Both the position numbers and the translations under genes were made by a program. This document shows positions 1 to 64,000 of a DNA stretch of 64,000 nt, piece by piece (the first letter of the stretch is position 1; the number at the start of each line of letters is the position of its first letter). The notes under the pieces were generated by a model. It searched no databases. It was not told where the DNA came from and was given only the letters and a program-made list of their open reading frames with translations. Origin of the DNA: Bugula neritina (Eukaryota; Animalia; Bryozoa); contig OZ037768.1 in the NCBI GenBank assembly GCA_964035545.1, positions 23,407,319 to 23,471,318 of the forward strand, written 5' to 3'.

Positions 1-1705
1 TACCTTTTAAAATGGAATTGACGGTTTAAGCTGGATAGTTGCTTAAGTGAGCCAATCAGGAACTCCGGGGTTAAAATGTAAACTTTCCGTAGAGGTCCTG
101 TCCACTTCCCTCTTACCTCTATTGCTTTCACGCTAAAAACAGATGCAATTTTAAAATTAAAGTTTTACAGTTTGCAGATGTAATTGATATAACAATAATT
201 TAAAATCAGTCAACAAATTTATATGATAGCTTTGACAGAATAACTGAATAGATACTAACCTTGTAGCATTGACTTTTTCATTTGCATCCATACAGTGATG
301 CAAATAAAAAAAGTGATGCAAGAATTTGCCGATGATCCTTTTAGGCCTTCTTTTGTTGAACAAAATTAGATACTTAAGGGGCAGAGCTTTGCTATTTCGG
401 ATGGTGTGAGGCTCTGAAAGCCCAGTAACTTCTTTTTTAAGAAGTTTGTTAGAATGTCCAAATCTCTGAGACTTGTTTAATGTGTTCAACTTTTACCTCT
501 CTGCCACATAAATTGTCCATTTCTTTTTCATGTGCGATAAGAAGTCATCACATTCTTCTTTGGTTTGTGAGTCTTTGCTTTGCTGGCAAATGAGTGCTTT
601 ACACTGTTGAGCTGCTTCAAGTATCCACCCATTCTTAACCCAATTTGTGTATTGTTTTCAGACATTTCCTTTATGCTGCACAATAGATAATAATAGATAA
701 ACCCATAATTTCCAAGCGAACTTATAGCATTTTGCTGTATGGCAAAAACATTAAGTTTTTACTGAAAGTGGCTATAAGTCTTGCTATTAGTATCAGTTGC
801 TGCCAAGTTTCTTCAGTACCAGACATCTGCATGATGACTATAACTGAGTTAGCAATATGCTTGTTGACTAGTTGAAGAGTTATTTATGACACATTATTTT
901 CCACTTGCAACTCTGCCATGTTGAAAGGGTTTTAATTATATAACAATAATATTCTTGTTGTGTAAGTGGTTTTTATAAAGTCATCTGCCTAAACTACCTA
1001 TCAGTGACAAGTAATCTAGTTGAGCATTTAAATTCAAATCATTAGCTTATTTCAGCTAAAAATAGTATAACCTTGGATATGAACGGCTGGCCACTGCCTC
1101 AGCCGTCTGCAAAGTGGCTTATTGCTGTTACAAGCCTGCTACATGCAAAAATTATTTATCAATCAGGAGCTACTTCTTTGTAAGCTATCAGCTATAAGCT
1201 ATTACTATGTATATATAGTACAGTACAGTAGTAGAAACGCTTAAACAGCTTAAATTCTTCAACTTCTTAAGAAATTCTAATTTGAGAAGAAGTTGAAATT
1301 CTCTCTAAACTTCCTATGCTGCATCTCAACACATATAATAAGCCCAATAGTATGAAACACAGGGTTTGAGGTTTGGGGTTTGGGGTATTTATATACAATA
1401 AATAATGTTTTACAAATAATACATATTATATCAAAATATATCTCAATTCTGGAACTGCTTACATATGTAATAGATTATTTTATGCAATTGTTTTGGAGCA
1501 TTTAGATTTTAAAAATTTATATTCAAAGTGTTCACCTACTATTCCATGGAATTTAGGAATTATTTAGGAATTATCTTCTTTTATTATATATAAATTGAAA
1601 TACGTAATTATATCATAGAGAGAGTCATTTATTTGCACTTGTAGCCACCTGGTTTTTGTTCATAAAAAGAAACATGAGTAAAATAATGGGAAAGAACCAT
1701 GCTAT

Positions 1706-1838
1706 TTATATTATATTATATTTTATTACATTATATTATATTATACTATACTATATTATATTATATTATATTATATTATATTATATTATATATTATATTA
1801 TAATATATTATACTATATATTATATTATATTATATTAT
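1706..1838. repeat. (TATTA)n low-complexity microsatellite
   Basis: Run of tatta/atatt pentamers; explains the spurious YYIIL ORF 1656..1919. Confidence 0.9.
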
Positions 1839-3167
1839 AGTGGGTCAATTTTAACTGTAATTTCACATCTCACCTACAGTATGTCCGCCCTGTTCGGTGT
1901 AGCTTATCTGTGCATTTAAAACCATTTTAATCATTTTAATTTTACTGTAACTAGAAACTAGAAATAATTTATACTGAATACTTCAATATATTACATTAAC
2001 ATGCACATAATCAGTATGCAAGCATAAGAACAATATAAGCTGGCTGCAATCAAATTGAGTAATTTTTTAAAATAAAATATATATATGTTTCATTAATTCT
2101 TGGGGTACACAATATATACTTATAATAATTAATTATATTTATATTTTGTCAGCCAACTGCTACTTTGTTGTTACTATTATAATATTTCTCTTCACTTGCT
2201 TATTGAATGACATGCAATTTCTTTTTCAAAGTACTTATTTTTACAGTTTAAAACTATATAAACCTGGTTTAATTTAATTGAACTTTTCCTGCTATAGAAA
2301 TATATATATACAGCTTTCATTACCTGAACAAAAGATAAGAATAAGCAAAACATCAACAAAGAATATTATAATGAGGATGAGACAGCAAGCACTTCAAATA
2401 ATTAGTCATATTTTTATAATTTGATTTTAAAAAGAAAATACGTAACATAAGTTGAAGTGGAATTTTTTTTATTTTGAATGCATGCATGGCTATATAGCAG
2501 TTCTTTACAAAGAATAATGGCATTGAGTAAATAAAAGTTCTGAGAATTAGAAAAAAAAATTTTAAATGTAATTGTGGGAGAATTATTTATAACAGACTAA
2601 GTAGAACAAAACCAATTGAGTTTCTATACTTTGTATAGCACAAATGTAATAATTATAGCTTTTATTACTCAAAAAGTGAAAATGAGAAAACAATTTCTAA
2701 GTTGTTATAAATTGTATAATTGTTGTTACAATTGATATATTTTGATAGCAGGGGGCTTTGTTTATATACCGCCTATATAGGATCAATATATACCAGATGT
2801 ACATAAGCCTTCTATATAGGGGGCTTATATACATCTGACATAATATATCAAATGTATATATTATGTACATATTATGTTTTAATGCTCATTATATGTGCAG
2901 CCCCCTATAAGACTGCATATGAGAAAAAGTCACAAATACATATAAGCAGCGAAGAAATATTTCTGCAAAAATAAAATCTAGAAAAAACTATATAATTGTG
3001 CTTACTTCACAAAATGCACGCTTTATATTTACCAACTTTGAATGTAATGTCTTTGTTACAGTTAATGTTTTGACATATGTGGTTCATCTAACATTCAAAG
3101 CAGTTATAATTAGCATAAGCTATAAAGGTCTGACTGAGAGAAAACCATAGTGGACCAAAACCAGTCT

Positions 3168-3189
3168 TATATATCTATCTATATATATA

Positions 3190-3245
<56 letters not shown>
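3168..3245. repeat. (TA)n microsatellite
   Basis: Directly visible TA run. Confidence 0.95.
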
Positions 3246-3248
<3 letters not shown>

Positions 3249-3251
3249 CAA

Positions 3252-3298
3252 TCTGTGGCCAGCAGCTGTTTCGGGGTTTGTCCCCTCATCAGCACAGA
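3252..3298 (-). ncRNA. Type I hammerhead ribozyme-like motif (probably inactive; Penelope-like/retrozyme remnant)
   Basis: Minus strand reads TCTGTG-CTGATGA-GGGG ACAAA CCCC-GAAA-CAG CTG CTG-GC-CACAGA: stem I TCTGTG/CACAGA, core CUGAUGA, stem II GGGG/CCCC, GAAA, short stem III; cleavage triplet is GGC instead of GUC. Confidence 0.6.
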
Positions 3299-3385
3299 AC
3301 AGAGTACCATGGCCCACACCTTGGCAATAGTAGAAACTTATGTTTCTACTAAAGCATATCTATATATATATGTATGTATGTATAT

Positions 3386-5441
3386 CAGGGTTGGGGTAAT
3401 GGTAATTTTTGATTGTAATTGATTGTAATTAATTACATTTTTTCAAGTAATTGAATGTAATTTGTAATTGACGTATACAAACGTAATTGTAATTAATTAC
3501 ATTGCTAATGTAATTGAATTTTACAATTACTTTATAGTTACATATAACAATTACTTCAAAATTTTAAATCTTATAAAATTCATATTTTCCTGCGTTGCCT
3601 ACTGTTTAATAAAAAGTTCAGATTATTTTAATGCCGTATTTATCAGTCCATTCCAGTGGTTCCCAACCTGGGGGAAATGACCCCCTATAGGGGGGAATTT
3701 GGACATTTTAGGGGGAATTTGAAATTTGAAAAAATTCACAAATTTTGATGAAGGCTTTTTGAGCTCTTGCAAGTTACATGTATATGTATATATCTACAAA
3801 CCTTCATTTTAGTTCATTTATTTAACAAAACTATATTATTCCACAATATTTGTCTACTTCAACATGAATGTGTTTATTAATTACTCTACCCTAACTGCTT
3901 TATGTGCTACTTCGAATGGAGGTCAACAAATTTGCAAAACCCAACAGGCCAATTTTTAGCAGCCATGCAAGTCAATCTCTATATATGAACTGTATATACT
4001 ACATACCTTGTAAATTTGCTACACTAAATAATCTGAACCTAAAAATGCATGAGTGCAATCATTATTTCATTGCTTTTCATAGCAACATCAATTTTTTAAA
4101 AGTTACACTAAAGTGGTGGCGCCTCTTTCAAAAAAATGGTGTCTTTCCCCACACTCAATGAACTTTTATAGGAGAAGAACCTGTTCCGATTTTAGGTGTT
4201 AAAATTTTCCCAAAACCCAAACCTCCAAACCATGCAAATCTTCCATTCTAATACTGAAAATGTGCCATTTTTACCTAATTTTTTATTTGTGCCTTCGTTA
4301 CATGTGCCATTTTTACTGGACACCACCCACAATACATCAATTGGAAAAGATTTCAAATCACTCTTCATTGCTGAATTGAGAACCAACGCAATAAAATCCT
4401 TATATGCAATTCCTCTAAAATATTTTCAACAAAGCGTTGCAATGGGTCACATGTCAAGTTAAAAATTAATCTAGCTCTTTCTTTTTGAGGGGTAGCTCAG
4501 AGAAATACCATTAAAACTCCATTAAGAGTTCAAAAAGAGGCCCAGAAGTTTTTTTGAAAAATAGATTTTGAGGGTAGAGGGTTAAAGTTAGGAGGTAGGG
4601 GTTTGGGGTCTAAGAGTTGGGGGTTTGGGGTGGAGGAGTTGGGGTTTGAGTTTGGGAAAATTTAACATCAGTGGGCTATTTTTACCTACTTTTCCATTTG
4701 TGCCAGTATTACCTGTGACATCTTTACATAGCCAGTTTTACTTAAAATCATTCTGGGTTTCAACTTAAGCAACCCACACATGCTGACAAAGCAGCATTTT
4801 GGTGCCATCCAACACCACCTATCCTTGTGAGGTATAATTCTTATCAATTCAAAGTGAAAAGAAACTGTCTTAACCTGCAGGATGACTTAAGACAGGCCTG
4901 TTGTCAAAAACAGAGTCAGGCTTAAGCAAGCTGGCACAAAAGTATCAACTGCAGCCATAACATTAATAACAAAACTGCTCTGTGTTTTATAACATAATAA
5001 TAACAATAATAAAACTATATTATGATAATTATATTATATGCAGATATAATATAACGAAATGCATTGCATTGTATGATATATTATCATTATGTCAGTCATA
5101 AACTGTTTCGCCTTTCGAAGGGGGGAAATTAATAGTCTACATTAATGAAAGGGGAAATAGTATGAAAAAGGTTGGGAACCACTGGCCTATTTGTTACTGT
5201 TGAGAACAAGAAAGGTTTTCTGTTGTCAAACTTGCCCTGGGTAGTTGGAACCCAGAAGTGAGATTATATAACTTTTATAATTTGTCACCTGCGACAACAA
5301 AAGTAATTGTAATTTCACTTAATTACATTACAATGTAATTAACTGCAATTACATTTATTTCAACTGTAATTATAATTGTAATTGACAAATTCTCATGTAA
5401 TTGTAATTAATTACATTCATATGTAATTGACCCCAACCCTG
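3386..5441. mobile_element. Non-autonomous hAT-type DNA transposon (outer element)
   Basis: TIRs CAGGGTTGGGGT (3386-3397) / ACCCCAACCCTG (5430-5441); perfect 8-bp TSD ATGTATAT (3378-3385 and 5442-5449); dense GTAATT/AATTAC subterminal repeats at both ends; no transposase ORF. Confidence 0.85.
3654..5184. mobile_element. Nested Charlie/hAT-like non-autonomous element
   Basis: 16-bp perfect TIRs CAGTGGTTCCCAACCT (3654-3669) / AGGTTGGGAACCACTG (5169-5184), the terminus type of Charlie-group hATs; GGGGAA subterminal motifs; 8-bp flanks GTCCATTC vs GCCTATTT match only 5/8. Confidence 0.75.
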
Positions 5442-5444
5442 ATG

Positions 5445-5534
<90 letters not shown>

Positions 5535-5535
5535 C

Positions 5536-5591
<56 letters not shown>
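5445..5591. repeat. (TA)n microsatellite
   Basis: Directly visible, interrupted TA run. Confidence 0.95.
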
Positions 5592-5595
<4 letters not shown>

Positions 5596-5803
5596 CAATT
5601 TTTTACCAACCTTTGCTCACAAAAAGTGCCATAACTACAAAACTATTAATATTAAGGGCTAATATTTGATAATATTTTATTCGACATGTTTTGAAATACT
5701 CTACTATAGAATCTTAACAAAATCTAAGTTGGGTCGGTTTTGTCTTTGTTGATTTGGCGTGGAATGGCCTCAAACATAATTTGAGGATTTCATAAAATGG
5801 CAC

Positions 5804-6262
5804 GATTGGGAAACTAAGAGAGAGTAAATAGATGTCATTGTATAAACAAGCTACTGCTATGGTACCCAGACTGAAGCATAGCTTTAATTTTAGCGAATAT
5901 TTACTTTCTAAGCGTACATATGCGTATTGCCTATAGCAATCAGCTACTTATAGTTGTAACACAAACAGAGTGTATTAAGTTCTTTAGGCTGTTGCCTAGC
6001 AACTTTCAAAGAGTCACAACTCACTATACATAACTTGTTTGTATCCCTGTTATTCAAATTTGTTTTTATATTAAAAAACTACATATCAGTTCTAAAGCGT
6101 AATTGCATGGTTGAGTAGAACAATAAACTGGAATAGCAAAGTATTATAGTACCAGCTTGTAATACAATCCATCACAGGTGTATAAAATATCAATTTATGA
6201 AAGAAGCTTTCTCAATCTCCACCTCACTTCTATATCAAACAGGACTGAAGTTGGAACAGCTG
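5804..6262 (+). repeat. ~460-bp direct duplication, copy 1 (copy 2 at ~7929-8388)
   Basis: Both copies begin GATTGGGAAACTAAGAGAGAGT and end CTGAAGTTGGAACAGCTG with colinear internal similarity. Confidence 0.85.
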
Positions 6263-7928
6263 AAGGGACATTTGAAACAAGTCTTATATCAACACATCTT
6301 ATAAGAAAATCGCTAAAGTTAGAATTCAAGTAGACAATGCACACATATAACATTTAAAGAATAAGTGTTAGCAAAATCTGAGGTTATGATATATCTAGAT
6401 TGTAGGCTGTGGACAGCCTTAGTAATCTTGTGCAGTAAAATACTTGCACACAGCTAATAACTTGATGAAAGCATTATTGAGCAATTCTTCACATTCATTA
6501 CTTGATTTGAGCAAACTTCAACTTTTGGTCAAATAATGTGCTGATTTGTGCTAACTAAAGTAAAATTACTCAAATTCATCAAATGGAAGCCAACAATCAT
6601 GCAAAACATTGAGATGTGGCTGTTTTAGTACAGCTCTCACAAGCACAGAGTTCTGCCATTGTGAAGCAGTAACAGGAGTGTGCTGTAATGAACTAACACT
6701 TCTAACAGATGCTGATGGAATTGAGAAAAATGATCGGGATTTTGTGGCATCTGTATGATTATATATGTGATCTATTCCAACTTTAGCTGAGCAATATGCC
6801 CCTGCATCTTTTCTTCATTTGCTATTTGCTGGCAGTAAGCAATATTTTTCTTCATACATCTGTCCAGACAATTTCGAAAGCTGTTTTTGGTTTCTATCCA
6901 CCGTATGTGATTTTTATTGAATAAATTCAAATTTTTGAGCCGAGCAACAGCTGCTTTTTACTTTTTTCCCTCTTCATTGGCAAGACACATATTCATTCTA
7001 AAAAGGCACATTTATTGAAATCATAGAATAAATTAATTTTTTTCAACATAATATATACTTTATGCCTACTAGATTATGGTTTGTTCATCATTGGTGGCCA
7101 TCTTGGATTATTTTAAATGCTCAAGGGTGGCAGGTCCACACCCACCTGAAAAGATTTACCTGGACCCTCAAGATAAATAATCAAGAAAGAAAAAAACTTT
7201 ATCCGAGATTGTGACCTAACTCCCAGTTCTGCCAGACTATGATAACGTTTTTTCTTTGAAACATGAGTGGGTAAATTATTTAACTCTTTCACCAGCATAG
7301 TTGACTGCATGTGGTTATGAACACTGTATATATACCTACACTGTCACTTCTATAGGCAGTTTACAAGGACATGACATGACAATATTGAAATCAAAAACAA
7401 GTATAAATACTATATATGCAATTAACTTGTGTTGTTGCATTACACAGTCCTGAAAAACAGGGCAAATGATGATATAAGCTAAGGTAGATTTAATTTTAAT
7501 TTACAAGTAGAACATACGTTATCATGCATTGAATTAAACACCAAGAAGTATTGGGTTATAATAGGGTTTGGGGTTTATAGTATAGTATATTGAATCCATA
7601 AAAAAATGCATTTTATTTTTGTAATTAACAGAATCTATTTTATTTTATTTTTATTCATATAATTATATTTAATTTTGTGAATAATACAACCTTTGTAAAC
7701 TTGCAGGTAATTTACTACACTAAATCAACAAAACTATTCACTACCTGCATTATGGAACTAACTTATTATCACAGCATTCTGTTTTGCCAATGTTAGCTCT
7801 CTGGCTGTAAATGTATTGATTATATATACCTGTTAGTTAAATCTTTCATGGTTTACCAATTCCTATGTTACAAAAAAAACAGTAGCACTGGGATAAAAAC
7901 ATGTAAGCTTGTTTGGTAATAAATAATT

Positions 7929-8388
7929 GATTGGGAAACTAAGAGAGAGTCAATAGATGCCAAACAAGCTGTTGTTATGGCAACCAGACTGAAGCGTAGC
8001 CATAATTTTAGCTAATATTTACTTTCTAAGTGTACATATGTATATTGCCTAGCAATCAGATATTCATATAGTTGTAACACAAACAGAGTGTGTTAAGTTC
8101 TTTAGGCTGTGGCTTAGCAACTTTCAAAAAGTCACAATTCTCGCTAAATATAATAAGTTCATATGTACCTTTTATATTCAAATTTGTTTTTATATTAAAA
8201 AAACACGAGTCAGTTCTAAAGCGTAAATGTTTGAGTAGAACAATAAACTAGAATAGCAAAGTATTATAGTACCAGCTTGTAATACAATCTGTCGCTGCAT
8301 GATGTATAAAATATCAGTTTATATAAAAGAAGCTTTCTCAATCTTCACCTCACTTCTACACCAAACAGGGCTGAAGTTGGAACAGCTG
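7929..8388 (+). repeat. ~460-bp direct duplication, copy 2
   Basis: Colinear diverged copy of 5804-6262, e.g. shared TAGTTGTAACACAAACAGAGTG and GAATAGCAAAGTATTATAGTACCAGCTTGTAATACAATC. Confidence 0.85.
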
Positions 8389-9144
8389 TTTCCTTCAACA
8401 TTTACAACAAGTTTTAAATCAGTCAAGTGCTTGTACTATTATTCCTGGCTTCCATTAAGGTATTCGTTATATTTTAGTAAAATTTGAATTTTTAGTAAAC
8501 TGTCAAACTTCTATAATTTTTTTTCAGTTTATAATGAATTTGTGAAATATTGGCATAGTGTATCCTTATCCTGTGTTAGTACACTTATATTGGGGAAACA
8601 TTTTAAACAACCTGCCAAGAGCTGAGCCTTATCTGCAGGTGCGAAATTTATTAGCTAATGATATTGCATTCACTTTACTCTATAGGCTTATATTTTTATA
8701 GCTAAGTCATCTCCTCTGCACCGAGAGGACAACTCTAGATAATATAAATGCAAAACATTTTAGCTAGTGCAAGAAGTTTTAATTTAGCCTGTTAAAAATC
8801 AAAAGATTGAATTGACACTAAAAAAGTGAGCTTGCTCTAATAGCAACCTATCAAATAAAACCTCCTGTTATAGTTCAATGATTTAATAATCCAGAAAGTT
8901 CTCCTGTAGGCCTATATTCTATAATTTAGAAGAATTATGCAAAACAGTCATAATTCATAATACTGTATAATATAGTATAATTAAATGACTAATCAATGTA
9001 AAAAAGTATTGTGCAATAATAGATTGCAATAAATTACATGCCATAGTAATAAGTAATTAAAGTGCAGACCAATATCAAAAGCTATACAATATATAATAGT
9101 TTAAATAGAGTAAAATATATTTATTATTTATACTTGTAGAAAAG

Positions 9145-10597
9145 ATGGGAGACGACATACCTATTTCTCTTCAACTCCTTAGAGATCCTGTTCCGTTGCC
9201 TGAAAGGTGCATTTCTGTCTGTAGTTATAAGGGTATTACTTATTTAAGACCAGAAAGTGGCAGTGGGATAATTAGAATAGATGAGCACTATAGTGTTGGC
9301 AAAATCCTCGAAAATGAAATTATTCAATCATTTACAGTGTATAATGATCAAATTTATGCTTTAATCATTAACTCACAAGCGGATTGTGAAGTAAGAGTAT
9401 ATAATCTTGATGGTAGTAGGGTGAACAGGGACACACCGTGGATTCATGCTGCATATAAAGCTGGGTCAAAATGCCAACTCACTATAGTTGATAATGAGGT
9501 TGTCATTCTTAATGTAGCAAAAAAAGAGATTACAACTTATTCTCTTGATGGAGATGTTGTACAGCCTCGGATTTCTTGTCCTCTACCTAGTGAAAACTCT
9601 GCAATATACATATGCGCAGCAGGCAAAAATTGTTTAGCAGTTTCTGATTACGATTCCTCTCAAGTAGTTAAGTTCAACCTGACAACAGAGAATGTCATCA
9701 ACTGGACATGTAAGCCTATCATCCCTCGAGGTGTGACCTACTATAGAGATAGATACCTTCTTGTGACCGACGTGGGCCCTATACCTACTGTCTACATAGG
9801 CCTACTGAAGGTTCAGCCAGGTTAGAAAACAGAACCCTGTGCACTGCATACATGCAAGTGTTGTTATTTTAAAGTTTATCATATATTCTCAATGTTTTGA
9901 CTGCTCAGCTCTACAATGTGTTTTGATCTTTCAAATATTTTCAGCTTTCATATTATATAGACTAGAGAAATTTTTTTACCTTAAGTCTACGTCTACAGAC
10001 TACACTTTATAAAAGCCATCAATAGAGCAGTCAGCCCTCGGCTTGATTGTTGAGTGCTTCTAGTATCTTCAGATGCAGAAAATTTTAATTTCAAGCTCAC
10101 GGGCCAAGCAGTTTATACAATTCTGTGCGTTGTTTCTAAAACAATTAAATTTAACACACCAGAGTGTTTTATACAAAAAAAAGATACAAGAAGTACAGCA
10201 ATCTTACAAAATTTTGCCAAAATCTTACTTAATTAAATTATAAGGGCACTTTCTTAGTACATATATAGCTTCAATTCTTTTTGTGTGAATGAATTTTTTC
10301 CTATGAATGTTTATACAGTTCATACAGAAGACTATGTGCACGTTGATATAATTACATAATACATTGATATAAGGCTACTCTACTGTCTTCTATAATGCGT
10401 TGTCCGCAATATATCTGATTACATCACTTCCTGTTGTAGGTAACCTCTTGTCTCAGATATCAGATGAAGCATATCAACCGACAGGCTATCAAAAAACAGT
10501 GTGTGATCTAACAGTGTCTGGAGACACCTTGATTATGCTCAGATCTGGAGTTAATGACAACAGAGTGCTGTTCTACCAGCTGCCAGCTGAACTATAG
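9145..10597 (+). CDS. Uncharacterised NHL/beta-propeller-like protein (~277 aa, 2 coding exons)
   Basis: Exons 9145-9820 (acceptor TTGTAG just upstream at 9139; donor CCAG|GTTAG) and 10440-10597 (TTGTAG|, phase 1 fits); AATAAA at 10648. Blade-like motifs VRVYNLDG, ITTYSLDG, LAVSDYDSSQV, PRGVT..YLLVTD resemble divergent NHL repeats. Additional upstream exons cannot be excluded. Confidence 0.7.
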
Positions 10598-13500
10598 AAA
10601 CAGATAAATATACAAGTAACTATTAAAAGTCATTGCATATTAAACTGAATAAACCTTTCAAGCTCATAGCACATTTTCATTTCTACTCAACTGCCACCAT
10701 TATATTGTCTGGCTTTCAACAGCCGCTGCTGTTTATGAAAATTTTTCTGCATCAAGATTTTCATTAGGAGTTTGAAATTCATTTCGAGTTAAAAAAGTAT
10801 TTTAATACAGTTTGCAGTTCTGTTTACTTACAATGAAAATAGCAGATGACAGTTGAAATATCAGAGTTTATTAGATTATCATCTAACAACATGTTTATGG
10901 TATCTCTTTGTTATCACACATGCTATTTATTGCTTTATATTGTAGAAAAAATAAGAGTCGTCCCACCAGACTGAGTTCCAATTACTAGCTATAGGGACGG
11001 CACACTAACGTATCATACTGACAATCAAAGTTCCTCAGCAAGAAACACAAGACTAAGTAGTGTAACACACACAGTATATCAACTGAAGAATATATTTGTG
11101 TTTCCTGTAGAATACACAGAGACTATTTAACAAACACTTTACATCTGTTAATATCAGATATATAGTTATATGTTTATATATCATGTCACACAACCCTCCT
11201 TTACTATAGTATATATTTATACTGTAATAATATTCATCTAGTTATATCCTACAATAGTATATAGCTATTCACTTTATAATAATATGTTATCACATGATGT
11301 GGTGTAATATGTAGTATAATATAATACATAGTATAATATTAAAATTATATGTAGTGTGACATATTAGTATATAGTATAGTATAGTATAAACTAGCTAATA
11401 TTATATAATGATACTTGTTCATTTTTTTTAGTACTTGACTGTATAATTTTCAAAATAAAAAGTTCTTGAAATAGTTTTACCAGATCCTGTCATCTCTTAT
11501 ATAAAATTAATAGTTTATTTGAATCACAATGACATCTTGTACAGACTGACATAATGCTCATCAATGTATGTTATAAATAATCTCACGTAGGTTATGGAAA
11601 TTCTTATGTACCGTCGCAACAGTTATTACAGCGAATAACCAATTTGGTATGCAAATATTATTCATGAAGTTCACCCACTGTTACCATCCAATGCTAATTC
11701 ATAAGTTGTAATTAATATCATAGGTAATTAATGAAAAGCCACATAGCTAGAAAAATATGGTTCAATGTTGGTTCTGTAACAAATTCACTGTGCAATAAGT
11801 AGATGAGGATTTTGTAGTTCAGTGAAGAAACTGACATCAGCTATGTGACTTGTTAACTGTTAGACAGCACCAATCTTATTTATACAGATTAAATACGCCC
11901 CCCTGCAGTTTTTACAATAGCAACTGTAACAACCTATATAGACAATATAATATGTAAAAGTTGGAGTCAGTCATGCATTCATATCACCTCATATAAGTCA
12001 AAAATGTCTGACCTGAAAATGACATTATATAGGTCAAGTATGTCTGACCTTACAGTGACATTTTATAGGTCAATTAAGTGTTCGTTATTTGGTTTGATCA
12101 AAATATTAGCAAAGCGGATAACATTATAAAAAGCTAAGAAGGTGATCATGAGGGAAATATTAGGAAAATAGGCATATTAATCTACTAGCTGGTCTTATTT
12201 GATTTGTAGGACCTCCAGTTTAAATTCTCATCTATTTGTAAACCAAGAAAAAAATTTATTATTCGAGTAATTTGCTGACTTTTTCTTTAATAATATGCAG
12301 TTTTATAAAATTTGAGAGCTATTTTGCTTATTCTTTTATATTTGAATCAATATAATTACAAGCTTCATAGCTTATAGTAACCATTCCCGTTATTTTGCAA
12401 ATTTCACGGCTGCTTTAGATCTCATCATACAGTTTTCAGATTTTGGAGTTGAAACTTTTTGCTTCAAAGGAAAATTACTTTCATTAGCATAAAAAATAGT
12501 AATAACAAGTTTAAGTTCTTGAAAAAGATCATTTATATTAACATTATAATGCAATCGTGCAAATTGATAACTTCATCCAACTAGCTGAAATCATTCTAGA
12601 ATCTGGGATGATTTCAATTCTCTAAACATTTACACAATGTTAGTGAAAACCCAAATGTCATTAACTCTTTGCAATCAGGCTCTAAAATTATAGCATGCGG
12701 GTTTTATTGCTACACAGGAGCAATTCATGTTTCTAAATCTGCCCACTAGACCGCAGCTGATTTCTACATGCTGTGCATTTGTGTTACAAATGGTAAATGA
12801 TTCACACAATATATCTTTTTTGTGGTTTAATAACTTCACTGCCAACACAACTTATAGGATGTGGAAGTCAAATAGAGGACAGAATGATAAATACTGGGTT
12901 TGCAAAAAGTTCAAACCTGTATTTAGTTGCAGTTTTACTTTGTCTTCCAGAATTGAAATGTAAATCACAATCTAAAGTGTATGTAAAAATCAAATTTCAT
13001 TTCGCACGAAAATCAATAGTTGATAATTTGCCACCATTTATTTGAAAAAGTTTTTAACAGTTTAACCTGGTATTGGATCACATTATGCCTTGTCATGAAA
13101 TGCTATCTTTAATAGAAAATGCAAGATTTTAAAGAATATTTTATCAAAATGCGCAGTGCCTTATATAGCCACACATATCCATAAGCATATGCTATATACA
13201 AATATGGGCAGTCTATGTACCACCCAATAGAACTGTTGATAGTGTTCAAAGAATCCAAGTCTAATGTTCAACTATTAACTTTAGATTTATCAAAAAAATT
13301 TCTTCCCTAAACTCGGAAGTAATTTATGCATATTGAGGGGAAAACCGGTTATATTATTTTATAATATTTCAAATGAAGTAATACTAGTACAAGTAACTGC
13401 ATTATACTGAACATCATATACATAAATTATGTGTAACTACAGCTAGTGGCGTACTAGTCAACAAGCTAAGATATGGCTCATGCATCAATTATTGTGGTAG

Positions 13501-13684
13501 GGATGTATTCATAGTACATAATACTTATTCTACTACATACAATGCTTAAATTATTTCTATATGCAATGTTATTTGGTTTTTATGAAGCAAAAATTGAAAA
13601 TTCTATACAGTTTCAAACCCAACCAGGGCAATTTCTAAACATAAAACTACTTATAAACTACAACCTTGCAAACCGCTTAAATAA

Positions 13685-13809
13685 CAAAGTGAAATTGCAT
13701 GTTGTACATGGCAAAGTGAAATTGCATGTTGTAGATGGCAAAGTGAAATTGCATGTTGTACATGGCAAAGTGAAACTGCATGCTGTAGATGGCAAAGTGA
13801 AACTGCATG
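13685..13809. repeat. 27-bp tandem repeat (~4.5 copies)
   Basis: Unit AAAGTGAAATTGCATGTTGTACATGGC. Confidence 0.9.
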
Positions 13810-13915
13810 ACTAGAATTTTACTGAAGTGTGCAAATATTTCATTCTTATTTAATTTCAGTTATAATAATAATAAAGCTGTAGCTCCTGGGTTTCGGTGTG
13901 TTAAGGTGAGAGAAA

Positions 13916-14056
<141 letters not shown>

Positions 14057-16048
14057 ATGCCTTATTTCTTGAAGAATTTCATGTATAAATCATAATTTCA
14101 CAGTTCCATGATTTCCAATACACTCGTAAATTTGTAATTTTATGCATGGTGTGTGAACCGGCATACCAAACAATTACCAAAATTAAACATAAATAATTTT
14201 AGGAGAAGGAAATGCTTGACAGTACTCTAGTTCTCATGTCATTTAGCTGAGGTGCAACAACTACACCTCATAGCAGTAAGGGACGCTGATGACATAGCCC
14301 TATAGTAGTATTGTAGCCTTATAGCAGTATCAGAGCCCAGGTTGGGAAGTTGTGCAGGCCAGTGTTGGCTCAGTTTACGCACAGTCTGTGGTAGCCCTCA
14401 TGCTATGCTTTCAGGATTATGGTTTTGGTACGTCTACAATAAACAGGATAACAGGTTTCAGTATTTTTGTTTATTATAGTGATTCAAGATACAAATTTTG
14501 ACACTATATAGAAAATATTTACTATAAAAAGCAGCTTTTTTGCAAATGCAAAATATTTTCAAAAATATATTTAAAAAAATATTTTTGAATTTTGTTAACG
14601 AGTGGTATTCAGGATAATATGGCTATAGAAAATGATATAAAAGAATATAAAATAGCATAAGATGTGCAGGCAAAATAATTTATATGTTTTGATCAAAGTT
14701 TTCACTTGCTAATTCTATTCTTATATAGTTGCTGTTCAACTTTTTTTATTTTGTAAAACATGTATATATAGCATAGTTGCATTGCATACTGCAAACTGGG
14801 AAGAGAGAGTTAACATTGTTATTTACAATAAACAGATAAAATAACTAGTACTATGTATGATAAAAGCTCAGTTATGATTGGTTTATGTGAGCTCAGTTAT
14901 AATTGGTCTACTAAAATAAGAGACACAGAATTTAACACTGATATAAACTCAACTATTGATGTGGCTAAATGAAAAGTTTTAGTTGTTAGTGAATGCATTA
15001 TACTCTATTTACTATGGCTACTTTATGTGAGAAAAAAAGCAGCTATAATAGATAATTTTGTAAAGTCAACCAGTTTGGTTTTTGTTTCGTAAGCAAAAAA
15101 TATCAGCGGAAAATGTAATAATTCCTCCGGTTTGGTGAAAATTCAACACAATCTTAGGCATTCTTTGCATTATCTATCATACACTAATCCTTTCCATAAA
15201 ATAGGGACATGCAAACAAAAGAACTTCTGTCAACCCAACGGCTTTCCTATCTAAAGCCGATAAATGTCTGATGAATGAGGAAATAATCGAACTAATGAGT
15301 TTTGGTGTTGATCACAGGTTGGTGCAACAGTCCACCTACGAGCTTGCGGCACTTAATAGATGCCGTTAACTGACATAAAGTATTAGAGGATTAAATAACC
15401 ATTAAAAATTATTACTTTTAAGTAAAGTACAGTAAAATCCTTCAAATTTAAAAATTTTTAACCAAATCTTTTTTTAAATAAAAATAATAAGAGTTGTATC
15501 ATGTCTCAGTTATGTCTAGTCCTGTATTAAAAAGTTTCTCCATACGTTTGTTTATTTCCTGACATTTAGCACATAAATTGTAAAAGTCAATTATAATTTG
15601 TTTTTTATTCCAGTTTGAAGCTGAATTTTTTACTGTACCTGTTTGTGTGCTCACAAGGAAGTGAAACCACATGCAAACTAAACACAGTTGGCTTCAGTTC
15701 GAGGAACTCCACGGCACCAACCAACACTTCAGCCAATCTGATTCACTTCAAACTTGGCAGTCTCTCCACTTCCACATCAATTGCAGACATAAATCACGAT
15801 TTCGTTTTGAACTCAGAAATACATTTTTTTCGACCCACATATTTATTGAAGGCACTATATTTATAGTCAATCAAAGGGTTAGCAAATACGTCTTCGTGAA
15901 AACCAGAAGTCCTGTGAATTTTCAACTGATCTGCTATTTCTGTGACCACTTGCAGACAAAGTTGTCTGACTTATTTGATTGTAATACTGGCTGAACTCAT
16001 CTACACTATAATATAATTCTTAATTGTTTAACTACCATTATGTATCTT

Positions 16049-16061
16049 GTGGTGTGTGTGT

Positions 16062-16147
<86 letters not shown>

Positions 16148-16426
16148 GTGTGTGTTGTGTGTGTGGTATGTGTGTGGTATGTGGTGTGTGTGTTGTGTAT
16201 GTTGTGTGTGTGGTATGTGGTGTGTGTGTTGTGTATGTTGTGTGTGTGGTATGTGTGTGGTATGTGGTGTGTGTAGTGTGTGTGGTGTGTGTAGTGTATG
16301 TGTTGTGTGTGTGTAGTGTATGTGTTGTGTGTGTAGTGTATGTTTTGTGTGTGTGTTGTGTATGTGTTGTGTGTGTGGTATGTGTAGTGTATGTGGTGTG
16401 TGGTGTGTGTGTGTTTCTGTGTGTGT
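16049..16426. repeat. Compound (GT)n microsatellite, pure then degenerate
   Basis: Pure GT to ~16145, then gtgtgtggtat/gtgtgttgt variants. Confidence 0.95.
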
Positions 16427-17642
16427 GAGAACATTTTAGCTACTATTACAACAACTATACTATATACACAGCTGAAGTAACTAGGTATTTAAAGGTCAAT
16501 CTCTATCAAGGTCATTATGCAGTTGCTTCAAAAAATAATTTGAAACATGAAATACCCATCTTTATATCGGAGAGTTTTTTTAAATCAGGCCCTTTAGAGT
16601 CAAAGGTGAATCATTGAAACTATTGTCAAAATCTGTTTGATTCGGGTTTCCAGCCACTTACTTTTGACGAGTTATTTTTAGGAAAATCAGTCACTTTCTA
16701 CTGACAGAATAGTTGGTACCGGGATGAACATTGTTTTGAAATCATGACACGTAAGTGCTAAGCACTCGTATACATGACAGCTCATACCTTTGTCTTTCTA
16801 GACAGGAAAAGAAACTTTCTAAACTTGAGGGGAGATTCTAACTTACCAACCACTTCTATTGTTCCTCATCACATTCGAAAGATCTGCTTAACGAATTTCA
16901 TCGTTATTTTAATGGCTCCAATCTGCTGAATATAGCTTTTCTTTTGCGTTGAATAATGATTATGTCATACAGCATGCATTCTATTATAATATTTAGCTTT
17001 ATTTGGCTACCAACGCTGTAAGGCTTTCATGACTGCACTCTGCATATTACATATCTATACACAACAGAATATTGAAATGGAAAGGAAAAATTGGTAACTA
17101 ATGCAAATATCTAGCTCAATAATATCTTTGCTTATGTATTATTAGGTTATATAGAACATATATTTGCAGAATATGAAAACTACTTTAGTTGAAAGATAGA
17201 GAGTCTCATTCTTTCGCACAGGAGAACTTTTAGAAGATCTCCGTGTCTTTTTTTCTAATTAAAAATGCTTGTGATTCACCAACATTATGCAAAACCTGCC
17301 AACTAATAAAACTCGCCATAAAAACTCTATTAAGTTGAAAAAATTAAAATAATTTACGAGATAATCTGGTACTGGCGTTACTCGAGTCACCATGACAACG
17401 ACCTATTTATAGTTGATCCGCGATGATTAACTGTCAATCAACTTGACTGATGACTTTCGTGTCACACTTAGCTCTCTCTCCGTCTTTAAAAATACATAAT
17501 CTGAATCAGTGAAGGTTTAAAGGAGGTTAGACTAAGAATTTTAGCTGTGAGTCATTATAATTTAGTTTGAACTGGCTGAGCCGCCCTCAAACTTATATGA
17601 ACTGAGAGACAATCACAGGCTATGATGTAGGTGCAGTAGTCT

Positions 17643-17714
17643 GTATAAAAGAGACTGACTTCAAGTTTTCCATCATTCCCTTCTACAGGATCACATTGCA
17701 CACTTCTTCTGCAG
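17643..17714 (+). promoter_or_regulatory. TATA box, initiator and non-coding first exon of the Gly/Asn-repeat gene
   Basis: TATAAAA at 17644-17650; Inr-like TCATTC about 25-30 nt downstream (17674); strong donor CAG|GTAAGC at 17714/17715; acceptor TTTGACAG| at 17954 ahead of the ATG exon. Confidence 0.65.
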
Positions 17715-17982
17715 GTAAGCTTTACATACTGAAATAATTTATTATGCTTTTTATTCCAATATTTTACATGTAAATTTATGCTTAAAGTACATTAATTATT
17801 ATATATATACTATATTATATTTTTTAAATATTTTTTTCTATAAAACAATTTTACAAGTTTATAATGTTTTTCTCCACGTATCATTTTATATGTTAAGTTA
17901 CTTTATTTTAAAATGGTATTTTGTAATGTTTAGTGAAATGTTTTTGTTTGACAGTTGGTGTTGAAAAGACTCTATAGAAATC

Positions 17983-19370
17983 ATGAAGTCCATCGTTCTA
18001 GTCTCACTGATGCTGGTTGTAGTGGTTACATGCCGTCCTTCCATACCTACATTCGCCCCTGGTAAGAACTCATGCTATATCTAGATCTTTATATATAAAC
18101 CAACCACTGACAGCTATTCAGCTGTTATTATTATTATTATTATTCATATTTAATGAGATGGGAGTTATGTATTAGAAAAATATATTTTACTAAATATGAA
18201 GGTAAAAAGGTGCTGGACTTAACATATGAAAAGTTAGATGATGGCTGTATTAGACATTTAATTTTTTTAAAATGTAGAATATACTTTCAAAGTTTATTTA
18301 TATAACTCTTTTTTAAGTTTATTTAATTATTTATGCCATTTATGACAAATAATATTATCTTAATAGCAATTAATTAGCGTGTAATCTAACACTGCAAACT
18401 ACACTTGTTCAACATTATGTATTCAATAATTTCTATTAATTATTATAATGCCATCCATAGAATTATATATCAAGGGAAAATGTTTTTGGAAAATCTTTTT
18501 TGTCTTCTGTTAATACAGTGATTATTTGATCAATAATGGTACAACATATCTCTACTTTTAGCTTCAGGAAATGGTAACGATAATGGTAACAACAACAAGG
18601 GTGGCCAACATGGCAACAACAATGGTAACTACAATGCTGGTACTGGATTCGGCAATGACAATGGCAACAATAATGTTGGAAGAAAATTCACCTCTAGCGG
18701 AAATGATAATGGAAACGGCAACTATGGAGAATATGCATACAACGGCAACCACAATGGCAACAGCAATTTCAAAGTTGACAAAGCCGGAAACAGCAATGGC
18801 AATAGCAACAAGGGTAACGGTGCAAACGGTAATGTGAATGGCAACTTCAACTTTGGTTCCGGTGTTCATGGAAACGGAAATGGAAATGAAAATAACGGAC
18901 ACGGATCAAATGGCAATTCCAACGGAAACTCAAACAAACATGGTGTGAATGGAAATGGCAACGGAAATCAAAATGGTGGAAATGGTAACAATGGAAACGA
19001 GAATGGAAACTCCAACCATGGACATGGTTACAGAGGAAATGGTAATGGTAACCAAAACTATGGCTTTGGAAACAACGGAAATGGCAATGGAAACGGCAAT
19101 GGAGGCAGTGGAGATCATGGAAACGGCAATGGTAACGGAAATGTCCACGGTAACAACGGAAACGAGAATGGAAACTACAACTTCGGCTCCGGAAGCAATG
19201 GCAATGGTAACGGAAATAACAACTTTAAAGGAAACAACGGAAACAACAATGGAAACGGTAACAGCGGCGGAGCAAGCAATGGCAATAACAACGGAAACAA
19301 CAACCACGGTGGAAACAATGGCAACAACAATGGAAATGACAATGTCTCATTCCCCAAGGGAAAGCACTAG
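17983..19370 (+). CDS. Secreted Gly/Asn-rich tandem-repeat protein (~295 aa; 19 x GNxNGNxN + linker)
   Basis: Exon 17983-18061 encodes signal peptide-like MKSIVLVSLMLVVVVTCRPSIPTFAP (donor G|GTAAGA); exon 18562-19370 (TTTTAG|, phase 1) continues ASGNGNDNGNNN... in frame with ORF 18834..19370; AATAAA at 19495; synonymous codon variation among repeats indicates protein-level selection. Confidence 0.9.
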
Positions 19371-19619
19371 GTTTATAAAACATTATCTTATTCTGACTAC
19401 AGGCTGATTATAGGCTGACTTTATGCTGAATGTTGTTGAAATACTTTTACTGGACCCAATTCATGTTTTCTGTTAAACTTTAGTTTTGTTATCAAATAAA
19501 TCATATTATATACGTTAATATTTTGCTGGTATTATTTGCATACATCTGGGATAAAAAGCAATATTTCTCTTCACAAGTAACTGCTAAGCAACCTCTAACA
19601 TGATTACGAAGTGATCTGT

Positions 19620-19810
19620 GCATATAGCAAATAGCATAGTGCAGCATAGCAAATAGCATAGTATAGTATGACATAGCATGGCATGGTATAGCATATAGCA
19701 TATAGTACAGCATAGCATAGCAAATAGCATAATATAGCATAGCATGGTATAACAGATAGCGTAATATAGCATAGCATAGCATAGTATAGCATGATATAGT
19801 ACGGCATAAT
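19620..19810. repeat. (ATAGC)n degenerate pentanucleotide repeat
   Basis: Directly visible; explains the spurious MLCYA ORFs. Confidence 0.9.
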
Positions 19811-20709
19811 ATTATCCAATCATTTGCACTATAAATTATATTACATATTGTAGAATTAACTTATAATATAATATTATATTAAACTAATAAGATGAATGCT
19901 GTTATATTCATTATTGCAATACAGGTGTTTGTAAATCTCACTGGTGAACAAAGACAAAGAAATTTTAGGGGCTGAATTAAAGCATTACTTATTTCAACAG
20001 AAAAAAAATTTGAATAAACAGATCTCAAGTGTTTGGGTTTTCCCCAACAAGATACACAACTCCAAGTGAATCGATATTAATGTGGCTTTCTGTATTGGTC
20101 CTGCTATACTACTATGACACCACCTTCGCACACATACACACACCTGCTTCCTAGCACTATATTGTACATGTTATGTTTATAATGTTGTATAACACAAAGA
20201 GGTCAAAATATTTAAAGAGGCACAAATCAAATATAGGTCTCAACACTGACTAATTGAGTATTGAATATTAATAAATCGATGGTTTGCAAATTAGTCTATC
20301 AAAGTTGAACAGAATTTGAAGATTTTTTCATCTATTGTTTTTATAATTAAGTTTATTATAATATTATATACAATGCACTGAAAAATATTCAAGTGTAGAT
20401 TGAGGAAAACTGGTAAATTATACTTCGATTGGAATGTATAAAAGCACATCACAGAAAGCAAAAAACAACAACAAAACAGTGTATAACATGGTATATACAT
20501 AATGCAAAGGGTAATAGCTTTCAAAAGTCAACAAGAGTTTTACTGCAGATCAATATTTAGCTTGATCTGCAGATTACAGTTGCATGCAGATGTGACACAG
20601 ATTACACCTGCTGATATCTTAGAAACACAAAATAGATAAACAACTAGTAGCTAGAGCAGTTCAAAGTTGATAAATATAATTTTTCTGCAGATTGCACGTC
20701 TTTAAAAGT

Positions 20710-23700
20710 TTAATCTGCAGGTTGCACCTGTTCTTCTGCTGAAACTTTTTTACAGATCTCCATTTTACAATTCTCTCCAAGGAGCTCATCAAAAAAGAAT
20801 GCCAACAGCTTGTTTGCCTGAAATACAGAAAGAAAATAAAGAAGAAGGTCCTCCCCCCATGCTTATAGGTATATGCATCAGGGTTTGCTGACTACAGCAA
20901 ATATATCTGCATGTTTTCTGTTGGTTTCTATTTTCCTCAACTACACATTAGTAACATTTGTACCACTGCTTAAAGCTAAATTAATGAGCTATTTTTATAT
21001 CTGTATCATAAATTGTAGCGCATTAATTTATTTACAGCTGAAATATTATTTCATTCTACCAAAAGACAATATACAGGTCTAATTTTTTAAATAAATTACA
21101 TTTTAACACAAAAAAATTTAATACAATAAAATCTAAATAACTTTAATAAATACTGTTATGCAATATATAATATAATATAGTATGTAATAAACAAAGTACT
21201 TATACAATACTATATTAAATAATATTATTATGACAATAACATGTATAAATAAATGCTTACCATATCTAAATTCTTTCCAGCATGAATAAACGTCATGTAA
21301 TTATCTTTATTTTTCCCAATCTTCAGCATTCCACTGTAACATAAGATATGAATAAACTTTCGTATAATATTATGATATTCTTAATTCATGTCTACGTTAT
21401 ATATAGTTTTATATAGAATCATTGAGGAAACAGACTTATTCAACCCAGCATTTAAATTTCCCTCAACAAGATGAATACATAGTTAACTTTAATTACTATG
21501 TTATCGTCAATATATTACTATTAATATATTTACTCCATGTCAAGGTTAACATTTACCCGAAGTGGATTGATGACATCATAAAAAGCAGAAATGACATCAT
21601 CACTAAACTATGTTATATATAGAATCATTGTAGACCACAGTTCATCTACTGATAAGATTACACACAGTATATAAATACACAAATCACGCATGAATCTGTC
21701 AACAGAAAAGAAATATGTCTAACATCCGGATCACTGTGTGACGTCTGAGTGAAGTATTCCCCCCCCAGACACTTACGTTTCTATGATATGCTTGTAAGCT
21801 ATGACGGCGTTGCTGCCCTGCACAGCTAGAACGAGTGCGGGCGAGTTGGAAATCAGAGGTACGAGTTCAAACGAGCCGGCCTTGGAAATATGGAGATAAT
21901 CCTGGGCCTGGTCCTCCGTCAGCCAGATACAGCGAGCCCCACAGATGTCTAGTCTACAGGTATGACAGGAAGAATGTACACTAAGAGTACATTACTGTAT
22001 ACTGGCAGTACGTTACTGTATATTGACAGTATGTTACTGTATATTGACAGTACGTTACTGTATATTGACAGTATGTTACTGTATATTGACAGTACGTTAC
22101 TGTATATTGACAGTATGTTACTGTATATTGACAGTACGTTACTGTATATTGACAGTATGTTACTGTATATTGGCAGTACGTTACTGTATATTGACAGTAC
22201 GTTACTGTATATTGGCAGTACGTTACTGTATATTGACAGTATGTTACTGTATATTGACAGTACGTTACTGTATATTGGCAGTACGTTACTGTATACTAAA
22301 ACTACTAGAAAAAGAGATGACTCACTCCATTGTCTGTAAACAGTCCAACACGTCTGTAAACTTAGCCTGGTGTGTTTCCACATCAATTCTGAGAAGAGGA
22401 AATGTCAAGACTATACAATTAACTTCATTCAGTCTGTTTAAGTTATGGGGATCTACAATATATTGAGAAAAAGTGAGAGAGGGAGAGAGGGAGAGAGGCA
22501 GAGAGGGAGAGAGAGAAGAAATTTGGACTCTCAAAATTGAATTTTAAATATGAGAATAAGTCGTAAAAATAACTTCAACAAAAAAGAACAAGCATACGTT
22601 TTTGGAAATATTACCAGGAGCAGTGAGAACTCGCTCTACAGCCTCTCTCTTATTACAGCTAATGATGTCATCCACGCAGTAAGTAGTTATCCCTTCGGCT
22701 TCTGTATCGATTGTTGGTATGCAGCAGAGACCAGCTTTGAAGAAATGCTTGACGTCTGCTACCGCCGAGTCGTATGAGGTGCTGGCTGCAGACAGATAAC
22801 AAGGAATTATGATATGAAAGAACTGTTTGATATCTTAGACTGAAAACGTATAACACAATAAACTCTAATCCTAAAACTTAACTATAGCACATACAGCCTT
22901 GCTTCAGGCTATAAACTTTTTTAAAATAAAACTATTTTTAATTTGAGTATTTGCTTCGTATGACTTAGTGAAGATAAAATGGGTCACTTTACTCAATTTA
23001 AAGATCTAAAAACTGGAGATTTCCAGCGTGTTCTAAATTAAGTAAAAGGACTCAAATACACTCTAATATGAGTACTAAGTAGATCAGCTGACCGTAGAAG
23101 CCATTTTTCACGAGAGATGTCCCGTATCGAGCCCGCCACGAGTCAGGGTTCAGCTTTTTAGCCATCTCTGGGTCTACGGGTCCTACCAGTTCTAGAAGCT
23201 TCCTCACAGCATTCTCTCTGAAGAGTACCATCACCAGGGAAGAGGCGGAAGTCATGTGATCAATGTCATCTTGCCGCAACTTCTCATTCTACGAAAGTGT
23301 ACAGTTAGTTGTAGTAAATATTTCAAAATTATGAATTCATCTTAAATAGATAGGTTTTATAACACGCATGAATTCGTTGCAATATGCATTCGGTGCTTGT
23401 TATAAAAGGCAATGATATTTTCTCAGTGCTTTTTTTGCAACAAACTTGGACATTGAAAAATAATAGAAATTTTGTAAGTTTCGTGGGAAGGTTGTCGTAT
23501 TCATAAATGGAAGTAGTTGTGTCTAATGCTCAAATTCTGACCCAATAAGTTAGAAACTACGATACTTGAATATATTGGAATATAATATAAACAATAAGCA
23601 GCCCCACTTTTTAGTTTATTAATTAATGGTCATCTATAAATAACCTCCTATAAATAGACATCTATAAATAGACATCTATCAAATTACCAAACTGACGGTC

Positions 23701-26700
23701 TCTGGCTGCATCAACGCTGCCTCAGTTTCTGTGATGGTCACTAAACGCAAAGCAACAAAACAGAAAGACTCTCGGAGCAGCTCCTTGAACAGTCTAGCTA
23801 GATTTCTCTTTGTCATTATGAAGGGCTTAACAACAAGAAGGGTGGTGATAGGCCGCGGCCCCATCTCTAACACCTTGAATATTGACTCCTCCGTGAAGTG
23901 AGTGGCTGAAGGAGGGGTGATAGGCGGAGTTTTGCCTTTCTTCTTTCCCCCTTTTCCTCCGGTTTTCTTGGTTAAAGCACTGCATCATAATTGAAATGAT
24001 CACTACTAACATCATTATCTTAGGTTCCACTGTTGAACTGATAGAAAGGAAAATCGTGAATAATTTCATGTTGAGTTACTACCTTCGTAGCAATTTCCTC
24101 AATTTCTAAATGTAGATGTAATATGCAACAGTTGAAAGTTATCCTCGCATATGATGCAGACGTGAAATAACTTAAATATCAAATCATTCACTTGCCTATC
24201 ATTTATTTCATTATTAAAACTTGTTGACTCAGTTTAAAAAAGACTAAGAGTTATGTTCTTTACGTAGACTTGCCTCTCGTCATCCCAGATGTCTGCAGCT
24301 GGCTTAAACTCATTTCTAAGTGGCGGTAGGTATGGCTTAAGGGGGCGTGAGCAGGAACTATCGGCAAACAGTTCGCGGTCAAAGTAGAACATAGAAAGTA
24401 GTCGGTAAGCGTACTCAGGGGTGGAGGAAACAGTTCTCTTGAGAGGCAGCTGAATTGCCAAAAGGAAATAAACAACAAGAAAATTAAAAGAAGAAACAAC
24501 TTTATCATTAAATTATTCGAAGAAATTTTGTATAAAAGACAGAAATTATGTAAAGCTTATTTTATCATTTTAAAATTTGTAAAACAATCAAAATAGTTTA
24601 TTAAAACTATTTTCTATAAAACATTTATCCTAGTTATTATTTAGTTAAGCAAATCTAAACGAACCTTTAATGGAAATGAATTTTCCTCCAGCATTTCCTT
24701 TAGTCTCACAGAGCAGTTGATTCCCCTGAAGACTGAGACGAGGGCGGGCTCATTCTTCAGCTCCTTCACACTCGACTTGAAGTCATCATGCCGCGACTAA
24801 ACAAATATGAGTCAGTCACATGATATGTGTCAACCAATGAAAAATTGAATCAGTCACATGATTCGTGTCAACCAATGAGAGTTTGAGTATTCTGTCACAG
24901 ATATGCGACAACTAGCCATACTTCTCAATAAAAGTGACAGCAAGATATGTAATTTACTCTTCAATGACAAAAGCTTGAAGCAAATGAGGAAAAACATGCT
25001 TGTCACCTTTCATGCATAAAGCATGTCATACACACATGTGTAGCGTGTCATTTACATACCATATAGGTGTCATACACGATTATATAGTATATAGTATGCA
25101 GACTGTACACTAGGACACCTGTAAAGTGTGTCACAATGTATAGTGTGTCATATAGACCAGAAGTGTCAATGACTCACCTGATATGGTGAGAGCTCTTCAG
25201 CCTGAGCTTCACTCAACGCAGGAATCCATTTTATGCCCAGTAACTCTAAACCTTCTCCCTCCGTGAGATCAGCACTAGATCTGCTGATGGTCACGCCCAG
25301 CGCTTGACCTACAGCCAATCAGAATAATTATATATACAAACTGCGACCTCATTAAAATTGAAATTCAGTATTCATGTGTTTGGATCATGCAGTTCTGTAG
25401 TCAAAGTAGGTTTAATTGAATAAAACATGTACAGCCATTAACTGAGACTTCTCAAGAGCTTCAACTTTTGATTATTGAGGTTAACTTGAAAAAAATTTTC
25501 AAAACAAAAACTAAATGTTTGTAAAAGAACTTTTTTCTCTGACTCTTCAATTGAACTGTTTTGAGGTGAATCAACAGAAATCGGGTTTAGTTGGATGCAA
25601 CGATTTACTCCATTTTGAATTACACGACGCTGTTGACCAAACAATCATCAACAGGAAACAGAAGAAGCAGACGTACTCAGCATGAAAGTAAGTTTAGAGA
25701 AAGACATGTCACGTCCGACTAGAGACATGACAGAGACTTGTTCTAGCTCGGAGTTGTAGTAGAGCTTTGGCGCAATGTATCCGGGCATCACAGGTTGGTT
25801 TCTATCCGGCACCTACAGAATGTGGCAAACTCAGGTTCAACTGTGAAGGGCTGCCACTTAGCATTAGTAAACATTCACTAAGAACAGCGAATTGAAACAG
25901 TATTTTTAAAAATTGGCTTCATTTATTTTGAATCTCCACAACTCAAAGTCACAGGTTGACAAATTATCAAAGACTCAGTTAGCAAGTATCGGCTGGAAGT
26001 TTGAGACACTATTTGTATTAACATAAGTCATTGCTTGAAACTTAACATTTTCAAGTTTAAAAATGCTTAAAGTCTAAACTGGATACATAATTTGCCAAAA
26101 CAATATGACATCTTGAAAGTTTAGCATTAGGAATCTTTTGAGTTAATACTTTGCTAAACTATTCATTTGGACATGCGGTGAAAACTGTAGACTTACTTTT
26201 GAAAAGTCTCCACCCAGACAAGTGAGATAATCGGCATGATAAGGTGTAGAGTAGAAAAAGAGATGATCATCTAGCAGGTTGTGGTTCTCAGCTACATAAA
26301 AGTAAGCCAATGACGTCACATCTAACAGTTCAATAAAAACCTAGTTTCTACAGTTTCTACATATAGTTCAATATAAAACACTGCAGTAACATGTTTCAAG
26401 ACAAAATTTAGGCTGATTAAAAATATTTTGTTAAAGACAAAACTCGATAGGAAATAATTGTGCTGTTCAAATTAGACTGGTCGCACATATTCACTCAAGC
26501 AGGAAAGCCAGACAATTTACAATTGCATTCGTGACAACTAAGAGCAACTGTTCTATATTAAAAACTCATGCAACTTTATGGTCACTATAAATGGAAAGAA
26601 GTATTTAAGTTTTTAAGACTTATTCGTATGACTATGTGGCACAGGAGCAGCTATGACTGGATGCTCTTCCTAACATCACCAATGGCCTTCATTAGGTTTT

Positions 26701-29700
26701 GAACCCATGACTTCGTGTTTCCAAAGTCAAACACTCTAACGGCTGCTCCAAACACTGCTACGTTACGATGTTGGAAAATAATTTCACTCAAAAATCAGAT
26801 TTTTCAAAAAAAGTCAGCCTTTCAACTACAAAACTGCACTGGATATTGTGAATGATGCCAAATATACGTATTCTGTTTTCACTGCGGTCAACACCAGAGG
26901 CCCAAACATAAGTATAGACAGCCAGTTAGTCTCAGGATATCAAAATATGTATTACCGAAGAAGTTGGAATACATTGTGTTCAGCTGGCTGAGAGCTACTT
27001 CAACATGGTGCAGAGCATTCTCCTTGCTACACAATATGATAGTGGAAGGTTTGGGAGCATCTGGCACAGATCTTGTTGAACTAGGTTGAGCTGCAAGAAA
27101 TAGATGAGTCATACTTAAGTACAGATTGAGTATGACTCGTAGACAAGTCATACTTGAGTGCAATCTGACTTGCCTATTAGTCATACTCAAACTGCACTCA
27201 AGCATGACTTGTCTACTAGTCATACTCAAACTGCACTCAAGTATGACTCATAGGCAAGTCATGCTTGAGTGCACCTTGACTTGTCTATTAGTCATACTCA
27301 AACAGCACTTAAGTACGACTCATAGGCAAGTCAGACTTGAGTGCAGCTCGAGCAGTCAAAAAAATAATCGGAAACACCATCATAAGTTTGAAAAAAATCT
27401 CAGTAAAGGTAAAACAAGCGTTTCATACTTGGTAACATGCGCAGCTCTGTACTAAGAAAACTGGTTAAGTAAACTTACCTTACCCCTATCTCATTATAGA
27501 ATATAAAAACACAGCCTGTTGTAATATTTTAATGAATTCTAGAGACAATTATTTATACTAAAAAGTTAACAGCCAGGTAAATAAACCATCTGCTGCAGTT
27601 ATCTAGAAGAGAAGTTAACATACCAGAAGGAGTAGCACCAGAGGGCGTCTGTGAGGAAGCAGGGGGGTTTGGCACGTCTGTAGCAATATACTTTGCAAAC
27701 TCAGCTGGTATACCTGAAAACACAAGTCGTGGAATTATAACATTAGGAAAGTAGTGTCTCATGTTTCGCTGTATTGTACCTAGTATATAAATGAGTGTAA
27801 TGAGCAGCTTACACTCTCTAATAATCAATATGATGCAAGGTTCTTCTCTAACTACTTTCTAATCAACACTTACTCACCATCTACGCTCTGTATCTACTGT
27901 GTATACACTATGTCTATTGTCTATCTAAGATCTGTATCTACTGCGTATACGCTATGTCTATTGTCTACCTACGTTCTCTATCTACTGTGTATATGCTATG
28001 TCTATTGTCTATCTACGTTCTGTATCTACTGTGTATACACTATATCTATTGTCTATCTAGGATCTGTATCTACTGCATATACGCTATGTCTATTGTCTAT
28101 CTACGTTCTCTATCTACTGTGTATATGCTATGTCTATTGTCTATCTACGTTCTGTATCTACTGTGTATACACTATGTCTATTGTCTATCTAAGTTCTGTA
28201 TCTACTGCGTATACGCTATGTCTATTGTCTATATTTTTTATTTCTTTATACCAATTTCGATTTTTTTTATTAAAGTTTTTTAGTTTTAGTAAATTGGTAT
28301 ATTTAATAAGTTGGTAGAAAAACAGCAAAGATTGGGAACTAACCCAAAGCAGAAACTTGTTTCTGAGAAAGACGTCTGCGGCGTATGCCTCGGAATAAAA
28401 ACCCTCGGTTGAGCAGGTCTTGAAGGAACTTCCCCAAATATTTAGTAGGATAAAATGGAGACACAATAATGAACACATCTCCACTTGTTGTGGCCGATAG
28501 AAGAGAAACGGATGACGGACTGTAAACATGAAGTGGAATTTTCAAGCAAAAAATGTCCAATAGAAAGTAAAGGACCCATTATTCATCCACAATTGCACCA
28601 CATACTACCTTTTTATAAAATATACATTGTAAAAAGGCTAACAGATAAATTACAAAAGAAAAACAAAAATGCTACAGTAGAATAGGTCTGTAGGAATGGT
28701 GAAAAACTACAAAACTTATTGAAGATTATGCTTTAAACTTTTTTATTTAGTCACTCACCCGATCCTATAACCACTCACTCACTAAATAACTCAATCACTC
28801 TCAATCAAGAAATCCTTTTGTCACTAATTAAATAAATCATACACTGACTCACTCACTCACTCACTCACTCCCTTACACACTTATACACTGACTCACTCAC
28901 TGACTCACTAACTCACTAACCCACTCAGTTCTTACTTTAGCACAATTGATGCCAAGTCTTTTGCAGACTTGGAGGAAGACTTGTGACATTTCATAATTCT
29001 GCTCATCTGATCTTCTGATACTCTGCCACCAAACCACCTGATCAGATCGTTAGTAATTTGCACAGAAAGTCTCGGGGTAAAAACATTAGGTGCCCCATCA
29101 ACTTGCGCTACACAATAGAAACACATTAAAATGTTGAAGTTAATTTCATAAAACTATAGAATTATATATGACTGTAGGTAGAAATATAGAATTATACATG
29201 CCTGTAAGTAGATATTGAAATGTATATGATTATAGGTAGATTTAGAACTATACATGCCTGTAAGTAGATATTGAAATGTATATGATTATAGGTAGATTTA
29301 GAACTATACATTACTGTTTGAAGATGTAGACTGATAATTGACTGTAAATAGATATATAATTAGACATAGAGCTAGCAAACGTACATCCACAAATGATCGT
29401 AGAAGCCATGACAGTTTCGGGTGTGGTGGATGTGTTAGACGCGTCACTTTTCTGATAAAACTCCAAAGTCTCGAACCACCTGCGCCGAGCCCATGGCCCA
29501 CGAAGTGCTATCAGCAAAACATTCCCAGCATCTAGAAAGACTTCGCCTAAAATGAAGACAAAGGTACCAGGTGTCAGCATCATACCACCTGGTGTCAGCA
29601 TCATACTACCTGGTGTTAGCAGCATACTACCTGGTGTCAGCAGTATACTACCTGGTGTTAGCAGCATACCACCTGGTGTCAGCGGTATATTCATAGCAAA

Positions 29701-32700
29701 TTACACAATCAACCAAAGCAAACAATATATTGGAATTGAATGAACTTTTAGAAAAACAGTAGATGCAAGATGGATACTTAGTAATTAGTTTTGTGAAAAA
29801 TTACTAGTAAGTATTCAATTGTTTGAAATCTAACAGAAAGCTAAAACAACGCTTCAGTTAAAAGGTAACTTAGTAAATTCCTAACAAATATTAAGCAGGA
29901 ATGCCAAGACTTAGGTTAGCTATAACCTTGCAGCTCATACAGGAAGTAAAAAAGAAATAAATACCAGTAGGTGTAGTAGGCCAAGATAGCCTAAGGCCTG
30001 CAATATCCAATGTCTTTTTTAAAAGAAATGTCAAAATAAATGCAAGAATGTTTGGATTTGAGAACACAGGATATCGCATCTGCACATACGTCGTATCGAT
30101 CTCCAGCTCTCCCTCAGCCTGCATTATAATCAAAACACAATATTCACTTCCACTTATTAATGTGGGCCAATAAGCCCTTTTCCAGCATCCCAATTATTCA
30201 ACTTAAAGTTAGGAGTTGTGCCTCTTTAGTGGGTTTACACGTAAACTTTATTATATAGAGCAGTTCTTTATAGACATAAATATTATTCTGGTAGCAGCAC
30301 ACATATTAGTATTTCAAAATATTATTTAAGATCATGTCTGCATGGCAAATTTAAAAAGGAAATTGCAAGCATTTATTACTAGGATGATCAGAGGTATGTG
30401 TACCCACTAAAAGAGCACAACTCCCAATTATAAACTGAAAGTTGGGGACATTGGAAAAAAATTTATAGCTAATCTACGCTAGACCACTGAGTAAAAAGCG
30501 AATGACTATTTAGCACATCAAACTGGTTGTAAAATATTAAATTGAAAAAATTTAATGAAAACCCACATAAATGAACCATAATATATTTATAGTTTATAGT
30601 TTAAGTAAAGGTTTGGCCAACAGAATTCTTTTAAAAAAATATTTTAAACAACTTTTCTCTTTTCTGCAGCTTTGATACTCTAATTTAAATTGGTTTCACT
30701 CTACAAATCTGCGTGACTCAGCTGTGTTAATTAAAAATTGAAAATTATATTTCATTTTTAATTTTTAATTCAAATAAATTTTCATTTTTATTTTATGCAC
30801 TCTAAAAAGTGAATTATTGTGAGAGTGGAATACATTTCATCATTACACAAATGCAGAGTTACCTCCCTTACATTGTTTAGCGGGTGACCTTCTGAGCCGC
30901 TATTCAACTCCTCAGTAGCAACGGTTGACCACAGAATTGCATACGGATTTCTAAAGTAATGATTGATTAAACCTTTACTTGTCTCCACCTGACAAATGAA
31001 TAAGATGATACATTATATATATTATATCATATCGCAAGGTATCATATCATATAGCAGCGCATGATCAATAAGTGACAAAGAGTAAAATAAGTCATTTGTA
31101 CATCACAGGTAACACTCTGTGATGATAAATTAGGTTATGAAATAAACTATAACATAAATATACTACTATTCCACACAATGCAATACACAGTATATACACA
31201 ATGCTATAGCTATGCGTACTATTGTACAGAATACTTTATATTATATTTACATTTATAAATGTTGAAAGTGGTTTATTAAAAATTTGAGATTTCTCAATTA
31301 ACGATTCGACATCGGGCTCAGAGCCAGAGCGTAAATCCTTCAACGCCTTCGTTCTCAAGTACCAGGCGATTCGTTGAACAAACGCAGACTTCTGACTGTC
31401 TTTCTACAACACAACACATCTTCTACAGTGACTGGGAGAAAATAACTTTTATTCTATGCATGTTAAAAGAAAGATAACTCTTAACATACCAGAGGGAAGA
31501 TAACTCGGAACACATTCAACTAGAAGATAAAATATAAAGCTTTCTCTCTATTTGTGGCATTGTAGCCTATGTATGTGTGCATAGGGACAAAATGGTCAAA
31601 TGTAATGGACACGTAAGTCTAATATGAAATCCTACTACGACACAGAAAAGCAACAAGGCGGTGTATAACATATTCAACAAATCATAACACTAGAAGTACA
31701 CAGTAGAAATTTATTCAAATTTTGTAAATTAAATATTTGAAATTTTCACAACACTGAAAAGTTCAAAAGAAACAGAAATTTAAGAGCCCTTAAGCGTCTA
31801 CTTACTTTTGGTACTCGGCCAAGTTTCAAAGAGCTTAGATCATTCGCAGATGGTACAACGACAGCAGCTAACATCAGCTTCCTATCAACAACCATTTGCT
31901 GCAGTCCTACCACGTGGAACAGGTGGAATACATGGTCATCCTTGTCTTTGGAAGTTGGATTCTCTATGTCATTGGGTATTTTGGAACAGAGCCAAGCCAC
32001 CAATAGGATGTAAGGGTCGGGCACGCCTGGTAAAATATTCAAAAAAAATTATCCAATGAGACAAGAGAACACTTGACAGTAGCCAATAAGGTGAGAGGAT
32101 ACTCGACAGGAGCCAATGAGACTAGAGAACACTTAACAGGAGCCAATGAGACAAGAGAACACTTGACAGTAGCCAATGAGGTGGGAGGATATGTAAAATA
32201 AAAGAAAACGCCTCACCTTTTTCCAAAACCCTTTGAAAGGCAATCTCTCCATTGCTGGACAGTTGAACTGTTAGTAAGGCAAATTCTTCTTGTTTGTCAA
32301 AGGTCATAGGTAGAGACGGAGAGGGGGGCTCATGAGACACATCCTACATAATGAAAGTGTGCATTAGCCTAAGGCTATTACTAGAAAAGCTTATGACAGA
32401 GAGGACACAACTTAACAGTGGAAGAACCGTAAGTGAGAAAATCAATATTTCGTGTGTACATTGTTAGCTGCATATAAAAGCACTGGTTTAGTAAACACGA
32501 AGTCAGTGATTCGAATCCCAGTAATGATCATTGGTGATGTTAGGAAGGGCATGCAGTCACAACAGAAGACACGCCTGAAACTACTTTTTATCAGGATTCT
32601 CAAAAAGATAATTAATATAAACCAACATGAGTTTTTTTTATAAAAGTAAGAATATCACGTAGCCAGACATACCAACACGTGTATGCATCTATTAGCATGC

Positions 32701-35700
32701 GTGCTTACCAGCTTACCACCTTACTAGTACACAGTAACAACTGCAGACACATGTACTACTAGCAGACGTTGAGTATAGCATGTGTAACCATAACTCACAA
32801 TGTGATAGAGAGGGAAGGTAGCGGAGGCAGCCTTTCTTTTTGAGTCTGTGGCAACAGCTTGTGCTGAATTCGTCAGGTCATCCAGGAGGGCTTTCTTTGC
32901 GCGATAAATTGGAAGTTGTCTCCTACCAAATCAAAGCATACGTCACAGCAGAAGATATCACAGCAGAAGATGTATTATCATTATAGTATTATCACAGTAT
33001 ACACTAGAGTATATTATTATATATTTTCATATTATTCTTATTATATTACTAAAGTATATTTTACCTGTATTCTTCATCAACTCTCTTTTTTATCTCTTTT
33101 TGCCGAGCAGAACTCTCATCATCCTCACCGTCAGCAGAGGCAGCGTAACTGCCACCTCTTTTCTTCTTGCTCGAAGCTGACCTGAGAGGAAACATGAAAA
33201 CTATGCTCAACTTAAATGGTTAGAACAATGGCATTCTTGAGGTTTTTCTCCGACTGTAGACACCTTAACCCCTCTCTGGGAACACAACTCCAATATTCTG
33301 CAGTATACAAGCTTTCTAAACGGCTTGAGGGCAAAAGGGACAAATTATAACTGATATTACCACTTGGTTATATATTGCAAGTATTTATAACTGCCCGTCG
33401 TGTTTTAACAACTTCTACAGTATTTAAATGATTGAGATATGAGATTACTAAACGGTTAATTTAAAACAACGTATATAAAAATAGGTCAAAGTTTACCTAC
33501 TTTAGCTAGATAAAAAGCTCTTCTCGTCAGCATACAGCTTTAATGTGTCTAAACAATTAGGACATGCTAGCAAAGTTTACAATACAACAGTCATAGCCTT
33601 GGAGGTGAGCTGAAAATCAAGGAAGAGGGAGGGGGCGTATGAAGACCCAGTGTTATAATATAACAACCAGTAAGTCAAATCATTTGGTAGACACATCTGA
33701 TAAAATATGAGATGAAAAAACTTTAATTGTTATAATAAGTAACAATTACTTTGTTCTTTCTTCAGTCTTCTTTTTGGAATCATCTTCCTTCCCAAGAATT
33801 GTCTCCTCGCTTTTGTCTTCTGCAGCAGAAGCGGCGACAGAGGATGGAGAAGCAGCTTTCTGTTCCTGTTTAACTTCCTGTTTACCGCTTGTAGGTAATG
33901 TTCTAGAATAAGTGAATCATAACTTGAAGGAACAAGTTTAATTACAGGTTTCCCCCCATTCTGTACAAAGCTTTTAGTGAGTAGCAAAAATATTTTTCAA
34001 TTTTATAGGAAAAATGTTTCAGTTTTCTGCAAGTATGCTATCCTAGTGTTAACTTAGACTTTTTAAAAACATTCAACTGTGATTACTAAGTGAGTTATTA
34101 TCAATATGTTTTCCATTTGAATCACAAAATAACATCCATGTTGGCTATCAAATGTTTAAACATGACCAAAGCCAGCCACAACCAAAATACATAAATGAAA
34201 ATTTGAAGCAAGCGAAACTAAACCTATTTTTCATTTTCAAATATTTGAGTCTCCGATAAAGGTTTGGTTGTATTACAGCTTGAAACTAGAATTGTTGGCA
34301 TGCTTAAAATACTTACGTTGTAGGGACATTGATTGTATCTTTCAGAGAGCTGGCGGAAGCCACATCTCTTCTCTCCAGAGCTTCTCTGACTCTTTTCCTG
34401 TGCTGCAGCCAAGCAGTCTGATCATCACTAGCAGACATGTCACTCGAACTACTATCAGAGTCGTCCTCTCTGAAAGGGAACACAAAACATTATACCATTA
34501 GATAAATGTCTGGTACACAATGCCTTCCCTGTCACTAGTCTTTTAAAAAGTTTCAAATGAGCCTGTCAAACATTCTGGAACCTAATTGTTTTTACTGGCA
34601 AATTTTGAGGAAGGTGCAGTAACTTGAGGGGGAATAAAAAACTTGTGTTCTATAACTATGCTCTCATAAAACTCATAGAAACAAACCAAAAATGAAACAT
34701 GATATTTTCAAACTGTCAAATAAAAAGAATTTGCATTTAAATTTGAACTTAGGCCACTTCCAATACTAAAACTAGTAGTAGTATAATTACTAGTACTAGG
34801 TAGTAGTATAATTACTATTACTAGGTAGTAGTATAATTACTAGTACTAGGTAGTAGTATAATTACTAGTACTAGGTAGTAGGTACATAAAGAGGCAGTCA
34901 GACAGGGTTGTGAAAACAAACTAGAAGTCTTAAGTAATCAGAAACTAAATTCAAACTGAGTGGCTGAGTGTTTAAGTTTTAAAAAATCAATAACTCTAAT
35001 GATTCAAACATTAAAAAAATCAAATACTATATTACTTAATTAACTAAATTTAAAAAAAATTAAATGTAGGTGTAGACTCACTTCCTCTAATTAACAAATA
35101 CCTACTGTACAAACTCACAGCACATCATTCCTGAACAAATGCCTGAAGATAGTCATAAGTGTAAGAATCATTTAGACGTTAGCTTCACCTGTCCAAGTTA
35201 ATCCCCAGAACTCTCTGAACTACAGCCTGTCTGTGTCTGTCTTCTTCACTAACAGCTGATGACTTTCTCAGGTCAATGAAGACTGTATTCCTGGCAGGTG
35301 TGTGTGCTGCCGCCCCTGGTTCTGTAGCTGCTGCCACTGGCTCTGTAACTGAAGATAGCAGAACACTGTTGCTTTAAGCAGTGAAAGTATCTGAGACAGT
35401 TGACTAGAGAAAGGTAAAACTGATTATGTAATAACTGAGTGCTAACATACAATAGCAGGCCTTACCATACAATAACAAGCCTTACCATACAATAGCAGGC
35501 CTTACCATACAATAGCAGGCCTTACCATACAATAGCAGGCCTTACCATACAATAGCAAGCCCTACCACACAATAGCAAGCCTTACCATACAATTACAAGC
35601 CCTACCACACAATACCCCTTGAGGAACAAAGCTATCCAGTGAAAGCTATGATAAGACAGCTAGCAATGTGCCAGGTATGAAATGCACTAACCTTGAGATT

Positions 35701-38700
35701 GTCTCTCCTGGTGGTTGTCTGTGCTGACTCCAGATGAACTCCTGGATTCACTGGCAGCAGATACCCCCTTCTCTCCTATTGCATCCGCCTCATACTTAGA
35801 TAGAAGTTTTTCTTTCCTATCAGATAAAGTATAAGACTGCATCATATATAGTAAGCAGTAGTATTATAGAATATGAACTAGAAAATCAGCAGCTCTAACA
35901 TAGCAGGTGATATTACCGTCTATTATAATGTTTTGTGCAAAGTAATAAATTTGTTAATGTATTATATTTTACAAAATCAGAAATTTTTTGATAAAGTTAT
36001 ACAATTGTCTAACAACCATCAGTAGGTTGGGATATAAGATGTTTTATAAGCTACGTAGTTGTTGAAATTTTATTTTTTGTTTACAAAATTTGAAGCTATT
36101 AATATTTTTAAAGCGAAGAATTTGAGGCTATCACAAATGCTTTCGAGTTATTTCAAATGATGTTTACTTACTAGGTATTGTTGTGAAAAATCACTCAGTT
36201 TATAATAATATAAGTAATTTTAACTTTCTCACATTCTTTGTGTCATATAAATATGTACGCAGCTATACACAACAACATATAATATATTACATAACGTTAT
36301 CTTCAAATGCATTGTAAGTGCAGCTTTCTTCAAACAGCTGAAATATTTCTTTAAACCCATAATATACTTATAGGCTAAGTTCCTAGCAATCGTATTGTGA
36401 ATGTTTGGGTGTACCTAACACTACGCCTCTCGGCCCCAGACATAGGATCTATGTCTATTTTCTGTCCTGACTGTTGCACCGAAAGTTTTACCAAACTCTG
36501 CATTATCTCCGTGCATTTGTTAGGATCTGAAAACAAACAGAAAATATTTTCCAGTGACACTGAGAATATCTTTCTTTGTTGTTGAACACATGTTGCCATG
36601 ACAACAGGTTATAAAACTGTAAGACTATGCATCTATGTTTTCATTTAAAAAGTTTTACAATCACATAGCTAACATGTTTTAGAGTTTTGGGTATTTTATA
36701 CAGGCAGTGAGCCGTCTTACAATTTATTATGACTGTTAGAATTAGTACTAAGATAACTAATAGCCATATCAGTTACAATAGAGTAGAGTTATTCTCTCTT
36801 TCTACATTGATGCAATACTTGAAATATGACTGGATACATTGAAATATCCTTTAGAAAATAGCAAGTGCTGGACATTCTGTAATGGATTTTCACCCTCTAT
36901 TAGTTTTTAACTGCGTGAGTCAGTATTATAACTACTGTTGCGTATCGTTTTGAATGCTGTAAGTATAGCTAAGTTGCACTAGCTTTCTAATGCCTTATTA
37001 TTGTGATTAAGCTTTCAGTATAATGTAATTTTCATTAAATACGCATTTCCAGAGTTATTTTCCCTTTTTGCTATTTCATCGTTTTGCATTAATACTGATA
37101 CTGGAAATTTGTGTAGCTTTTATGAATGCCTTCAATAGGTTGTTATTATAGCTAAATTCTTGGCCTATTGAATTATTCATTCTCCTTTGTCTATTTTTCT
37201 TTTGTTACTGTCAAGCTTAACTTTCTTTTGTCTGTTGGAACATTCTAGATGTGAATTCTTGTGTATAAAAGCAGGCGAGTTTCCAGTGTAGCTTCAGACT
37301 ACTACTGGAGCTCGCTGGTAGTAGGACCACATAAGCTGTATCTGATACAATAAAGGTTATCCTCATTTGTACTCAAATACTTGGCTTATTCTTTCTAGAG
37401 CATGTAGGCACTAGTTGCATTCAGAACCCACAGTTTATTACAATTCTAAAGCACAGCAAAAGCTTAAGGAGAGAAAATCATAACAAAACTATAAAGTTAA
37501 GCGCCATTTTTCAAAGCAAAGTACAGAAATTTCTATTTAATGCAAACTTTTTTCAGAAAATAATGGTCATTGCCCAGTAATCAATATGATTCAAAGGTGT
37601 CATCTCAGATAGATGCTTCCAGTTAGACGCTATTTATTTATTTTAGTACAATATATTTTTTCTACGTGCAATTTATTAGAATATTATTGTAATATATATA
37701 TATTTCAATAAACTTGGATCATGCAATTGCTTGTTATTTAGCACATAAATAAAATCTTTTGATCTGCATTAACTTAATATTTATACTTCTTGTTGTTTGA
37801 AAAATATTTTCTTAATAAGTATTTAAATTAATGATCATATTTATTATTGATGTAAATTACTGCTTTTTCCATACACATATCCATGGAAATTGGAATAGTA
37901 TCCCAAATAATTTACATTAGCTATCATAGCTATTATAAGCTATAGCTATTTAGTAATCAATGCAACATTTATATAGGTATGTGGGAAATTTAGTCTAGTG
38001 TCCAACTGGTAAGCGTCTATCTGGGATGAAACCTATTCCAATTCTGAACAACAGTTTTAATCACTCAGCAATGTTGGCTTTGATAATGGGAATACAACAG
38101 TTCCATTTGAAAGCTTTTTAGCAGATGGGAACTAATAAGCAGTTACATAATTATCTTAAATAAGCAGACGAAAAGAAATAGACCAAATGCTTTGCTAACA
38201 GAAGAAATGTGCTAAATGGATGTCACCAAAACACATAAGTTGGAAAAATACTGTAACCTGATAAACATTCTCCTGAATAAAAGAAGATAACTCCAGTCAA
38301 AGTGTAAAATTCGCAATAATATAACATCAACATATCACTTGGTTTGGGAAATCCTTAAACTATAGTGTGAGATTGTTAGGATGGAACTTGCCTATAACCT
38401 ACATCTAGGAGATTGTGTGGCAACTAAACTCTCCCTTATCAGTGAAAACCTACTAATTTGCAGTTCACAGGCTAACACTGCTAGTCATAGTATATCGCAT
38501 TTTCAGTTTTTTAAATATGATAAATCTCATCAACCTAGTAAGCCAGCTATTATTTTAAATTTTCTTCAGCTAAACTGCTTCTGTAAATAACTGAAGACAT
38601 CAACATATTCTAATAAATTTCCAGTTAATGAGGTGCTAATTTTACTGAGTAATAGGTATTAACTTTAGTAGGTAATAAGGTGGAAATTTTACTGGACAAT

Positions 38701-41700
38701 AGGTGGTCATTTTACTGGGCAATAGGTGGTAATTCTACATTGCAGAATAGAAAGCAGCTGAGTGGTGACTCACCTCGAGATGAAAGCATGTTGTCACCTG
38801 GTTTAAGGTCAAACAAATCTAAACTGGAAGACCGAGACCTCTGATGTCTTCTGTATTCATCCTCCACAACATTCTGCAGCGCTAAATCTACAGATACAGA
38901 AGAAGAGAGCAATTTAACATGTCACCCAACAAAATGACAAACTATCACATAAATATATACACTACGTTACTTCACAGTAACATTGTATATAGTATTTTAA
39001 TCCTCTTATAGTAATGTTTTGAGCAAGATATGAAAAGCAAATCATTGTCATGACTAACCCACTTTTAACTTACACGACCTAATTATTAAGTTACCATGAC
39101 TCACCCAGATCTACATTTTCTAGAGATCCTAAAGAAAGGTCAACATCAGTTGACCTGCTGTTTCTATTCCTGCTAGGACGAGAATTGCGGTGGCGTCGAG
39201 ACCTCGGGGATTGTGCTACTCGGGGTGAAGAGATTTGTGGTGATGCTACTCGGGGTGAAGAGATTTGTGGTGATGCAACACGGGGTGAAGGAATGCGAGG
39301 TGATGATCCATTGTCACCATCCTGCCAGGCAATGCGGGGTTCTCTAAGAAAAAAATAAAAGAGTTTACCTATAAGGGCCAAAAGCATAATACATAAGTAG
39401 AAAAAACATTTTAAGTTTTAATATTTGACCAAAAAGTTTGAAATAAAATAAACTTGAAAGTTCTTATTTGTTTTTACTATACATTACTACTGAGGATGTC
39501 ACTTTTGATTAAATTCATTGAAATTACTAAAGCTGAAGAGAATACAATAATAATCCATAATTGTTAAAAGGAGAAGACAACTCATCTGAGGCTATAATAC
39601 TAGAGAGTAGCCTACACCTTGTCTAATAGTAAATGACTGAAATCACCATCATATAATTATTTTTGCAAATTTTTTCAAGCATCAAGTAGATTCCCATAAT
39701 TTAATTCTGTTCTGATAGTATAACATAAAAATTTCAAAACTCATTCATAAAATTTAGAAAATATGATGAAAAAGCAGTCTCTTCTATTTAAACAATAAAT
39801 GATAGCAAAAGTAGATTTCAACTGGAATATAATGTGGTTTATAGTCTTTAGCAGATAAGCTACAAGCTAACCCGAGGTGATTGGCTAACTGACTTACAAG
39901 CTTTCGGATTTCCTACCAGCTTGTACGGCTTGGATATTGGCTATTGTGAGAGTGAAAGTGAAAGTAAAGACCGCACGGGGACTCTTACGCAGACTGTCGA
40001 GTAAGTAGGACCTTATATTTCATCAACCATTTTTATGCTTTAAATCTCACAAGAAAAAATATTTAAAAAAAAGGAATATTTGAAAACTGCTAAAAACTCA
40101 CTGATGACTTGAGAAACTTATCCCGGACATCAAAGATTCTAGCTCTCTGTTGTCAAAACTACTTTGAATATCGGCATTCCTGTTGGAGTCGTGTAACCAG
40201 CTTTGAGCGTCATTACTTATTGCTGCTGGCCTCCATGTGCTAATGTTTTCATCATCTTCATTCCTATTGGCTGAGGCATAGTCATCACTACTCCTATTGG
40301 CTGAGAGATGATCATCTGTTAAGCTACCCCAACTACTGTGTTGGACATTGTCTGTGTTGGCTGCTGAATAAAATAATCGCTAAAAGGCTTTGGTTGACTA
40401 ATTACTCCATAAACTCAAATTAATTTATAAAATTTAAAGCCTGGGAACTTACAGATTACTTACATTGAGAATCAGGCATGCAGTTTAATACCGATTGTAA
40501 ACATGAGCGTACTTGGCAAGATGGCCAGAGCAACTCAATAGATAAGAGAGGGAAGGTTGAATATTAATTTTGTAACATCTTTGCAATATATTCAAGTGAC
40601 TTTCCGTTAACATATTCATGCATTTCTGACACTTCAATCTGTAACATTTATACCCATTATATAGTGATAGACAAATGAATGCTGAGATGCCACCAGAACT
40701 GACCTGAATTTGAAGGCTTCCAATTCCAAACTCCACTCAACTCAGACGAGGTGAGACTTTCATCCAGGTCTTTATCAGCGTCTTCAATTATATGACCATA
40801 ACTTGAGGGTCGCTGGAAGATTTCTATTTCATCACCTGATCCCTCCTACAATAAAGTTGAAAGTGAAACTAGTTATTCAAATCATTATATTTAATACAAT
40901 TGCATTATACATTTATAAGCAGGGATGTAGTGGTACCCATACGGACCCATACGCCGTATGGCCTAGAAGAAAATAGACTGTTCTAGGCCATACGCCCGTA
41001 TGGGCATAATTATTTTTGAAAGATGATTAGTGCACGGGATAGTTTGGGCTTCCTCACTGAGAATATCATAAATTTCGCTCACAATCTAATTTAAGTTCTT
41101 GTTATGTTAATGCTATGTGGGTGGCATGCGTGTTGCCTACTTGTGATTGTTTAGCCTGAGATTACACTATGAATACTATGCAGCTATCAACATTGCATCT
41201 TCTTATCTCTACATGTTCACTGAAGCGCGAAGTGCTGTGCATTGGTGATTACTAAGGAAAAAATCTTTCATTTTCAGTGTATAAATCACTAACTTGTAGA
41301 AAATCTATGAAGGCTATTGAAAAGATTGAACAAAAAATTTACCATGCATAAATTTCTCAGGTTTCCGACAGTGTTTGTTCTATTCAAATACCATGCTTTC
41401 CTGCTGAGATATTTGGCAGGGATTGAAAAATAAATTTTTCAGGTAAAATTGGCCAAAAATGGGTAGATTTTTGTCGATAACTTTGCAAAAAAATATTGAA
41501 AACTCAAAAAACAGGTGCTCTGAGGAACAGGAAGATCTAAAACATGGTTTTTAAATTTTAATTCTAGCACAATTAAGTGAGGTTTTATTTGGCGGGACTG
41601 AATTCTTATAATATACCAATAATGTGGCCTCAGCACGGCAGTGACAGCTAGAAGGTGGCCCTTATCTATCTTGTGTGGACTTGCATTTTGTCAATAAGCA

Positions 41701-43683
41701 ATGGAATTTGGAAAAAACCAACATGAAATCCAGAAATAAAATCAAAATGTCTTCAAGAAACAGTACCAGGTGTGTAGGAGAGGCTAATGAAAATTTATCA
41801 CTGAGGTCTACAGCTACTATATCCACATTTTGGTCAAAAACCTAGCATTATTGCATGTTAATTATCAATGCAATAAGGTTTTGCAAACTGTACACCACCA
41901 TAAGTAACCTTTTATGTTTGATTGTACTAATGTCTGGCTTTACATTTAATCATCTTCTAGGTTAACACATATTAAACCTGTCAAATTTGTTCTTTTGGGG
42001 TATATTTCCTTGCTGTATCTAGTGGAAGTTCAGGGGTTTTATTTTAAAACCAAGTTAACATAATTTTCTTGGGTGTGCTTTATTGTGTGTAAGGAGGTGT
42101 GGCGGTATCACCTTATGGATTAGACTAGTACTCTAATAAACTCCAAATAGGTTTTCAACCAATTTCTGCTTGCCAATGAGTTATCAACTCAAATTGCTCT
42201 TTATAATTAACCAACACATAATTTCTGATTAGCAATCTTTCTCTGTTCTGATCTATTATTCTTTTTCTGTGCACGGCAGTCTATTAGTTATTTAAAGTAA
42301 TCAGGTTGCATTTGGAGAGCACTTGTTACCTGTCTCTATTCTTCCATCTTTTTGAGATATTCAGCAATTTTTCTGTACAGGTTGGACTTAGTGTCAAAAT
42401 AAACCTAACTGCAGTTGAGTAAGACTACATTAAATTACATTACAGTCAACAGGTATAGGACAAGACTGAATATTTATATAGTTTGCAGCAATCAATGCCC
42501 AGTCGTCATGTAGCTGGTATGGTATGAAAATAATAGCGAGGTGCACATTTCAACACAGATTTTTTTCAGAAGAATTATAATTCTCAATGGCTTTAAATTG
42601 CATAAATTTGCATCAGAAGTGCTCTGAGGGCTTCGGTGGCCGGGGCGCTGCCCCGGACCCCGCCGGGGGCCTAGGCGGCCCCCTGGACCCCCGGCCTGAG
42701 AGTATGGCCAAGAATATTTTTACCACTACATCCCTGTTTATAAGTGTAATAAATGGTTTCTACATTTATTTGTGATGAACATAAAAAGTTATAGTTCAAC
42801 ACTAAGAATATTATGGTAATATTTCCATTTCAATAATTATTTCAGTTTATTGTTTTATTTTCTCTTTGATAAACAGTTATGTAACCAATAATTTAGTTAA
42901 CTTCTATCTATCTGGTTACATAACCATAAAAACTAATACAATCAAACTGAGATCACCAATACAGCTATTAAATATTGCAAGTCATTCTGTGCTATTGTAC
43001 CAATTACATCCCCTGATATACACAATAGAGCTATTATAGCACTATTGAATAAGAAAATTAAAACATTCATGCAACTAGAAATAATATGGATACATACAGC
43101 CCTATGAACTGGAAAATCCTGTGCAATGAGGCAGATTTATAAAACTTCTGCAACTTTAGCATCTATTTTGCATGGAGAAGTGTTTAGAATTTCTGATGTG
43201 TGCAAAAAACTGGCTTTTTCTGAATGCCAGTGAAGAGTCGTATACATTTGCTTAAACATAAATTTAGTTTACAACAAGCATTTCAAAGTGTCCAAAAATT
43301 ACATGCTGCATTATAACTACACTACTTTGAATCTTGAAAAAATATGGTTATACAATTCTAAACACCATCAGTTATATTAGTAATACATTAAAACTATATT
43401 AATGATAATGAGGCAATAAAAATAACTTCATAAGTTAATTAATCATTAGAACCTAGTAAAGCAGCAGAGATTAGCTTAGCCAGAAAATATACTATACTTC
43501 AAAATCAGAGTCTTCATCATCTAGAGACGGGAGATTTTGCTCAATTTCTTTAAGCATAGCATCAAACTTTGGCTTCATAGTAGAGTTGCCTCTAAAGAAA
43601 GTTGGAACAGCTGGTTCAGCCATTTCTTCATCTTCCTCTACTTCTTCAGCCAAATTATCACTATCAACTGAGTTGTCTGCCAT
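20710..43683 (-). CDS. DNAAF8: Dynein axonemal assembly factor 8 (C16orf71/Daap1)-like protein, long form with NDK-like C-terminal repeats (~1730 aa, ~34 exons)
   Basis: Phase-consistent exons: 43683-43498, 40845-40704, 40363-40102, 39343-39105, 38887-38774, 36526-36415, 35816-35692, 35348-35189, 34469-34317, 33887-33750, 33181-33065, 32922-32799, 32343-32217, 32026-31806, 31403-31251, 30988-30863, 30118-29965, 29546-29385, 29107-28936, 28519-28344, 27713-27624, 27090-26956, 26291-26197, 25812-25677, 25308-25178, 24796-24665, 24449-24274 (GC donor), 23979-23697, 23288-23093, 22785-22615, 22452-22326, 21953-21777, 21333-21261, 20817-20710. N-terminal FDAMLKEIEQNLPSLD...EIEIFQR and TVFIDLR resemble recalled C16orf71 motifs; TLLVVKP...RENAV..LVGP.DPE.A...P.SWRARYG is NDK-fold. 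A few boundaries have alternative sites. Confidence 0.8.
21986..22295. repeat. 21-bp intronic minisatellite (~14 copies) with palindromic core
   Basis: Unit ACAGTAYGTTACTGTATATTG (ACAGTA/TACTGT self-complementary); fills most of intron 21954-22325. Confidence 0.95.
26617..26746 (-). mobile_element. tRNA-derived SINE family copy (reverse orientation)
   Basis: Reverse complement contains GCAGCCG..TTAGAG..GTCATGGGTTCAAAACC and TTGGTGATGTTAGGAAGAGCATCCAGTCATAGCTGCTCCTGTGCC, shared with the copies at 51030, 55297 and 61119. Confidence 0.8.
27105..27345. repeat. Palindromic tandem/inverted repeat array
   Basis: Modules AGTCATACTYRA.TGCA..TGAGYATGACT occur in both orientations immediately next to the acceptor at 27091. 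Confidence 0.8.
27880..28232. repeat. 44-bp intronic minisatellite (~8 copies)
   Basis: Unit TCTGTATCTACTGTGTATACACTATGTCTATTGTCTATCTAAGA with variants. Confidence 0.9.
28750..28928. repeat. (ACTC)n degenerate tetranucleotide repeat
   Basis: Directly visible next to the donor at 28935. Confidence 0.8.
29567..29683. repeat. 21-bp tandem repeat (~5.5 copies)
   Basis: Unit CCTGGTGTYAGCAKCATACYA; intronic, next to the acceptor at 29547. Confidence 0.9.
30179..30456. mobile_element. MITE-like element with ~60-bp imperfect terminal inverted repeats
   Basis: GGAGTTGTGCCTCTTTAGTGGG..TACAC (30212-30240) is inverted relative to GTGTACCCACTAAAAGAGCACAACTCC (30398-30424); similarity extends outwards to TTTCCA/TGGAAA. 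No TSD established. Confidence 0.65.
32470..32560 (+). mobile_element. Degenerate/truncated SINE family copy
   Basis: GAAGTCAGTGATTCGAATCCC (B-box-like) followed by ATTGGTGATGTTAGGAAGGGCATGCAGTCA. Confidence 0.65.
34773..34881. repeat. 25-bp tandem repeat (~4 copies)
   Basis: Unit TAGTAGTATAATTACTAGTACTAGG. Confidence 0.9.
35446..35614. repeat. 20-bp intronic minisatellite (~8 copies)
   Basis: Unit CTTACCATACAATAGCAGGC. Confidence 0.9.
40920..42736. mobile_element. Non-autonomous hAT DNA transposon, 1817 bp, in a DNAAF8 intron
   Basis: Perfect 16-bp TIRs CAGGGATGTAGTGGTA (40920-40935) / TACCACTACATCCCTG (42721-42736); perfect 8-bp TSD TTTATAAG (40912-40919, 42737-42744); CCATACG/CGTATGG subterminal repeats; GC-rich hairpin block 42628-42697; no transposase ORF. 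Confidence 0.92.
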
Positions 43684-44469
43684 CTGCAAACAAGCAAAAT
43701 ATAAAAAATATTTAAAACCGTTTATATACAATGCTTCATAGAATAAATTTTATTTCACAAGTTTCACAATTATCAATAACCATTTATTGTGTAAAGCATT
43801 GCTGTAGTAAAAGCACAAAATTTTGAGTTGTATAATCAAATTAATACTTATTCACATTACAAGTATCAAATATTTGTTTATTGCTAGACAGAGCAAAGAC
43901 TTAGTCCTTATTTTATTTCTTATCTCTGATTTCATCTGCTATCTCTTTATACACAAATTGAACTCAACGACTAATAGTAAAAGACTGCTAAGCCTAATGT
44001 TTGATGATGTTACAAAGATAACAGGTTCAATCATAATCCTAGAGTTATAATGAATTTTGTCAGACTTTCACTTTCAATATTATTATAACAATGAATATGA
44101 ATGCCAACAACACACTCGACAATATTAATGCTTGCAGTGATTGTGATAACGCTTGAATCGTTGTCACAATCAGTATCACTATCAGTATCACTGCAGGCAT
44201 CAAGTTCAACAAAAACAGCATTAAAACCTACTATCATACATAATATTATGTTTGAGACAATCAAATTGTAATTATGGTAATTGATTATCAATTTATAATG
44301 ATGATAATCATCAAATTCAACATATTCATAATCAAATTCATATTGATATTCATACTCATAATCATATTCATATTGGTTCAACTTTTATATATTTATTTTA
44401 TATTGATAAACATCATCACAAAAATGTTTAAGTCAAATAGTATTAAAAAACAACAAATATCGTATGACT

Positions 44470-44668
44470 TGCGTTCATTTTTACTGTAAAAAGTGCAAAC
44501 TTTGAGTGATGCGATTGTGACTAGCAAGCGTGATTGTAGAACAGTTACAAAATAAAAGCGTCCTTAGTGAACGCTGCCATCTTATAATTTATATAGTAGA
44601 TCGATTTTTACTCGTAGAACGCGACTGCTCTCAGCCAATTAACAATCAGATAATATACATAATCCAAC
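44470..44668. promoter_or_regulatory. Putative bidirectional promoter DNAAF8 / PSMA2
   Basis: Head-to-head starts about 1 kb apart; the DNAAF8 ATG exon is preceded by an acceptor so a 5' non-coding exon must lie upstream; YY1-like GCCATCTT (44576-44583), CCAAT (44635) and locally raised CpG. Confidence 0.5.
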
Positions 44669-47416
<2,748 letters not shown>

Positions 47417-47605
47417 TATTTATAAGACATGTACAAATATGGCTAATAGTTGCCATTCTGACAGCCATGTTTCCTCATACCAACATAACTGTCAACCAAG
47501 TAATGGTAACTGTTTAACATGGAGATGTTTATAAAATAACAAACCTAATAATTATTTCTAGTTGATTGTATTGTACTCCTTTGTTATAAATAAACATCTT
47601 ATCAA

Positions 47606-47914
47606 ATCACCTACTGTCACATGTCACCCACTGTCACATGTCACTCACTTGTTACATGTGACCTACTGTTACATGTCACTCACTTGTTACATGTCAATCA
47701 CTGTTACATGTCATCCACTGTTACAAGTAACCCACTGTTACATGTCACTCACTTGTTACTTGTCACCCACTTGTTTGTTGCATGTCACTAACTTACTACA
47801 TGTCACTCACTGTTACATGTCGTTCACTTGTTACACGTCACTCACTTGTTACACGTCACTCACTTGTTACACGTCACTCACTTGTTACACGTCACTCACT
47901 TATTACATGTCACT
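47606..47914. repeat. 18-bp minisatellite between the convergent PSMA2 and ADAD 3' ends
   Basis: Unit GTCACTCACTTGTTACAY with variants, starting just after PSMA2 AATAAA (47589). Confidence 0.9.
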
Positions 47915-48835
47915 TTGACAATGATAATATCAGCTGTAAAATTGCTAAAAACTTTATTGCGCACATAAATCAAGCAAAACAACTTTAACAAACACCAAAC
48001 AGTAAAAAAGTGGACTAAATAAATTCTGAGCTTATAGTCTCAATGTGAGGAGTTCGCTTACCATTTACATTTAATGCTGTAATCATAGCAAGCAACATAT
48101 AATGTGACATTGCTGAATAAGAAAACACCTATTAGGAAGAAGGTTGTGTACAGATGAACACATTAGACATAAGTAACCATAGAACAGCAATTAGCAGAGA
48201 GCTAGTCCCAGTGCGTTTACTTAAACCAAAGTTCAGTTGATTAAACAAACAGAAAAATAAAAAGTTTCAAGACTAGAAAACAAAGTTGACATGAAATATA
48301 ATACAAGTCAGAGTTGAACTTCTGCAGCTCTAAAACATTTGATTATGTTGGCAAATGAGTAATCAGCAGGAATAGTGTATTACATTACGTGTAATATATA
48401 CCACAAATTAATATAATATACAATATTATATCATTTCATGCTACTTTACTCAATTGTATATTTTACTTTTTTCTAAAAGAACAATAAAAATAAATTAAAA
48501 AGAACTTTTTTAAAGGCAGGCAGGAAAACTGATTAAGGTCTCTATTCTGTAGACATACTTGTTTACATGTAGATGTCATTGCTGACATTCATGCCTACAT
48601 GTAAATATTGTTGGCAGATGTTCATGTCTGCATGCAGAGGTCATTGGCAGACGATCATGCAGATCAATTAATGAGTCACGATGAGTCATGAGACAAGTTG
48701 AAGAAGGACCTTTCTTAAACCTCAACATTTGAGATGGTAAACATATGCCGTGAGTTAATATTTTCCTGCTCTTATATTATCAGGAAATGACTTCATAAAC
48801 TTAGCACATGTTTTGAGTGTAGATATATAGTCGGT

Positions 48836-51800
48836 TTACTTCTTAAAAAGCCCTTGTTCAACTGGTTTTGTTACCCAGTGCCCATAACCTCTCTCCTTTA
48901 TTAAGTCACGGAAAGTTTTCTTCGCCTCTTCATACTTGTCATTTAATTTCTTAGCTTCTAAGTAGTTGCCCGCCCCAAAGAGATGCTGTTTACCGGATAT
49001 CTTACTCAACTCCCGATACCGGTGCAGGAACCCGGCTTTACACAGTCGACTTGCTCCTGATTCGCCCGTCCTGAACGGTGACCTACAAATGGACAATGTG
49101 AGACTTAAATGAAGGAGAAATGTACTCGTTATATAACCTGGCAAAAATTGCTCAACATTGACATTGACCTGCAATATTAGCTATTGCTGAAATGGAAGCT
49201 CAATATCTACTAATAGAAAAGCAACTCTATGTGTAGATAACATAAAAAAGCTACAATTATGTGTTATCAGCTCCCATATGTTGTCCTCGTAGGAGTTGTG
49301 TTCTATTTTTACAAATATACAAACACCATGATCTCTTCAGCATTAGCAGCTTTAATAAATATTACCAGTAGTGACATATATGTAACTACTTGCAATTGAA
49401 AATTAAAATAAACCTGCAAAGTTTAATTAATTTTGCTACTGTTAATTAAATATTTGTTTTATCAAATCTGAAAAGCAAATTTTTAAAGACATGTTTGTTC
49501 GAAAGCTTCTTGTTAATTTCATTTTTTAAAGAACCTTAATTGTGTAGAATCTTAAGGATATATAAAACAGATATAAACAGATCATTTCCAAATAAACATG
49601 TAGAATGTAGAGGATAATTACGTTTCAATACTTTTCCCAGTCCTGCCATCACATATCTCAATCTTGTCATGATCCAATGACCAGTTCACACTACAACATA
49701 GCACAGTTTGTATAATTGAATTGAACTTTGACAGATTATATTATTTACAGTTCTAGCTATCTCAACATAATTGTAAATATTACTTAGCAACAGCCTTAAT
49801 ACATAACACTCGGGAGGGGTGGGGGTGTGTTCCCTTCCCTAATGATCAGTATACCATCAGCAAGATTCGACTATCAATATAACTACAGGTGAAATTGTAT
49901 TTACAGTTACACTACGTGATAGTCTGCAGTACGTGATAGTCTGCAGTACGTGATAGTCTGCACTACGTGATAGTCTGTATTACGTGATAGTCTGCAGTAC
50001 GTGATAGTCTGCACTACGTGATAGTCTGCAGTACGTGATAGTCTGCAGTACGTGATAGTCTGTAGTACGTGATAGTCTGCAGTACGTGATAGTCTGTAGT
50101 ACGTGATAGTCTGTAGTACGTACCAGACTGAGTACTTACCATAGAGTGTTGGTTTTCTCACAGCCCCGAGGCGCGTCATACAGTGTAACTCTGCCTAGAT
50201 AAGGGTGGTTCAGCATGTACCCCTCCGGCAGCAGGGTGTTCACAACTTCAGGCATGCGGCAGCATACAGCTCGAGACAAATGGCCGTGATCAAACAGATT
50301 GCCTTAAAATAGAACAGACAGTCTTAAAATTATCTTGAAATATTATTAAAGCAATGAGCCAGCCGACGTCATGAAAATCTTAACCAGAGAGATAAATATT
50401 ATGCAGGAAAAATGGAACACACTGTGTCAATATTTCCTTACTAGCAGATGCCTGCATAGCAAAATATTGTAGCAGGGGAGTACAATACTCACACTCACAA
50501 ATCAGTTATAAAAACAGACCTCAATTGATACTCGCATCTTTCTAATTAATATATATAACCATGTATACTACAGCCAATTACATATCTTGACTCATCTACT
50601 TAGAGTTATCTACTCACGTTGACATCTGAGCTAATCATAGTATTACAGTGACAGTACAAAGAGTTGCCCTCTCCTATCACTGCTGGAGTAGAATACAAGT
50701 GTGAACCTACCGAGAGTAACCGAAGTGATGTACACGGGTTCTATGAAGTGAGACAGCAGGCAGCCCTGAACACCCAGCACATTCCACCTCAGTATCTTGT
50801 CACTGCAAGACATGGTCCTCAGTCTTTTCCCTTGAATAATACCGTCCCACGTCTGAACATATTCCTGGTTCTTCTCTAGTGGAATAGTTCCTTCACCTGT
50901 GAGTAATGTAATACATATACTAGAATACGTATGCTACAATACATATACTAGAATACGTATGCTACAATACATATACTATGACACATATACTATAATAAAT
51001 ATATTATAACATACATACAGTATAATACAGTAGTCAGGGTCTAGGGGTCAGAGCTTTAGCTTAGTAATCACGGAGTCAAGGTTCTAACCCCGACAAAGGT
51101 CATTGGTGATGTTAGGAAGAGCATCCAGTCATAATTGCTCCTATGCCTCATCTGAATAAGTCCTTGGCCAAACTTAAAAACACCCTTTCCATCAGAGATC
51201 CCCAAAGAGATGGTGACTATAAACTTGTGTGACCGTTTCGCGAGTTTATAATACGAGTACATTAAGCTATATATATATATATAACTCACCAGTCTCTATC
51301 TTAGTGCGGAGATTGCCGTGAGCGTCACTCGTAAACGTCGGCAGATGAACTCCATTCTCGATTCTCTCCACTCCTTCCTCCCCCAGCAGCACCAACTCTC
51401 TACAGAAAGTCATGTGACTGTGAAGTGAATCATGTGATTTATGAATGCACGGCACAGAATACAACATTTGACAGAGAGAGAGAGAGAGAAAGACAGGGTA
51501 AAACTCCAAGGTAGGACTTGAGAAAATAAATAGAGTTTGAAAACAGGAAATAAACAAATCATTGCAAAGAATTTGACAAGTTTAAAAACTCGTTTGTAAG
51601 TAAAACTGCAAGAACCATTTTTATTACGTAATCTTCTAGTTTGGAAAAATAAAACTTAAAACGGCAAAGTTTTACAGTGACCTTCGAAGCAATTTTCATA
51701 AGTTGAATTTTTTTGATTTTTCAACAAAAAACTGCTTTTAATAAGAATTCTCCTCTTGATATTACAGTGTCTCAATGTAGCAAAAGGGCCAAACTATTAT

Positions 51801-54800
51801 ATAGCTAGTTCTATTCACACCCACACTATTGTAGATTATTAATAGTCTCGCAGTTTAATAGCTACACCATGAGCTCTACACAAACTATTAATATACTAGT
51901 ATACCTGTCTAATATTAACACCCGTGAGCTCTACACAAACTATTAATATACTATTATACCTGTCGCTAACAAAAGGGGAATATCCCTCATCTTCTGTGAT
52001 ATATTCGTGAAGTTCACTGAAATAGAATAGTGAACTGGCATGTAACGCAAACTTTAACAGGAAACACAAAACAGGAAACAGTTAACTGCGACAGAGTAAA
52101 AGCAGAGCAGAGCTAAATACAGAGACGTATTGCAAGTATGGTGGTGTTATAAAGTTTAACGGGCATGCACAATGTGGACAGACAGATGACCTTACACTGA
52201 CCTTGGGCTGAAGAGTGCTCCGTCTCCACAGGGTGCTGTGCTAATATAATGGTGGATAGAGATGTCGGGGTGGAGGGAGAGAAGACCAGGGGTGCAAGGG
52301 GACTCAACAAATATAGACGCATTTCCTTGATAGAAGTTCTTAGCCTCACTGTAGAAATACCTGACAACAAGCACAGCGGGTGGGGTACACATTTAGTCCA
52401 ATGCCCCACTAAGATATGCAGCAAAAACTACTACACAATATTGTAGTGGAATTATCAAAGTTTTCACTTTGTACTATTCCTCCAACTTTCGCAGACAAGC
52501 TGTGACTACAGCAGTCATACCTCTTAAATACAGCCACTTGGCGAAACCCTGTGCTACTTCACAGGTTTATGAAATATTTTCCTTTTTTTAATAATATTTG
52601 ACGCAATTAGTTGCATCGTGTTATTTCACGATTGCCACAAAATATTGTTAGTTTTAAAGTTTCATGTTATCCTAACATATATGAGTATTAGTTTTGCATA
52701 TTAGTGACTTGTTTATTGGTTTGTCATTGCTTGTAGATTTGACAGTGTAAAGTTCTAGTGATGTCTAAGATCAGTTGTAAGCCAAGATTAAATGTAAATA
52801 AAAATAACACGGCTAAACACCAACTCCGTTCCCTATAAGTATAAAAGACCGATTGTGTTGGTAAATAAGGCGTTGAGATTCCAACTGATCAGATTCCCGA
52901 AAAGCTGACAGTCATTTTGAGTTTCAGTCAAATGAAAAAGTGTTATGCATATACATTACACTACAAAATGGTGTCCATAAACATATGGAAAAGTAATAGT
53001 TCAAAGTGCTGCATGGAAATGGTCACCTAGTAATAGTCAGAACTCACTTGACCAAAGCTCTGCGGGCAATAACTTCAGCATGACTATCATTTATCACACG
53101 GCCATCCATACTCAGCCCGTCTCCATTGATACACGTATTGCCAGTTCCTAAGGCTACGACCTCGCCTAGTTCTTCGTCTACAGTCACATTACAAGGTCAT
53201 TACACAACATATGTGTAATATAATATATAACATACACATAATACGGTATAGAGTGCATAATATAACATCTATGTAATAAATATATAGTACTAGAATATGC
53301 ATGTAATATAATATATAGTATACAATATAATATCACATGCAATATAGATATCACAAAACAATCATGCAGTATTCAGACTGATTTCAACATTTGCTGACCT
53401 TTCTGAAGGACAAATGCGGACATGACCTTACGACCCGCAAGGTACTCTGGGACACCCTGCAGGAGCTTGTAGAGTTTGTGGTGAGCACACGACGCTACTT
53501 TGTCAAAGTGGGTCGCTTCTTCCTCGGGCATCTGCGGCTACAAGTATAGAGTAAGCAGTCTCAGTGCATGTGTACCGAGTGGAGTAGGACAACCTGAGGG
53601 TATATAATGAGGGTACTAGAGGGTATATAATGAGGGTACTAGAGGGTATATAATGAGGGTACTAGAGGGTATATAATGAGGGTACTAGAGGGTATATAAT
53701 GAGGGTACTAGAGGGTATATAATGAGGGTACTAGAGGGTATATAATGAGGGTACTAGAGGGTATATAATGAGGGTATTAGAGGGTATATAATGAGGGTAC
53801 TAGAGGGTATATAATGAGGGTATTAGAGGGTATATAATGAGGGTATTAGAGGGTATATAATGAGGGTACTAGAGGGTATATAATGAGGGTACTAGAGGGT
53901 TTTGTAGTCGCTAAAGGTCTCCACAATCTATAAATCACTTAACAACTTATACAAGAGTTGAATGTACTAATATTAAGTAAAGCAAAAAATAAATCACTAC
54001 AAGTTACTTTTATTATAAGAATGACATTACTAATCACCACCTCTTAATCTATGTTTCATAGGGACACTCTGCCCTCCCCCCCCCCCCCAGTTCACTAAGG
54101 CTACTAGAAACTGCTTTATATAACAAACAGCAGCTAACAGAGTAGAATAAAGTGGATAATTCAGAACTTACAGCGTCGAGTTGCATGAGAAACTGGACAG
54201 CGTTATCCGCTGCCAACCTCTTGGCCTCTTTCTTAGTCTTGCCGGGTGCCTGTGCTATGGGCTGCTCTTCATTGTTCACACAGATAGAAGCTATGAATCT
54301 GCAGGAGAGAATAACTCTTGATAGTATTAAATAGATGAGTCACAGCTCTGTGTTGGGAAAACCCGTCTATTAGACATGATATTCAGGTGGAAAACCCGTC
54401 TACTAGACTTTATGTTGAGCAGTTGCCTACCCGTCAGGTCCCGCCACGTCGCTGGCTGATATGGTGAACGGCATTCTCTTCTTCTGACAGAATTCTTGAA
54501 GCACTGAGATGGGGTTTCGAGTTAGAGCACCGGCAGCGGTCAGCACCTACAGTATTAAAGTCAGCGTAAAGTCAACATCTGAAGTGGTAGTCAGTGCACA
54601 GTCAACACCTGCAGTATCAGCATACAGTCAACACCTGAAATTGACACACCTTGTTGTTGGACTCTTCACGGTCCATAGTTGTGACGACTTTGACACCAGA
54701 ATCAGAGTTGTCAGAATTCAACACAATCTTCCGACCCAAAGCGTCGTAGAGGACTTTTGATGCGTCTGAAAACAGCAGGAGGGTGCAACTAACAACATGA

Positions 54801-56815
54801 CAAAATGTAAGTTACATACAAGGTAAGTGTGTTTAATTATAAGGTACATAACACAGAATAAAACATACTGTTACTTCTACATACCGGCTGTGACTTACTC
54901 CTACAAGGTAAGTATTACTTACACACGTACTGTGACTTACTCCTACAAGGTAAGTATTACTTACACACGTACTGTGACTTACTCCTACAAGATAAGTATT
55001 ACCTACACAGCTGCTGTGACTTACTCCTAAAAGGTAAGTATTACTCCCACACGTACTGTGACTTACTCCTACAGGGTAAGTATTACCTACACACCTGGCT
55101 CATCATCCACTTCAAGATTCAGTAACTCAGTGAATGCATTTTTAGCAGCGTTGGTTTTGGCTTCTTTCTTAGTTTTGCCTTGACCTTGAGGAAACTCCTG
55201 CCCATCCACCGTGCAGGAGCAGGCAAATCTAAACCAACATCATTATAATAAATAAAGGAAAATAAGTGTATAATATTAATTATAAAGATACAGGGAGCAG
55301 CCGTGTTCTAGGGGTTAGAGCATTTGCATAGTAAGTACGAAGGTCATGGGTTTGAACCCCGACAAAGGCTATTGGTGATGTTAGGAAGAGCATCCAGTCA
55401 AAATTGCTCCTGTGCCCCACCCAAAATTCAACAAACCCCTTTTCAGATCTGGGTTTCTCAAGGTATATTGAGTTATTAGTTATACAGATACATTTTACAA
55501 TGGAGATTGATGGAGACGTCTGCGGAAGTGACGTGATGCACCCACCTCATGCCAAGCGCGGGGTTAATTGGAGCACACTCCTGGAAGGTGGTGGCCAGTC
55601 TGCTCATTGCCGAGTACTCCATCAGGGCGCTCACCGGGTTCTTCTCGCCGTCTATGAACCCCTGTATCAGCTCCGGGGGGATCTTCTTGGGGCGGTGGGT
55701 CTTGAGGGTCTGTGATACGACTTGCTGCATGGCTGAATACACATCAACATGTGCTAAACTTCCCCTACACTGATATAACTATAGTGCTATACTTGTAGGA
55801 CATGTGCTAAACTTCCCCTCCACTGATATAACTATAGTGCTATACTTCTAGGACATGTGCTAAACTACCCCTACACTGATATAACTATAGTGCTATACTT
55901 GTAAGACATGTGCTAAACTTCCCCTACACTGATATAACTATAGTGCTATACTTGTAGGACATGTGCTAAACTACCCCTACACTGATATAACTATAGTGCT
56001 ATACTTGTAGGACATGTGCTAAACTTCCCCTCCACTGATATAACTATAGTGCTATACTTGTAGGACATGTGCTAAACTACCCCTACACTGATATAACTAT
56101 AGTGCTATACTTGTAGGACATGTGCTAAACTTCCCCTACACTGATATAACTATAGTGATATACTTGTAGGACATGTGCTAAACTTCCCCTACACTGATAT
56201 AACTATAGTGCTACACTTGTAGGACATGTGTTAAACTACCCCTACACTGATATAACTATAGTGCTATACTTGTAGGACATGTGCTAAACTACCTCTACAC
56301 TGATATAACTATAGTGCTATACTTGTAGGACATGTGCTAAACTACCTCTACACTGATATAACTATAGTGCTATACTTGTAGGACATGTGCTAAACTTCCC
56401 CTATACTGATATAACTATAGTGCTATTCATACTCTGGTTTACCTGCGACCAACATACCTGCCCGTTCCGACTTTTTCACAGGCCGACTGAGACTCTCGCT
56501 GGCATCTCCGGCTGCTTGAGTCACATGACCCACTGGTGGCCCGACAACCGGCTCCTGGTAAGACTGGAGAGCAGCAGAACCTAGGATTATAGCAATATTA
56601 TACACTACCAGCCACTGAAGTGTTGTCCTCCATTCAACTAAATATACGCCTGCTTTCGTATATATAAATTGCAGATCTTTCCCAAGTGTTGAGAAATAGT
56701 TTATATATATTTGAATCAAACCTTTTTTTGTTGTTCTCCTTGTCTGAGAAGTACCGAGACTTGGGAAGTCATCATTTTCCAGTAAGTTTTGATTCGGGGC
56801 TCCAGTACGCCACAT
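48836..56815 (-). CDS. ADAD/ADAR-family dsRNA adenosine deaminase: 2 dsRBDs + deaminase domain (~699 aa, 15 coding exons)
   Basis: Exons 56815-56722, 56580-56458, 55732-55546, 55228-55095, 54765-54650, 54546-54431, 54298-54172, 53537-53399, 53177-53048, 52360-52202, 51399-51290, 50896-50711, 50302-50140, 49690-49622, 49082-48836 (2100 nt, open). dsRBD1 NPVSALME...GKTKKEAK, dsRBD2 NPISVLQE...GKTKKEAK; deaminase [59 protein letters not shown] and SPFRTG..ASRLCK resemble recalled ADAD1 signatures; no Z-alpha domain seen. Confidence 0.92.
49911..50122. repeat. 17-bp intronic minisatellite (~12 copies)
   Basis: Unit GTACGTGATAGTCTGCA next to the donor at 50139. Confidence 0.95.
51030..51235 (+). 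mobile_element. tRNA-derived SINE family copy
   Basis: A-box-like GGTCTAGGGGT, B-box-like GGTTCTAACCC, core TTGGTGATGTTAGGAAGAGCATCCAGTCATAATTGCTCC, tail GTGACTATAAACTTG shared with the 61119 copy. Confidence 0.8.
53597..53900. repeat. 23-bp intronic minisatellite (~13 copies)
   Basis: Unit GAGGGTATATAATGAGGGTACTA, near-identical copies. Confidence 0.95.
54888..55093. repeat. 42-bp intronic minisatellite (~5 copies)
   Basis: Unit TGTGACTTACTCCTACAAGGTAAGTATTACTTACACACGTAC, running right up to the donor at 55094. Confidence 0.9.
55297..55460 (+). mobile_element. tRNA-derived SINE family copy
   Basis: GCAGCCGTGTTCTAGGGGTTAGAGC..GGTCATGGGTTTGAACCCC head plus shared core TTGGTGATGTTAGGAAGAGCATCCAGTC. 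Confidence 0.85.
55748..56425. repeat. 53-bp intronic minisatellite (~13 copies)
   Basis: Unit ACATGTGCTAAACTWCCCCTACACTGATATAACTATAGTGCTATACTTGTAGG; occupies almost all of intron 55733-56457; no unique spacers. Confidence 0.95.
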
Positions 56816-58039
56816 ATTGTAGTAACAGCAGATCTTTCACCAGGTAATGATCTTTGCAGCCTACACAAGTTTAGCAACATTATGACTATTAAAATTACCA
56901 TAGTCCGATTGCTAACTTAATCAATCACACAATCTGAATTGAAGTGACAACCAGCGTGAATCAAATTACTTTTAGGATTACTATTAGTATTACTAGTGTT
57001 ACTACACAATTTACAGTAAGACACAATCTTCCAAAAGTCAATATTATTATCATTTTGATGATTTATCAAATATAATTGCTGTACTAAGAGTAATATAGGC
57101 ATACTTATACTAATTTTGATAATAATCACACTCATAATCATTAGTCTTGGAGTTACTTTTATAACATGATTCATCAAAATCATAATGATGATAAGACTTA
57201 TCCTTATGATTATGAATTATGATTATCAGATAAGTATAAGCAAATTTCAGGTATTATTATAAATATTATGACTTGTAACATTAAGTTTAATGGTAATAAT
57301 ACAATTCAAGATTCAGGACTTTCTTAATAATTTTAGCAATTTTAATTATTATAATTAATATAATTATCATTAACTTGAAGATACACTTAGTCTTACACTT
57401 ACTTAGACTTTCAGTTTGATTGTCACACCCACAGTGAGGGTCACCTTCACACTTAGTCTCACAGTCACAGTGATTTGAAACTCAATCACTATCAGTCAAT
57501 CATATAAAAATGAAATGATTATTATCATTACGATGAACAAAAATTATTCAATTGATATGGCTATTAAGTTTAATTATAATTTCAACATTGTCATTGTGAT
57601 TCAATCACAATAACAACTGACAAGATTATTAATCAGTGATTGGGATAAACCTAACCCTAACACTAACAGTAACATTAAACTTAAAGTAAAAGTTAAAGTT
57701 AAAGTAAACTCGACAAGATTTCTTTTTAAATTATCATCGTCACTATTACATTCTAATTATTATTCATATGATTGTAATTGTTACTCAATACTCATTCACA
57801 TTGACAATGACTAAGTCAGTGGTTGACATTGTCATTGTGATACTGATTGTGATTCAGATTGTCAATCACAATGACAATGTGAATGTGAATAAATTTAATT
57901 TTAGAAAGTAATTGAAATATTCAATTCTGATATAAAACACTAAAACACAGCACATCGGTCTACTAAAAGCTTAAAACTACTATATCAACATTTACTGTAA
58001 TACAAAAAAATTGTAAAACCGCGTGCAATAATAGAATTT

Positions 58040-58277
58040 AAAAGAATATTACCGCAAAATTTTGTAACAAATTGAAAAGTTAACACAAGTCCGGAAATTC
58101 AAAGATGCGCGTTAACTAGTTTCATAGCTGGGATCGCTAGTTATTAGCCTATTTACTTCTGGCTATAATGTATAGTTTCGAGATGAAAAACCAATCTAAC
58201 TTTAAAAATCCTACAAAAATCGCTACTATATTCCAATCGGTGAAGGTTGTAAGGTAACTTGAAGACAAAAAGCAAGC
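58040..58277. promoter_or_regulatory. Putative bidirectional promoter ADAD / NHP2
   Basis: Head-to-head genes; the ADAD ATG exon has an acceptor at 56861; candidate minus-strand donor G|GTAATA at 58052; ETS-like CCGGAA at 58091; locally raised CpG. Confidence 0.45.
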
Positions 58278-60175
58278 ATGGGTAAGAAATCTAAACACGC
58301 TGAAGTGTCAGAAGAGGTTGAAGAATCTGTTGTCACTGAAGAAAAAAATGAATTGACATATGAAGAAAAGGCAGAAAGAGCTATAGTAATTGCTCACCCT
58401 ATGGCTTCTCGAAAATTGGCTAAAAGAATTTTCAAATTGGCCCAGAAAGGTAAAACTGAAATTTAAGCCAAAGTCCTGAGACTTGTGAGTAAGAGTAAGT
58501 CAACTTCAAGTTGGCAAGTTTCAATCTTTAATAAATTTAACTTTGCATATTTAACTAAAAATTGAAACGTCTTTCTTTTTAATTTTTACTTGAACATAGT
58601 TGTGTAGTCATGATATTTATGTTGAAACATTCTTACAGTTACTTGTTTGATAATCATAATCTAGGTTCTAGACATATTCATATTGAAAATGAATATTCAA
58701 TTTGATATTAATATTCATATATATATATACTCAACTGTTACTAGTATAGTGGTTATATTTATAAAATAAAACTGAATGTAAAACTTCTAGAATAGGCTTT
58801 TAAAAAAATTAATCTCGGAGATAGCCTAGATATAACCATTACCATAAGTGTTTTTAAAAAATGTTCTTGTACTTATAGTAGTTTTAATTTCAATATGAAT
58901 TTATTTTTAAGCAAGAAGTAAAAAGGCACTGTCAACGGGTTTGAAAATCGTGGCGAAGAACCTTCGAAAGAAAATGAAAGGGTAAGTTAGCATTAATGTT
59001 TATAGAATATAGATTGTTCATTATTTTTGTTTTACTATACTTTTAATCTTTGGTTTCTGAAGTTAAAGTTTGACATTATTTGAGTTTGTAAAAGATCTAG
59101 AAAAATCATTAACTCTATTACCTGTAGTTAATGCTATTCTAGGTTTCCAAGTTTCTCTTGACTTGAAAGTAATTGTGTTTTTGTAATTTATTGAGCATCG
59201 TTTCAAAACTACCTTTATTTTTTAATTTCTCTGCAGCTTTGTGCAATGCAGCTAGATAGATGTGTGTACGTGTTGCGCTGGGCTACCTCTTGTTTTATGT
59301 CAACAGTTACGTGGTGCTGGCTGGGGACGCAGACCCTTTAGACTCAGTGTCACATTTCCCAGTGCTGTGTGAAGAAAACGACATCCCATACGTGTGGGTA
59401 CCCACTAGACGGGTGAGTTGTCCCTTCTATGCTGTACCAAGAATATTTCATGTTCCAGTTGTGGTGTGAAATGTATTTAAAGGAATAATTAGTAATTTAA
59501 GGAAGATAACCTCCCTTTAAAGCAGATGAATTGTAGTTTTATAGTTTACTAGGCGCTTCATACTTTATATAATGGTTTAGCAAATAGTCATTATGATGAA
59601 ATTATTTTTGTATTTTCCTAATGTGATATGAGTTGTCTACTTTATTCTGTCACAATAAAACATTCATCAACTTGGTCTATTGATTTGTTCCCAAGATAAT
59701 ATATTAATACTTGAAGTTTTTTTAAGGTATTGTATGACGCATATGATACCTTATCACATGGGAATTTACAAAGACAAATTTAATTTAAAATAACTAGACT
59801 TCTAATTGGCACTAGACAATATTTATTTGATTTTGTTTCTTTAATGCTGTAGTTAGCATTACTATAAAATATGGGTGCCTCTAGCAATCTGTCGCAGGCA
59901 CCAAGTGTGTTGTATAGTGGAGTAACTAGCAGCATTAATATACTGCAAGTCAGTGAAATTAGAGTGCAATAAAATATTGATTCAATAAAAATATTCTAAG
60001 CAGACATAAAATAGCTTAGTACTCTCAACATTAGCCTTTGTTACAGGATCTGGGACTAGGGGTTGGGACTGGAGCTAGCCTGTGTGCATTTATAAAGTCT
60101 GATGAATCCTATGAAGAGACCTATGATCAAGTCTATGAGAAAATAAAGAGTTTACCTCTACCACCTTCCGTGTGA
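58278..60175 (+). CDS. NHP2: H/ACA ribonucleoprotein complex subunit 2 (NHP2, L7Ae family), divergent (~158 aa, 4 exons)
   Basis: Exons 58278-58449, 58912-58981, 59307-59412, 60047-60175; IAHPMASRKLAKRIFKL, VVLAGDADPLDSVSHFPVLCEENDIPYVWVP, DLG, YEETYD..KSLPLP resemble NHP2; AATAAA at 60218. Confidence 0.9.
59841..59938 (+). other. ~98-nt imperfect RNA hairpin in NHP2 intron 3
   Basis: TTAATGCTG/CAGCATTAA, TAGTTA/TAACTA, ACTATA/TATAGT and GGTGCCT/AGGCACC nested helices joined by G-U-rich segments. Confidence 0.55.
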
Positions 60176-60867
60176 TGTCACATTTTACTGTTTTATTCTC
60201 TTATATTTTATACACATAATAAACTTTGAACTTTAACCTGTCACAAAACCTGCTGATCGCCAATATGCTGTGTAAAGTAACTCAGAAAAGATACATTAGA
60301 CTGAAAAGTTCCCAGTCAACAATAATTTCACGTAATTATAATAAAATGTAGGTAAAAATACATACAATCAGGGAACTAAATAATATACTATGAGTAGCAC
60401 CATACTAAACACAATGTTGGGGGATTATTTATCAAATATCAAAAGAAATTGCAATTTACACTTGCAAAACTTGGCCCCAGAAAAAGTGCATTATTTATAT
60501 ACAGTGTGAGCAACACTATAAAATGTATTTATAAATATATCTTCTGATTGTGTAGTCAATAACTAAACTAGCAAACTTGTTGAGCTGAAGTTGAAATAGT
60601 CTTTCAAAACACAGACTTAATTACTAGATGCAAATGCTACAAATATAATCTTACACTTTTACTAAAAATATTTTTAAGCTCTATAATAATTGGAATGCAG
60701 CAATGTCATGAAGCCTTAGTGGTTGTGCTATACTCAAGTTAATATACCAACCACGTGCCTACAGTTGAGCTGTAAACGTGTAGGAATGATAATGTAAAGA
60801 AGTTTCTAGCGCCCACGAGGATGTGTAGGTTGTCTTGTTGCAACGGGTTTGGTAAATATTTTTCAGC

Positions 60868-63350
60868 TCACGCCCGAAAGATGTGCACAGCCTTAACAAC
60901 AAACTGTCTACAGATGGGACATTCACTCATCTGTTTACCACACTTAGTGCAAGTCACCATGTGACCGCAGTTCAACAGGACGCAGTCTATAGTCGAGTCC
61001 ATGCAAATCTTGCATATCTCCCGGTCTTCTGCAGTTGGTGGCACGCCTTCCGCCAGCCCTACAATAGTGAAGTACTATACAGTGTAAACTTAGAACTTTA
61101 GTGTTCATTAAGAAGGCAGCAGCCGTGGTCTAGGGGTTAAAGCGTTTGCTTCGTGAACGTGAAGTCATGGGTTCAAACCTGACAAAGGCCACTAGTGATG
61201 TTAGGAAGAGTATTCAGTCATAATTGCTCCTGTGTCACATTTAAATAAGTCCTTAGCCCGGTCTAACAAAAACCCTTTCCATTAGGGGTTTCTCACAGGG
61301 ATAGTGACTATAAACTTGCGTGAGTGAGTGAGTGAGTGAGTTTTTTAGTGTTCTTTAAAACTGGACAGTTGTCTTAGGTTGTATGTTTTGTAGTAAAATA
61401 TTATAACCAGATGGTCAACAGGAATATAAATATCAATACACTTGAAATGTTTCAAGGGTATTCACCTCTCAAAGAGGGAAAATGTAGAGTAAGGAATTGA
61501 AAAAGTAGATCATTTTTATTCAGGTAATCTACGAAGATTGTTGGTGGTGAAACTGATTCGGCTAGGTACAGCTATGGTTTTGAAACTGTTCACTAACAGG
61601 TAATACTGACTGCCATATTGAACGATTACTGCCCTGCAGCATGTTTCACTCTCGAGTCTGACGCTAATATCTTTCCTAGACAAGCTTATAATTGCCTCTC
61701 CATAGAACAAGGAGAATAGTAAAATAGTAACATTGATTTTTCAACATTAGAGACAATCAATAATATTATTAACTAGTAACAGCGTCTCTAAAACTAATTC
61801 TATTACGCGTAGGCAGCAGCGCTGCCAGGGCTGCTTGCTGCCAAGTATATTAATAGGTATTAATCAATGTCTCAAAAAGAGCAGTATAATCACAAGTCTG
61901 TTAAGGATTTCACCCAAACCTTGGCTCACAAACTAAAGGGGAAACATTGGCATAAAGTGCATCCATTAGCTGAATTTCTATTGAACCCTCCGTGCACTTG
62001 AATAAAGTCACTTGTTATAATGTACTGACTACCAGTTCCCTCAAAGTACAAAGCATTAAATTTGCTCATGAAGTATATAGGCCAGGGTATTTGTACAATG
62101 AAAAATAAAGAGAGATATGGAGAATTGTATCTTATACAACAGTCACGTCTGAGCCGGTTATTTCCTTTTAAGTTGTAAGTCAAGCAGGTGCTCTAGGTAA
62201 CCTATGAAGGCCGTTCCACTAATGGGATTACACGTAGATACAACCTCCGTGTGGGACCCAATTATTTCCTGTTCCGGGAATATTTTTGTCAATTTCAATT
62301 CAGTATTTTCAACAATTATAATTAATCAGTTTGATTCATAGAACTGGAAGAATTTTTTGATAATAAAAAGAATAAGTCCGCCTTGCGCCATATTTTCGGT
62401 GAAGAAATGTCAACATGACAGTCAAGAGGCAAATACTTGCCTAAAAAAGGATGTAAAGTGAATTCACTGTAACTACTTCTATTGTCATCAGGTTAAGTCA
62501 CTGTAACTATGTATATTATATAGTTTCACTGTAGCTGAAATATAAATTTCAGAAGGTTTTCCAGATTTTCACTGTAGAACTTTAAAATATTTAAAGAATC
62601 AACTGATATAAGAGTTTGGGAAAATCAATGATTTCAAGTCATGTTATTATAAGAAGTAATTGCAAAACATAAAATGAGAAGCAAACTAGAACTAGCATAC
62701 TAAAGGAATTCACTGTAGCTGTAGTATTTGAGGAGTTCACTGTAGCTAAAACCCACCTGGAGGATTGAGTAGTTCTTCGTAGAGCTTCTGATTGGCTTTC
62801 CTTGACTGCCACAACATCTTCACCTTATCAACCAGTTCATACTTCTCCTTGCAGCCTTTATAGTCGACTAAGTTACGTACTAGAATAGTCTTCAGCTGTT
62901 TCACTGAGAGGCTCTCCAATTCGCTGTCGGAGTCGAAATCCGTGACGGAAATCTTACTGGGGTCGGGAGTCTGAAATACATAATATATGTCAGAACACCA
63001 CAACTCCAAGTCACCGAATATTACAAAACTGATACAATACAACATAACAGCCATTGAAACTCTCCACGATATTACTTGCATACAACATTAATTGAACAAA
63101 ACATCTCAACATAAGTCAATATTCTATGAACATTTACAAGAAAGCATTTGCTTTTAGTGAAGCGTTTCCATAAAGACATTGTGATGTCATGATGTAGACT
63201 CAGTACCAGTTTAGATTCAGAGTCTGCGGTTCGAGAGAGTATAGAGGCCTCCCGACTTTGGTCCCCGGATGTGAGTACAGGATGGTCAGCTCGTGAGTCG
63301 ATCACTGGAGGGTGGTCAGGTGAGTCGGCAGGGTGAACTCTCTGATTCGA
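60868..63350 (-). CDS. RNF34: E3 ubiquitin ligase RNF34/RFFL (CARP) family, 3' part; 5' exons not identified, probably beyond window end
   Basis: Exons 63350-63207, 62970-62757 (SAP-like [30 protein letters not shown]), 61058-60868 ([52 protein letters not shown]). An invertebrate gene would be co-orthologous to RNF34 and RFFL. Confidence 0.92.
61119..61341 (+). mobile_element. tRNA-derived SINE family copy, most complete, with (TGAG)n tail
   Basis: A box TGGTCTAGGGGT, B box GGTTCAAACC, core GTGATGTTAGGAAGAG, 3' GTGACTATAAACTTGCG(TGAG)5 tail. Confidence 0.85.
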
Positions 63351-64000
63351 CTACAACACCAAACATATGCTGTTCTTAGACTATATTCTCTCAACAGGGT
63401 AGAAGGAATGGCAGGGTGTATGTGAAGGACAGGGTAGAAGGACAGGGTTCATATGAAGGGGAGGGTAGAAGGACATGGTTTATATGAGAGAAAAAGTAAA
63501 TCTACTCCAACAATGAACTATGATATGATATAACCAATTTTAGTTCTGGTGTATTTCGGTCATGAAAATCTCCTGGAGTCTGCAATGTTTCTGATTAAAA
63601 GACCTGTTAGGTAGTCACCATAACTATCTAACTTTTCACTACTAACCCTCTTTCCCCACCTCAACATAATTTTGTATTGAGAACATTATGTACAGTTTAA
63701 ACGTAGCACCAAAATTAATTACAAATTATTTTATGATGAATTACTATATCAATTTGAATATTACAGAAATAAAACCATGTAAATATTAAAGTCACAGCAC
63801 CAGAAATTAAATGTTTTCCTATCTTTTGTGAGAGTTGACTGAGTTCACTTCTAACCAGAGCAACCTGAAGACATCCTCTGAAAAGAAGTTATACAGGATT
63901 CTAAATCCCCATTCAGTAATTCTCTCACAGTTTGAGATTTACTACTCTGAACAACATAGTGTGCACAGCAAAACATACTTCAATGTAGGAATATCTAGCA

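Follow-up and report, generated by a model that had tools for sequence, protein, structure and literature searches.

An ADAD gene with an intact ADAR-type catalytic site in the bryozoan Bugula neritina, a candidate third RNA-editing enzyme

The locus and its product

The 64,000-nucleotide window of Bugula neritina DNA analyzed here contains an ADAD gene on the minus strand (56815–48836), with 16 coding exons encoding a protein of 718 aa. The gene is defined by a splice model, a public protein, and RNA contigs: joining at GT-AG boundaries gives a single open frame from the ATG at 56815 to the stop at 48836, and the product is 98% identical to the public Bugula neritina protein EB796_003909. Contigs from four RNA studies show the gene to be expressed, with introns 6–15 spliced out; for intron 9 this is seen in three of these studies. 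Introns 1–5 are based on the public Bugula model and on positions shared with Watersipora, and the 57-nt exon 11 (52016–51960) was identified by setting the model beside the public protein.

The protein has a low-conservation N terminus, two dsRBDs, and an ADAR-type deaminase domain, and per-exon Pfam searches matched dsrm and A_deamin. Exons 1 (56722–56815, with the start codon) and 2 (56458–56580) come from the splice model and the public protein. Exon 3 (55546–55732) carries an ADAD-type PKKIP motif and the first half of dsRBD1, the second half of which lies in exon 4 (55095–55228; dsrm E 3e-10) with a KKxAK motif at 55170–55156. A linker in exon 5 (54650–54765), carrying a motif common to invertebrate ADADs, leads to dsRBD2, encoded by exons 6 (54431–54546) and 7 (54172–54298), both supported by Pfam and RNA contigs, with the second KKxAK at 54234–54220 in exon 7. 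Both the dsrm matches and the two KKxAK positions bear out the two dsRBDs reported in a preliminary description of this DNA, and every motif listed there was found in place on the minus strand.

The deaminase domain begins in exon 8 (53399–53537; K336 and V337), which ends at an ADAD-specific phase-1 intron at residue 346. Exon 9 (53048–53177) encodes N359, T360, zinc ligand H378, and catalytic E380 (H-A-E motif, 53082–53074), followed by the IP6 contacts R384 and R385, and exon 10 (52202–52360) supplies zinc ligand C433 (P-C-G, 52233–52225). Exon 11, placed by the public protein and RNA contigs, adds to the 5′ binding loop a 19-aa acidic insert that is found only in two bryozoans and is of low confidence in the structure model. 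The base-flipping loop is interrupted by a phase-1 intron (51290/50896): exon 12 (51290–51399) holds its first half along with H479 of a second zinc site, R492, and K494, and exon 13 (50711–50896) holds loop residue E499, the TWDG helix, R522, zinc ligand C528 (S-C-S-D-K, 50810–50796), K531, R534, and W535. The remaining second-site ligands, C573, C574, and H592, are in exon 14 (50140–50302) with R605 and K609. Exon 15 (49622–49690) ends at an ADAD-specific phase-2 intron at residue 637, and the coding part of exon 16 (48836–49082) comprises the ADAD signature SPF insert (SPFRTG, 49081–49064), RLCK (49048–49037), W..KP (48877–48863), the IP6 contacts K652, Y677, K681, Y687, K691, W706, and K709, and the stop.

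Comparison of the genome with RNA from other populations gave 34 synonymous and 2 replacement changes among the differences listed; the gene is under purifying selection. A reading of these differences as RNA editing was rejected, as they include all substitution types, are mostly synonymous, and are fixed in contigs of several studies; they are population or cryptic-species divergence.

Orthology with the ADADs

The gene is an ADAD orthologue, the single one in Bugula neritina (or a cryptic sibling). In a maximum likelihood tree of the deaminase domain, rooted on invertebrate ADAR2 and built without an ADAT outgroup, ADAD2, or vertebrate ADAR2, it falls with vertebrate, mollusc, and deuterostome ADADs in a clade with 100/100 support, inside neither ADAR1 nor ADAR2. 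A constrained grouping with ADAR1 is rejected (AU p=0.0004). Introns at residues 346 and 637 occur only in ADADs; both are common to python ADAD1, smelt ADAD1, amphioxus, Lingula, and Watersipora, and 637 is also found in Owenia. The corresponding introns lie at 358 and 642 in Lottia ADAR1 and the Bugula genome's own ADAR1, the two genes from which the ADAR1 pattern was defined. The protein matches 27 of 36 ADAD-diagnostic alignment columns and lacks both a grouping with ADAR2 and the ADAR2-type T375/K376/R455 and HPNR loop. Membership in the ADAD lineage, as the preliminary description had proposed, is thus upheld by tree, AU test, and introns, and its ADAD1-like flanks are recognizable in the PKK/NPVS motif before dsRBD1 and the SPF insert before SRLCK, both common with vertebrate ADAD.

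It could be argued that the gene is instead an ordinary ADAR1 (or ADAR2), or a chimera that acquired an ADAR1 core by gene conversion. Core residues 479–600 are 68% identical to scallop ADAR1 versus 63–65% to the Owenia and Lingula ADADs, the best PDB hit is ADAR1, and the Bugula and Watersipora proteins are annotated as ADAR or ADAR-like in databases. However, in split trees the catalytic core alone joins the ADADs, as do the flanks alone (SH-aLRT 99 each), ADAD-only introns are present at both ends of the deaminase domain, and the core is just 55% identical to that of the resident ADAR1. The split trees reject the chimera, and ordinary ADAR1/ADAR2 orthology is largely refuted by tree, introns, and AU test; we consider either origin highly improbable.

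Distinct ADAR1 and ADAR2 genes, which the preliminary description had suggested looking for, do exist in the genome. The gene at C2:5.15 Mb is ADAR1-type by its introns and second zinc site and sits on a long branch that emerges basally on the tree's ADAR1+ADAD side, and the gene at C7:3.34 Mb falls in the ADAR2 clade (100/98). Bugula ADAR1 and ADAR2 are both on long branches. A separate ADAT1 gene is also present. The preliminary description had further pointed to a missing Z-alpha domain; the domain is indeed absent from the ADAD gene, but its absence was dropped as an argument against ADAR1 because none was detected genome-wide.

Active site and the ADAD family

A single alignment served for scoring all residue sets. 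The catalytic zinc ligands and glutamate (H378, E380, C433, and C528) are all present (4/4), in agreement with the complete set noted previously, and the IP6 contacts, earlier described as mostly present, are all there in the scored set (12/12); S531 of the IP6 list in PMC10278661 is Cys, at a position that varies among active ADARs. Eleven of 12 base-flipping/RNA contacts are kept, the equivalent of ADAR2 K376 and ADAR1 R892 being Thr360, a departure from active ADARs outside the residues listed earlier. The ADAR1 second zinc site (H479, C573, C574, and H592) and the TWDG helix are each 4/4. For the public Bugula orthologue, an AlphaFold model with a pLDDT of 89 has the ADAR deaminase fold (TM 0.83–0.91 to 9B83), and its best match is human ADAR1 (E 9e-42). 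The closest active enzyme is ADAR1, with which the Bugula ADAD shares its catalytic and IP6-binding residues, flipping loop, and second zinc site (PMC7550611), along with Asn at 375 and Ala at 455; ADAR1 differs in its separate clade and intron pattern, its R892, and its lack of an SPF insert. The second zinc site (ADAR1 H988, C1081, C1082, and H1103) is also found in most invertebrate ADADs, which indicates that it is ancestral to ADAR1 plus ADAD.

The comparative literature, reviews included, defines ADAD as lacking catalytic activity (PMC9989829, PMC7360552, PMC10278661). Of the traits given for the family, the Bugula gene has neither mutated catalytic zinc/glutamate residues (PMC9989829, PMC7360552) nor a single dsRBD; a third is expression confined to the germline, and the Bugula RNA contigs carry coded sample names. 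Vertebrate ADAD1 (TENR)/ADAD2 belong to the same clade (100/100) and resemble the Bugula gene in introns at residues 346, 389, 560, and 637, the PKK/NPVS and SPF signatures, and the IP6 contacts. Vertebrate ADADs have one dsRBD, however, and those in our set, all ADAD1-type, retain 1/4 catalytic residues and 0–1/12 flipping/RNA contacts and lack the second zinc site; three of four zinc-site residues are reported as mutated in vertebrate ADAD (PMC7360552). Mollusc ADADs, including squid ADAR/D-like, share the clade and the second zinc site, and those of abalone, mussel, and squid have two dsRBDs, so a single dsRBD is not a lineage-defining trait. The catalytic Glu is absent from six of six mollusc ADADs sampled, most of which also lack the His or a Cys, and squid ADAR/D-like, which lacks the Glu and two Cys, is inactive in vitro (PMC10278661).

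Intact orthologues with two dsRBDs are present in Watersipora (P0079; 66% identity to Bugula), Lingula (ADAD1, P0001; 52%), and Owenia (P0077; 50%). Like the Bugula protein, they have lost the basic residue at 376, which is Thr in both bryozoans and Owenia and Leu in Lingula; Lingula also lacks R590, and neither Lingula nor Owenia has the 19-aa loop insert. The four species, the only intact ones sampled and from three phyla, keep 10–11 of 12 flipping/RNA contacts, whereas the remaining 27 ADADs sampled keep 0–5 of 12. Amphioxus and three further ADADs retain all four zinc/catalytic residues, yet fall within the 0–5 group. Nearly all ADADs sampled keep the IP6 contacts. As the preliminary description had anticipated, intact invertebrate ADADs were to some extent already on record: the sequences from Bugula, Watersipora, Owenia, and Lingula are public, and the Lingula ADAD is in an alignment published in 2019 (PMC6651903, file 1), where the available part of that source does not remark on the active site. 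A literature search, with most subscription journals outside its reach, turned up no account of an ADAD with its site intact.

The 27 degenerate ADADs form a group that excludes the four intact ones (94/97; split-tree values 95 and 93), a division that conflicts with the species tree. Such a pattern would arise if an early duplication had produced an active paralogue kept in bryozoans, brachiopods, and oweniids and an inactive one kept in molluscs and deuterostomes. We regard this history as quite unlikely, since monophyly of protostome-type ADADs is not rejected (AU p=0.11), fast-evolving degenerate sequences can attract each other, and no species was seen with both kinds: Bugula has only an intact ADAD, and in file 1 of PMC6651903 Lingula likewise has only an intact one and Phoronis, Capitella, and Notospermus only a degenerate one. 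A search of the Bugula genome for a second, degenerate ADAD found none. Two paralogues would concern history, not activity, and are compatible with the chemistry of a working editase.

Predicted activity and its significance

We propose, with a probability of about 0.65, that the Bugula ADAD is a working editase favoring long duplexes and that the ancestral ADAD was active and repeatedly inactivated. By analogy with ADAR1/ADAR2 structures, the two dsRBDs would hold A-form duplex RNA, the G498-E499-G500 loop would enter the minor groove and flip the target adenosine into the pocket, and zinc (H378, C433, C528) with E380 would activate water to deaminate adenosine to inosine. IP6 would organize the core, the second zinc (H479, C573, C574, H592) would anchor the 5′ binding loop in an ADAR1-like manner, and the TWDG helix would permit ADAR-type dimers. 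T360 in place of K376/R892 probably weakens the hold beside the flipped base, and therefore long, regular duplexes (repeat-derived RNA) should be better substrates than recoding sites that are short and imperfect. Most substitutions in a mutational scan of ADAR2 K376 are harmful (PMC8809894), and ADAR1 R892H still edits long duplexes with reduced editing of short substrates (bioRxiv 10.1101/2025.01.02.631069); loss of the basic residue in the human enzymes is thus harmful, not abolishing (PMC8809894; bioRxiv 2025.01.02.631069). The ancestral bilaterian ADAD would have been such an enzyme, with catalysis lost several times independently.

Residue conservation and comparison with other ADADs make the predicted catalytic competence well supported, and the Bugula ADAD probably works as a third enzyme of RNA editing. 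We count the retained flipping/RNA surface in favor of activity because a substrate-engaging surface decays after loss of catalysis, although a dsRNA-binding competitor could also retain RNA contacts and the single invertebrate ADAD-like protein assayed, from squid, is inactive (PMC10278661). ADAR3 (ADARB2) has every catalytic residue yet lacks activity (PMC7360552, PMC11120146); it is a warning that complete motifs can belong to an inactive protein and a precedent for a full residue set in a noncanonical family member. It is accordingly conceivable, if unlikely, that the Bugula protein is an ADAR3-like pseudo-enzyme that has a structurally complete site and binds or flips dsRNA with little or no turnover, serving as a competitor, a dimer partner, or, like vertebrate ADADs, a germ-granule RNA-binding protein. 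The replaced basic residue would fit this role, as would the inhibition of ADAR2 by squid ADAR/D-like in vitro (PMC10278661) and the survival of ADAD function beyond catalysis in most lineages, by which catalysis is not the core role. However, the ADAR1-side protein P0110 likewise lacks a basic residue at 376, and residues needed only for catalysis (E380, E499, and K494) are kept across three phyla and lost in other ADADs. Moreover, ADAR3 is a vertebrate-only member of the ADAR2 lineage, and its main brakes, at the equivalents of V351, I446, and R510, are absent: of four positions that restrain ADAR3 (PMC11120146), three are in the active state in Bugula (V337, I428, and R522), and the fourth varies among ADAR1s.

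More tentatively, and at somewhat under even odds, ADAD may constitute a third active A-to-I editase lineage, still at work in bryozoans, brachiopods, and basal annelids under substrate rules of its own (Thr at 376 and ADAD-specific loops) and possibly acting in the germline or as a main editor in Bugula; the mammalian testis ADADs would then be one of several independent dead derivatives. Living intact ADADs allow a direct test of whether editing was the starting function of the ADAD lineage, and the graded series, from intact through zinc kept with the flipping loop lost to all lost, would record the repeated origin of a pseudo-enzyme while the gene was kept. At 718 aa, the protein is also a compact, naturally occurring deaminase that belongs to neither ADAR1 nor ADAR2 and a candidate for RNA-editing tool work. 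An active ADAD would alter how editing is attributed to enzymes in the bryozoan, brachiopod, and annelid phyla and would bear on the original role of the fertility-essential mammalian ADADs.

Gene model and expression

Six-frame translation located every motif of the preliminary description on the minus strand, within window positions 56815–48836. A model with GT-AG introns only gives a single open frame, and alignment to the public B. neritina protein EB796_003909 revealed an extra 57-nt exon (52016–51960). The resulting ADAD model has 16 exons and 718 amino acids and differs from EB796_003909 at 13 positions, which identifies the source of the window as B. neritina or a cryptic sibling species, a cheilostome bryozoan. 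In an RNA comparison covering 5,951 bases, introns 6 to 15 are absent from the contigs of four studies (three studies in the case of intron 9), with two letters beside the intron 14 junction differing, and the 57-nt exon is present in these contigs. Synonymous changes make up 34 of the 36 listed coding differences between RNA and genome, showing that ADAD is expressed and evolves under purifying selection.

A proteasome alpha subunit gene (45750–47413, plus strand) lies downstream in convergent orientation, and an L7Ae/NHP2-like gene (plus strand, from about 58279) is arranged head to head with ADAD at a distance of about 1.5 kb on the upstream side; in Watersipora, a proteasome alpha gene and an L7Ae-family gene occupy the same positions. 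Copies of a very abundant interspersed repeat that looks like a SINE are found in intron 12 (51040–51230) and intron 3 (55290–55460), and repeats of this kind are likely sources of dsRNA substrate. The intron 12 copy attracts very deep RNA contig coverage. Intronic tandem repeats were noted by eye, with units of roughly 20–25 nt (49910–50120 and 53595–53900), 44 nt (54870–55090), and 51 nt (55740–56430).

Orthology and the other deaminase genes

The preliminary description assigned the gene to the ADAD lineage, and deaminase-domain phylogeny upholds that assignment. Database queries were single exons or database-returned proteins, with the joined model used for alignments and trees alone. The first matches of the last exon are ADADs, and the nearest full-length relatives are those of Watersipora (66% identity), Lingula (52%; named ADAD1 by NCBI), and Owenia (50%). 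In a tree of 58 deaminase domains, the Bugula protein falls in a 31-member ADAD clade (support 100/100) that includes vertebrate ADAD1 and mollusc, amphioxus, hemichordate, and echinoderm ADADs. Constraining it and its three intact relatives to ADAR1 was rejected (AU p = 0.0004). Trees of the catalytic core alone and of the flanks alone give the same placement as the whole domain, which excludes an ADAD/ADAR1 chimera. Gene structure supports the same placement independently. Bugula ADAD shares an intron at residue 346 (phase 1) and another at residue 637 (phase 2) with the ADADs of python and smelt (both ADAD1), amphioxus, Lingula, and Watersipora; Lottia ADAR1 and the ADAR1-type gene of the Bugula genome are interrupted at 358 and 642 in place of these sites.

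A profile search of the genome (G000) found four A_deamin loci besides ADAD and no second ADAD. Separate ADAR1-type and ADAR2 genes exist, a point that the preliminary description had asked to confirm. The ADAR1-type gene on contig C2 (5,143,700–5,154,430; L016–L017) has ADAR1 introns, the second zinc site, and several dsRBDs (at least four dsRBD starts), but its long branch leaves its tree position loose; Pfam z-alpha was detected neither in this gene nor in the whole genome. ADAR2 lies on C7 (support 100/98). Its predicted splice model places the flipping loop at about 3,340,290 on the minus strand (L024 8290–8270, joined to an exon at 7839) and reads T-G-Q-G-T, with Gln where human ADAR2 has E488, which is the substitution engineered into the hyperactive E488Q enzyme of PDB 5ED1. 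Both canonical ADARs have long branches (1.0–1.2), whereas ADAD is slow-evolving. An ADAT1 gene lies on C4. An intronless ADAT1-like gene on C160 (32084–32617; L022), a contig of 27% GC, has in-frame stops that are TAA or TAG only, one of them at the catalytic H-A-E position; this is probably a gene of a contaminating ciliate in which stop codons are reassigned, not a pseudogene.

The active site among ADADs

Residues were audited by human ADAR2 and ADAR1 numbering (PMC10278661 Table 1; PMC7550611). Bugula ADAD has all the zinc/catalytic residues (H378, E380, C433, and C528) and every one of the 12 scored IP6 contacts. It also has the TWDG dimerisation helix and, like ADAR1, a second zinc site (H479, C573, C574, and H592). 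Among the 12 base-flipping/RNA-contact residues, 11 are present. The twelfth is replaced by T360, at the position of ADAR2 K376 and ADAR1 R892, which is also Thr in Watersipora and Owenia and Leu in Lingula. Structure prediction and a PDB search were run on the public Bugula orthologue, P0078. The 5′ binding loop carries a 19-residue acidic insert that is specific to bryozoans and poorly ordered in the model; the remainder adopts an ADAR-domain fold (pLDDT 89; best match ADAR1 9B83). The Owenia protein (P0077) has a 6-residue insert directly before G-E-G-T of the flipping loop, which may be a gene-model artefact at a local intron.

The four intact ADADs keep 10–11 of the 12 flipping/RNA residues, whereas the other 27 keep 0–5. 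Amphioxus and several other ADADs retain 4/4 zinc/catalytic residues and have lost the flipping loop, an intermediate state; we found no report of it in the literature examined. Identifiers P0005, P0086, P0055, P0088, and P0095 cover the amphioxus ADAD and three others listed in this state. IP6 contacts are retained in nearly all ADADs. Thus, the zinc and IP6 motifs, on which the preliminary description mainly relied, do not by themselves indicate activity, as degenerate ADADs keep them too. The substrate-engaging surface, kept across Bryozoa, Brachiopoda, and Annelida, is the stronger sign.

In the alignment of PMC6651903, Phoronis, Capitella, and Notospermus ADADs are degenerate and that of Lingula is intact, a distribution implying, given one orthologue, that inactivation would have been repeated within Lophotrochozoa. 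Alternatively, there could be two old paralogues, one intact and one degenerate; degenerate ADADs do cluster together in trees, yet a test of protostome monophyly does not reject it (p = 0.11) and both types never occur in one species among those sampled.

Predicted activity and the ADAD family

We estimate a probability of about 0.65 that Bugula ADAD works as a dsRNA-editing deaminase biased toward long duplexes. By homology, its dsRBDs would bind duplex RNA, the G-E-G loop would flip adenosine into the zinc site, and E380 would shuttle a proton to yield inosine. T360 may confer the bias: human ADAR1 R892H has reduced editing on short imperfect duplexes and undiminished editing on long ones (bioRxiv 10.1101/2025.01.02.631069). 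Most substitutions of ADAR2 K376 are harmful (PMC8809894). The main rival, an ADAR3-like binder without turnover, draws on the inactivity of ADAR3 despite its full motif set (PMC7360552); it appears rather unlikely. Of the four sites acting as brakes in ADAR3 (PMC11120146), Bugula ADAD has three in the active state. Editing activity is a well-founded prediction from the residues conserved.

Lophotrochozoan ADAD orthologues are already known (PMC6651903 and PMC9989829), and intact ADAD sequences are already public rather than new. The text of PMC9989829 calls ADAD catalytically inactivated, and the ADADs with residues examined in its Table S2, from which an amphioxus ADAD is missing, are degenerate or partial; the squid member is inactive. 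In a search reaching few subscription journals, we did not find an intact ADAD pointed out. The observation in the preliminary description is real and well placed and goes beyond routine ADAR annotation. The Bugula gene is an ADAD by orthology, yet it does not fit the functional definition in use for the family.
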